A stretch of DNA of 5,824 nt. It comes from a virus (taxonomy: Duplodnaviria; Heunggongvirae; Uroviricota; Caudoviricetes). The stretch is taken from IMG/VR virus record IMGVR_UViG_2711768049_000003. One strand, written 5' to 3'. A program made the translations under genes and the position numbers. Positions within the stretch are counted from its first letter, which is position 1; each line of letters opens with the position of its first letter. The notes beneath the pieces are model-generated. The model was not told where the DNA came from and ran no database searches. It was given only the letters and a program-made list of their open reading frames with translations. Of the stretch, positions 1 to 5,824 are shown in pieces.

Positions 1-3000
1 TCTTCTGTCCGGTTGCTGATTCAGCTTGAGCGTAGCGGGCACTGGGTGACAGAGAAGGATATCACCATTAACGGTAAGACCACCTCGCAGTACCTGACGT
101 CGGTGATAATCGGTAACCTCCCTGAGCGTCCCTTTAATATCCGGATAGTCAGGGAGACGGCGGACAGTACCACGGACCAGCTGCAGAACAGAACGCTCTG
201 GTCGTCATACACCGAAATCATCGATGTGAAACAGAGCTACCCGAACACAGCCATAGTGGGGCTGCAGGTGGATGCGGAGCAGTTCGGTGGGCAGCAGATG
301 GCGGTGAACTACCATATCCGCGGGCGCATCATCCAGGTGCCGTCAAACTATGACCCGGAAAAACGTACATACAGCGGTATCTGGGACGGGACTCTGAAAC
401 CGGCATACAGCAACAACCCGGCCTGGTGTCTGTGGGATATGCTGACGCATCCACGTTATGGTATGGGAAAGCGCCTCGGGGCCGCGGATGTGGACAAGTG
501 GGCGCTCTATGCCCTCGGACAGTACTGTGACCAGCCGGTTCCGGATGGCTTTGGTGGTACAGAACCCCGTATGACCTTTAATGCGTACCTGTCACAACAG
601 CGTAAGGCGTGGGACGTGCTGGGGGATTTCTGCTCTGCAATGCGCTGTATGCCGGTATGGAACGGACAGACGCTGACGTTTGTTCAGGACAGACCATCGG
701 ATGTTGTCTGGACTTATACCGCCGGTAATGTGGTGACGGGGGAGGATGGGGTAAGTTTTCATTACAGCTTCAGTGCCCTCAAGGACAGACACACGGCAGT
801 TGAGGTGAATTACACCGATCCGCAGAATGGCTGGCAGACATCGACTGAACTGGTGGAGGATCCGGATGCCATACTGCGCTACGGACGCAATCTTCTGAAG
901 ATGGATGCGTTCGGCTGTACCAGCCGTGGTCAGGCTCACCGGGCAGGCCTGTGGGTGATAAAGACCGAACTGCTGGAAACACAGACAGTGGATTTCAGTG
1001 TGGGGGCGGAGGGACTGCGTCACACGCCGGGCGATATCATTGAAATCAGTGATAATGCGTATGCCGGTACCGTGATCGGCGGGCGGATCCTGTCCGTCGA
1101 CAACGCCAGCCGGACCCTGACGCTTGACCGTGAAGTCACTCTCCCGGAAAAGGGCACATCCACGGTGAATCTGATAAACGGCAGTGGTAAGCCGGTGAGT
1201 GTGGATGTTACCGGGCAGCCATCACCTGACAGGATACAGATCAGCACACTGCCTGACGGGGTGGTGGAACACAGTATCTGGGGGCTGGCATTGCCGGGAC
1301 TGCGCCGCCGTCTGTTTCGGTGTGTGGCGATCCGCGAAAATGCGGACGGTACCTTCGCCATCACGGCGGTGCAGCATGTGCCGGAGAAGGAGGCCATCGT
1401 GGATAATGGTGCCACCTTTGAGCCGTTGTCCGGTTCGCTGAACAGTGTCACACCTCCGGCAGTACAGCATCTCACGGTGGAGGTAAGCGCGTCTGACGGT
1501 CAGTATCTGGCGGCGGCGAAATGGGACACGCCGAGGGTGGTGAAGGGCGTGCGCTTCAGTCTGCGCCTGACCAGCGGAACCGGTGAAAACAGCCGTCTGG
1601 TGACCAGCGCCATCACCGCCGACACGGAGCACCGTTTCAGTGGCCTGCCGCTGGGGGAATACACCCTGACGGTCAGGGCGATAAACAGCTATGGCCAGCT
1701 GGGGGAGCCTGCCACCACCACGTTCCGGATTAACGCACCGGCAGCACCTGCCACCATTGAACTGACCCCCGGCTATTTCCAGATAACAGCAGTGCCGCGT
1801 CTTGCGTTGTATGATCCGACGGTACAGTTTGAATTCTGGTTCTCAGAAAAACGCATCACGAACACGGCACAGGTGGAAACGTCCGCCCGTTATCTGGGGA
1901 CCGGCAGCCAGTGGAGCGTCTCCGGCTCGCACATTAAGCCAGGGACAGATTTCTGGTTTTATGTGCGCAGCGTCAACCTGGTGGGTAAATCCGTTTTTGT
2001 TGAAGCAACCGGACGGGCGAGCAATGATGCGGAAGGTTATCTGGACTTTTTCAAAGGAGAAATCGGGAAGACACATCTGGCACAGGGGATGTGGGAGCTG
2101 ATTGATAACAGTCAGCTTGATGATGAGATGGCGGAGATGAAGACCACCATCACAGAAACCCGCAATGAAATCACACAGACGGTCAATAAAATCCTGGAAG
2201 ACCAGAGTGTCACCATACAGCAGATACAGCGTGTGCAGAAGGAGACGGATGACAGCCTGAGCGCACTGTACATGCTGAAGGTGCAGAAAACGAAAAACGG
2301 TATTCCGTATGTTGCTGGTATTGGTGCGGGGATTGAGGATGTTGATGGCCAGACCCTGAGCAATATTCTGCTGCAGGCTGACCGTATCGCGATGATTAAC
2401 CCGGAGAACGGCAACACCACGCCGCTGTTTGTGGCGCAGGGGAATCAGTTGTTCATGAACGACGTATTCCTGAAGCGGTTGTTTGCGGTGAGCATCACCT
2501 CGTCCGGCAATCCCCCTGTGTTCTCCCTGACGCCGGAAGGCAGGCTGACGGCCCGTAATGCGGATATCAGCGGAAATATTAATGCGAACTCTGGCACGCT
2601 CAATAATGTGACCATTAACCAGAACTGCCGGATTCTGGGAAAACTGTCTGCAAACCAGATTGAAGGTGACCTGGTCAAAACAGTGGGGAAAGCTTTCCCA
2701 CGGAATAACAGTTATGCCAGTGGCACTATAACGGTCACCGTTTATGATGACCAGGGCTTCGACAGGCAGATCATCATTCCACCGGTACTGTTCCGGGGGG
2801 CGAGACATGAGCACCAGTCCAGCAAAGATCACACTTCAACATGGTATTCCACGTGTCAGTTACAGGTGCAGATGAACGGAAGGGTAATTTTTCATGAGCC
2901 GGCAACGGATGTCACCCGGGTGTTTTCGTCCGTCATTGATATGCCGGCAGGACGGGGTCATGTGACCCTGACGTTTAATGTGTGGTCGAACGGGGTGAAC

Positions 3001-3081
3001 CACTGGACGCCGACAACATACATCAGTGATTTACTGGTTGTGGTCATGAAAAAATCCACGGCGGGTATCAGTATTTCGTGA
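1..3081 (+). CDS. J: Lambda J-like central tail fibre / host-specificity protein, 5'-truncated by the window edge (C-terminal ~1027 codons present)
   Basis: Reading frame is open from nt 1 with no stop until TGA at 3079-3081; the listed ORF 13..3081 begins at an internal TTG, so the real start lies upstream of the window. The translation reads like lambda J-family proteins from memory, with fibronectin-III-like beta-rich repeats in the middle (e.g. [27 protein letters not shown]...[28 protein letters not shown]) and a distinct C-terminal ~250-aa domain. Position directly upstream of a side tail fibre gene fits lambdoid synteny. Confidence 0.88.
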
Positions 3082-3278
3082 ACATGATGACCGGAATTGC
3101 CGGAAGGATATAAAACCGTACAGTATGCGCGGGTGCCTTTGGCTGATGGCCGGAGGGAACACCTGAAGGCCTGATGTGAAAAGGCCCCGAGTCAACTTCA
3201 ATGTTAACCCGAGGCCCTGAACCGTCTACCTTAAGCAAGTGGCAGGTTAGCGCCTCTCCGTAATAAGGAGCAAGTTCT

Positions 3279-3389
3279 GTGTCGCAAAAACCGTTAAAAA
3301 CCACCGTGATTTGTATCACGGTAGTGCTCATTATCTGGATCACCCACAGTTCACTGTGTGAATTCCGGTTCCGGATAGCACCTTTTTAA
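3279..3389 (+). CDS. Candidate small membrane peptide (36 aa), Hok/Gef-family-like type I toxin, possibly C-terminally shortened
   Basis: GTG start at 3279 lies 8 nt after a consensus Shine-Dalgarno AAGGAG (3265-3270). Translation is (M)SQKPLKTTVICITVVLIIWITHSSLCEFRFRIAPF, stop TAA at 3387-3389. It has a ~15-residue hydrophobic core followed by a polar/charged L-C-E-x-R-x-R motif, resembling Hok/Gef as recalled (Gef ...VICITAVVAALVTRKDLCEVHIR...). It is too short for the ORF track and about 10 residues shorter than canonical Hok proteins. Confidence 0.4.
   Translation: MSQKPLKTTVICITVVLIIWITHSSLCEFRFRIAPF
3284..3322 (-). terminator. Possible minus-strand hairpin plus T-tract (candidate antisense-RNA terminator or mRNA structure)
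   Basis: Perfect 8-bp inverted repeat ACCGTGAT (3303-3310) / ATCACGGT (3315-3322) with a 4-nt loop. On the minus strand the stem is followed by GGTTTTTAACGGTTTTT (complement of + 3284-3302). No flanking minus-strand gene is evident, so function is uncertain. Confidence 0.22.
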
Positions 3390-3410
3390 TCCTGTAAACC
3401 ACGATTTTTA

Positions 3411-3444
3411 CCGCAGACCGGGAAACCGGCACTGCGGTTTTTTT
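3411..3444 (+). terminator. Rho-independent terminator (hairpin plus T7 tract) at the end of the J-stf intergenic insert
   Basis: CCGCAG (3411-3416) pairs with CTGCGG (3432-3437), with an inner CCGG/CCGG extension, and is followed immediately by TTTTTTT (3438-3444). It sits 22 nt after the small ORF stop and 13 nt before the stf ATG. Confidence 0.7.
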
Positions 3445-3457
3445 ATGGGGAAAATCT

Positions 3458-4864
3458 ATGGCAGTCAGAATATCGGGTGTGCTGAAGGACGGCGCGGGGA
3501 AGCCGGTACCGGGATGCACAATAGAACTGAAAGCGCGACGCACCACAGAAACGGTGATTGTCACTACGGTGGCATACGGGCAGCCGGGGGAGACAGGCAG
3601 CTACAGTATGGATGTTGAACCGGGGCTGTACCGTGTGACCCTGAACACAGAAGGGCGTATGCCGTCATACGTCGGTGACATTCTGGTGAAGGCGGACTCT
3701 GCACCGGGAACACTGAATAAATTCCTGATGGACTTTGAGGATGCGCCATATTATCCGAAAGCCCTCGCTGAGCTGGAAGCGGTGGCTGCGGAAATACTGA
3801 AGCGTGCTGAAGCCTCCGCAGCCAGTGCAGAGGAGGCCAAAAAACGGGCAGAGAATGCCAGGGGGCCGAAGGGTGATAAAGGTGACCCGGGACCGCAGGG
3901 GGTACAGGGACCGAAAGGTGAGACAGGTGCAACCGGGCCACAGGGTGAGCGTGGTGCAACAGGGGCACAGGGTGTTCCGGGCCCCAAAGGGGATACCGGA
4001 GCCACAGGACCTGAGGGTAAAGCCGGTCCTGTGGGACCAAAAGGTGACAGGGGGGACACAGGGCCCAGAGGTGAACGGGGTGAAAAGGGAGAGAAAGGAG
4101 ATCCGGGTGGCCCTCCAGGGCCAAAGGGAGATCCGGGACCACAGGGGCCTGCCGGGCCTCAGGGAAAATCAGGCAGCCTTGAAGATATTACAGACAGGGA
4201 AGCTTTCATCCGTGAGCTTGGTGTGCCCAGAGCATACGGGCGTGACATTTCAACCGGAGCAGGTGAGTGGACGACAGAAGAGTTTGTTGCCTGGCTGAAA
4301 GAGCAGGGGGCATTTGACCATACCTGCTGGATAATGAAGGCATCACTGCCAGCGGCGATGAATAAGGCCATCACTGATGTCGGACCGGGGAAACTCAATC
4401 TGGGCGGCTGTACCATTGAAGTGATGGGAACATATGACGCCGCCATTGTACGGGTCACCATTGGTGAATACGGTGCAACGGGGTTTATTAATGGCACGGT
4501 CTGTACCTGTACGGTTTATGGCGATACCCGGAAATACCACTGGCGGGTGGATTACGGTACCAGGAATAAACCCACGACGGCGAGTCTGGCTGTCAATGGC
4601 TGGGAACGTGATGAGGCTACCGGACGGATGCGACAATGGGGTACGCTTGTGATAAGTGAATCCGATGGTCAGGCGTTATCACTGCACTCCATCCGTTTTC
4701 CGGTGGTTTTTCCTTCAGCAGTGCTGAATGTTCAGGTTTCTCCGGTGGGGGAGCCCGGGAAAATTCCTGGATACACTCTGTCCTCACCGTCATTGCAGTC
4801 GGTGACACTGAGGACTGTCAGAGGAACCTCCGGTAAGTTTTTCTGGGAAGCGACCGGATACTGA
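3458..4864 (+). CDS. stf: Side tail fibre protein with lambda Stf-like N-terminal domain, central collagen-like Gly-X-Y tract and a distinct C-terminal (putative receptor-binding) domain
   Basis: ATG at 3458 preceded by GGGGA (3447-3451). The N-terminus [28 protein letters not shown]... closely resembles the lambda Stf N-terminus as recalled ([26 protein letters not shown]). An Ala/Glu-rich helical segment is followed by 34 Gly-X-Y triplets (aa 136-239), then a ~230-aa Gly-poor C-terminal domain. Stop TGA at 4862-4864. Confidence 0.9.
3863..4177 (+). repeat. Collagen-like Gly-X-Y coding repeat (27 uninterrupted triplets, a one-residue register break at GG, then 7 more)
   Basis: Translation G136-S240 of the stf ORF reads [104 protein letters not shown]. 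The DNA shows the matching GGN-rich 9-bp periodicity, which also produces the spurious minus-strand ORFs here. Confidence 0.9.
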
Positions 4865-4873
4865 GGAGGGATT

Positions 4874-5098
4874 ATGGAGCGTTATATTTTTTCACCGTCC
4901 GCGAATATGTTTTATCCGGCCTCCCTGCGTGCCGTTTACGAGACTACCGGAAACTGGCCTGTGGATGGTATAGAGGTGGACTATGCCGTGTATAAAGTTT
5001 TTGCAGCGGATGCTGCACCGGCGGGCATGAAGCGGGGAGTCGGTACGGAAAAAATGCCGGTCTGGGTGCCGGTATCGGAAGAGGGCACGGGAAAATGA
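4874..5098 (+). CDS. Small protein (74 aa) resembling the N-terminal domain of phage tail fibre assembly (Tfa) proteins
   Basis: Very strong Shine-Dalgarno GAGGAGGG (4863-4870) overlapping the stf stop, ATG at 4874. The translation MERYIFSPSANMFYPASLRAVYETTGNWPVDGIEVDYAVYKVF...AP.GMKRGVG...PVWV fits the conserved N-terminal pattern of Tfa proteins as recalled (FYPA-L---Y---G-WP-DG--V ... P-GK-R-G ... P-W). Its stop TGA (5096-5098) overlaps the next ATG in an ATGA junction. Confidence 0.75.
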   Translation: MERYIFSPSANMFYPASLRAVYETTGNWPVDGIEVDYAVYKVFAADAAPAGMKRGVGTEKMPVWVPVSEEGTGK

Positions 5099-5769
5099 TG
5101 CATGTCAGAAATTTTTCGTATTACACACCGGCAGAGCCGGATGTGGCGGGTGCGATATACCTGAAATCTGAGGATGGTCAGGACTGGTATGAATGCCATT
5201 CCAGGTTTGCGGAAGACACGCTGAAGGTGGTGTATGACAGCCGTGGTGTGATTACGGGATATGGTAAGGACATTAAGTTGTTGTGGCCGGTGAACCAGAG
5301 TGTGGCTGAAGTGCCGGACGCACCGGAAAGCCTGAAAATTGACCTGAGCGGACGCTGGGGATTTGACGGGGAAAAAATCACCGACCTGCTGACGGCTGAC
5401 AGAGCACGTGAACAGAAGGGGGCAGAAATAAATGCCTGGCGAAGTGCCATGGAAAATGCGGAGTATGTGTTTGAGTACAATGGACGGAAGTGGGACTACG
5501 GCAAGGTGACTCAGGTTCGTCTTGAGCCGTCGGTGGCAGCAGCAAAAGCGGGAATACTGCCGGAGGGATTTTTCTGGACAGATGCAGAAAATAATGACGT
5601 GCCGATGACAGCGGAGGCTTTGATCGCGCTCAGCGCCGCGGCAGAAAAGGCGATGTTTCAGAAAGGGATGGAAATCCACGTTCGCCAGCGCATGATGAAG
5701 AAAGAGCTGGAAAAGCTGACCAGTGCGGATGAGATACTGGCATATAAGGTTGGCTGGGCACAGGAATAA
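5095..5769 (+). CDS. Tail fibre assembly / chaperone-like protein (224 aa), N-terminal region resembling the P2 gpG / Mu U family
   Basis: ATGA overlap with the upstream ORF indicates translational coupling; same strand and operon as stf. Residues ~20-95 (IYLKSEDGQDWYECHSRFAEDTLKVVYDSRGVITGYGKD...SVAEVPDAPE) match the recalled P2 gpG/Mu U N-terminal pattern (W.WSEDGKNWYEE...DTIKIVYD...SVVEVPDI). The C-terminal half does not show the typical Tfa C-terminal ...PDIEWP motif. Stop TAA at 5767-5769. Confidence 0.75.
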   Translation: MMHVRNFSYYTPAEPDVAGAIYLKSEDGQDWYECHSRFAEDTLKVVYDSRGVITGYGKDIKLLWPVNQSVAEVPDAPESLKIDLSGRWGFDGEKITDLLTADRAREQKGAEINAWRSAMENAEYVFEYNGRKWDYGKVTQVRLEPSVAAAKAGILPEGFFWTDAENNDVPMTAEALIALSAAAEKAMFQKGMEIHVRQRMMKKELEKLTSADEILAYKVGWAQE

Positions 5770-5824
5770 CAGACAAAAAGATGGGGGAACCAGCACCTCA
5801 CGCATGAACTGCAAAGATTATGAA

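What the first reader, a model, noticed from the sequence alone, without database searches (positions are those of the whole stretch)
3265..3389. Candidate Hok/Gef-like type I toxin peptide hidden in the J-stf intergenic gap
A 36-codon ORF that falls below the ORF-track cutoff has a consensus Shine-Dalgarno (AAGGAG, 8-nt spacer, GTG start), a single hydrophobic transmembrane stretch (TTVICITVVLIIWIT) and then HSSLCEFRFR. This resembles the Hok-family signature (hydrophobic helix followed by T-R-K-x-L-C-E-[VIF]-[RH]-[IF]-[RK]) as I recall it for Hok, Gef, HokA and HokE. The peptide is about 10 residues shorter at the C-terminus than canonical Hok proteins, so it may be a truncated variant, a decayed copy, or a distinct small membrane protein. 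A toxin-like peptide inside a phage late operon would be a lysogenic-conversion or addiction-type cargo gene.
Basis: partly seen in the sequence, partly recalled or inferred. Interest (0 to 1): 0.72.

Follow-up and report, generated by a model that had tools for sequence, protein, structure and literature searches.

The report
Deletion-truncated prophage hok toxin gene
The 36-codon ORF between the phage tail genes J and stf is a real Hok/Gef toxin gene, but it is a rare copy of an already catalogued 46-residue prophage Hok that lost its 3' end in a 103-bp deletion, so it is most likely a dead remnant.

Summary
The ORF is at 3279-3389 (+), with a GTG start, an AAGGAG Shine-Dalgarno 8 nt upstream and one hydrophobic helix. 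It scores 27.8 bits against Pfam HOK_GEF (cut-off 22). The 5' leader matches Rfam sok/hok-leader RF01794 (34.9 bits, below gathering).

It is neither hidden nor new. The exact peptide is in NCBI as "hok/gef family protein". RefSeq annotates the same 111-bp ORF as Hok/Gef in strains M1, M3 and CI5.

Alignment with other E. coli prophages shows the parent at the same J-stf site: a 46-aa Hok. That parent was cloned for toxicity tests in a 2025/26 Hok catalogue and is not among the three clones reported non-toxic.

The window carries a 103-bp deletion between CCGGAT(A/G)GC repeats. It removes:
- the last 12 codons, including the conserved Glu and Cys of the periplasmic tail;
- a 3' hairpin;
- most of the 3' partner of the 5'-3' closing helix.

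All deletion alleles examined also start with GTG rather than ATG. Three of the seven complete genomes that carry the deletion have a further frameshift or IS lesion, and the frameshifted form is the commonest in public data (440 versus 33 contigs).

Verdict: a decaying allele of a known prophage hok/sok locus, of low interest.

The parts
3097..3124 (+). Candidate hok promoter: -35 TTGCCG (3097-3102), 16-nt spacer, -10 TACAGT (3119-3124). The predicted +1 is near 3131.
   Evidence: A relaxed hexamer scan scored 8 of 12. The stricter tool scan found nothing. The predicted +1 coincides with position 1 of the Rfam RF01794 match. This is an inference and has not been shown.
3131..3292 (+). hok mRNA 5' leader. 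It includes the tac-like 5' element GGGTGCCTTTGGCTGAT (3131-3147).
   Evidence: Rfam RF01794 scores 34.9 bits, E 3.9e-6, model positions 1-157 of 157, on the + strand; the gathering score is 59. In full-length relatives 3131-3147 forms a 17-bp helix with the 3' UTR.
3201..3263 (+). A 20-codon upstream ORF (ATG...TAA) that ends 15 nt before the hok start codon. It is a possible mok-like leader ORF, but it is not conserved.
   Evidence: the ORF has 20 codons here and in L004, 13 in CI5 and 10 in L002, and is absent in phage P13374. It has no Pfam hit.
3265..3270 (+). Shine-Dalgarno sequence AAGGAG of hok.
   Evidence: It is conserved in all alleles aligned.
3279..3389 (+). Truncated hok ORF of 36 codons with a GTG start. 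Residues 1-34 are identical to the 46-aa parent. The last two residues (PF) and the stop codon come from the former 3' UTR.
   Evidence: Pfam HOK_GEF scores 27.8 bits, profile positions 8-30 of 42. Alignments A1 and A2 show the truncation. The exact peptide is in NCBI as a hok/gef family protein.
3371..3383 (+). Scar of the 103-bp deletion. It comprises the retained CCGGATAGC repeat (3371-3379) followed by the remnant (GCACC) of the fbi-like 3' element.
   Evidence: Full-length alleles have CCGGATAGC...(103 bp)...CCGGATGGCACC. The junction is identical in all 6 deletion alleles aligned.
3411..3444 (+). Intrinsic-terminator-like hairpin (CCGCAGACCGG-GAAA-CCGGCACTGCGG) plus T7. This is the presumed 3' end of the hok mRNA, 14 nt upstream of the stf ATG.
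   Evidence: MFE folds. It is conserved in all alleles. The simple terminator scan missed it because of its internal loop.
3244..3273 (-). Candidate sok promoter on the minus strand: -35 TTGCTC (3273-3268), 18-nt spacer, -10 TAACCT (3249-3244).
   Evidence: Read from the sequence (output). It matches only 6 of 12 consensus positions. The spacer is 17 nt in full-length alleles and in CI5. This is inferred by position; it has not been shown.
3175..3237 (-). Candidate Sok-like antisense RNA of about 60 nt. It has a 19-nt single-stranded 5' tail (3237-3219), a 16-bp hairpin (3218-3181) and then UUUUCAC.
   Evidence: The minus strand folds at -26.1 kcal/mol with 16 contiguous pairs, including G.U pairs. 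The plus strand reaches only -12.9 kcal/mol because those positions become C.A mismatches.

Best explanation
The ORF is the 5' two-thirds of a prophage hok gene. hok/sok is a type I toxin-antitoxin locus, and here it sits as a cargo insertion between tail genes J and stf of a lambdoid prophage.

In most carriers the locus encodes a 46-aa Hok. Its roughly 420-nt mRNA is closed by a long 5'-3' helix, the tac/fbi principle of plasmid R1 hok. An antisense Sok-like RNA is read from the opposite strand.

In this window a 103-bp deletion between two copies of CCGGAT(A/G)GC fused codon 34 to the 3' UTR. The fusion adds Pro-Phe and a stop codon. The deletion removed the last 12 codons, which include the family-conserved Glu (R1 E41) and Cys (R1 position 48) of the periplasmic tail. 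It also removed a GC-rich 3' hairpin and 10 of the 17 pairs' worth of the 3' partner of the closing helix. The start codon is GTG instead of ATG.

The most likely state is a disarmed, decaying allele. The leader, the SD, the Sok-like hairpin and the terminator survive, and a short membrane peptide may still be made. It probably no longer kills, and the locus no longer works as a regulated hok/sok module.

Shown: the homology, the deletion and what it removed, its rarity, and the secondary lesions in sister alleles. Inferred: loss of toxicity, the promoters and the existence of the Sok transcript.
For: 1. Family: Pfam HOK_GEF scores 27.8 bits for the 36-aa form (profile positions 8-30) and 43.5 bits for the 46-aa form (profile positions 8-42 of 42). 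The long form is therefore the ancestral, complete one.

2. Deletion: alignments A1 and A2 show an identical 103-bp gap flanked by CCGGATAGC / CCGGATGGC.

3. RNA:
- MFE folds of two full-length mRNAs give a 17-bp 5'-3' closing helix that is absent from the window's fold.
- The end-to-end duplex energy is -38.7 kcal/mol for the full-length form and -23.2 for the window.
- RNAalifold of four full-length loci, including a homologue at 65% protein identity, keeps that helix.
- The tac/fbi principle is described for R1 in PMC9841398.

4. Rarity: the junction probe matches as a single piece in 7 of 5426 complete E. coli genomes. The undeleted segment is in 148 genomes, at 255 places.

5. Decay:
- All 6 deletion alleles aligned start with GTG; the four full-length E. 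coli alleles examined (L002, L004, L010 and phage P13374) start with ATG.
- LZSFT34 and NCTC9112 add a 10-bp frameshift.
- A39 has an IS in place of the leader.
- The frameshift-derived 27-aa product is on 440 contigs, against 33 for the intact 36-aa ORF.

6. Importance of the C-terminus:
- 18 of 20 reachable premature stops, Y48N and C-terminal extensions abolish R1 Hok toxicity (PMC9841398).
- C46S abolishes edited-HokB toxicity (PMC12214031).
- The periplasmic C-terminus has been proposed as the toxic domain (Poulsen 1991, as cited in PMC8509063).
- The Hok catalogue discards CDSs under 40 aa as degenerate.

7. The parent is listed in that catalogue's Table S2 as 79_1563 and was cloned for toxicity assays. 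Of 45 clones, 42 were toxic, and the three non-toxic ones have other identifiers.
Against: - The ORF is intact, with a strong SD at ideal spacing, in M18, M1, M3 and CI5.
- The deletion allele occurs in prophages that differ by about 6% in this region and have different neighbours. It has therefore persisted and spread rather than being a very recent accident.
- Several type I toxins are little more than a transmembrane helix of this length (my own knowledge: TisB, Ibs, Ldr, ShoB). Saturation mutagenesis of HokC argued that the transmembrane region contributes to toxicity (PMC8509063). Residual membrane activity therefore cannot be excluded.
- No expression or toxicity data exist for this allele.
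- The exact positions of the premature stops scored in R1 Hok were not available to me; the supplement was not held.
Confidence: 0.78

Rival explanations
1. A still-functional 'minimal Hok'. The 36-aa peptide, made of the transmembrane helix plus the SLCEFRFR motif, keeps membrane-damaging activity. Because the mRNA has lost its fold-back partner, it is translatable without 3' processing and is held in check only by the Sok-like RNA. It could also be expressed from late read-through transcripts to help lysis, as proposed for HokW.
For: - The ORF, SD, leader and antisense hairpin are intact.
- Five of the seven family-conserved residues are retained: C12, T14, L26, C27 and E28, equivalent to R1 C16, T18, L30, C31 and E32.
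- Single alanine substitutions of the conserved residues, including E41A, did not abolish R1 Hok toxicity.
- The allele is present in several prophage backgrounds.
- HokW aids Sp5 release (PMC8621323).
Against: - The deletion removes the whole distal periplasmic segment, including the second conserved Cys.
- Premature stops and even small C-terminal changes inactivate R1 Hok. C46S inactivates edited HokB.
- The start codon is downgraded from ATG to GTG in all deletion alleles aligned.
- Most public copies of the deletion allele carry an additional frameshift (440 versus 33 contigs).
- The allele is 20-fold rarer than the intact one in complete genomes.
Confidence: 0.1
2. An orphan antitoxin. 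The toxin is dead, but the locus is kept for its Sok-like antisense RNA. That RNA would neutralise related hok mRNAs from incoming or co-resident prophages (anti-addiction or cross-immunity).
For: - The leader and antisense region (3131-3278) is intact in 6 of the 7 deletion carriers.
- The hairpin at 3181-3218 is markedly more stable on the minus strand, through G.U pairs.
- The anti-addiction idea is raised for chromosomal TA loci in the Hok catalogue's discussion.
- M1 and M3 carry a second place matching the locus.
Against: - M18 itself has only one copy of this hok type, so there is no obvious target.
- The candidate sok promoter matches only 6 of 12 consensus positions. Here it also has an 18-nt spacer caused by an extra T at 3264.
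- In A39 the whole leader and Sok region is replaced by an IS.
- The Sok-target region differs strongly between allele groups, which argues against broad cross-reaction. R1 hok was not silenced by the five chromosomal Sok RNAs.
- Conservation over such short divergence is equally expected under neutrality.
Confidence: 0.1
3. A chance ORF in a non-coding spacer, with no relation to Hok.
For: The ORF is short. RefSeq's current M18 annotation calls only a 21-aa 'hypothetical protein' here.
Against: - The Pfam match is above gathering.
- 34 of 34 residues are identical to an annotated 46-aa Hok/Gef protein at the same site.
- The upstream leader matches Rfam.
- The overlapping minus-strand ORFs have no Pfam hits.
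Confidence: 0.01

Closest known systems
46-aa prophage Hok: 'cluster 79', sequence 79_1563 in Escalera-Maurer et al., bioRxiv 10.1101/2025.08.07.668861. RefSeq calls it 'Hok/Gef family protein', e.g. WP_000078852.1 and WP_042022545.1.
   Same: - It occupies the same J-stf site in lambdoid E. coli prophages.
- Residues 1-34 are identical.
- It has the same leader, SD, antisense hairpin and terminator.
   Different: - The window lacks 103 bp: codons 35-46, the stop codon, the 3' hairpin and most of the fbi-like element.
- The start codon is GTG, not ATG.
- There is an extra T at 3264.
- The parent was cloned for toxicity tests and is not among the three non-toxic clones. The truncated form is untested and falls below that study's 40-aa filter.
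hok/sok of plasmid R1, the paradigm type I toxin-antitoxin system
   Same: - A small single-pass membrane toxin with the ...SLCE(I/F)R(Y/F)R motif.
- A leader recognisable by Rfam RF01794.
- An antisense RNA opposite the leader.
- In the full-length relatives, a 5'-3' closing helix like tac/fbi (mechanism as summarised in PMC9841398).
   Different: - R1 Hok is 52 aa and has an overlapping 70-codon mok. No conserved mok frame is seen here.
- The window's allele has lost the fbi partner and the C-terminal tail.
- Rfam scores are below gathering (34.9 bits in the window and 51.1 in the full-length relative, against 59).
hokW-sokW of Stx2 prophage Sp5 (Takada et al. 2021, PMC8621323)
   Same: It is a Hok-family type I TA locus carried by a lambdoid prophage. 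This gives a precedent for a phage-benefit role, namely earlier lysis and release.
   Different: - HokW is a 51-aa HokC/D-like protein (MKQQKAM...EVAVFVDYESEK, read from the primers), so it is a different Hok subgroup.
- Sp5-type phages separately carry a 46-aa homologue, 65% identical to the parent of this ORF, downstream of lom.
Degenerate or inactive chromosomal hok loci
   Same: Hok loci that have lost function are a recognised class. The catalogue removed 5.1% of unique CDSs as shorter than 40 aa and 2.6% as having internal stops. Earlier work judged the K-12 chromosomal loci inactive.
   Different: The lesion here is a specific microhomology-flanked 103-bp deletion that also removes the mRNA's 3' regulatory partner. 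It has spread to several prophage backgrounds.

Membership tests
Hok/Gef toxin family (Pfam PF01848) | Profile match at or above Pfam's gathering score | tested here: met
   The score is 27.8 bits against a cut-off of 22, E 1.9e-6, but only profile positions 8-30 of 42 are matched.
Hok/Gef toxin family (Pfam PF01848) | A single N-terminal transmembrane helix | tested here: met
   The Kyte-Doolittle 15-residue mean peaks at 2.51 over residues 8-22, TTVICITVVLIIWIT.
Hok/Gef toxin family (Pfam PF01848) | Family-conserved residues C16, T18, L30, C31 and E32 (R1 numbering; present in more than 80% of 1264 Hok peptides) | tested here: met
   C12, T14, L26, C27 and E28 are present.
Hok/Gef toxin family (Pfam PF01848) | A complete periplasmic C-terminal tail with the conserved E41 and the Cys/Tyr at position 48, and a length of at least 40 aa (the catalogue's criterion for a non-degenerate Hok) | tested here: not met
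   The parent's residues 35-46 (GAEIAAFLQCKQ) are deleted and replaced by PF, giving a length of 36 aa.
Hok/Gef toxin family (Pfam PF01848) | Kills or arrests the cell when expressed | not testable with these tools
   Only the 46-aa parent was assayed, and it is not among the three non-toxic clones.
HokA (NCBIfam NF007290 equivalog) and Hok family subfamily NF007279 | Score at or above the curated cut-off | tested here: not met
   The 36-aa form scores 23.5 bits against 89 and 26.2 against 73. Even the 46-aa parent reaches only 38.2 and 37.2 bits. This is a distinct Hok subgroup, not HokA.
hok/sok type I TA locus (RNA architecture) | A hok mRNA leader / sok region recognised by Rfam RF01794 | tested here: inconclusive
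   The score is 34.9 bits, E 3.9e-6, with the full model length on the + strand, but it is below the gathering score of 59. No hit appears at the gathering threshold. The full-length relative scores 51.1 bits.
hok/sok type I TA locus (RNA architecture) | An antisense Sok RNA with its own promoter and terminator hairpin opposite the leader | tested here: inconclusive
   The hairpin at 3218-3181 (-) folds at -26.1 kcal/mol, and strand asymmetry favours the minus strand. The promoter candidate matches only 6 of 12 consensus positions. No transcript data are available.
hok/sok type I TA locus (RNA architecture) | A long-range 5'-3' (tac/fbi) pairing that keeps the full-length mRNA closed | tested here: not met
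   The pairing is predicted in full-length relatives (17 bp, -38.7 kcal/mol). It is lost from the window's MFE fold, because the deletion removes 10 pairs' worth of the 3' strand.
hok/sok type I TA locus (RNA architecture) | A mok leader ORF translationally coupled to hok | tested here: inconclusive
   A 20-codon ORF at 3201-3263 stops 15 nt before the hok start codon. Its length varies (20, 13 or 10 codons) or it is absent in relatives. Non-ATG starts were not explored.

The most novel reading that the evidence does not exclude
The 103-bp deletion created a working 'minimal Hok' module. In this reading, a 36-aa peptide lacking the periplasmic tail still damages the membrane. Its mRNA cannot fold back and so needs no 3' processing, which leaves it controlled by the Sok-like RNA alone. 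Alternatively, the locus survives as an orphan Sok that gives immunity against related prophage hok genes.
Probability: 0.1. Interest if true: 0.45.

Novelty: already known. Interest (0 to 1): 0.14.

Why it matters
This matters little beyond correct annotation. The case shows that the J-stf gap of lambdoid prophages is a regular site for a hok/sok cargo gene, at or next to the place where lom sits. It also shows that such loci decay by small deletions, like chromosomal hok genes.

For annotation, the ORF should be labelled a truncated Hok/Gef (a likely pseudogene), not a new small toxin.

Only if the 36-aa peptide proved toxic would it be informative. That result would define the minimal toxic core of Hok and test the old claim that the periplasmic tail is the toxic domain.

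Tried and rejected
No survey outside E. coli and phage records was therefore made.
- The built-in promoter/terminator scan found nothing in 2900-3600. The promoters given here are weaker matches found by a relaxed scan or by eye. The terminator was seen only in the folds.
- Rfam at gathering thresholds found nothing in the window. The mir-540 and Togavirus hits are just the Sok-like hairpin and were dismissed.
- A conserved mok frame was sought and not found.
- The minus-strand ORFs at 3068-3343 and 3340-3564 have no Pfam hit and are treated as mechanical.
- Identity with HokW was considered and rejected, because HokW is a different sequence class. HokA equivalog membership was rejected.
- The supplement of PMC9841398 listing which stop codons were scored was not available.

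Full report
**Observation**

The window is the tail end of a lambdoid prophage late operon. It holds the C-terminal 1022 codons of J (13-3081), a 376-bp gap, a tail-fibre gene (3458-4864) and two tail-fibre-assembly-type ORFs. The tail-fibre gene has a Pfam PF08400 N-terminal domain, collagen repeats and a Gp53-like C-terminus.

The window is 100% identical to the chromosome of the mouse E. coli strain M18.

In the gap, AAGGAG lies at 3265-3270, GTG at 3279 and TAA at 3387-3389. The ORF encodes MSQKPLKTTVICITVVLIIWITHSSLCEFRFRIAPF. Hydropathy shows one transmembrane segment at residues 8-22.

**Is it Hok?**

Yes. Pfam HOK_GEF matches with 27.8 bits (curated cut-off 22), E 1.9e-6, but only over profile positions 8-30 of 42.

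Upstream, Rfam RF01794 ('sok') matches the + strand at 3131-3292 over the whole model (34.9 bits, E 3.9e-6, gathering score 59). The model's consensus ends in the toxin's AUG, so in practice it models the hok leader. Nothing in the window reaches an Rfam gathering score.

**Where the peptide comes from**

BLAST against 5426 complete E. coli genomes finds the gap sequence in 124 of them. In most, the same J-stf site carries a 141-bp gene that RefSeq annotates as 'Hok/Gef family protein'. Its product is the 46-aa MSQKPLKTTVICITVVLIIWITHSSLCEFRFRIAGAEIAAFLQCKQ. The 46-aa form matches the Pfam profile to its end (positions 8-42 of 42, 43.5 bits), so it is the complete, ancestral form.

Aligning the window with these loci shows a clean 103-bp gap in the window. 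It is flanked in the full-length alleles by CCGGATAGC and CCGGATGGC.

The deletion fuses codon 34 to the former 3' UTR, which adds Pro-Phe and a stop codon. It removes three things:
- the last 12 codons and the stop codon;
- a GC-rich hairpin (GGCGGGGGA...TCCCCCGCC);
- the sequence GGTGGTCAGCCGGATG.

**Consequences for the protein**

In R1 numbering the window peptide keeps C16, T18, L30, C31 and E32. It loses E41 and the Cys/Tyr at position 48. These are the residues found conserved in 1264 Hok peptides.

The literature points to the C-terminus being needed:
- In R1 Hok, 18 of the 20 premature stops reachable by one substitution scored as loss of function. So did Y48N, read-through extensions and a C-terminal FLAG tag (PMC9841398).
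- In HokB, C46S abolishes the toxicity of the edited protein (PMC12214031).
- The periplasmic C-terminus was proposed as the toxic domain by Poulsen et al. 1991, as cited in PMC8509063. That paper also shows that the transmembrane part contributes.
- The recent Hok catalogue discards CDSs shorter than 40 aa as degenerate (10.1101/2025.08.07.668861).

I could not see which stop positions were scored in R1, because the supplement was not held. Loss of toxicity here is therefore an inference.

**Consequences for the RNA**

MFE folds of the full-length mRNA from two strains close the molecule with a 17-bp helix. It pairs GGGUGCCUUUGGCUGAU at the 5' end with GUCAGCCGGA-U-GGCACCU in the 3' UTR. The window's mRNA instead folds its 5' end locally.

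The best end-to-end duplex drops from -38.7 to -23.2 kcal/mol. RNAalifold on four full-length loci keeps the closing helix. One of the four is the homologue from phage P13374, at 65% protein identity. Four sequences are too few for covariation statistics.

This is the tac/fbi principle described for R1 hok, in which the closed full-length mRNA is untranslatable until it is processed at the 3' end (PMC9841398). The window's allele has lost that layer of control.

**Antitoxin side**

On the minus strand, 3218-3181 forms a 16-bp hairpin followed by UUUUCAC. It folds at -26.1 kcal/mol, against -12.9 kcal/mol for the plus strand. The difference arises because three G.U pairs on the minus strand become C.A mismatches on the plus strand. 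That asymmetry favours a minus-strand RNA, that is, a Sok-like transcript of about 60 nt running from about 3237 to 3175.

Its candidate promoter (TTGCTC-18-TAACCT, 3273-3244) matches only 6 of 12 consensus positions. The window also has an extra T (3264) that lengthens the spacer from 17 to 18 nt.

A candidate hok promoter (TTGCCG-16-TACAGT, 3097-3124) would start transcription at 3131, exactly where the Rfam model begins. The stricter tool scan reported no promoter or terminator.

A 20-codon upstream ORF (3201-3263) stops 15 nt before the hok start codon. Its length is not conserved among relatives, so I cannot call it mok.

**How common, and is it decaying?**

A probe across the junction matches as one piece in only 7 complete genomes: M18, M1, M3, CI5, LZSFT34, NCTC9112 and A39. 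The undeleted 3' segment is in 148 genomes, at 255 places.

All six deletion alleles I aligned start with GTG; the full-length alleles examined start with ATG. LZSFT34 and NCTC9112 add a 10-bp deletion that frameshifts codons 4-7. In A39 an IS fragment replaces the whole leader.

In the 15-billion-protein collection, contig counts are:
- the exact 36-aa peptide: 33 contigs;
- the 27-aa product that a gene caller derives from the frameshifted allele (MICITVVLIIWITHRSLCEFRFRIAPF): 440 contigs;

Most copies of the deletion allele are thus doubly broken. That is what one expects once the gene is no longer under selection.

Against a purely recent accident, the allele is found in prophages with different J ends and different downstream genes. 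It has therefore persisted and moved between backgrounds.

**Already known?**

Yes.
- GenBank APL35650.1 names the exact 36-aa peptide 'hok/gef family protein'.
- RefSeq annotates the same 111-bp ORF as Hok/Gef in M3 and CI5. The current M18 RefSeq record shows only a 21-aa 'hypothetical protein' at 3324-3389.
- The parent, as its ...CKR variant, is sequence 79_1563 in Table S2 of Escalera-Maurer et al. It was cloned as LRP163 for toxicity assays. Of 45 clones, 42 were toxic, and the three non-toxic ones are other sequences. [quoted passage not shown]
- A 65%-identical 46-aa homologue lies downstream of lom in the short-tailed Stx phages, where it is labelled 'MokW-like host killing' or 'host toxic membrane protein'.
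- HokW-SokW of Sp5, the one prophage Hok studied functionally, is a different 51-aa Hok of the HokC/D type (PMC8621323).
- The NCBIfam HokA and Hok-subfamily models score far below their cut-offs. This is a separate Hok subgroup, not HokA.

**Verdict**

The 'hidden' and 'cargo toxin' framing is not supported for this allele.

The best explanation is a deletion-disarmed remnant of a known prophage hok/sok locus (confidence about 0.78). Residual toxicity and an orphan-Sok role each keep about 0.1. Novelty: already known. Interest: low.

Noticed in passing
window 3458-4864 (+): The tail-fibre gene downstream combines a prophage tail-fibre N-terminal domain (PF08400), two stretches of collagen triple-helix G-X-Y repeats (about residues 136-235) and a Gp53-like C-terminal domain.
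   Followed up: partly
window 4874-5098 and 5095-5769 (+): The tail-fibre assembly region is split into two ORFs: a 74-aa ORF with no Pfam hit and a 224-aa DUF4376 protein. They overlap by 4 nt (ATGA). RefSeq labels them 'tail fiber assembly protein' and 'DUF4376 domain-containing protein'.
   Followed up: no
L003 (NCTC9112) 4190-4290; L008 (LZSFT34): The extra 10-bp deletion leaves a 6-codon ORF (GTG TCG CAA AAA CCA CCG TGA). Its stop codon overlaps the GTG start of a 27-aa Hok remnant (GTGA). That remnant is on 440 public contigs, more than the 36-aa form. Whether this stop-start overlap allows re-initiation was not examined.
   Followed up: partly
L009 3001-3141 (phage P13374); VT2-Sakai 44701-44838: Short-tailed Stx phages carry a 46-aa homologue (MSQKSLITVTICMTVIFTIWMLHGSLCEFRLNLWGAEFAAFLQCKQ) just downstream of lom. 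In several records, including VT2-Sakai/Sp5, nothing is annotated at that place. Sp5 would then hold a second hok besides hokW.
   Followed up: partly
window 3181-3218: The hairpin is much more stable on the minus strand than on the plus strand (-26.1 versus -12.9 kcal/mol), because G.U pairs on one strand are C.A mismatches on the other. This is a simple strand-of-origin clue for the antisense RNA. The sequence between this hairpin and 3245 differs strongly between allele groups. That would fit diversification of Sok-target specificity.
   Followed up: partly
window 3264: An extra T (CCGTAATAAGGAG versus CCGTAAAAGGAG in full-length alleles and CI5) creates a tandem TAATAA stop after the upstream ORF. 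It also lengthens the putative sok promoter spacer from 17 to 18 nt.
   Followed up: no
L001 1-93 (strain M18, upstream of the window): A gene annotated 'porin OmpC' lies immediately upstream of the prophage minor tail protein L gene. This suggests a phage-borne porin inside the tail gene cluster. The prophage abuts potB and a truncated ykgJ-family gene.
   Followed up: no
L006 2847-3881 (strain A39): An IS fragment (an integrase-core pseudogene) has replaced the hok promoter, leader and Sok region. As a result, RefSeq annotates an artificially extended 62-aa 'Hok/Gef family protein' that runs in from the IS.
   Followed up: no
window 1843-2832 (-): A 329-aa ORF lies antisense inside J, along with several other antisense ORFs of 100-190 aa in J and stf. 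They are probably mechanical by-products of the GC-rich coding sequence and were not examined.
   Followed up: no

Follow-up and report, generated by a model that had tools for sequence, protein, structure and literature searches.

The gap between the tail genes J and stf in the DNA analyzed here contains, in all likelihood, a type I toxin-antitoxin cassette of the hok/sok type that is decaying in this prophage lineage; hok/sok cassettes are a known class of prophage moron. The whole 5,824-nucleotide stretch, hereafter the window, was matched at 100% identity by a prophage of E. coli M1, M3, and M18. The genes that surround the gap, and the gap itself, are located as follows.

13-3081, plus strand: the 3′ 3 kb of the tail-tip gene J, with Pfam J domains
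3082-3457: the J-stf gap, 376 bp
3458-4864, plus strand: the tail-fibre gene stf, with a prophage tail fibre N-terminal domain, collagen-like repeats, and a gp53-like C-terminus
Plus strand of the window: two small tail-fibre-assembly-like genes

An earlier description of this DNA, made from its letters without database searches (the sequence-only reading), had presented the gap as a 376-bp interval that has no lom-sized open reading frame (ORF), is more AT-rich than its flanks, and contains a small ORF with a strong ribosome-binding site (RBS) followed by an intrinsic terminator. The dimensions were accurate: J ends at 3081, stf begins at 3458, and the longest plus-strand ORF between them has 36 codons. 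The difference in base composition was found as described (GC content 0.492 in the gap, 0.554 in J, and 0.569 in stf), but the last 500 bp of J have a GC content of only 0.502 and the AT bias of the gap is therefore modest. The small ORF, its Shine-Dalgarno (SD) sequence, and the terminator were all recovered at the positions listed below. When both strands were considered, the maximum ORF length in the gap was 91 codons; this ORF, at 3068-3343 on the minus strand, runs antisense to the cassette.

3265-3270, plus strand: hok SD sequence AAGGAG, 8 nt upstream of the GTG start, read from the sequence
3279-3389, plus strand: truncated hok ORF with a GTG start, 36 aa made up of 34 native Hok residues and a terminal Pro-Phe before the stop
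3411-3444, plus strand: intrinsic terminator CCGCAG...CUGCGG plus U7, with the hairpin at 3411-3437 and T7 at 3438-3444, directly upstream of the stf RBS

A consensus scan of positions 2900-3600 returned neither a promoter nor a terminator. The terminator was missed by the simple pattern scanner because its stem is interrupted, and it was recovered by folding (ΔG −22.3 kcal/mol, z = −4.75 compared with shuffled sequences). A remnant of lom in the gap was ruled out, the hok cassette and the terminator filling nearly all of it.

The product of the small ORF belongs to the Hok/Gef family according to Pfam, PHROG 251, and its RefSeq name. It scored 27.8 bits against Pfam HOK_GEF (PF01848; gathering cut-off 22), a match that covers only profile positions 8-30 of 42, while an intact 46-aa relative scored 43.5 bits over positions 8-42. 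It also matched PHROG 251, "MokW-like host killing" (E = 3.7e-14), which PHROGs places in the category moron, and gave weak matches to the NCBIfam Hok models. RefSeq labels the identical locus in M1, M3, and CI5 "Hok/Gef family protein", and its calls for this same sequence are inconsistent: 27 aa, 36 aa, or "hypothetical protein". Since the HOK_GEF score is above the cut-off and homologues of the segment occur in hundreds of phage and E. coli records, the small ORF is not a product of chance. Among 121 related viral-contig sequences the Hok ORF is almost always 46 aa long, and the variant closest to the window Hok is MSQKPLKTTVICITVVLIIWITHSSLCEFRFRIAGAEIAAFLQCKQ. The window ORF starts with GTG, as compared to ATG in most relatives, and its SD sequence is predicted to be paired with an adjacent CUCC in a small hairpin, as seen in minimum free energy (MFE) folds for the window and intact relatives alike.

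The window copy differs from the 46-aa form by a deletion, which was called by alignment with loci at the same site (L002, L003, and L140) that are intact across the segment in question.

3371-3380, no strand assigned: deletion junction CCGGATA/GCA, 103 bp lost, break at 3377/3378

In intact loci the deleted segment sits between the direct repeats CCGGATAGC and CCGGATGGC, which are 9-bp imperfect repeats of the form CCGGAT(A/G)GC. With it went Hok residues 35-46 (GAEIAAFLQCKQ, among them the second conserved Cys), the stop codon, and a GC-rich 3′ hairpin in which relatives differ by compensatory changes. The 5′ half of fbi, through which the 3′ end of the mRNA pairs with the 5′ end, was lost as well, and only GCACC is left of this element. 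The remaining ORF falls short of a full-length toxin, which would have about 46-52 aa, a periplasmic C-terminal part, and the second conserved Cys. The transmembrane helix at the N-terminus and the first Cys (Cys27) were retained, and type I toxins of fewer than 36 aa exist, so that some toxicity may persist. The lost tail, GAE(F/I)AAFLQCKQ, is nevertheless the most conserved part of the Hok subfamily. In the hok gene of plasmid R1, 18 of the 20 premature stops that can be reached by a single substitution abolish toxicity, and C-terminal extensions abolish it as well (PMC9841398). The toxic domain has been proposed to be the C-terminal periplasmic part of Gef/HokC (PMC8509063). On the strength of these published observations, of the loss of the conserved tail, and of the decay seen in sister alleles, we infer that the window Hok stub would be non-toxic. 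The GTG start is a different matter: changes from AUG to GUG were not recovered among loss-of-function mutations of R1 hok (PMC9841398), and by itself it is therefore probably not disabling.

The same observations bear on whether the truncated cassette might still be a working toxin-antitoxin pair, its 36-aa peptide being membrane-toxic and the loss of fbi leaving the mRNA constantly accessible to Sok. The retained transmembrane segment and Cys27, the strong SD, the R1 result on GUG starts, and the occurrence of the allele in seven genomes would agree with such a pair. Even so we hold it to be rather unlikely in view of the effects of premature stops and C-terminal alterations on R1 Hok, the conservation of the lost tail in the subfamily, and the frameshift and insertion lesions that sister alleles gather in hok. 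The reading of a decaying hok/sok cassette, which we prefer, was then followed into the RNA features of the locus.

3097-3124, plus strand: predicted hok promoter, −35 TTGCCG at 3097-3102, 16-nt spacer, −10 TACAGT at 3119-3124, deduced from conservation
3131-3382, plus strand: hok mRNA remnant, from the predicted +1 GGGUGCC... (tac end) to the fbi remnant GCACC at 3378-3382; it aligns with 51 intact loci

The hexamers of the predicted hok promoter are conserved in the family as TTGCC(G/C) and TAnAnT, with counted spacers of 16 nt in the window and 17 nt in L002, and the −10 TACAGT lies 6 nt upstream of the predicted +1 (3131). This promoter and the Sok promoter described below are both weak compared to the consensus, and both were identified through conservation only. 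The sequence-only reading had put forward TATAAA at 3109-3114 as a weak promoter candidate. This motif falls within the spacer between TTGCCG and TACAGT, is specific to a clade, and is not conserved in the closest intact relatives; it was abandoned.

The leader was recognized by Rfam model RF01794, which matched positions 3131-3292 on the plus strand over its full length (1-157) with 34.9 bits (E = 3.9e-6). This score does not reach the gathering score of 59, and the window leader is a real but divergent relative of RF01794. Although the model is named "sok", its consensus ends in AUG and its 5′ end resembles that of the hokW sense strand, as read from the deletion primers in PMC8621323. These two features indicate that the model represents a hok leader, and a match on the plus strand is what is expected for a hok locus.

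A defining property of hok mRNAs, the long-range tac/fbi pairing between the 5′ and 3′ ends, was compared in MFE folds by scoring pairs between the first 25 and the last 35 nucleotides. All of the 51 intact family mRNAs formed at least 15 bp, and in L002 and L004 the helix was about 20 bp long. The window mRNA formed no end pairs, whether it was ended at the fbi remnant or at the terminator, and its 5′ end folded on itself instead. Folds of individual sequences were used for this comparison because RNAalifold on the 51 loci produced only a partial consensus, MAFFT having misaligned the indel-rich 5′ and 3′ ends.

The complementary strand of the leader carries the features expected of an antitoxin gene.

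3244-3273, minus strand: predicted Sok promoter, −35 TTGCTC (3273 to 3268), 18-nt spacer, −10 TAACCT (3249 to 3244)
3178-3237, minus strand: predicted Sok RNA of about 60 nt, with an unstructured 5′ tail of about 19 nt, a hairpin (3218 to 3181), and a U-run; the RNA ends are deduced
3211-3256, plus strand: predicted Sok-target hairpin GAGGCC...GCCUC, with the conserved loop CUUAAGCAA containing a YUNR-type CUUA

The spacer of the Sok promoter is 17 or 18 nt in intact loci (L002 and L004, counted by hand). The 15-mer AGGTTAGCGCCTCTC, which contains the Sok −10, was identical in the first four aligned loci; it was also the exact search pattern that retrieved the family, and its invariance is thus not independent evidence of conservation. 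The exact scan of viral contigs with this 15-mer supplied the family loci, while that of genome contigs yielded only chance matches in unrelated phyla. The Sok −10 aligns with that of sokW (GGTTAG/CTAACC), as deduced from primers YO-421 and YO-597, and mutation of the sokW −10 abolished antitoxin activity (PMC8621323).

The hairpin in the predicted Sok RNA (3218 to 3181) has 16 bp, with ΔG −26.1 kcal/mol and z = −5.2. In 31 out of 31 distinct family variants the minus strand was predicted to fold better than the plus strand (mean −23.2 compared to −14.3 kcal/mol). This predicted advantage is due to G·U pairs and is a signature of an RNA made from the antisense strand. Each variant combined an unstructured 5′ tail of about 19 nt with the hairpin, which is the architecture of Sok. 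The tail is complementary to the leader hairpin at 3211-3256, where the stem varies among relatives with its pairing kept (UUUCGAU/AUUGAAG, UUCUUC/GAAGAA, and CUAC/GUGG in the alignment) and the loop CUUAAGCAA is conserved. At the sequence level only, then, a cis-antisense Sok gene with its own promoter and terminator is present in the hok leader. Since promoter, body, and terminator are all unchanged in the window, Sok is probably still made.

The leader also contains a short ORF to which the sequence-only reading had drawn attention as a possible leader or coupling ORF by analogy with mok.

3201-3263, plus strand: 20-codon ORF (MLTRGPEPSTLSKWQVSASP), with its stop 1 nt before the SD

This passing analogy indicated the correct family. 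The ORF itself is present in the window as described, but its frame stops after 10 codons in L002 and L003, and its ATG is absent from 933W-like and other loci. A search in all frames of the 51 family loci found no conserved mok. About half of these loci lack any ATG, GTG, or TTG ORF reaching the hok start region, and the closest intact relatives of the window have no such ORF. An overlapping mok that would couple hok translation to the Sok target was not found; this is a property of the whole subfamily, while the lack of a full-length toxin and of tac/fbi pairing in the window results from the deletion.

The leader ORF could also be taken as part of a novel moron, in which an unknown small protein would be coupled to these 20 codons and transcribed from a promoter around TATAAA (3109-3114). 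The position of the ORF, which stops 1 nt before the SD, and the arrangement ATGACC-N16-TATAAA, a possible promoter as read from the sequence, would fit this idea. We consider it very improbable because neither the leader ORF nor TATAAA extends beyond this clade to the closest intact relatives, because TTGCCG/TACAGT is the promoter that is conserved, and because the protein is Hok; by the latter identification (Pfam HOK_GEF and PHROG 251), a moron coding for an unknown small protein was ruled out.

In R1, hok is coupled to mok and Sok acts by blocking mok; as the subfamily has no conserved mok, this mechanism cannot be carried over unchanged to the decaying hok/sok cassette. The hok SD lies about 28 nt downstream of the end of the predicted Sok target. 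If the subfamily does work without mok, Sok would have to promote decay by RNase III or, like IstR-1 on tisB, block a ribosome standby site, and not a coupled leader ORF.

The distribution of the deletion allele was determined in 5,426 complete E. coli genomes. An identical junction was found in seven of them: M1, M3, M18, CI5, A39, LZSFT34, and NCTC9112. Several of these and related alleles carried further lesions. In hok codons 4-7 of LZSFT34, NCTC9112, and the viral contig L234, a further 10 bp are deleted, which shifts the frame. The A39 locus has unrelated sequence, with a partial "integrase core domain" pseudogene, in place of everything upstream of the hok start. L140, whose 3′ part is intact, has a 20-bp deletion in the leader. 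The lesions in the sister alleles are the pattern expected for a hok gene that is no longer under selection. The persistence of the allele in seven genomes from different hosts could mean that it is tolerated or that it is useful.

One such use would be that of an orphan antitoxin: Sok would be kept to neutralize hok mRNAs of the same subfamily from co-resident or incoming prophages, providing anti-addiction or cross-immunity. Sok has kept its promoter, body, and terminator without change in the window, CI5, LZSFT34, NCTC9112, and L234, the last three of which have their secondary lesions in the hok coding sequence, and genomes carrying this DNA have a median of two copies; all of this would suit such a function. 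The alleles, however, are about 98-100% identical, and by chance alone Sok would be expected to be intact in them; A39 has lost the whole Sok region; and the Sok tails vary among subfamily variants, which limits cross-pairing. We regard the orphan antitoxin as quite unlikely. A broader proposal combines it with the lack of mok: the Hok subfamily, which is common in lambdoid prophages and has 46 aa with the tail GAE(F/I)AAFLQCKQ, would work without mok, and the toxin-dead allele of the window would act as an orphan Sok that neutralizes related prophage hok loci. This proposal is speculative and was given a low probability.

The decaying hok/sok cassette could also be delimited as a mobile unit by comparing the contexts in which it occurs. 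Homology across contexts extends from ATTGCC (3096) to GGCACC, which are the limits of the unit; this cassette, 3096-3382, accounts for 287 of the 376 bp of the gap. A 461-bp query comprising the end of J, the gap, and the start of stf, applied with at least 80% coverage, detected the J-hok-stf junction in at least 117 of the 5,426 complete E. coli genomes, as well as in phage 1720a-02. In Stx phages of the 933W/Sp5 type, the core of the cassette lies about 230 bp downstream of lom, and it recurs in further contexts. Conversely, an Ail/Lom gene with its own terminator occupies the J-stf slot in O157:H7 FRIK2533, where the C-terminus of J is homologous, and in JNEC-KY208, where the N-terminus of stf is homologous. 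The slot is thus a site at which cassettes, hok/sok or Ail/Lom, are swapped, which bears out the presence/absence polymorphism that the sequence-only reading had suggested looking for at this junction. Its notion that the unit replaces lom is valid for the J-stf slot but not in general, as the cassette sits beside lom in 933W-like phages.

Morons have been characterized by their insertion between neighboring genes, their own promoter and terminator, and a differing base composition (Juhala et al. 2000; Cumby et al. 2012, PMC3594210). Related phages do carry different cargo, hok/sok or Ail/Lom, between the same genes. As to independent expression, conserved promoter-like hexamers and a strong terminator were present, the consensus promoter scan having found none. 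All J-stf copies share the terminator at 3411-3444, which is absent from the same cassette elsewhere and is therefore a property of the slot and not of the mobile core. The claim of a moron-like autonomous unit was sound insofar as the cassette is self-contained, occurs in several contexts, and falls in the PHROGs category moron; what it describes is a known hok/sok and not a new element. This slot-specific terminator, which late transcription must traverse, would also agree with a gap that is a plain J-stf spacer with a terminator and no independent function. That explanation was refuted by the recurrence of the 3096-3382 cassette, with conserved coding and RNA features, in unrelated contexts, and we assign it next to no probability.

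These observations can be combined in a model of the decaying hok/sok cassette. In intact relatives, a σ70-type promoter (TTGCCG/TACAGT) would produce a hok mRNA of about 355 nt, whose first 20 or so nucleotides would pair with the last 20 or so (tac/fbi), and the mRNA would be closed and untranslated. A constitutive antisense promoter in the leader would provide Sok, about 60 nt long, and its free 5′ tail would meet the conserved target loop. By analogy with R1 hok/sok and hokW/sokW, the binding of Sok would block expression and expose the mRNA to RNase III, and the 46-aa membrane toxin Hok would be made when Sok drops. In the window, the 103-bp deletion leaves an mRNA that is predicted to lack the end-pairing helix and that encodes a 36-aa stub from GTG; the toxin would be inactive, and Sok would probably still be produced. 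The terminator at 3411-3444 would close the unit ahead of stf.

The element is of a kind that is already known and already annotated, here in a degenerate form, and the window cassette is probably inactive. For annotation, this means that the ORF should be described as a truncated, pseudogene-like Hok and that an entry is needed for the antisense Sok gene. In lambdoid prophages, the J-stf slot is confirmed as an accessory-cassette swap site (lom or hok/sok), and the set of alleles constitutes a small natural series of successive hok-inactivating lesions. Current understanding is unchanged, since prophage hok loci, their moron status, and chromosomal decay are all documented.

The closest point of reference is the hok/sok (parB) system of plasmid R1. 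The window locus shares with it a small hydrophobic Hok (HOK_GEF) and a leader matched by the Rfam model, and intact relatives share the 5′-3′ tac/fbi end pairing. Other likenesses are an antisense RNA gene located in the leader, whose product would have a single-stranded 5′ tail and then a long terminal hairpin, a Sok −35 that overlaps the hok SD region, and an SD sequestered in a hairpin. In contrast to the plasmid system, the window locus is chromosomal and prophage-borne, the intact Hok of the subfamily has 46 aa instead of the 52 aa of R1 Hok, hok has its own strong SD and no conserved overlapping mok, and the C-terminus of the window toxin and most of fbi are deleted. The decay also has a counterpart in E. 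coli K-12. Pedersen and Gerdes are said to have described, in 1999, K-12 hokA, hokC, hokD, and hokE as inactivated by deletions, IS insertions, and rearrangements, with some of the regulatory RNA remaining. The window allele series follows the same pattern, although the lesion in the window is a repeat-mediated 103-bp deletion and its location is the prophage J-stf slot.

The hokW/sokW system of the Stx2 phages Sp5/933W (Takada et al. 2021, PMC8621323) has a homologous Sok −10 (TAACC) and was likewise treated as an accessory gene of a lambdoid phage. HokW belongs to the same family but to a different subfamily (51 aa, MKQQKAM..., RelF/HokD-like) and is found at a different phage position. The homologue of the window cassette in 933W-like phages could be taken for hokW; this was ruled out because the primers of that paper correspond to a different subfamily (PMC8621323). 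That homologue is instead a second hok locus, downstream of lom, which is unannotated in many records. Published data on Hok toxicity and neutralization come from other Hok subfamilies (PMC8621323, PMC9841398). Among prophages in general, hok is enriched about fourfold (bioRxiv 10.1101/2025.08.07.668861), and a prophage hokD is among the highly expressed morons of strain LF82 (PMC9928086). Finally, the cassette resembles the lom moron of phage lambda, an accessory gene expressed in lysogens, in that it occupies the same J-stf slot and is self-contained, with its own terminator just before stf. The likeness is one of position and organization: lom encodes an Ail/Lom outer-membrane β-barrel that has no sequence relation to the cassette, no antisense RNA, and no toxin.

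A conserved mok, the leader ORF to which hok translation is coupled in the R1 hok/sok system, was not found in the Hok subfamily of the window when nucleotides 3131-3278 and the 51 related loci of alignment A2 were inspected. In about half of these 51 loci there is no ORF at all that extends to the start of hok. Furthermore, hok in this subfamily has a strong Shine-Dalgarno sequence of its own, and the predicted target of the antisense RNA Sok ends approximately 28 nt upstream of it. Taken together, these sequence features argue that the R1 coupling mechanism cannot apply, unchanged, to this subfamily.

One hok clade bears successive lesions (L249, L250, L234, L248, and L140). In strains LZSFT34 and NCTC9112 (L249 and L250) and in a viral contig (L234), a 10-bp frameshift deletion was added to the 103-bp deletion. 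Unrelated sequence with a partial integrase-core pseudogene takes the place of the leader and Sok region in strain A39 (L248), and the J-stf locus L140 has an independent 20-bp deletion in the leader while the 3′ part of the allele is intact.

The RefSeq annotation of the truncated hok (3279-3389 and 3306-3389) is inconsistent for the same sequence. It is a 27-amino acid protein starting at GTG 3306 in strain M1, a 36-amino acid protein in CI5, and a "hypothetical protein" in M18, LZSFT34, and NCTC9112. None of these entries carries a truncation flag, and no Sok RNA is annotated at these loci. An ORF antisense to the cassette is probably a by-product of its sequence:

3068-3343, minus strand, 91-codon ORF antisense to the hok cassette

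The genes that follow the cassette are:

3458-4864, stf tail fibre, with a collagen-like Gly-X-Y tract at roughly 3860-4160 (Pfam Collagen, 57.7 bits)
4874-5098, small gene of 74 amino acids
5098-5769, small gene overlapping the preceding one by ATGA

The collagen-like tract is preceded by a prophage tail-fibre N-terminal domain and followed by a C-terminal domain that is gp53-like. The first small gene has no Pfam match; the second matches DUF4376 and, weakly, a tail-fibre assembly domain. Outside the window, the strain M1 sequence (L001:1-135 and 8994-11372) includes an OmpC-family porin gene directly upstream of tail gene L and the right end of the prophage, which adjoins a truncated ykgJ-like gene and potBA. 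The porin gene and the ykgJ-like/potBA border may represent further cargo and the attachment region of this prophage.

The 933W/Sp5-like Stx phages carry an additional hok locus of the same subfamily as that of the window, directly downstream of lom:

L004:1669-1809 (phage vB_EcoP_phi346), second hok locus, at the equivalent position in 933W, VT2-Sakai, and many more Stx phages

Many GenBank records leave this locus unannotated or label it "hypothetical". Compared with the published hokW (MKQQKAM...), the lom-adjoining hok of the 933W/Sp5-like phages is a separate locus.

What the first reader, a model, noticed from the sequence alone, without database searches (positions are those of the whole stretch)
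3284..3358. Stem-loop with minus-strand T-tract, and a second palindrome, inside the 5' half of the small ORF
An 8-bp perfect stem (3303-3310 / 3315-3322) lies just inside the candidate toxin ORF. Read on the minus strand it is followed by GGTTTTTAACGGTTTTT, which would terminate an antisense RNA running across the ORF toward its start codon and RBS. Type I toxins are typically controlled by cis-encoded antisense sRNAs and by mRNA folding, so this could be an antitoxin-RNA terminator or an mRNA structural element. A second near-palindrome CACAGT-TC-ACTGTG (3345-3358) lies further in.
Basis: seen in the sequence. Interest (0 to 1): 0.45.

Follow-up and report, generated by a model that had tools for sequence, protein, structure and literature searches.

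The report
Conserved hairpin in decayed hok toxin gene
The stem-loop is real, but it is a conserved folding element inside the messenger RNA of a known Hok/Sok-type toxin-antitoxin locus, here a deletion-damaged prophage copy, and not the terminator of the antitoxin RNA, which lies about 100 bases upstream.

Summary
An 8-bp perfect stem sits at 3303-3310/3315-3322. On the minus strand it is followed by GGTTTTTAACGGTTTTT. A 6-bp palindrome lies at 3345-3358.

The small ORF (3279-3389) is a Hok/Gef-family type I toxin gene in a lambdoid prophage of E. coli M18, between gpJ and the tail-fibre gene. This copy has lost 103 bp. The deletion removed the last 14 codons of the 46-aa toxin and part of the mRNA.

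The antitoxin-terminator reading is not supported. By homology, the Sok-like antisense RNA lies upstream (about 3237 to 3179, minus strand) and has its own 16-bp hairpin plus UUUU. That hairpin is 5-14 kcal/mol more stable on the minus strand in all 13 relatives. It adjoins the stem in only 9 of 27 distinct homologue sequences. No convincing minus-strand promoter feeds it.

The mRNA-structure reading is supported. Every one of about 10 sequence subgroups (86 loci) has a hairpin centred on the invariant Cys12 codon, with different arm sequences and compensatory changes. Its pairs have a mean predicted probability of 0.85-0.99 in full-length mRNAs.

This is an ordinary member of a known system, and interest is low.

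The parts
3303..3322 (+). It encodes Thr9-Val-Ile-Cys12-Ile-Thr-Val15 of Hok, with the Cys12 codon in the loop. It is a conserved local hairpin of the hok mRNA coding region.
   Evidence: Searches show the stem and its energy. Searches show a hairpin present in all subgroups, mean pair probability 0.85-0.99, and 6 of 8 pairs changed on both sides. In the window's own transcript the 8 pairs have P 0.88-0.96.
3286..3302 (-). Minus-strand GGTTTTTAACGGTTTTT. It is the complement of codons Gln3-Lys-Pro-Leu-Lys-Thr8 (CAA AAA CCG TTA AAA ACC) and is also a 10-bp direct repeat (AAAAACCGTT/AAAAACCACC). Together with the stem it looks like an intrinsic terminator, but the arrangement is not conserved.
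   Evidence: sequence; the proximal A-run adjoins the stem only in sequences that begin CCGTTAAAAACC (9 of 27). NCTC9112 has lost one 10-bp unit.
3279..3389 (+). Truncated hok ORF of 36 aa with a GTG start. Residues 1-34 match the 46-aa Hok of intact relatives; a short foreign tail and the stop codon follow the deletion junction.
   Evidence: family hits. (alignment with the intact 46-aa MSQKPLKTTVICITVVLIIWITHSSLCEFRFRIAGAEIAAFLQCKQ).
3371..3379 (.). Junction of a 103-bp deletion between imperfect direct repeats CCGGATAGC and CCGGATGGC. The deletion removes Hok codons 35-46, the 3' stem-loop of the mRNA, and the strand that pairs with the start-codon region.
   Evidence: alignments; the same junction occurs in at least 7 of 5426 E. 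coli genomes; the partner strand lies in the deleted columns.
3131..3278 (+). The hok mRNA leader. It carries the 5' tac element GGGTGCC (3131-3137), the GAGG/dcb pairing region, and the hok Shine-Dalgarno AAGGAG (3265-3270).
   Evidence: Rfam RF01794 hit at 3131-3292 on the + strand, 34.9 bits, E 3.3e-5, below the gathering score of 59; tac/fbi and GAGGC/GCCUC helices in the consensus of 13 relatives.
3179..3237 (-). Predicted Sok-like antisense antitoxin RNA. It has a short 5' tail, a 16-bp hairpin (arms 3203-3218 and 3181-3196) and UUUU (3179-3182). The 5' end is inferred and may be off by a few nt.
   Evidence: -26 to -27.6 kcal/mol, z -4.4.: -26.1 on the minus strand against -12.9 on the + strand here, and the minus strand is favoured in 13 of 13 relatives; sokC is annotated at -49..-107 from the hokC start, and this RNA is predicted at about -42..-100.
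3244..3273 (-). Predicted promoter of the Sok-like RNA: -35 TTGCTC (3273->3268, overlapping the hok SD), an 18-nt spacer, and -10 TAACCT (3249->3244). It is weak here (6 of 12 matches).
   Evidence: at the homologous position relatives have TTGACT-18-TAACCT (933W) and TTTACT-17-TATCCT (L057), both 8 of 12. Placement follows the R1 arrangement (Sok -10 inside dcb; PMC9841398). This is an inference.
3097..3126 (+). Predicted hok promoter: -35 TTGCCG (3097-3102), an 18-nt spacer, and -10 CAGTAT (3121-3126), about 5-7 nt upstream of the GGGTGCC 5' end.
   Evidence: Sequence. ATTGCC and TATGCG are conserved in alignments A1 and A2. This is an inference; the site is below the threshold of the scan.
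3350..3362 (+). Small conserved hairpin TTCAC-TGT-GTGAA over the Ser-Leu-Cys-Glu codons.
   Evidence: pairs with compensatory changes (AU 5 / GU 4 / GC 3 at one pair; UA 6 / UG 3 / CG 2 at another); codons 19-31 fold as well or better on the + strand in all 14 representatives, by up to 13 kcal/mol.
3410..3444 (+). Intrinsic terminator of the hok transcript: ACCGCAG..CTGCGGT with an inner CCGG-GAAA-CCGG, followed by T7.
   Evidence: -18.7 kcal/mol, z -3.4; the terminator helix covaries in relatives.

Best explanation
The stem-loop is a local hairpin of the hok toxin mRNA (+ strand), inside a hok/sok-family type I toxin-antitoxin locus carried by a lambdoid prophage.

What is shown:
- In this Hok subfamily (46-aa toxin), a hairpin centred on the invariant Cys12 codon is kept in every subgroup.
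- The arms are built from the interchangeable hydrophobic codons on either side of Cys12. They co-vary, or slide by a codon, so that pairing is preserved.

What is inferred about its role:
- It acts as a folding scaffold inside the coding-region domain.
- That domain is closed by a long-range helix between the start-codon segment (AUGUCGCAA) and codons 38-41 (UUGCGGCGU). The helix helps keep the toxin start codon sequestered and the 5' part of the ORF out of the leader's switch elements (tac/ucb/dcb/fbi).

Status in this window:
- The element is probably a relic. A 103-bp deletion has removed the helix partner, the toxin C-terminus and the 3' stem-loop.
- The minus-strand T-tract is the complement of Gln-Lys and Lys-Thr codons.
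- The real antitoxin (Sok-like RNA) lies upstream at about 3237->3179.
For: Identity of the locus:
- Pfam HOK_GEF is above its cutoff. PHROG 251 scores 76.9 bits for the intact protein.
- The Rfam sok/hok-leader model hits the ORF's strand and ends at its start.
- Sister genomes annotate the ORF as a Hok/Gef family protein.

Hairpin conservation:
- 86 homologous loci were collected, giving 27 distinct sequences in about 10 subgroups. All fold into a hairpin around the Cys codon with different arm sequences.
Six of 8 pairs changed on both sides (for example CG 9 / UA 8, AU 7 / GC 6). At most 1 of 500 shuffles reaches four of the five measures; the fifth, further pair types, does not exceed the shuffles.
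- Codon-order permutation gives p <= 0.054 in 14 of 14 representatives.
- Mean pair probability is 0.85-0.99 in 12 of 12 full-length mRNAs and 0.88-0.96 in the window's own transcript.

Domain context:
- The RNAalifold consensus shows tac/fbi end-pairing with compensatory changes, and the helix between the start codon and codons 38-41.
- Removing the hairpin in silico by synonymous recoding lowers the probability of that helix from 0.87 to 0.38 (group A) and from 0.96 to 0.13 (group E).

R1-type hok:
- It has an analogous hairpin around the homologous Cys16 codon. There A227 pairs with U217 at P = 1.0.
- A227U is a synonymous loss-of-toxicity mutation of unknown mechanism (PMC9841398).

Against a protein-binding palindrome: complementarity is conserved, but the sequence is not.
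Against: - There is no strand asymmetry. 166 of 216 cells pair on the + strand against 163 on the minus strand, and the minus-strand hairpin is the more stable one in 9 of 14 representatives. The choice of the mRNA strand therefore rests on the mRNA being the only transcript expected here.
- The register differs between subgroups, so strict column-wise covariation holds for only part of the family. The 933W register gave no signal above shuffles.
- Synonymous-recoding nulls are only modestly exceeded (p 0.002-0.24), because the peptide itself is quasi-palindromic.
- hokC of K-12 shows no such hairpin, so this is not a universal Hok feature.
- The direction of the functional effect is unclear. 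My model says the hairpin helps silencing, whereas R1 A227U loses toxicity and R1 T204C (also in the stem) leaves protein levels normal (PMC9841398).
- All structure evidence is computational.
Confidence: 0.62

Rival explanations
1. On the minus strand, the hairpin plus U-tract is an intrinsic terminator. It would end a cis-antisense RNA that covers the hok ORF, or it would insulate the Sok-like promoter just downstream on that strand from read-in transcription.
For: - In the window, the minus-strand stem is 11 bp at -16 kcal/mol and is followed at once by UUUUU.
- The same terminator-like layout, with a different stem sequence, occurs in two other subgroups (L047-L050 and L056).
- The minus-strand hairpin is the more stable one in 9 of 14 representatives.
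- The site lies 11-28 nt upstream of the predicted Sok -35, a sensible place for an insulator.
Against: - The U-tract adjoins the stem in only 9 of 27 distinct sequences. In the others the nearest T-run is about 9-10 nt away, yet the hairpin is still conserved.
- The A-runs are fully explained as Lys/Gln/Thr codons.
- No minus-strand promoter lies on the required side. The best candidate scores 7 of 12 and sits inside the hok terminator.
- Such an RNA would stop short of the RBS.
- Canonical Sok RNAs lie upstream of the hok start (PMC9841398), and a strand-asymmetric Sok-like hairpin is present there.
- Neighbouring genes are all on the + strand, so read-in antisense transcription is not expected.
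Confidence: 0.1
2. The inverted repeat is a by-product of coding a quasi-palindromic hydrophobic peptide (T-V-I-C-I-T-V) with biased codons. It has no selected nucleic-acid function.
For: - Synonymous recodings of the same peptides still fold to a mean of -5 to -10 kcal/mol, and the observed value is exceeded in 10-24% of recodings for several representatives, including the window (p = 0.10).
- hokC lacks the hairpin.
- There is no strand asymmetry.
Against: - It does not explain why the peptide is quasi-palindromic around Cys12 in every subgroup, with different residues (TVICITV, IAICIAV, VAVCTAM, ITIFVVI, LLLCLTAVA).
- It does not explain why paired wobble positions co-vary (GCG/ATC against GCA/ATT).
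- All 14 representatives lie below every null mean, and codon-order permutation gives p <= 0.054 in all of them.
Confidence: 0.2
3. The phased T-tracts act at the DNA level as an UP-element-like or bent-DNA enhancer of the Sok-like promoter, and the inverted repeat is an operator for a dimeric DNA-binding protein.
For: - On the minus strand the T-runs fall at about -49..-53 and -59..-63 from the predicted Sok start, the zone where UP elements lie. This rests on the sequence and my own knowledge of UP elements.
- The distal run TTTTTGCGAC is invariant in nearly all relatives.
Against: - The invariance of ATGTCGCAAAAA is already explained by the start, Ser, Gln and Lys codons and by its pairing with UUGCGGCGU.
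- The proximal run is absent from most subgroups.
- An operator would conserve its sequence, but the arms differ in every subgroup while complementarity is kept.
- The Sok promoter position is itself only inferred.
Confidence: 0.05

Closest known systems
hok/sok of plasmid R1 (type I toxin-antitoxin; Gerdes laboratory; revisited in PMC9841398)
   Same: - A small Hok/Gef membrane toxin.
- A long, highly structured mRNA with 5' tac / 3' fbi end-pairing, which is compensatory in relatives.
- A GAGG/dcb helix.
- An antisense RNA encoded opposite the leader, with its promoter overlapping the hok SD region.
- A start-codon segment paired with the Ala-Ala-Phe codons.
- A hairpin around the transmembrane Cys codon.
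   Different: - The toxin is 46 aa rather than 52 aa, and only distantly related. NCBIfam Hok models score 37-38 bits against cutoffs of 73-89.
- The Rfam leader model scores below its gathering score.
- No long mok frame overlaps hok. A 20-aa ORF ends before the hok SD and is not conserved.
- The locus is prophage-borne, between gpJ and the tail fibre, not on a plasmid.
- The window copy has lost 103 bp.
Prophage Hok subfamily PHROG 251 ('MokW-like host killing'), for example the unannotated locus downstream of lom in phage 933W/Sp5 and the 'Hok/Gef family protein' genes between gpJ and the tail fibre in E. coli prophages
   Same: - The same protein family: 65-100% identity to the intact form.
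- The same leader, Sok-like hairpin and tac/fbi elements.
- The same genomic niche in lambdoid tail regions.
- A hairpin at the Cys12 codon in all members.
   Different: - The window copy is the 103-bp deletion allele, with a GTG start and a 36-aa product.
- In the 933W type, the 5' arm of the hairpin is shifted by one codon and the T-tract is not adjacent.
hokW-sokW of Sakai prophage 5 (PMC8621323), the experimentally studied prophage hok/sok
   Same: A prophage-encoded hok/sok-family type I system in E. coli. It shows that such loci can be functional and can assist phage release.
   Different: It is a different gene. The primers in Table 2 of that paper show that HokW begins MKQQKAM (Gef/HokD-like, 51 aa), not MSQK. 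I first equated the two and then rejected that.
hokC/mokC/sokC of E. coli K-12
   Same: It provides an annotated reference for the architecture. sokC lies at -49..-107 from the hokC start and overlaps the mokC start. The Sok-like RNA predicted here lies at about -42..-100.
   Different: - hokC has a full mok frame overlapping hok.
- It shows no significant hairpin at its transmembrane Cys codon.

Membership tests
[quoted passage not shown] | A small ORF encoding a Hok/Gef-family membrane toxin | tested here: met
   Pfam PF01848 scores 27.8 bits against a cutoff of 22, E 1.9e-6, on residues 10-32. PHROG 251 scores 53.5 bits for the window ORF and 76.9 bits for the intact relative.
[quoted passage not shown] | A complete toxin including the conserved C-terminal (periplasmic) part | tested here: not met
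   The window ORF is 36 aa. Relatives are 46 aa, and the last 14 codons are lost through a 103-bp deletion. Premature stop codons in R1 hok and a stop-codon (truncated) R1 Hok construct abolish toxicity (PMC9841398; bioRxiv 10.1101/2025.08.07.668861).
[quoted passage not shown] | A structured leader recognised by the Rfam model RF01794 (sok / hok leader) | tested here: inconclusive
   There is a full-length match (model positions 1-157) on the ORF's strand at 3131-3292. It scores 34.9 bits, E 3.3e-5, below the gathering score of 59.
[quoted passage not shown] | 5' tac / 3' fbi end-pairing of the toxin mRNA | tested here: inconclusive
   In 13 relatives GGGUGCC pairs with GGCACCC, and an adjacent 3-bp extension shows 4-6 compensatory changes. 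In the window only GCACC (3378-3382) remains, and the predicted fold no longer forms the end-pairing.
[quoted passage not shown] | A short cis-antisense RNA (Sok) opposite the leader, upstream of the hok start, with a terminator hairpin | tested here: met
   This was tested in silico only. There is a 16-bp hairpin plus UUUU at 3179-3218 on the minus strand. The minus strand is favoured by 5-14 kcal/mol in 13 of 13 relatives. Promoter-like sites occur at the homologous place in relatives. The position agrees with the annotated sokC. Expression was not testable.
[quoted passage not shown] | A mok reading frame that overlaps hok and couples its translation | tested here: not met
   The only upstream ORF on the + strand (3201-3263, 20 aa) stops before the hok SD. 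Its frame and length are not conserved in 933W or in the intact allele.
Rho-independent (intrinsic) terminator, minus strand | A stable G+C-containing stem-loop followed directly by a U-tract | tested here: met
   An 11-bp stem at -16.0 kcal/mol is followed by UUUUUAACGGUUUUU. The consensus scan did not list it.
Rho-independent (intrinsic) terminator, minus strand | The hairpin and adjacent U-tract are conserved together in homologues | tested here: not met
   The hairpin is conserved in 27 of 27 distinct sequences. The U-tract is adjacent in only 9 of 27, all with the PLKT N-terminus.
Rho-independent (intrinsic) terminator, minus strand | A transcription unit that reads into it | tested here: not met
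   No promoter-like site at 9 of 12 or better was found. The best minus-strand candidate between 3323 and 3470 scores 7 of 12 and lies within the hok terminator. Flanking genes are on the + strand. Transcripts themselves cannot be tested with these tools.

The most novel reading that the evidence does not exclude
The Cys-codon hairpin is a selected, functional element of Hok-family mRNAs. It scaffolds the helix that hides the toxin start codon, or is otherwise needed for correct Hok expression. In doing so it has shaped the amino-acid sequence of the toxin's transmembrane helix: residues flanking Cys12 co-vary (Val10/Thr14 against Ala10/Ala14) to keep RNA pairing. In the PLKT subgroups the same hairpin may double as a minus-strand terminator that shields the Sok promoter. 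This would also explain the unexplained synonymous suppressor A227U in R1 hok.
Probability: 0.3. Interest if true: 0.45.

Novelty: new member of a known kind. Interest (0 to 1): 0.22.

Why it matters
[quoted passage not shown] PGAP labels it only as a 21-aa hypothetical protein. Its antitoxin RNA should be placed upstream of the toxin start, not inside the ORF.

For biology the gain is modest. The analysis gives a clean comparative example of an RNA hairpin in a toxin coding region that is maintained by compensatory, partly non-synonymous substitutions. [quoted passage not shown]

No new kind of system is involved.

Tried and rejected
1. I first equated the 933W/Sp5 relative with the published hokW-sokW. 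The primers in PMC8621323 show that HokW is a different, Gef-like protein, so I rejected this.
2. The built-in promoter/terminator scan found nothing in 3000-3520. It also missed the clear + strand terminator, so I replaced it with explicit folding and a lower-threshold promoter scan.
3. I tried to use G-U against A-C asymmetry to decide which strand the hairpin works on. The result was inconclusive: 166 against 163 paired cells.
4. Counting pairs in the 933W register (7 bp, 9-nt loop) across all sequences gave no signal above shuffles. The hairpin slides between subgroups, so no single column-wise structure fits all of them.
5. I tested whether the hairpin is universal in Hok genes. hokC of K-12 does not show it (p about 0.8).
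6. I looked for a conserved mok frame and found none.
7. I tried to read Steif & Meyer 2012, 'The hok mRNA family', to see whether the coding-region hairpin is already described. The paper is not held, and a guessed PMC id was a different paper. Whether the R1 hairpin is explicitly named in the literature therefore remains unchecked.
8. It proposed a weaker alternative that uses the 3' arm, with several broken cells. Per-sequence ensembles favour the Cys-codon hairpin.

Full report
**Context**

The window is identical to E. coli M18 (mouse isolate) chromosome NZ_CP010219.1. It lies in the tail region of a lambdoid prophage. The genes are gpJ (13-3081), a 376-nt spacer, a collagen-repeat tail fibre (3458-4864), a tail-fibre assembly gene (4874-5098) and a DUF4376 gene (5095-5769), all on the + strand. 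The finding lies in the spacer.

**Observation**

- The 8-bp perfect stem ACCGTGAT/ATCACGGT (3303-3310/3315-3322, loop TTGT) is there.
- As RNA it folds to -12.6 kcal/mol on the + strand (z -4.8; 0 of 200 shuffles fold as well).
- On the minus strand it forms an 11-bp stem of -16.0 kcal/mol (z -3.6), followed directly by UUUUUAACGGUUUUU.
- The second palindrome (3345-3358) exists, but it would need a 2-nt loop and is not beyond chance on its own.

**What the locus is**

- The 36-aa ORF (3279-3389) hits Pfam HOK_GEF above its cutoff and PHROG 251. NCBIfam Hok models match only weakly.
- The Rfam family RF01794 ('sok') matches 3131-3292 end to end on the same strand as the ORF, finishing at its start codon. 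The score is 34.9 bits with E 3.3e-5, below the gathering score of 59. Its consensus starts with the hok-mRNA 5' end, so it describes the sense leader.
- Sister genomes carry the same spacer with a gene annotated as 'Hok/Gef family protein' of 46 aa.
- Hok genes are known to be enriched in prophages (bioRxiv 10.1101/2025.08.07.668861).
- A relative sits downstream of lom in phage 933W. It is not the published hokW: the primers of PMC8621323 show that HokW begins MKQQKAM.

**The window copy is damaged**

- Alignment with intact alleles shows a 103-bp deletion between the imperfect direct repeats CCGGATAGC and CCGGATGGC, with the junction at 3371-3379.
- The deletion removes the last 14 Hok codons, the 3' stem-loop of the mRNA, and the strand that pairs with the start-codon segment.
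- The same junction occurs in at least 7 of 5426 complete E. coli genomes. Several of these copies show further decay:
  - A39 has a transposase fragment in place of the leader.
  - CI5 has a G->A change in the stem.
  - M18 and CI5 start with GTG rather than ATG.
- PGAP annotates only a 21-aa hypothetical protein in M18.
- Premature stops abolish toxicity of R1 Hok (PMC9841398). The product is therefore probably inactive, but this is an inference.

**Where the antitoxin is**

- In K-12 the annotated sokC lies at -49 to -107 from the hokC start. In R1, Sok is complementary to the leader and its -10 lies in dcb (PMC9841398).
- At the homologous place in the window, the minus strand forms a 16-bp hairpin (3181-3218) of about -26 kcal/mol followed by UUUU.
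- This hairpin is 5-14 kcal/mol more stable on the minus strand than on the + strand in all 13 subgroup representatives. On the + strand, three positions are C-A mismatches that become G-U pairs in the antisense RNA.
- Promoter-like sites sit just upstream on that strand in relatives: TTGACT-18-TAACCT in 933W and TTTACT-17-TATCCT in L057. In the window the equivalent is the weak TTGCTC-18-TAACCT (3273->3244).
- The Sok-like RNA is thus predicted at about 3237->3179.

**Is the stem a minus-strand terminator?**

- In the window it has the right anatomy.
- However, the T-runs are the complement of CAA-AAA (Gln3-Lys4) and AAA-ACC (Lys7-Thr8).
- The proximal run adjoins the stem in only 9 of 27 distinct homologue sequences, those with the N-terminus ..PLKT. 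In the others the nearest T-run is about 9-10 nt from the stem, yet the hairpin is still kept.
- No promoter reads into it. One search found none, and the best minus-strand candidate scores 7 of 12 and sits inside the hok terminator.
- An RNA ending at 3284-3300 would not cover the RBS (3265-3270).
- I rate this reading at about 0.1.

**Is the stem a conserved structure?**

- I collected 86 homologous loci: 7 from genomes of several genera and 79 viral contigs. They fall into about 10 subgroups with 54-100% protein identity.
- In every subgroup a hairpin is centred on the Cys12 codon, or on the equivalent Phe codon in one Salmonella diarizonae locus. The arm sequences differ:
  - ACCGTGAT/ATCACGGT (window type)
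  - ACCGTCA/TGACGGT (933W type; 5' arm shifted by one codon)
  - CCATCGCAAT/ATTGCGGTGG
  - TCGCGGT/ACCGCGA
  - CCATCACG/CGTGACGG
  - ACCGCC/GGCGGT
  - TGCTACTG/CAGTAGCG
  - GTCATCACAA/TTGTGGTGAT
- In the window's register, 76.9% of 216 cells pair and 6 of 8 pairs show changes on both sides (for example CG 9 / UA 8, AU 7 / GC 6). At most 1 of 500 shuffles reaches the observed percentage paired, double-change counts or covariation score; the count of further pair types does not exceed the shuffles. Slid controls are lower, except at the codon period of +/-3.
- Some compensations are at paired wobble positions. Others are non-synonymous on both sides (Val10/Thr14 against Ala10/Ala14).
- Energies beat codon-order permutation in 14 of 14 representatives (p <= 0.054). 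They beat synonymous recoding less strongly (p 0.002-0.24), because the peptides are themselves quasi-palindromic around the invariant Cys.
- In full-length mRNAs (tac to fbi), the hairpin's pairs have mean probability 0.85-0.99 in 12 of 12 representatives. In the window's own transcript the values are 0.88-0.96.
- Because complementarity is conserved but sequence is not, a protein-binding palindrome is unlikely.

**What it may do (inference)**

- The RNAalifold consensus of 13 representatives recovers the canonical tac/fbi end-pairing with compensatory changes, the GAGGC/GCCUC (mok-SD/dcb-like) helix, and a long-range helix AUGUCGCAA/UUGCGGCGU that pairs the hok start codon with codons 38-41. 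The Cys-codon hairpin sits inside the domain closed by that helix.
- Replacing the hairpin by non-pairing synonymous codons in silico lowers the helix probability from 0.87 to 0.38 (group A) and from 0.96 to 0.13 (group E). It raises the unpaired probability of the start codon from 0.17 to 0.43 and from 0.05 to 0.31.
- I therefore propose a scaffold role in keeping the toxin start codon sequestered and the ORF out of the leader's switch.
- An R1-type hok has an analogous hairpin around the homologous Cys16 codon, in which A227 pairs with U217. A227U is one of three synonymous loss-of-toxicity mutations of unknown mechanism in PMC9841398.

Caveats:
- The direction of that R1 effect does not obviously fit a pure silencer role.
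- Another R1 stem mutation (T204C) leaves protein levels normal.
- hokC shows no such hairpin.
- Wobble-pair counts do not favour either strand.
- All structure evidence is predicted.

**Second palindrome**

The conserved element there is TTCAC-TGT-GTGAA (3350-3362) over the Ser-Leu-Cys-Glu codons, with covariation. The surrounding region (codons 19-31) folds as well or better on the + strand in all 14 representatives, by up to 13 kcal/mol, which fits mRNA structure.

**Verdict**

- The 'type I toxin' premise and the 'mRNA structural element' option are supported. The 'antitoxin terminator' option is not.
- The locus is a decayed member of the well-known hok/sok family, in a prophage niche already documented.
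- Interest is low. The residual interest lies in the RNA-protein co-constraint at the Cys-codon hairpin and its possible link to unexplained R1 mutations.

Noticed in passing
window 3371-3379 (junction); intact relatives L002:1501-1979 and L004: The window carries a 103-bp deletion allele of the hok locus, formed between 9-bp imperfect direct repeats (CCGGATAGC/CCGGATGGC). It is present in at least 7 of 5426 complete E. coli genomes. Several copies show extra decay: a 10-bp loss in NCTC9112, a transposase fragment in A39, and stem mismatches in CI5 and NCTC9112.
   Followed up: yes
window 3179-3237, minus strand: This is the predicted Sok-like antitoxin RNA. Its 16-bp terminator hairpin is 5-14 kcal/mol more stable on the minus strand than on the + strand in all 13 relatives tested.
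   Followed up: yes
window 3201-3263 (+); L005:466-540: The only mok-like upstream ORF is short (20 aa here, 24 aa in 933W, about 10 aa in the intact allele). It ends before the hok Shine-Dalgarno and is not conserved in frame, unlike the overlapping mok of R1 and hokC. How hok translation is coupled in this subfamily is unclear.
   Followed up: partly
window 3279-3287, and columns 286-301 of alignment A4 (deleted in the window): A conserved long-range helix pairs the hok start-codon segment AUGUCGCAA with UUGCGGCGU (codons 38-41). R1-type hok has the analogous GCCAUGAAA/UUUCAUGGC. In the window the partner strand has been deleted.
   Followed up: partly
window 3286-3302: AAAAACCGTTAAAAACC is a 10-bp direct repeat in the first codons of hok. 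NCTC9112 has lost exactly one unit, giving a frameshift, so it looks like a slippage hot spot.
   Followed up: partly
L094 (IncFII plasmid, R1-type hok), mRNA positions 203-241: R1-type hok has a long hairpin around the Cys16 codon. The published synonymous suppressor A227U and the low-expression mutants T208G and T223C (PMC9841398) all fall within it.
   Followed up: partly
window 3830-4170, within the tail-fibre gene 3458-4864: There is a long collagen-like Gly-X-Y repeat (Pfam Collagen) in the prophage tail fibre. On the opposite strand and in other frames it generates long spurious ORFs.
   Followed up: no
window 4874-5098 and 5095-5769: A 74-aa tail-fibre assembly gene and a DUF4376 gene overlap by ATGA. 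The DUF4376 protein also has a faint Caudo_TAP match.
   Followed up: no
L008, L009, L011 (genome-contig hits): Near-identical enterobacterial-type hok loci appear in assemblies labelled Planococcaceae, Vagococcus and Xanthomonas pisi. The contigs are mostly short or from a metagenome-assembled genome, and contamination seems more likely than transfer.
   Followed up: no

Follow-up and report, generated by a model that had tools for sequence, protein, structure and literature searches.

How is a gene expressed that begins only 13 nt beyond an apparent intrinsic terminator, and what might a terminator be doing at such a place? The question is raised by a 5,824-nt stretch of DNA (IMG/VR record IMGVR_UViG_2711768049_000003; hereafter the window), whose source is a complete lambdoid prophage that E. 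coli M3 carries between its potB and potC genes. The window opens with the 3′ part of the tail-tip/host-specificity gene J (13–3081, plus strand, 1022 codons in the window), recognized by Pfam matches to Ig_J, Ig_GpJ_C, Phage-tail_3 and Phage_Tail_Tip and annotated in RefSeq as gpJ in the identical M3 prophage. The side tail fibre gene stf follows on the same strand (3458–4864, 468 aa; Pfam phage_tail_N, Collagen and Gp53-like_C). Two further co-oriented genes (4874–5769, plus strand), placed by ORFs, Pfam and RefSeq, encode a 74-aa tail protein and a 224-aa protein with DUF4376 and weak Caudo_TAP matches, which is tail-fibre-assembly-like; we propose for both the same dependence on transcription from upstream as for stf.

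The start of stf is secure, because phage_tail_N aligns over its full length (1–134 of 134; 2e-40) from the ATG at 3458 and the RefSeq gene of the identical prophage begins there too. A GGGG at 3447–3450, 7 nt before this ATG, is the putative Shine–Dalgarno (SD) element, and GGGG or GGAG occupies the equivalent position at other types of stf junction. Between the N-terminal domain and the Gp53-like C-terminal domain the Stf protein carries a collagen-like Gly-X-Y segment (PF01391, residues about 136–250). We also observed an out-of-frame ATG directly 3′ of the terminator T-run that opens a 57-codon ORF (3445–3618) overlapping the stf start; many other junction types have ATG or GTG at the position equivalent to 3445.

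The candidate terminator (3410–3438, plus strand) is an interrupted, GC-rich hairpin with 11 pairs. An outer stem of seven pairs joins ACCGCAG (3410–3416) to CTGCGGT (3432–3438), and an inner stem of four pairs (CCGG with CCGG) closes a GAAA tetraloop, the two being separated by an internal loop with A on the 5′ side and CA on the 3′ side. A tract of seven Ts (3438–3444) is contiguous with the stem, its first T being able to pair with A3410, and the 13 nt from there to the stf ATG (3445–3457) read ATGGGGAAAATCT. The RNA hairpin is predicted to fold with −19.1 kcal/mol (z = −4.24), the minimum free energy structure accounts for 80% of the ensemble, and none of 200 dinucleotide shuffles folded as well. 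The complementary strand folds with −20.6 kcal/mol and is followed by UAAAAA, without a U-run; the terminator is therefore predicted to be unidirectional. When the whole predicted hok mRNA is folded (see below), the pairs of the hairpin have probabilities above 0.96 in every state, and in the read-through RNA the hairpin still forms, adjoining the stf ribosome binding site (RBS).

A consensus-based scan of the window for promoters and terminators did not list the 3410–3444 site, because a bulge and an A·C mismatch (3418:3430) interrupt its stem and leave the inner part with no more than four pairs. The same scan returned five other weak terminator-like sites, no more than in shuffled sequence. 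When a site was required to have a T-run of at least 5 nt and a hairpin of −10 kcal/mol or better no more than 2 nt upstream of it, exactly one plus-strand site was found in the 5,824 nt, at 3410–3444. The five weak sites illustrate that chance patterns do occur, and one might suppose the hairpin to be a chance inverted repeat beside a T-run, devoid of terminator activity. We consider this almost certainly wrong: the z-score and the shuffles speak against it, as do the single hit of the energy-based scan, the conservation of the hairpin in 48 loci and the recurrence of a terminator-like structure at the same position in nearly all junction types (both described below). By its anatomy, then, the hairpin is supported as a genuine, strong-looking Rho-independent terminator. 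The original prediction of a GC-rich hairpin with seven Ts, 13 nt before the stf ATG, was borne out by fold, shuffles and energy scan. Its further remark that the last Ts overlap the spacer at the stf RBS was not: the T-run ends 2 nt 5′ of the GGGG, so that it abuts the RBS and lies outside the SD–ATG spacer.

With so short a gap, stf would have to be transcribed either from a promoter overlapping the terminator or through it. The first alternative, in which a promoter that overlaps the hairpin or lies immediately 5′ of it serves stf and no read-through is needed, could appeal to one weak 7/12 σ70-like match at 3426–3455 (CCGGCA-18-GAAAAT), the sole one there; the −10 element of this match, however, ends 2 nt before the ATG, which would place the transcription start within the stf coding sequence. 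No 9/12 match was reached anywhere in 3082–3457 by the consensus scan, and a relaxed σ70 scan of 3060–3470 found no usable promoter 3′ of the predicted hok promoter. Moreover, 26 of the 29 junction types, whose upstream sequences are unrelated, have a gap of about 11–17 nt between T-run and ATG. An own promoter for stf is thus very improbable, and the claim that there is no room for a promoter between terminator and start codon held in the scans.

Read-through by a Q-modified polymerase is the other route. Such a polymerase is highly resistant to intrinsic terminators across the late operon, and in ancestral lambda an equivalent terminator does not prevent stf and tfa from giving side tail fibres. 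In the M3 prophage a gene for a Q-family antiterminator (PF03589, 172 bits; 34672–35493 of the prophage sequence, L088) lies upstream of, and is co-oriented with, the lysis, head and tail genes, J, hok and stf, through to the DUF4376 gene, as the original prediction had expected of a lambdoid context. An ompC porin gene is inserted into the tail region of the same prophage, on the strand of the late operon, and a second hok-family gene, hokD, lies upstream of Q (9853–11016 and 37374–37529, respectively). Given the 13-nt gap, the lack of a usable promoter in the scan and the co-oriented Q, read-through by Q-modified polymerase is the only evident route to stf, and we infer that it is the one used. 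For lambda it is established that the late transcript requires Q and that lom–stf–tfa lie at its distal end (PMC10695390).

What, then, lies upstream of the terminator? Between the J stop (3081) and stf there is an insert of 376 nt (3082–3457). By its sequence matches it is a hokW-type hok/sok type I toxin–antitoxin locus, of which the hairpin is the 3′ terminal element. A 36-aa ORF with a GTG start (3279–3389, plus strand) is a truncated hok toxin gene: it matches Pfam HOK_GEF (PF01848) with 27.8 bits against a cut-off of 22, RefSeq labels it ‘Hok/Gef family protein’ in E. coli M1 and M3, where the region is 100% identical, and relatives in phage records are labelled "MokW-like host killing". 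A candidate hok mRNA leader (3131–3292, plus strand) matches the Rfam sok/hok leader family RF01794 over its full length (1–157 of 157; E = 3.3e-5), with a score of 34.9 bits that lies below the gathering score of 59. The mRNA opens with GGGUGCC (3131–3137), a tac-like element.

A predicted hok promoter (TTGCCG-16-TACAGT, 3097–3124, plus strand) is the best plus-strand match of the relaxed scan (8/12); its +1 would fall at about 3131, at the GGGUGCC that opens the Rfam match. It is kept in aligned relatives whose J ends differ, and hokW of phage 933W has TTGCCC-17-TAAATT at the equivalent position. Downstream of this promoter and of the hok ORF, the 3410–3444 site is the first and only terminator-like site. 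On the minus strand, a 16-bp hairpin (3218 to 3181) followed by UUUU (3180–3177) is probably the terminator of a Sok-like antisense RNA (3177–3218); it folds with −32.1 kcal/mol (z = −4.57) and sits inside the hok leader, as in hok/sok architecture. The relaxed promoter scan did not place a Sok promoter with confidence. A leader ORF of 20 codons (3201–3263, plus strand), taken from the ORF list, would be mok-like by analogy with mok (PMC9841398); it ends 16 nt short of the hok start and extends over the SD of hok, AAGGAG. A second minus-strand hairpin with five Ts (3296–3325, −15.4 kcal/mol) runs antisense to the coding part of hok; read on the plus strand, its inverted repeat gives a hairpin conserved in the hok mRNA, CCGUGAUUUGUAUCACGG.

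In systems of this kind a tac/fbi fold-back holds the full-length hok mRNA inert until its 3′ end is processed (PMC9841398), and for hokW–sokW of Sp5 both Hok toxicity and its neutralization by Sok have been demonstrated (PMC8621323). Alignment with two full-length relatives (L002 and L003) reveals that the window has suffered a 103-bp deletion flanked by the direct repeats CCGGATAG and CCGGATGG, with its junction and an fbi-like remnant, GCACC (3378–3382), at 3371–3382 on the plus strand. With the deletion Hok is cut to 36 aa (46 aa in intact relatives), two hairpins of the 3′ UTR are lost, and so is the greater part of the 3′ segment that pairs with the mRNA 5′ end. In the two full-length relatives nt 1–17 of the mRNA pair with a 3′ segment ending in GGUCAGCCGGAUGGCACC with a probability of about 1.0; in the window, because most of that partner is gone, the probability of the fold-back is 0.05, and the fold-back typical of hok/sok is lost. 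In the window hok starts with GTG, where the majority of intact copies have ATG, and LZSFT34, a close relative, has lost another 10 bp from the hok ORF. Judged by sequence, the locus is a degenerate member of the hok/sok family, with toxin domain and leader still recognizable and the fold-back gone. Neither the origin of the hairpin as the end of a hok mRNA nor the partial deletion of hok formed part of the original prediction.

A survey covered 80 IMG/VR stf loci. The 48 loci that have a hairpin of the window type comprise 32 with intact hok, 6 with the 103-bp deletion, 8 reduced to deletion scars and 2 that could not be classified; the hairpin is present in 48 of 48 and is always accompanied by hok or a remnant of it. 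Distinct variants have T-runs of six to eight Ts, with the exception of L035 (TTTTGTT). Across the eight distinct variants of the hairpin 99% of pair cells are standard pairs, the sole exception being the A·C of the window itself (3418:3430), which makes the window hairpin the weakest of the family (−19.1 versus −21 to −24 kcal/mol in relatives). Covariation within the family was not significant (51 of 500 shuffles reach the observed score) and is uninformative, because the sequences are 93% identical.

Since hokW of 933W, which lies away from stf, has a different 3′ end, we considered that the hairpin might be linked to stf and not to hok. For the window type this was rejected: two seemingly hok-less loci (L053 and L065) turned out to be scars of hok deletions, with the promoter and the 5′ sequence GGGTGCCTTTGA fused to GGCACCC, followed by about 30 nt and the same hairpin. 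The hokW locus of 933W was likewise rejected as the source of the hairpin, as its 3′ end differs and stf does not adjoin it. The scars (L053 1395–1487; also L065 and six more) consist of a promoter, a hairpin of 5′ GGGUGCC with GGCACCC, and the terminator, and they predict a 93-nt two-hairpin transcript resembling a small RNA.

The decay bears on a further reading, that the hairpin is a vestige, formerly the terminator and 3′ stability or processing element of the hok mRNA, which has no present role for the phage and survives only because it has so far escaped deletion. The state of hok in the window (the 103-bp deletion, the GTG start, the fold-back probability of 0.05) would suit this, as would the destabilizing A·C mismatch, absent from intact loci, and the extra 10-bp ORF deletion of LZSFT34. 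Against it stands the pattern of loss: the hairpin and its T-run are kept in 14 of 14 decayed loci (6 with the deletion and 8 scars of about 93 nt), and at least two independent deletions took away internal sequence but spared the terminator. The sequence comparison is clear that the terminator is retained while the hok toxin decays repeatedly. Every other junction type, insert-free ones included, has an unrelated hairpin and T-run in the slot before stf. The persistence of the hairpin in decayed loci, together with the filled slot in other junction types, argues that the slot is under selection, and we rate a functionless vestige as quite unlikely.

The slot was examined in 29 distinct (dereplicated) stf junctions. 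A hairpin with a T-run ending 1–25 nt 5′ of the ATG is found in 26 of them; elsewhere in the surveyed loci the same detector reports 0.171 sites per kb, which corresponds to 0.0043 expected per 25-nt slot. At least seven unrelated hairpin sequences fill the slot, after hok, after lom (two types, including that of lambda) or after J directly. Even junctions free of an insert have a terminator there: in L076 the J stop and stf are 57 nt apart, in L080 42 nt. In lambda (NC_001416, about 19608–19638) the lom stop is followed by the hairpin AGCCCGCCGG..CCGGTGGGCT, six Ts, 11 nt and the ATG of stf (orf-401). A terminator abutting the stf RBS is, as far as these sequences go, the norm at the boundary of J and stf in lambda and its relatives and no peculiarity of the window. 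L060, with a terminator of the lom type, and L053, with that of the hok scar, have an identical stf 5′ region (TTTTTTTTATGGGAGAAATCTATGACAGTC, last 30 nt), which puts the mosaic boundary between insert and stf at the T-run.

Immediately behind the J stop the survey brought out another conserved hairpin, GGGCGCCAGAAATGGCGCC with a T-run, with GC/AU compensatory variants and a loop inversion in L078. It was seen in L060, L069, L075, L077, L078 and L086, about 690–800 nt 5′ of stf, and in lambda (L006, 214–238); in L076 (1459–1485) this post-J hairpin itself abuts stf. The L076 hairpin (GGTGCC...GGCACC plus six Ts) had been entertained as an extreme tac:fbi scar of hok; this was dropped, because the same hairpin, with GC/AU variants, is found right after J in lom-bearing phages, which makes it the J-proximal terminator.

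A rival reading gives the terminator a different role, in which it acts mainly on late transcription, as a partial attenuator or as an RNA 3′-end or processing hairpin, and is no lysogenic insulator; it would lower the expression of side tail fibres relative to J, or stabilize the upstream J message. Terminator-like hairpins between J and stf in L076 and L080, where there is no insert, fit this reading. So do the two hairpins of lom-bearing phages (one after J and one after lom) and the persistence of the hairpin beside the stf RBS in the read-through RNA. Q-modified polymerase, however, resists intrinsic terminators, so that attenuation should be small, and for hok, lom and scars alike the terminator would stop transcripts from a plausible promoter upstream. 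On balance a role mainly in late transcription seems unlikely to us, if less so than a mere vestige.

We return to insulation from the insert, which the original prediction had proposed together with read-through. Transcripts of hok would stop 2–3 nt before the stf RBS, a position that supports an insulating function. There is lysogen-active transcription to insulate against, since northern blots detect hokW mRNA in lysogens of the related prophage Sp5 that were not induced (PMC8621323). In the window itself there may be little lysogenic transcription left to stop, as the hok promoter is only an 8/12 match and the locus has decayed. Nor can insulation from an insert be the whole rationale, because the insert-free L076 and L080 also have a terminator before stf. 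Probably the slot serves a general purpose as well, be it strict Q-dependence of stf–tfa, the 3′ end of the J message or a module boundary.

The arrangement has much of a moron, defined in HK97 and HK022 as an insertion with its own promoter and factor-independent terminator that is expressed from the repressed prophage (PMC3594210). The insert separates J and stf by 376 nt, genes that are adjacent, with a gap of 42–57 nt, in L080 and L076; it has a clear terminator and a predicted 8/12 promoter conserved in relatives, and relatives are expressed from the repressed prophage. It differs from such units in that its GC content has no contrast to that of its neighbours, its cargo is decaying and the slot is filled even where there is no moron. 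No break in base composition was seen at the insert (GC 0.49–0.50 in the insert, 0.50–0.54 in J and 0.56–0.63 in stf).

The closest parallel is lom–stf of lambda. There too a lysogen-expressed insert between J and stf is closed by a GC-rich hairpin and T-run abutting an SD-like GGGG, and there too stf must be reached by read-through of the late operon. The two differ in the sequence of the hairpin, which is unrelated, in the insert, which is lom (an outer-membrane protein) in lambda and hok/sok in the window, and in a second small hairpin with T4ATTAT directly after J, which the window lacks. For the lambda late operon, Luk and Szybalski (1983) reportedly described terminators in tandem beyond J.

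With hok/sok of plasmid R1 and hokW–sokW of prophages Sp5 and 933W the window shares the Hok/Gef peptide, a leader resembling that RNA family (below its gathering score) and a probable antisense terminator within the leader (PMC9841398, PMC8621323), as well as a terminal hairpin and U-run that would end the mRNA; the 5′/3′ fold-back is shared by the intact relatives of the window. The window differs by its truncated toxin and the lost fold-back. Its terminal hairpin lies about 23 nt 3′ of the fbi-like element and doubles as the stf boundary, whereas in 933W hokW follows lom, away from stf, and has a different 3′ end without a hairpin of the window type. In the literature searched we found no discussion of the J–hok–stf arrangement, which is annotated in RefSeq and in phage 1720a-02. 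The layout being that of a classical moron in a lambda late operon, the feature itself is ordinary.

Taken together, the explanation that we consider likely is that the hairpin is the 3′ terminator of a hok/sok moron, which insulates stf in the lysogen and is read through by Q-modified polymerase after induction. In the lysogen, host RNA polymerase would start at the weak promoter of the insert (about 3097–3124, +1 at about 3131) and the hok transcript would be released in the U-tract at about 3443–3446, before the stf RBS, which would leave the tail-fibre genes silent. In intact relatives the same hairpin would end the full-length hok mRNA, the 5′ end of which would fold onto the 3′ element just 5′ of the hairpin. 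After induction, polymerase from the late promoter, modified by Q, would read through the terminator, as at lom–stf of lambda, and transcribe stf with the two genes behind it as the last part of the late operon. The read-through and insulation model proposed for this site is thus supported in silico, and no testable part of it was contradicted.

A more far-reaching joint reading, to which we give rather little credence, is that the terminator before stf is a selected gate, independent of any insert, and that sense-oriented hok loci are in addition switched on by Q read-through. Such a switch is conceivable for a gene that, like hok, is located within the late operon and has the same orientation. 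At intact loci, Q-driven transcription coming through from J might suppress the convergent Sok promoter or give a hok RNA without tac/fbi closure, and either event would turn the toxin on late in infection. After induction sokW falls and HokW rises (PMC8621323), and a late switch-on of hok would explain both changes. If the reading were true, expression of side tail fibres would depend strictly on Q-modified polymerase, the terminator would mark an exchange point for the stf–tfa cassette, and lom or hok inserts would have to bring such a terminator, or land 5′ of one, to be tolerated.

For annotation, the terminator would mark the true 3′ boundary of the hok/sok remnant. For the biology of these prophages, it would explain how tail-fibre genes stay unexpressed in the lysogen although a lysogen-active unit immediately precedes them, and the decay of hok with its terminator kept would illustrate both the moron model and selection on transcriptional insulation.

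Follow-up and report, generated by a model that had tools for sequence, protein, structure and literature searches.

A probable saccharide-binding side tail fibre of mosaic origin, with a collagen-like shaft, in a lambda-like Escherichia coli prophage

The gene described here probably encodes the side tail fibre (a Stf homologue) of a lambda-like E. coli prophage, built by recombination and directed at a saccharide, a reading that draws on homology to fibres of known structure. The stretch of DNA that was analysed (the window, 5,824 nucleotides, 5.8 kb) constitutes the distal end of the tail operon of this prophage, and its features are collected in Table 1. Within it, the fibre ORF sits between gpJ, from the end of which a 376-bp spacer separates its start, and two ORFs of the tail-fibre-assembly type. 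The initial annotation had divided the fibre into three modules, an Stf-like anchor, a collagen-like shaft and an unrecognised tip. At least five modules can be distinguished, with the part called unrecognised comprising two recognisable ones, a Mu-gp52-type domain (8ju3) and a Gp53-like_C domain (PF21882).

Table 1. Features of the window, with the divergence of each fibre module from the closest non-identical prophage (L003)
Feature	Residues	Position	Strand	Basis or remark	Amino-acid identity to L003	dS to L003	dN to L003
gpJ, C-terminal 1022 codons		13-3081		complete set of Pfam J domains
stf-type side tail fibre gene	468 aa + stop	3458..4864	+	ORF list; ATG start
Module 1, PfN anchor/collar domain	1-95	3458..3742	+	PF08400; Ur-lambda Stf alignment	100%	0.09
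Module 2, short Ala/Glu-rich linker (coil)	96-134	3743..3859	+	composition; short 'PCoil' of Ghosh et al.	100%	0.07
Module 3, collagen-like triple-helix shaft	136-241	3863..4180	+	28 + 7 Gly-X-Y triplets; PF01391	93%	0.39
Single Gly-X-Y register break, G-D-P-G-G-P-P-G	214-221	4097..4120	+
Module 4 (middle domain), Mu gp52(S')/P1 Sv'/P2 H-type globular domain	242-375	4181..4582	+	no Pfam model covers the region	89%	0.41	0.06
Module 5, Gp53-like_C distal tip	376-468	4583..4861	+	PF21882, pyocin fibres, AF2 fold; most divergent module	74%	1.01	0.18
74-aa ORF, like the N-terminal half of P2-like tail fibre assembly proteins	74 aa	4874..5098	+
224-aa Tfa-like protein, Mu Tfa (gpU)-like N-terminal domain and C-terminal DUF4376	224 aa	5095..5769	+

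Anchor, linker and collagen-like shaft

Residues 1-134 match the Pfam family phage_tail_N (PF08400) with 138.3 bits against a cutoff of 26.6 and over the complete profile (positions 1-134 of 134), and residues 1-91 align ungapped with residues 1-91 of the Ur-lambda Stf collar (9e7m_Ta/9mgh; E 3.7e-29), 56 of the 91 positions being identical by hand count (62%). These matches agree with the initial assignment of the first ~100 residues as Stf-like. In the cryo-EM structure of Ur-lambda, the collar at the gpV/gpM junction is a dodecamer of Stf residues 1-94, and in lambda twelve Stf chains give rise to four fibres (PMC12617516). The nearest relatives of the anchor are the fibres of lambdoid and Stx phages (313 phage records). 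With a PF08400 match above threshold, a homologous collar and a position after gpJ and before Tfa-like genes, the protein carries these three characteristics of a lambda-type side tail fibre. The linker that follows is rich in Ala and Glu, as had been noted (13 Ala and 7 Glu among the 34 residues 101-134), and is likely to be helical; its sequence recurs identically in P-EibA ORF-401, a member of the EPcl proteins, in which the PCoil is an Ala-rich coiled coil (PMC3368898).

The shaft starts with 28 uninterrupted Gly-X-Y triplets (residues 136-219), which is far beyond chance, followed by an extra residue, P220, and by 7 more triplets at residues 221-241, as counted by regular expression. Pfam scores the tract as Collagen (PF01391) with 57.7 bits against a cutoff of 27.2. 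An earlier count of 34 triplets was accurate to within one and had overlooked the one-residue interruption. The sequence around this break fits exactly the motif G-x-P-G-G-P-x-G that is conserved in the EPcl proteins. In related fibres the length of the collagen tract shifts by whole triplets (+18 aa, -27 aa), and a 27-bp tandem repeat lies at 3917-3974. In the prophage of strain 04-00955 (L005) collagen gives way to a Pf2 repeat precisely at G-x-P-G-G-P, an indication that this motif is a junction point in addition to being a possible hinge.

The two globular C-terminal domains and the downstream ORFs

The non-collagen C-terminus counts 228 aa (241-468), close to the ~230 aa initially estimated. 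Residues ~242-375 are homologous, in sequence and in fold, to residues ~191-352 of 8ju3_A (191-352 in the alignment, E 4e-24), a chain from the crystal structure of gp52/S', the G(-) fibre of phage Mu (PMC11821841). In tblastn searches this middle domain is found at 33-43% identity in S' of Mu and D108, Sv' of P1 and Sv of P7, all invertible-segment fibre ends, as well as in the fibres of D6, RCS47, SSU5, P2, PSP3 and fiAA91-ss. An exhaustive HMMER search of 1.84 billion cluster representatives returned 137 with E<=1e-10 for the domain; among the 150 matches listed, most covered query residues ~3-137, at very different positions within proteins of about 200 to 1900 aa. Its N-terminal partners are of the lambda type (PF08400), the P2 type (PF12571) and the T4 gp34 type, and it precedes at least four kinds of end (Gp53-like_C, Collar, Peptidase_S74 and other). 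The very different positions of the matches are the mark of a self-contained, mobile domain; the domain is a common one, yet without a curated family model. Among the E. coli proteins of alignment A1, the middle domain is followed either by a Gp53-like tip or by a Pf2 repeat, collagen and other tips. The same pair of middle domain and Gp53 domain is present at only 41% identity in a protein of 714 aa (P0056), so that this pairing is old and not a one-off. Structure prediction by AF2 with 95 diverse representatives (alignment A2) gave a well-predicted middle domain and lost the tip, and prediction with 21 close E. coli relatives (A1) gave a middle domain of pLDDT 23-35; each model was used only for the domain that it predicted well.

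The distal tip matches Gp53-like_C (PF21882) with 32.9 bits against a cutoff of 24.9, and finds the R1 and R2 pyocin fibres with E values from 5e-8 (6cxb) to 1e-5 (6cl5, 6ct8 and 6cl6 being found as well). The pyocin alignment starts at the published foot boundary, the foot of R1 pyocin being V596-Y701 (PMC6363177), and residues ~374-468 align from the foot start onward (PATASRALNGWWKDNDTGLIVQW against the pyocin foot stretch). The pyocin foot is a lectin-like jellyroll proposed to bind LPS saccharides (PMC6363177, PMC6116203). The AF2 model of the tip (A1, monomer) is of moderate confidence, with pLDDT 63-83, and its top five Foldseek matches are 6ct8, 6cl5, 6cl6, 6cxb and AP22 gp53 (4mtm), with E values of 1.4e-5 for 6ct8 and 1.5e-3 for 4mtm, 22-28% identity to these two over alignments of ~95 columns, and TM-scores of only ~0.3 over the whole query. 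The Pfam score above threshold and the lectin-like fold of this moderate-confidence model place the tip with the Gp53-like_C domains and R-pyocin feet, and by analogy it is presumed to be a lectin-like beta-sandwich foot and the receptor-binding domain of the fibre. A role of the C-terminus in setting host range, as put forward in the initial annotation, is plausible by the same kind of analogy. Its differences from relatives cluster in three loop regions (~397-407, 429-439 and 454-460) by our own reading of the alignment against the AF2 secondary structure. The R-pyocins and AP22 belong to other organisms, differ in the remainder of the fibre and do not conserve the distal loops, and their ligand therefore cannot be transferred to the window fibre. 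By the pyocin analogy the tip may bind a sugar or LPS; the tip of lambda Stf binds OmpC (PMC12617516), which makes a receptor of protein nature conceivable for the window fibre too.

Of the two downstream ORFs, the first (74 aa) matches the phrog_188 family 'tail fiber assembly protein' (E 2e-14), shows 40-43% identity to residues 1-67 of the Tfa proteins of P2-like phages (143-146 aa) and is present in all relatives examined (L003-L005). The second (224 aa) aligns over residues 19-119 with 5yvq_B, 'Tail fiber assembly protein U' (E 6e-17), and matches PF14301 (DUF4376; 64.5 bits) and phrog_11571 (E 1.6e-126). The two overlap start to stop, both are intact, and both fit a putative role in fibre assembly; compared with each other as possible paralogues, they gave no significant similarity. 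In phage 1720a-02 a counterpart of the 224-aa protein, 77% identical, lies downstream of a fibre with a different tip, and the protein is therefore not a tip-specific partner. A cassette in which the tip would travel with the P2-like Tfa that the 74-aa ORF resembles was considered, and no such link emerged: the fibre ends that precede those Tfa genes are not significantly similar to the tip (E 0.04 and 2), and nucleotide identity to L003 is 74% for the tip and 94% for the 74-aa ORF. A promoter and terminator consensus scan of positions 3050-5824 gave nothing above chance. The neighbouring hok gene is truncated through a 103-bp deletion.

Mosaicism, proposed mechanism and alternatives

Divergence between modules was assessed against the closest non-identical prophage, that of strain 317, which occupies the same insertion site (L003). 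It rises stepwise along the gene (Table 1), while the flanking DNA is 95% identical in J, 94% in the 74-aa ORF and 97.5% in the 224-aa ORF. A 60-nt sliding window places the divergence in two patches, 4336-4515 and 4606-4845, separated by a junction at 4516-4605 that is 98% identical to L003 and codes for the last part of the middle domain plus the conserved start of the foot. Separate homology searches with each module, a check that the initial annotation had put forward, returned different nearest relatives: lambdoid and Stx phages for the anchor, the myophages Mu, P1 and P2 for the middle domain and pyocins and AP22 for the tip. The mosaicism first proposed is thus real and finer than three modules. 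In every variable module dN/dS is 0.1-0.2; the gene is therefore under purifying selection, and the divergence was imported by recombination and did not arise through positive selection in place. The matches in H16 and H17, which cover nt 1-1184 only, were considered as a further module boundary and set aside, an IS100 insertion being the cause in the one examined, H16 (locus L002). Tail-fibre mosaicism as such is said to have been first described by Haggård-Ljungquist et al. in 1992.

In the mechanism that we propose, the fibre protein would trimerise, and its N-terminal ~95 residues would join the Stf collar around the tail, just above the tip complex. The Ala/Glu-rich helical segment and the collagen triple helix of ~106 residues would together make a thin shaft with an estimated length of ~30 nm, the collagen helix rising ~0.29 nm per residue, and the single register break could serve as a hinge. 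This shaft would carry the Mu-gp52-type domain and then the terminal, lectin-like Gp53-type beta-sandwich. This last domain, perhaps jointly with the one before it, may bind a surface saccharide such as the LPS core or O-antigen, and such reversible binding would speed adsorption before gpJ engages its own receptor, with one or both Tfa-like proteins aiding the folding and trimerisation of the C-terminal domains. The gene would have arisen as fibre genes of unrelated phages recombined at conserved junction sequences, and recombination at these junctions may be the way in which this group of phages changes its binding target. In the R-pyocins specificity may depend more on the upstream Knob2 than on the foot (PMC6116203), and the middle domain could therefore act as an additional binding site or even as the principal one.

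A rather improbable alternative reading takes the tip to be mainly a nucleus of folding and trimerisation and assigns recognition to the middle domain or to a fibre-bound Tfa-like protein. Mu Tfa and the T4 gp38 adhesin are precedents for a bound protein of this kind, and North and Davidson are said to have reported in 2021 that Tfa proteins can bind host cells. Two Tfa-like ORFs indeed lie downstream, one of them a homologue of Mu gpU, a protein known from co-crystals with the Mu fibre (5yvq). The 224-aa protein is, however, not tip-specific. The divergent patch at 4336-4515 falls in the middle domain, in line with a role of this domain in recognition, as is the greater importance for spectrum accorded to Knob2 over the foot in R-pyocins (PMC6116203), but the divergence there is mostly synonymous (89% amino-acid identity, dN 0.06), whereas amino-acid change is much the greatest in the tip (74% identity, dN 0.18), where it clusters in the three loop regions.

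That the gene is a remnant of a decaying prophage and gives no working fibre appears highly improbable. The truncation of the adjoining hok, the IS100 interruption of stf in one relative and the frameshifted stf of lambda laboratory strains (PMC12617516) are what such a reading would build on. The ORF is intact, however, in the window as in the close relatives compared with it (L001, L003, L004 and L005), dN/dS is that of a gene under purifying selection, the tail genes within 9 kb upstream in the strain M18 prophage are annotated intact, and the downstream ORFs are intact with their start-to-stop overlap preserved. A bacterial collagen-like surface adhesin of the streptococcal Scl or Legionella Lcl type, not part of a virion, has negligible likelihood: the NCBIfam models for Scl2/SclB, Scl1/SclA and Lcl match with E 1e-21 to 1e-22, but these matches are driven by composition, are confined to the Gly-X-Y tract and score 75-80 bits against cutoffs of 325-500 (the LPXTG adhesin models NF038329/NF038330 reach 76-80 bits against cutoffs of 325-400, in the collagen tract only), and the protein has a phage collar domain at its N-terminus, phage fibre domains at its C-terminus and its gene inside a tail operon.

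Relation to known fibres, and occurrence

Returning to the side tail fibre as the preferred reading, the closest described proteins are the EHEC prophage collagen-like proteins EPclA-D defined by Ghosh et al. in 2012, which consist of PfN, an Ala-rich PCoil, one collagen domain or two and a C-terminus that varies, and which were found experimentally to be dumbbell-shaped trimers with a genuine collagen helix and were interpreted as side tail fibres (PMC3368898). The window protein has the same order of PfN, coil, (Gly-X-Y)n and non-collagen C-terminus and the conserved break motif, and shares with the EPcl proteins the anchor, the Ala/Glu coil, the broken collagen domain and the position after J in lambdoid prophages. 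Its coil is shorter, at 39 aa by our own boundaries (aa 96-134) versus 88-116 in EPcl. The nearest named example is P-EibA ORF-401 (EPclC), which is 86% identical over the first 101 residues (tblastn) and 69% identical over residues 1-225 (BLASTP); after its first collagen domain, ORF-401 diverges, with a Pf2 repeat followed by another collagen domain and a different C-terminus.

The C-terminus was compared with those of the four published classes. PfC (PF06820) gives no match at E<=0.1, and the protein is therefore neither EPclA nor EPclB. The EPclC end (Pf2, second collagen domain, PfC2) was rejected, there being no Phage_fiber_2 match and the BLASTP alignment with ORF-401 stopping inside the collagen tract, with residues 241-468 lacking a counterpart. 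The EPclD end (Stx2-86 gp21, Peptidase_S74-type) was rejected likewise, with a best E of 0.98, which is not significant, and with PF13884 present in Stx2-86 gp21 and absent from the window protein. Judged by its sequence, the window protein is an EPcl member in the broad sense, with a C-terminus outside the four published classes where tested.

Lambda Stf itself shares with the window fibre a homologous collar, the genomic position and Tfa-type genes downstream, and differs in its long, Ala/Ser-rich shaft. Its tip is T4 gp37-like (PMC12617516). In the PDB, similarity to lambda Stf is confined to residues 1-91, and the two proteins are therefore unrelated beyond residue ~95. With the fibres of Mu (gp52, S'), P1, P7, D6 and P2 (H), one internal domain alone is common; these fibres belong to the baseplates of contractile-tailed phages, and their N-termini and distal tips differ from those of the window fibre.

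All five modules are already known, and the gene is an ordinary example of phages shuffling their host-recognition parts. As textbook tail-fibre mosaicism it leaves the understanding of host-range switching unchanged, and what it adds is a C-terminal combination that none of the four published architectures of collagen-like fibres has. A bolder reading, possible though on the whole unlikely, would see in it a fifth, undescribed EPcl architecture (PfN, short coil, single collagen domain, Mu-gp52-type domain, Gp53-like foot) in which both globular domains bind different saccharides, and in the Mu-gp52-type domain, of which only one relative has been solved, a widespread and uncatalogued receptor-binding module. 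The two-ligand part follows the analogy with R-pyocins, where Knob2 and foot have been proposed to bind different surface saccharides. If true, this module would be common to fibres of the lambda, P2, Mu, P1 and T4 types. Chimeric stf engineering is already practised, and the well-delimited cassette of junction, tip and Tfa-like genes could serve in retargeting lambda-based particles, with modest practical value.

The DNA of the stf ORF is 99.9% identical in chromosomal prophages of E. coli M18, CI5 and M3. In strain M18, J is followed by a small insert, stf and the tfa-like genes, the end of the prophage adjoins ykgJ/potB, and the tail genes within 9 kb upstream are annotated intact. The M18 CDS, WP_073527775.1, is named only 'prophage tail fiber N-terminal domain-containing protein', so RefSeq already includes the gene, with a generic name. 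Matches to the gene of any extent occur in 137 of 5,426 complete E. coli genomes, and in 23 of the 5,426 they cover at least 80% of it; sequenced phages gave only two matches at the DNA level, both partial. A word-indexed protein search returned E. coli fragments only, because collagen repeats break assemblies.

Middle domain of the fibre and its downstream genes

The middle domain of the side tail fibre (Stf) is widespread, with 137 cluster representatives (50% identity clusters) recovered at E<=1e-10, and in relatives a Phage_fiber_2 repeat usually precedes it. Pfam holds no family for this domain, and its sole solved relative is the phage Mu G(-) fibre gp52/S' (8ju3). Two Tfa-like (tail-fibre-assembly-type) ORFs, rather than one, follow stf. 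The first encodes 74 aa and is the counterpart of the N-terminal half only of P2-like Tfa proteins, which measure 143-146 aa, while the 224-aa product of the second comprises a Mu-gpU-like N-domain fused to DUF4376. DUF4376 proteins are also encoded downstream of P-EibA ORF-401 and the phage 1720a-02 fibre, both of which carry other tips, and therefore the role of the Tfa-like ORFs may concern the collagen fibre in general and not the tip specifically.

Features in the window and in related loci (L001, strain M18; L002, strain 95-3322)
Feature	Position	Strand	Remark
hok/sok-type remnant	3131-3389	+	between gpJ and stf
hok-like ORF	3279-3389	+	3' end removed by 103-bp deletion
Strong hairpin, then seven U residues	3410-3444	+	-19.1 kcal/mol, z -4.2
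27-bp tandem repeat	3917-3974	+	2.1 copies, 83% match; within collagen-coding tract
~135-aa fibre domain	4181-4582 (aa 242-375)	+	alignment A2 (95 diverse representatives)
Tfa-like ORF, 74 aa	4874-5098	+	
Tfa-like ORF, 224 aa	5095-5769	+	
ompC-annotated porin gene	L001 1554-2717		lies among the tail genes, flanked by one for a tail protein and by gpL
stf interrupted by IS100 (IS21-family)	L002 5270-7200		interruption near codon 395

The interval between gpJ and stf

At the place that lom occupies in lambda, the window has a hok/sok-type toxin-antitoxin remnant. The Rfam sok model (RF01794) matches 3131-3292 with 34.9 bits (E 3e-5), which does not reach the gathering score of 59, and at the position of the truncated hok-like ORF an intact 46-aa Hok/Gef gene is annotated in two relatives, the strain 317 prophage (L003) and L004. 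The hairpin beyond this ORF, which ends ~14 nt 5' of the stf start codon and is kept in relatives, is probably the hok mRNA terminator, and late transcription would have to read through it for stf to be expressed. A consensus terminator scan did not pick up this hairpin, probably because its stem is bulged.

Allele variation and a porin gene in the M18 prophage

The tandem repeat is consistent with whole-triplet length differences among stf alleles. In strain 95-3322, Tfa-like genes are absent downstream of the IS100-interrupted stf. The M18 prophage carries its ompC-annotated porin gene ~7.4 kb upstream of stf. Because OmpC can serve as a receptor for side fibres of the lambda type (PMC12617516), this candidate prophage-borne porin variant could bear on superinfection exclusion.

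Follow-up and report, generated by a model that had tools for sequence, protein, structure and literature searches.

The described systems closest to the locus analysed here are TfaMu (gene U) with the Mu S fibre, P2 gpG, and the DUF4376 tail-fibre chaperones of the V22 gp27 type. The Mu S-type fibre head was co-crystallised with the Mu U N-domain (PDB 5YVQ). The N-domains of tail-fibre-assembly (Tfa) proteins are described as binding the fibre and their C-domains as trimerising (North 2019, as cited in PMC9608196). The DUF4376 proteins, which carry this domain in the C-terminal half, are required as fibre chaperones (PMC7289586, PMC10579305, PMC7882524) and are encoded by a single gene directly behind the fibre gene. 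The Alteromonas fibres that have DUF4376 chaperones bear heads structurally like AP22 gp53 (PMC10579305). AP22 gp53, the reference head of the Gp53-like_C family, was purified as a trimer and the report mentions no chaperone (bioRxiv 10.1101/518761), so a Gp53-like_C head may need no helper.

The locus is the terminal part of a lambda-like prophage of E. coli. The window, i.e., the whole stretch of 5,824 nucleotides that was analysed (IMG/VR record IMGVR_UViG_2711768049_000003), contained the following features.

3458..4864, + strand: stf, side tail fibre gene (Stf, 468 aa), from Pfam domains
~4573..5121, + strand: putative exchangeable cassette, i.e., the fibre head, the 74-aa ORF and codons 1-9 of the 224-aa gene, from blastn
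4619..4861, + strand: Gp53-like_C head of Stf, residues 388-468 (Pfam PF21882, E 1e-7)
4862-4864, + strand: stop codon TGA of stf, read from the sequence
4865..4869, + strand: Shine-Dalgarno GGAGG, 4 nt 5' of the ATG of the 74-aa ORF and abutting the stf stop, from the sequence
4874..5098, + strand: 74-aa ORF (ATG), termed mini-Tfa, N188 type, from PHROG matches
5089..5095, + strand: heptamer G_GGA_AAA in the frame of the 74-aa ORF, just 5' of its stop
5095..5098, + strand: ATGA stop/start overlap of the 74-aa and 224-aa ORFs, from the sequence
5095..5769, + strand: predicted 224-aa chaperone (ATG), with a Mu U-type N-domain (residues 1 to ~100) and DUF4376 (104-212)

Both ORFs are co-oriented with stf, which ends at 4864, and they start at 4874 and 5095. 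The order stf, 74-aa ORF, 224-aa ORF recurs in 88 of 5426 complete E. coli genomes. A strong ribosome-binding site for the 74-aa ORF and its ATGA overlap with the 224-aa ORF had been described in the earlier note, and the coordinates and the GGAGG were confirmed. The Shine-Dalgarno ahead of the 224-aa gene (5095) is weak, and the overlap suggests translational coupling of the two ORFs. The Rfam scan returned no family in the whole window, the promoter and terminator scan of 3000-5824 gave nothing above chance, and the repeat search recovered collagen repeats only. An antisense ORF of 277 aa (4981-5814) has no Pfam family and was taken as a shadow ORF.

In Stf, phage_tail_N (residues 1-134, Pfam, E 2e-40) is followed by Collagen (136-193, Pfam) and by a middle part (243-402) which matches the Mu S' fibre 8JU3_A at 191-352 (E 5.5e-24). 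The distal end is a Gp53-like_C lectin-type head, and a head profile built in this analysis matched the window at 4607-4861 (E 1e-41). The Mu S-type head is absent, which separates the fibre from the TfaMu/Mu S and P2 gpG systems. By its lectin-type head, like AP22 gp53, and by the place of its DUF4376 gene directly behind the fibre locus, the window resembles the DUF4376 chaperone systems. Unlike these systems with their single chaperone gene, the window intercalates a 74-aa N-domain gene, and the N-part of its DUF4376 protein is Mu U-like.

The 74-aa ORF matched the N-part of phrog_188, a tail-fibre-assembly family (profile positions 43-108 of 207, E 2e-14). Its residues 1-70 matched phrog_19350, a family of 70 residues and unknown function, from end to end (positions 1-70 of 70, E 1e-40). 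The two matches bear out the earlier proposal that a Tfa N-terminal pattern is present as a stand-alone ORF. No match was found in Pfam (Caudo_TAP included, E up to 1), in NCBIfam, or in the PDB sequence search (E up to 10). The AlphaFold model reached pLDDT 91 with a compact alpha/beta domain at residues 1-67, and the protein is predicted to fold on its own. An N-terminal fibre-binding domain with the TfaMu fold was recognised in the module. The ORF ends 7-10 residues past this N-domain, the conserved helical C-terminal oligomerisation domain is missing, and tblastn detected no remnants of a Tfa C-domain in any frame of the window. From its sequence matches, the 74-aa protein is assigned as the fibre-binding half of a tail-fibre chaperone, i.e., the N188 N-domain, encoded stand-alone. 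The Gp53-like_C head of Stf is presumed to be its client. We know of no function described for PHROG 19350 or for stand-alone N188 ORFs.

Over the whole N-domain, the 74-aa ORF showed 43% identity to the 146-aa Tfa of Escherichia phage 500465-2 and 33% to the 158-aa Tfa that the invertible segment of Mu_3F6 encodes. These two Tfas likewise follow alternative fibre C-terminal segments, and the 500465-2 segment aligns with Gp53-like_C heads. However, they run ~70-90 residues further, into a conserved helical C-domain that ends in a WP..P motif, whereas the 74-aa ORF stops at the domain boundary.

In the 224-aa protein, residues 104-212 are DUF4376 (PF14301, 64.5 bits against a cut-off of 25) in place of the short helical Tfa C-domain of TfaMu and P2 gpG. 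The earlier note had observed that the C-terminal half lacks the usual Tfa motif and that the N-region is like P2 gpG or Mu U, and both points held. The match to Caudo_TAP (PF02413) was 13.6 bits, under the Pfam cut-off of 22.1, which many Salmonella relatives pass. The protein aligns end to end with phrog_11571, and homologues of ~223-225 aa stand alone behind fibre genes in other phages. In 1720a-02 and phiSTEC1589, for example, the homologue lies behind the fibre gene after a 41-nt gap with no short ORF between. In Salmonella Mu-like prophages, it occupies the Mu U slot, and the tip of the Salmonella fibre aligns with residues 437-503 of 5YVQ_A (E 2e-20).

Relatives of the 224-aa protein are carried by 79 IMG/VR viral loci, and a Mu S-type head lies immediately upstream of them in ~44. 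The protein is best described, as far as homology can tell, as a complete "Mu U N-domain + DUF4376" chaperone whose usual client is the Mu S-type head. In the window, the 74-aa ORF lies directly 5' of it, and Stf ends in a head of a type unusual beside this protein. Across the same 79 loci, the short ORF was present in all 16 with a Gp53-like_C head and in none of the other 63.

The N-domains of the 74-aa and 224-aa proteins are unrelated (hhalign probability 0.5%), and a tandem duplication of one N-domain was dropped on this profile-profile comparison. The suggestion of a split gene, i.e., one tfa cut in two, is not supported either, since the 224-aa protein is complete, has its own unrelated N-domain and occurs alone in other phages. 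A frameshift pseudogene, in which the two ORFs are pieces of one former tfa, is hardly credible and already contradicted. The ORFs are adjacent in different frames, and in P0004 (98 aa), a rare variant, the first frame reads into the second. Against this stand the end-to-end match to phrog_11571 and the stand-alone homologues. Moreover, because the two N-domains are unrelated, the fused protein would carry two N-domains, an architecture unseen among homologues of either protein.

By blastn, the window is homologous to 1720a-02 (L003) at 4227-4572 and 5122-5822, with no homology between. The L002 and L003 loci are 95% and 91% identical in the two flanks, and the inserts between them, of 549 and 684 nt, are unrelated. 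One breakpoint falls at Stf codon ~370, the other at codon 9 within the chaperone gene. These alignments indicate that the swapped unit consists of the head (Stf residues ~372-468), the complete 74-aa ORF and the opening 9 codons of the gene behind it, and that this cassette sits in front of a resident chaperone gene. The mosaic or recombination remnant of the earlier note was supported as a mosaic. Its proposed crossover of two tfa alleles at 5095 was not, as the exchanged unit is the head cassette at ~4573-5121; nor was a decaying remnant, as purifying selection appears to act on the 74-aa ORF, whose linkage to one head type is strict. The region is read as a conserved recombination mosaic kept by selection and not as a frameshifted gene.

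The window, L002 and L013 allele classes of E. coli align colinearly from the head through the short ORF and the chaperone gene (81% and 71% nucleotide identity), and the short ORF is kept intact in all three diverged classes. Its dN/dS was 0.18-0.24 at dS 0.6-1.2, with a nonsynonymous deficit of binomial p 7e-6 to 3e-4; the dN/dS of the chaperone gene was 0.13-0.21. These ratios point to purifying selection on the 74-aa ORF, and part of the signal could date back to full-length ancestors if truncation happened separately in the three alleles. After Trp64, the L013 class has another junction than the window. A CDS is annotated over the short ORF in 39 of 40 sampled E. coli genome matches, and a few copies are frameshifted (L213; proteins P0003, P0004 and P0007). 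The ATGA overlap is conserved in the L002 class. The L013 class has an 11-nt spacer instead, counted to the annotated start codon, and keeps a 70-aa short ORF without the overlap.

These classes also bear on a programmed -1 frameshift at G_GGA_AAA (5089-5095), which would yield a 298-aa N188-MuU_N-DUF4376 fusion beside the 74-aa product, comparable to lambda G/GT. The heptamer is a perfect X_XXY_YYZ in the zero frame immediately 5' of the stop, and the -1 frame runs on precisely into the ATG of the 224-aa gene. However, it is limited to the 5 loci of the window class and is absent in L002 (16 loci, ACGGAAACATGA) and L013 (6 loci, separate genes). Programmed frameshifting was set aside as very improbable because the heptamer is not conserved, and the heptamer itself is probably coincidental.

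Relatives of the N188 domain were searched by HMMER in 1.8 billion representative proteins, and 294 matches were obtained. The domain was found at residues 1-67 of Tfa proteins of 130-200 aa and also in many proteins of 61-95 aa, a length shown by 34 of 149 cluster representatives. Most N188 relatives are full-length Tfa proteins. Of 103 longer ones, 87 matched Caudo_TAP, 16 Phage_tail_APC and 10 DUF4376. Annotation pipelines give the short, 70-aa N-domain gene no consistent label, calling it "hypothetical protein" in some cases and "phage tail protein" or "tail fiber assembly protein" in others. All relatives at least 58% identical to the 74-aa ORF are short, mostly 71-74 aa, and no full-length relative exceeds 49% identity. 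The question whether homologues continue into a full-length Tfa, posed as a test beforehand, thus received a divided answer: the distant ones (49% identity or less) do, and the close ones do not.

Five independent lineages (L010, L220, L221, L222 and L223/224), i.e., every one with upstream sequence available, have an ORF of 66-71 aa directly behind a Gp53-like_C fibre. The same position was found for 7 of the 8 short ORFs in the pattern-defined sample. The stand-alone N188 ORFs P0134, P0137, P0153, P0185 and P0196 share length and domain with the 74-aa ORF and all lie behind a Gp53-like_C fibre, and P0134 and P0185 have a phrog_19350 match as well. The next gene is unrelated in the cases with downstream sequence available (P0134, P0137 and P0185; lineages L010, L220 and L223/224), whereas the window has a second chaperone gene there.

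The explanation we favour, as somewhat more probable than its negation, is a mosaic of two tail-fibre head/chaperone systems that is kept as a working unit. N188 is the N-domain of a chaperone family commonly found behind Gp53-like_C heads. The 74-aa protein would be translated from its strong ribosome-binding site and may bind the Gp53-like_C head, whether the fibre is nascent or mature, as reported for Tfa N-domains; by this binding, it would function as a minimal chaperone or as a cap. Through the ATGA overlap, translation of the 224-aa gene, with its own weak Shine-Dalgarno, would be coupled to the 74-aa ORF. The DUF4376 protein may be retained because DUF4376 also acts on lectin-like heads, for which the Alteromonas phages and the single-chain N188-DUF4376 proteins are precedents. 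Alternatively, the main role of its gene may be to provide a conserved right-hand arm for the exchange of head cassettes. The purified AP22 gp53 trimer, the few frameshifted copies and the chance that the selection signal is partly inherited weigh against the favoured explanation. A two-chaperone system, one of the options raised in the earlier note, is compatible with these sequence data because both genes are conserved together.

An obligate two-part (trans-split) chaperone was also considered. The 74-aa protein would recognise the Gp53-like_C head, the 224-aa protein would supply the DUF4376 module for oligomerisation or capping, and the two chains would assemble on the fibre tip to do the job of the single-chain N188-DUF4376 proteins. 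Such single chains exist (10 of 103), and one of them, P0176, lies directly behind a Gp53-like_C fibre. In the three classes, the head, the short ORF and the DUF4376 gene have diverged together with no breakpoints, dN/dS of both genes is near 0.2, and the stop/start overlap fits coupled, stoichiometric expression. The gp53-like lectin heads served by DUF4376 chaperones in Alteromonas phages (PMC10579305) agree with it as well. However, the stand-alone N188 ORFs of other lineages have no DUF4376 gene nearby, which argues that N188 is in general independent of DUF4376. The 224-aa protein has an N-domain of its own, of another type and with another known client. The flank with its gene shares 91% identity with loci that carry Mu S-type heads, which suggests an indifferent resident gene in front of which heads are exchanged. 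We regard the obligate pair as unlikely.

The 74-aa ORF could also be a functionless relic, i.e., the 5' stump of a tfa that arrived with the head and now serves as a leader delivering ribosomes to the 224-aa gene. The ATGA overlap with the weak Shine-Dalgarno before 5095, the majority of full-length Tfa proteins among N188 relatives and the occasional frameshifted copies would fit. A leader, however, would have to keep nothing but its frame open, whereas selection acts against amino-acid changes (dN/dS 0.18-0.24, p < 4e-4), and the L013 class keeps its short ORF without any overlap. The end of the ORF always coincides with the domain boundary, and its model is a complete, confident fold. Unrelated phages keep the stand-alone ORF with no chaperone gene behind it, and the nearest full-length relative is not above 49% identity. 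The relic is therefore judged quite improbable.

Beyond the favoured mosaic, stand-alone N188 may be a widespread minimal chaperone or cap class for Gp53-like heads, which in this locus became half of a split chaperone with the DUF4376 protein. This broader reading is tentative and rather doubtful. It can also be worded as a class, unrecognised so far, that works without any oligomerisation domain. Swappable adaptor ORFs would, in the same wording, let one resident DUF4376 gene serve different heads.

The locus is an unusual variant of a known system, a refinement rather than a new kind. The host range of phages depends on tail-fibre heads and their chaperones, and the two must be transferred jointly in any re-engineering of fibres, pyocins or phage-based diagnostics. 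For Gp53-like_C heads, the natural travelling unit is the head with a 70-aa N-domain gene, and Pfam and NCBIfam miss that gene entirely. If the mini-protein is sufficient, it would be, to our knowledge, the smallest tail-fibre chaperone module described and a clean test of the model that the N-domain binds and the C-domain trimerises. If the DUF4376 protein is needed as well, the pair would be a natural chaperone split, with an exchangeable adaptor and a constant core.

The window corresponds to the right-hand end of a lambda-like prophage of E. coli. In the 99% identical copy of E. coli M18, the 224-aa gene is the final prophage gene, followed by host ykgJ and potB. A short intergenic region separates the gene of tail-tip protein J from that of the side tail fibre (Stf), and the genes were placed as follows.

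13-3081, tail-tip protein J, C-terminal 1022 residues
3458-4864, stf, side tail fibre gene, 468 aa
4874-5098, 74-aa ORF
5095-5769, 224-aa ORF

A truncated Hok/Gef-type toxin gene was found in the J-stf intergenic region (3279-3389). Its first 34 residues were 94% identical to the Hok/Gef protein (46 aa) annotated at this position in L002, another E. coli allele class, and the ORF stops early because approximately 95 nt are missing. No hok/sok family was detected there in Rfam.

The ribosome-binding site, the ATGA overlap, and both ORFs described in the earlier note were all present in the window sequence. GGAGG lies immediately 3' of the stf stop codon, 4 nt ahead of the ATG at 4874. The 74-aa and 224-aa ORFs share ATGA at 5095-5098, which would couple expression of the 224-aa gene to the 74-aa ORF. 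Directly 5' of the stop codon, a perfect -1 slippery heptamer, G_GGA_AAA (5089-5095), is placed in the 74-aa ORF frame, and the -1 frame runs on at the ATG of the 224-aa gene. A -1 shift at this point could in theory join the 74-aa ORF to the 224-aa ORF, but the heptamer was limited to the allele class of the window. On the minus strand, a 277-aa ORF with a TTG start (4981-5814) covers nearly all of the 224-aa gene. No Pfam family matched it, and it is probably a shadow ORF.

The 74-aa product had no match in Pfam and NCBIfam. It matched phrog_19350 (70 residues, function unknown) end to end (E 1e-40) and the N-part of the tail-fibre-assembly phrog_188 (positions 43-108 of 207); this domain type is called N188. 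Searched against 1.8 billion representative proteins, it gave 294 relatives. Among the 149 listed, 100 were chaperones of 126-240 aa with N188 at residues 1-67, and in 34 N188 formed the entire protein, i.e., 61-95 aa. Because the longer relatives matched Caudo_TAP (87/103), Phage_tail_APC (16/103), or DUF4376 (10/103), the 74-aa protein is a genuine N-domain of the tail-fibre-assembly chaperone (Tfa), as claimed from the sequence. Relatives of at least 58% identity were all short, the majority 71-74 aa, and the closest full-length relative showed at most 49%. The predicted model (pLDDT 91) was a compact alpha/beta domain at residues 1-67, with no significant match in the PDB. In profile comparison, N188 was unrelated to the N-domain of Mu U.

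The 224-aa product matched the Mu tail fibre assembly protein U at residues 19-119 (5YVQ_B, E 6e-17), which bears out the proposed Mu U-like N-region, and DUF4376 was found at residues 104-212. This is a large family, with 242 homologues (215-240 aa) from E. coli and Salmonella, and the gene is complete and self-standing. Experiments support a role as fibre chaperones for proteins that have DUF4376 in their C-terminal half and whose gene comes directly after the fibre gene, in Alteromonas phages V22 and A5 as well as in Campylobacter CJIE1 prophages (PMC7289586, PMC10579305, PMC7882524). In Salmonella Mu-like prophages, a gene of this type sits in the Mu U slot, 11 nt past the fibre gene, and in phages 1720a-02 and phiSTEC1589 it sits 41 nt past it. 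The fibre heads of these loci are homologous to Mu S residues 437-503, i.e., the domain co-crystallised with TfaMu. Over its 3' part, which takes in most of the DUF4376 region, the 224-aa gene showed 83% nucleotide identity to ORF-191, annotated in AF151674-AF151676 (phages P-EibC, P-EibD, and P-EibE; records named for ECOR-9 Eib prophages).

The distal end of the window's Stf is a Gp53-like_C head. By small custom-built profiles, 79 IMG/VR loci encoding relatives of the 224-aa protein were classified. A short N188 ORF was present in 16/16 loci with this head and in 0/63 without it, approximately 44 of the latter having a Mu S-type head. In blastn, the L002 allele and phage 1720a-02 were 95% identical as far as Stf codon ~370 and 91% identical starting at codon 9 of the chaperone gene, separated by inserts (549 and 684 nt) unrelated to each other. 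The exchanged cassette corresponds to approximately 4573-5121 of the window. From these breakpoints and the head linkage, the exchange unit is therefore the head plus the short ORF. The suspected mosaic origin thus holds, but the exchange was not one of two tfa alleles crossing over. The globular domain in the middle of Stf (residues 243-402, window 4184-4663) was homologous to the Mu S' fibre (8JU3_A, residues 191-352, E 5.5e-24); therefore, the lambdoid side fibre and the alternative Mu fibre share a module.

In E. coli genomes, the trio of head, short ORF, and chaperone gene formed three allele classes, colinear without breakpoints. Short-ORF nucleotide identity to the window class was 83% for L002 and 72% for L013/14/15. 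The short ORF showed dN/dS of 0.18-0.24 (dS 0.6-1.2) with a significant nonsynonymous deficit (p 7e-6 to 3e-4), and the chaperone gene showed dN/dS of 0.13-0.21. In the L013 class, the ORF is 70 aa, its tail differs after Trp64, and an 11-nt spacer (up to the annotated start codon) replaces the overlap; thus, the N188 domain is conserved despite a different junction. A few copies (L213 around 10083-10289, P0003, P0004, P0007, and L153) were split in two or frameshifted by a single base in a T-run near codon 12. Such defects may reflect either true decay or sequencing errors in homopolymers. One L013-type locus, L015 (1137-3899), lies on a 110-kb plasmid of E. coli 2014C-3307 (NZ_CP027369.1), apparently a phage-plasmid, and comprises a Gp53-like fibre, a 70-aa ORF, and a DUF4376 gene. 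The plasmid also has a phage tail-tip protein gene, and its fibre gene is annotated as frameshifted.

Stand-alone N188 ORFs of 66-71 aa were found directly 3' of Gp53-like_C fibres in every unrelated lineage with upstream sequence available, i.e., a P2/HP1-like phage (L010), soil metagenome phages (L223/224), and L220, L221, and L222. Downstream sequence was present for L010, L220, and L223/224, and there the following genes were unrelated, encoding a methyltransferase, small proteins, or a protein with no known function. L011/L012 have another 72-aa ORF and then a methyltransferase, with upstream sequence too short for the fibre class. In a pattern-defined IMG/VR sample, 8/101 complete N188 domains were short, and a Gp53-like_C head preceded seven of the eight. 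N188 also occurs with DUF4376 in a single chain directly after a Gp53-like_C fibre (P0176), and joined to yet another helical domain (P0182). These combinations fit the modular view of Tfa in PMC9608196, in which fibre recognition falls to the N-domain and oligomerisation to the C-domain. Other arrangements were seven N188 stretches in P0136 (999 aa), five in P0271 (716 aa), a tandem pair before a normal Tfa C-domain in P0135 (211 aa), an N-terminal fusion to a Gp53-like_C head in P0169 (229 aa), and an in-frame fusion to a fibre end in P0158 (504 aa).

The anatomy, mosaic origin, linkage to a single head type, and purifying selection are firm. The 74-aa protein would bind the Gp53-like_C head and would act as a minimal chaperone or cap. 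By analogy with Alteromonas phages (PMC10579305), the DUF4376 of the 224-aa protein might act on lectin-like heads, and if so the chaperone is in two parts. Alternatively, the 224-aa gene may persist mainly as a constant flank for head exchange. The Gp53-like_C head may fold unaided, because the purification of AP22 gp53 yielded a trimer and no chaperone was mentioned (bioRxiv 10.1101/518761). The locus is a mosaic of two chaperone genes, conserved as a module, and represents a variant of the known Tfa system. It also brings to light a poorly annotated class, i.e., N-domain proteins that stand alone and are linked to Gp53-like heads.
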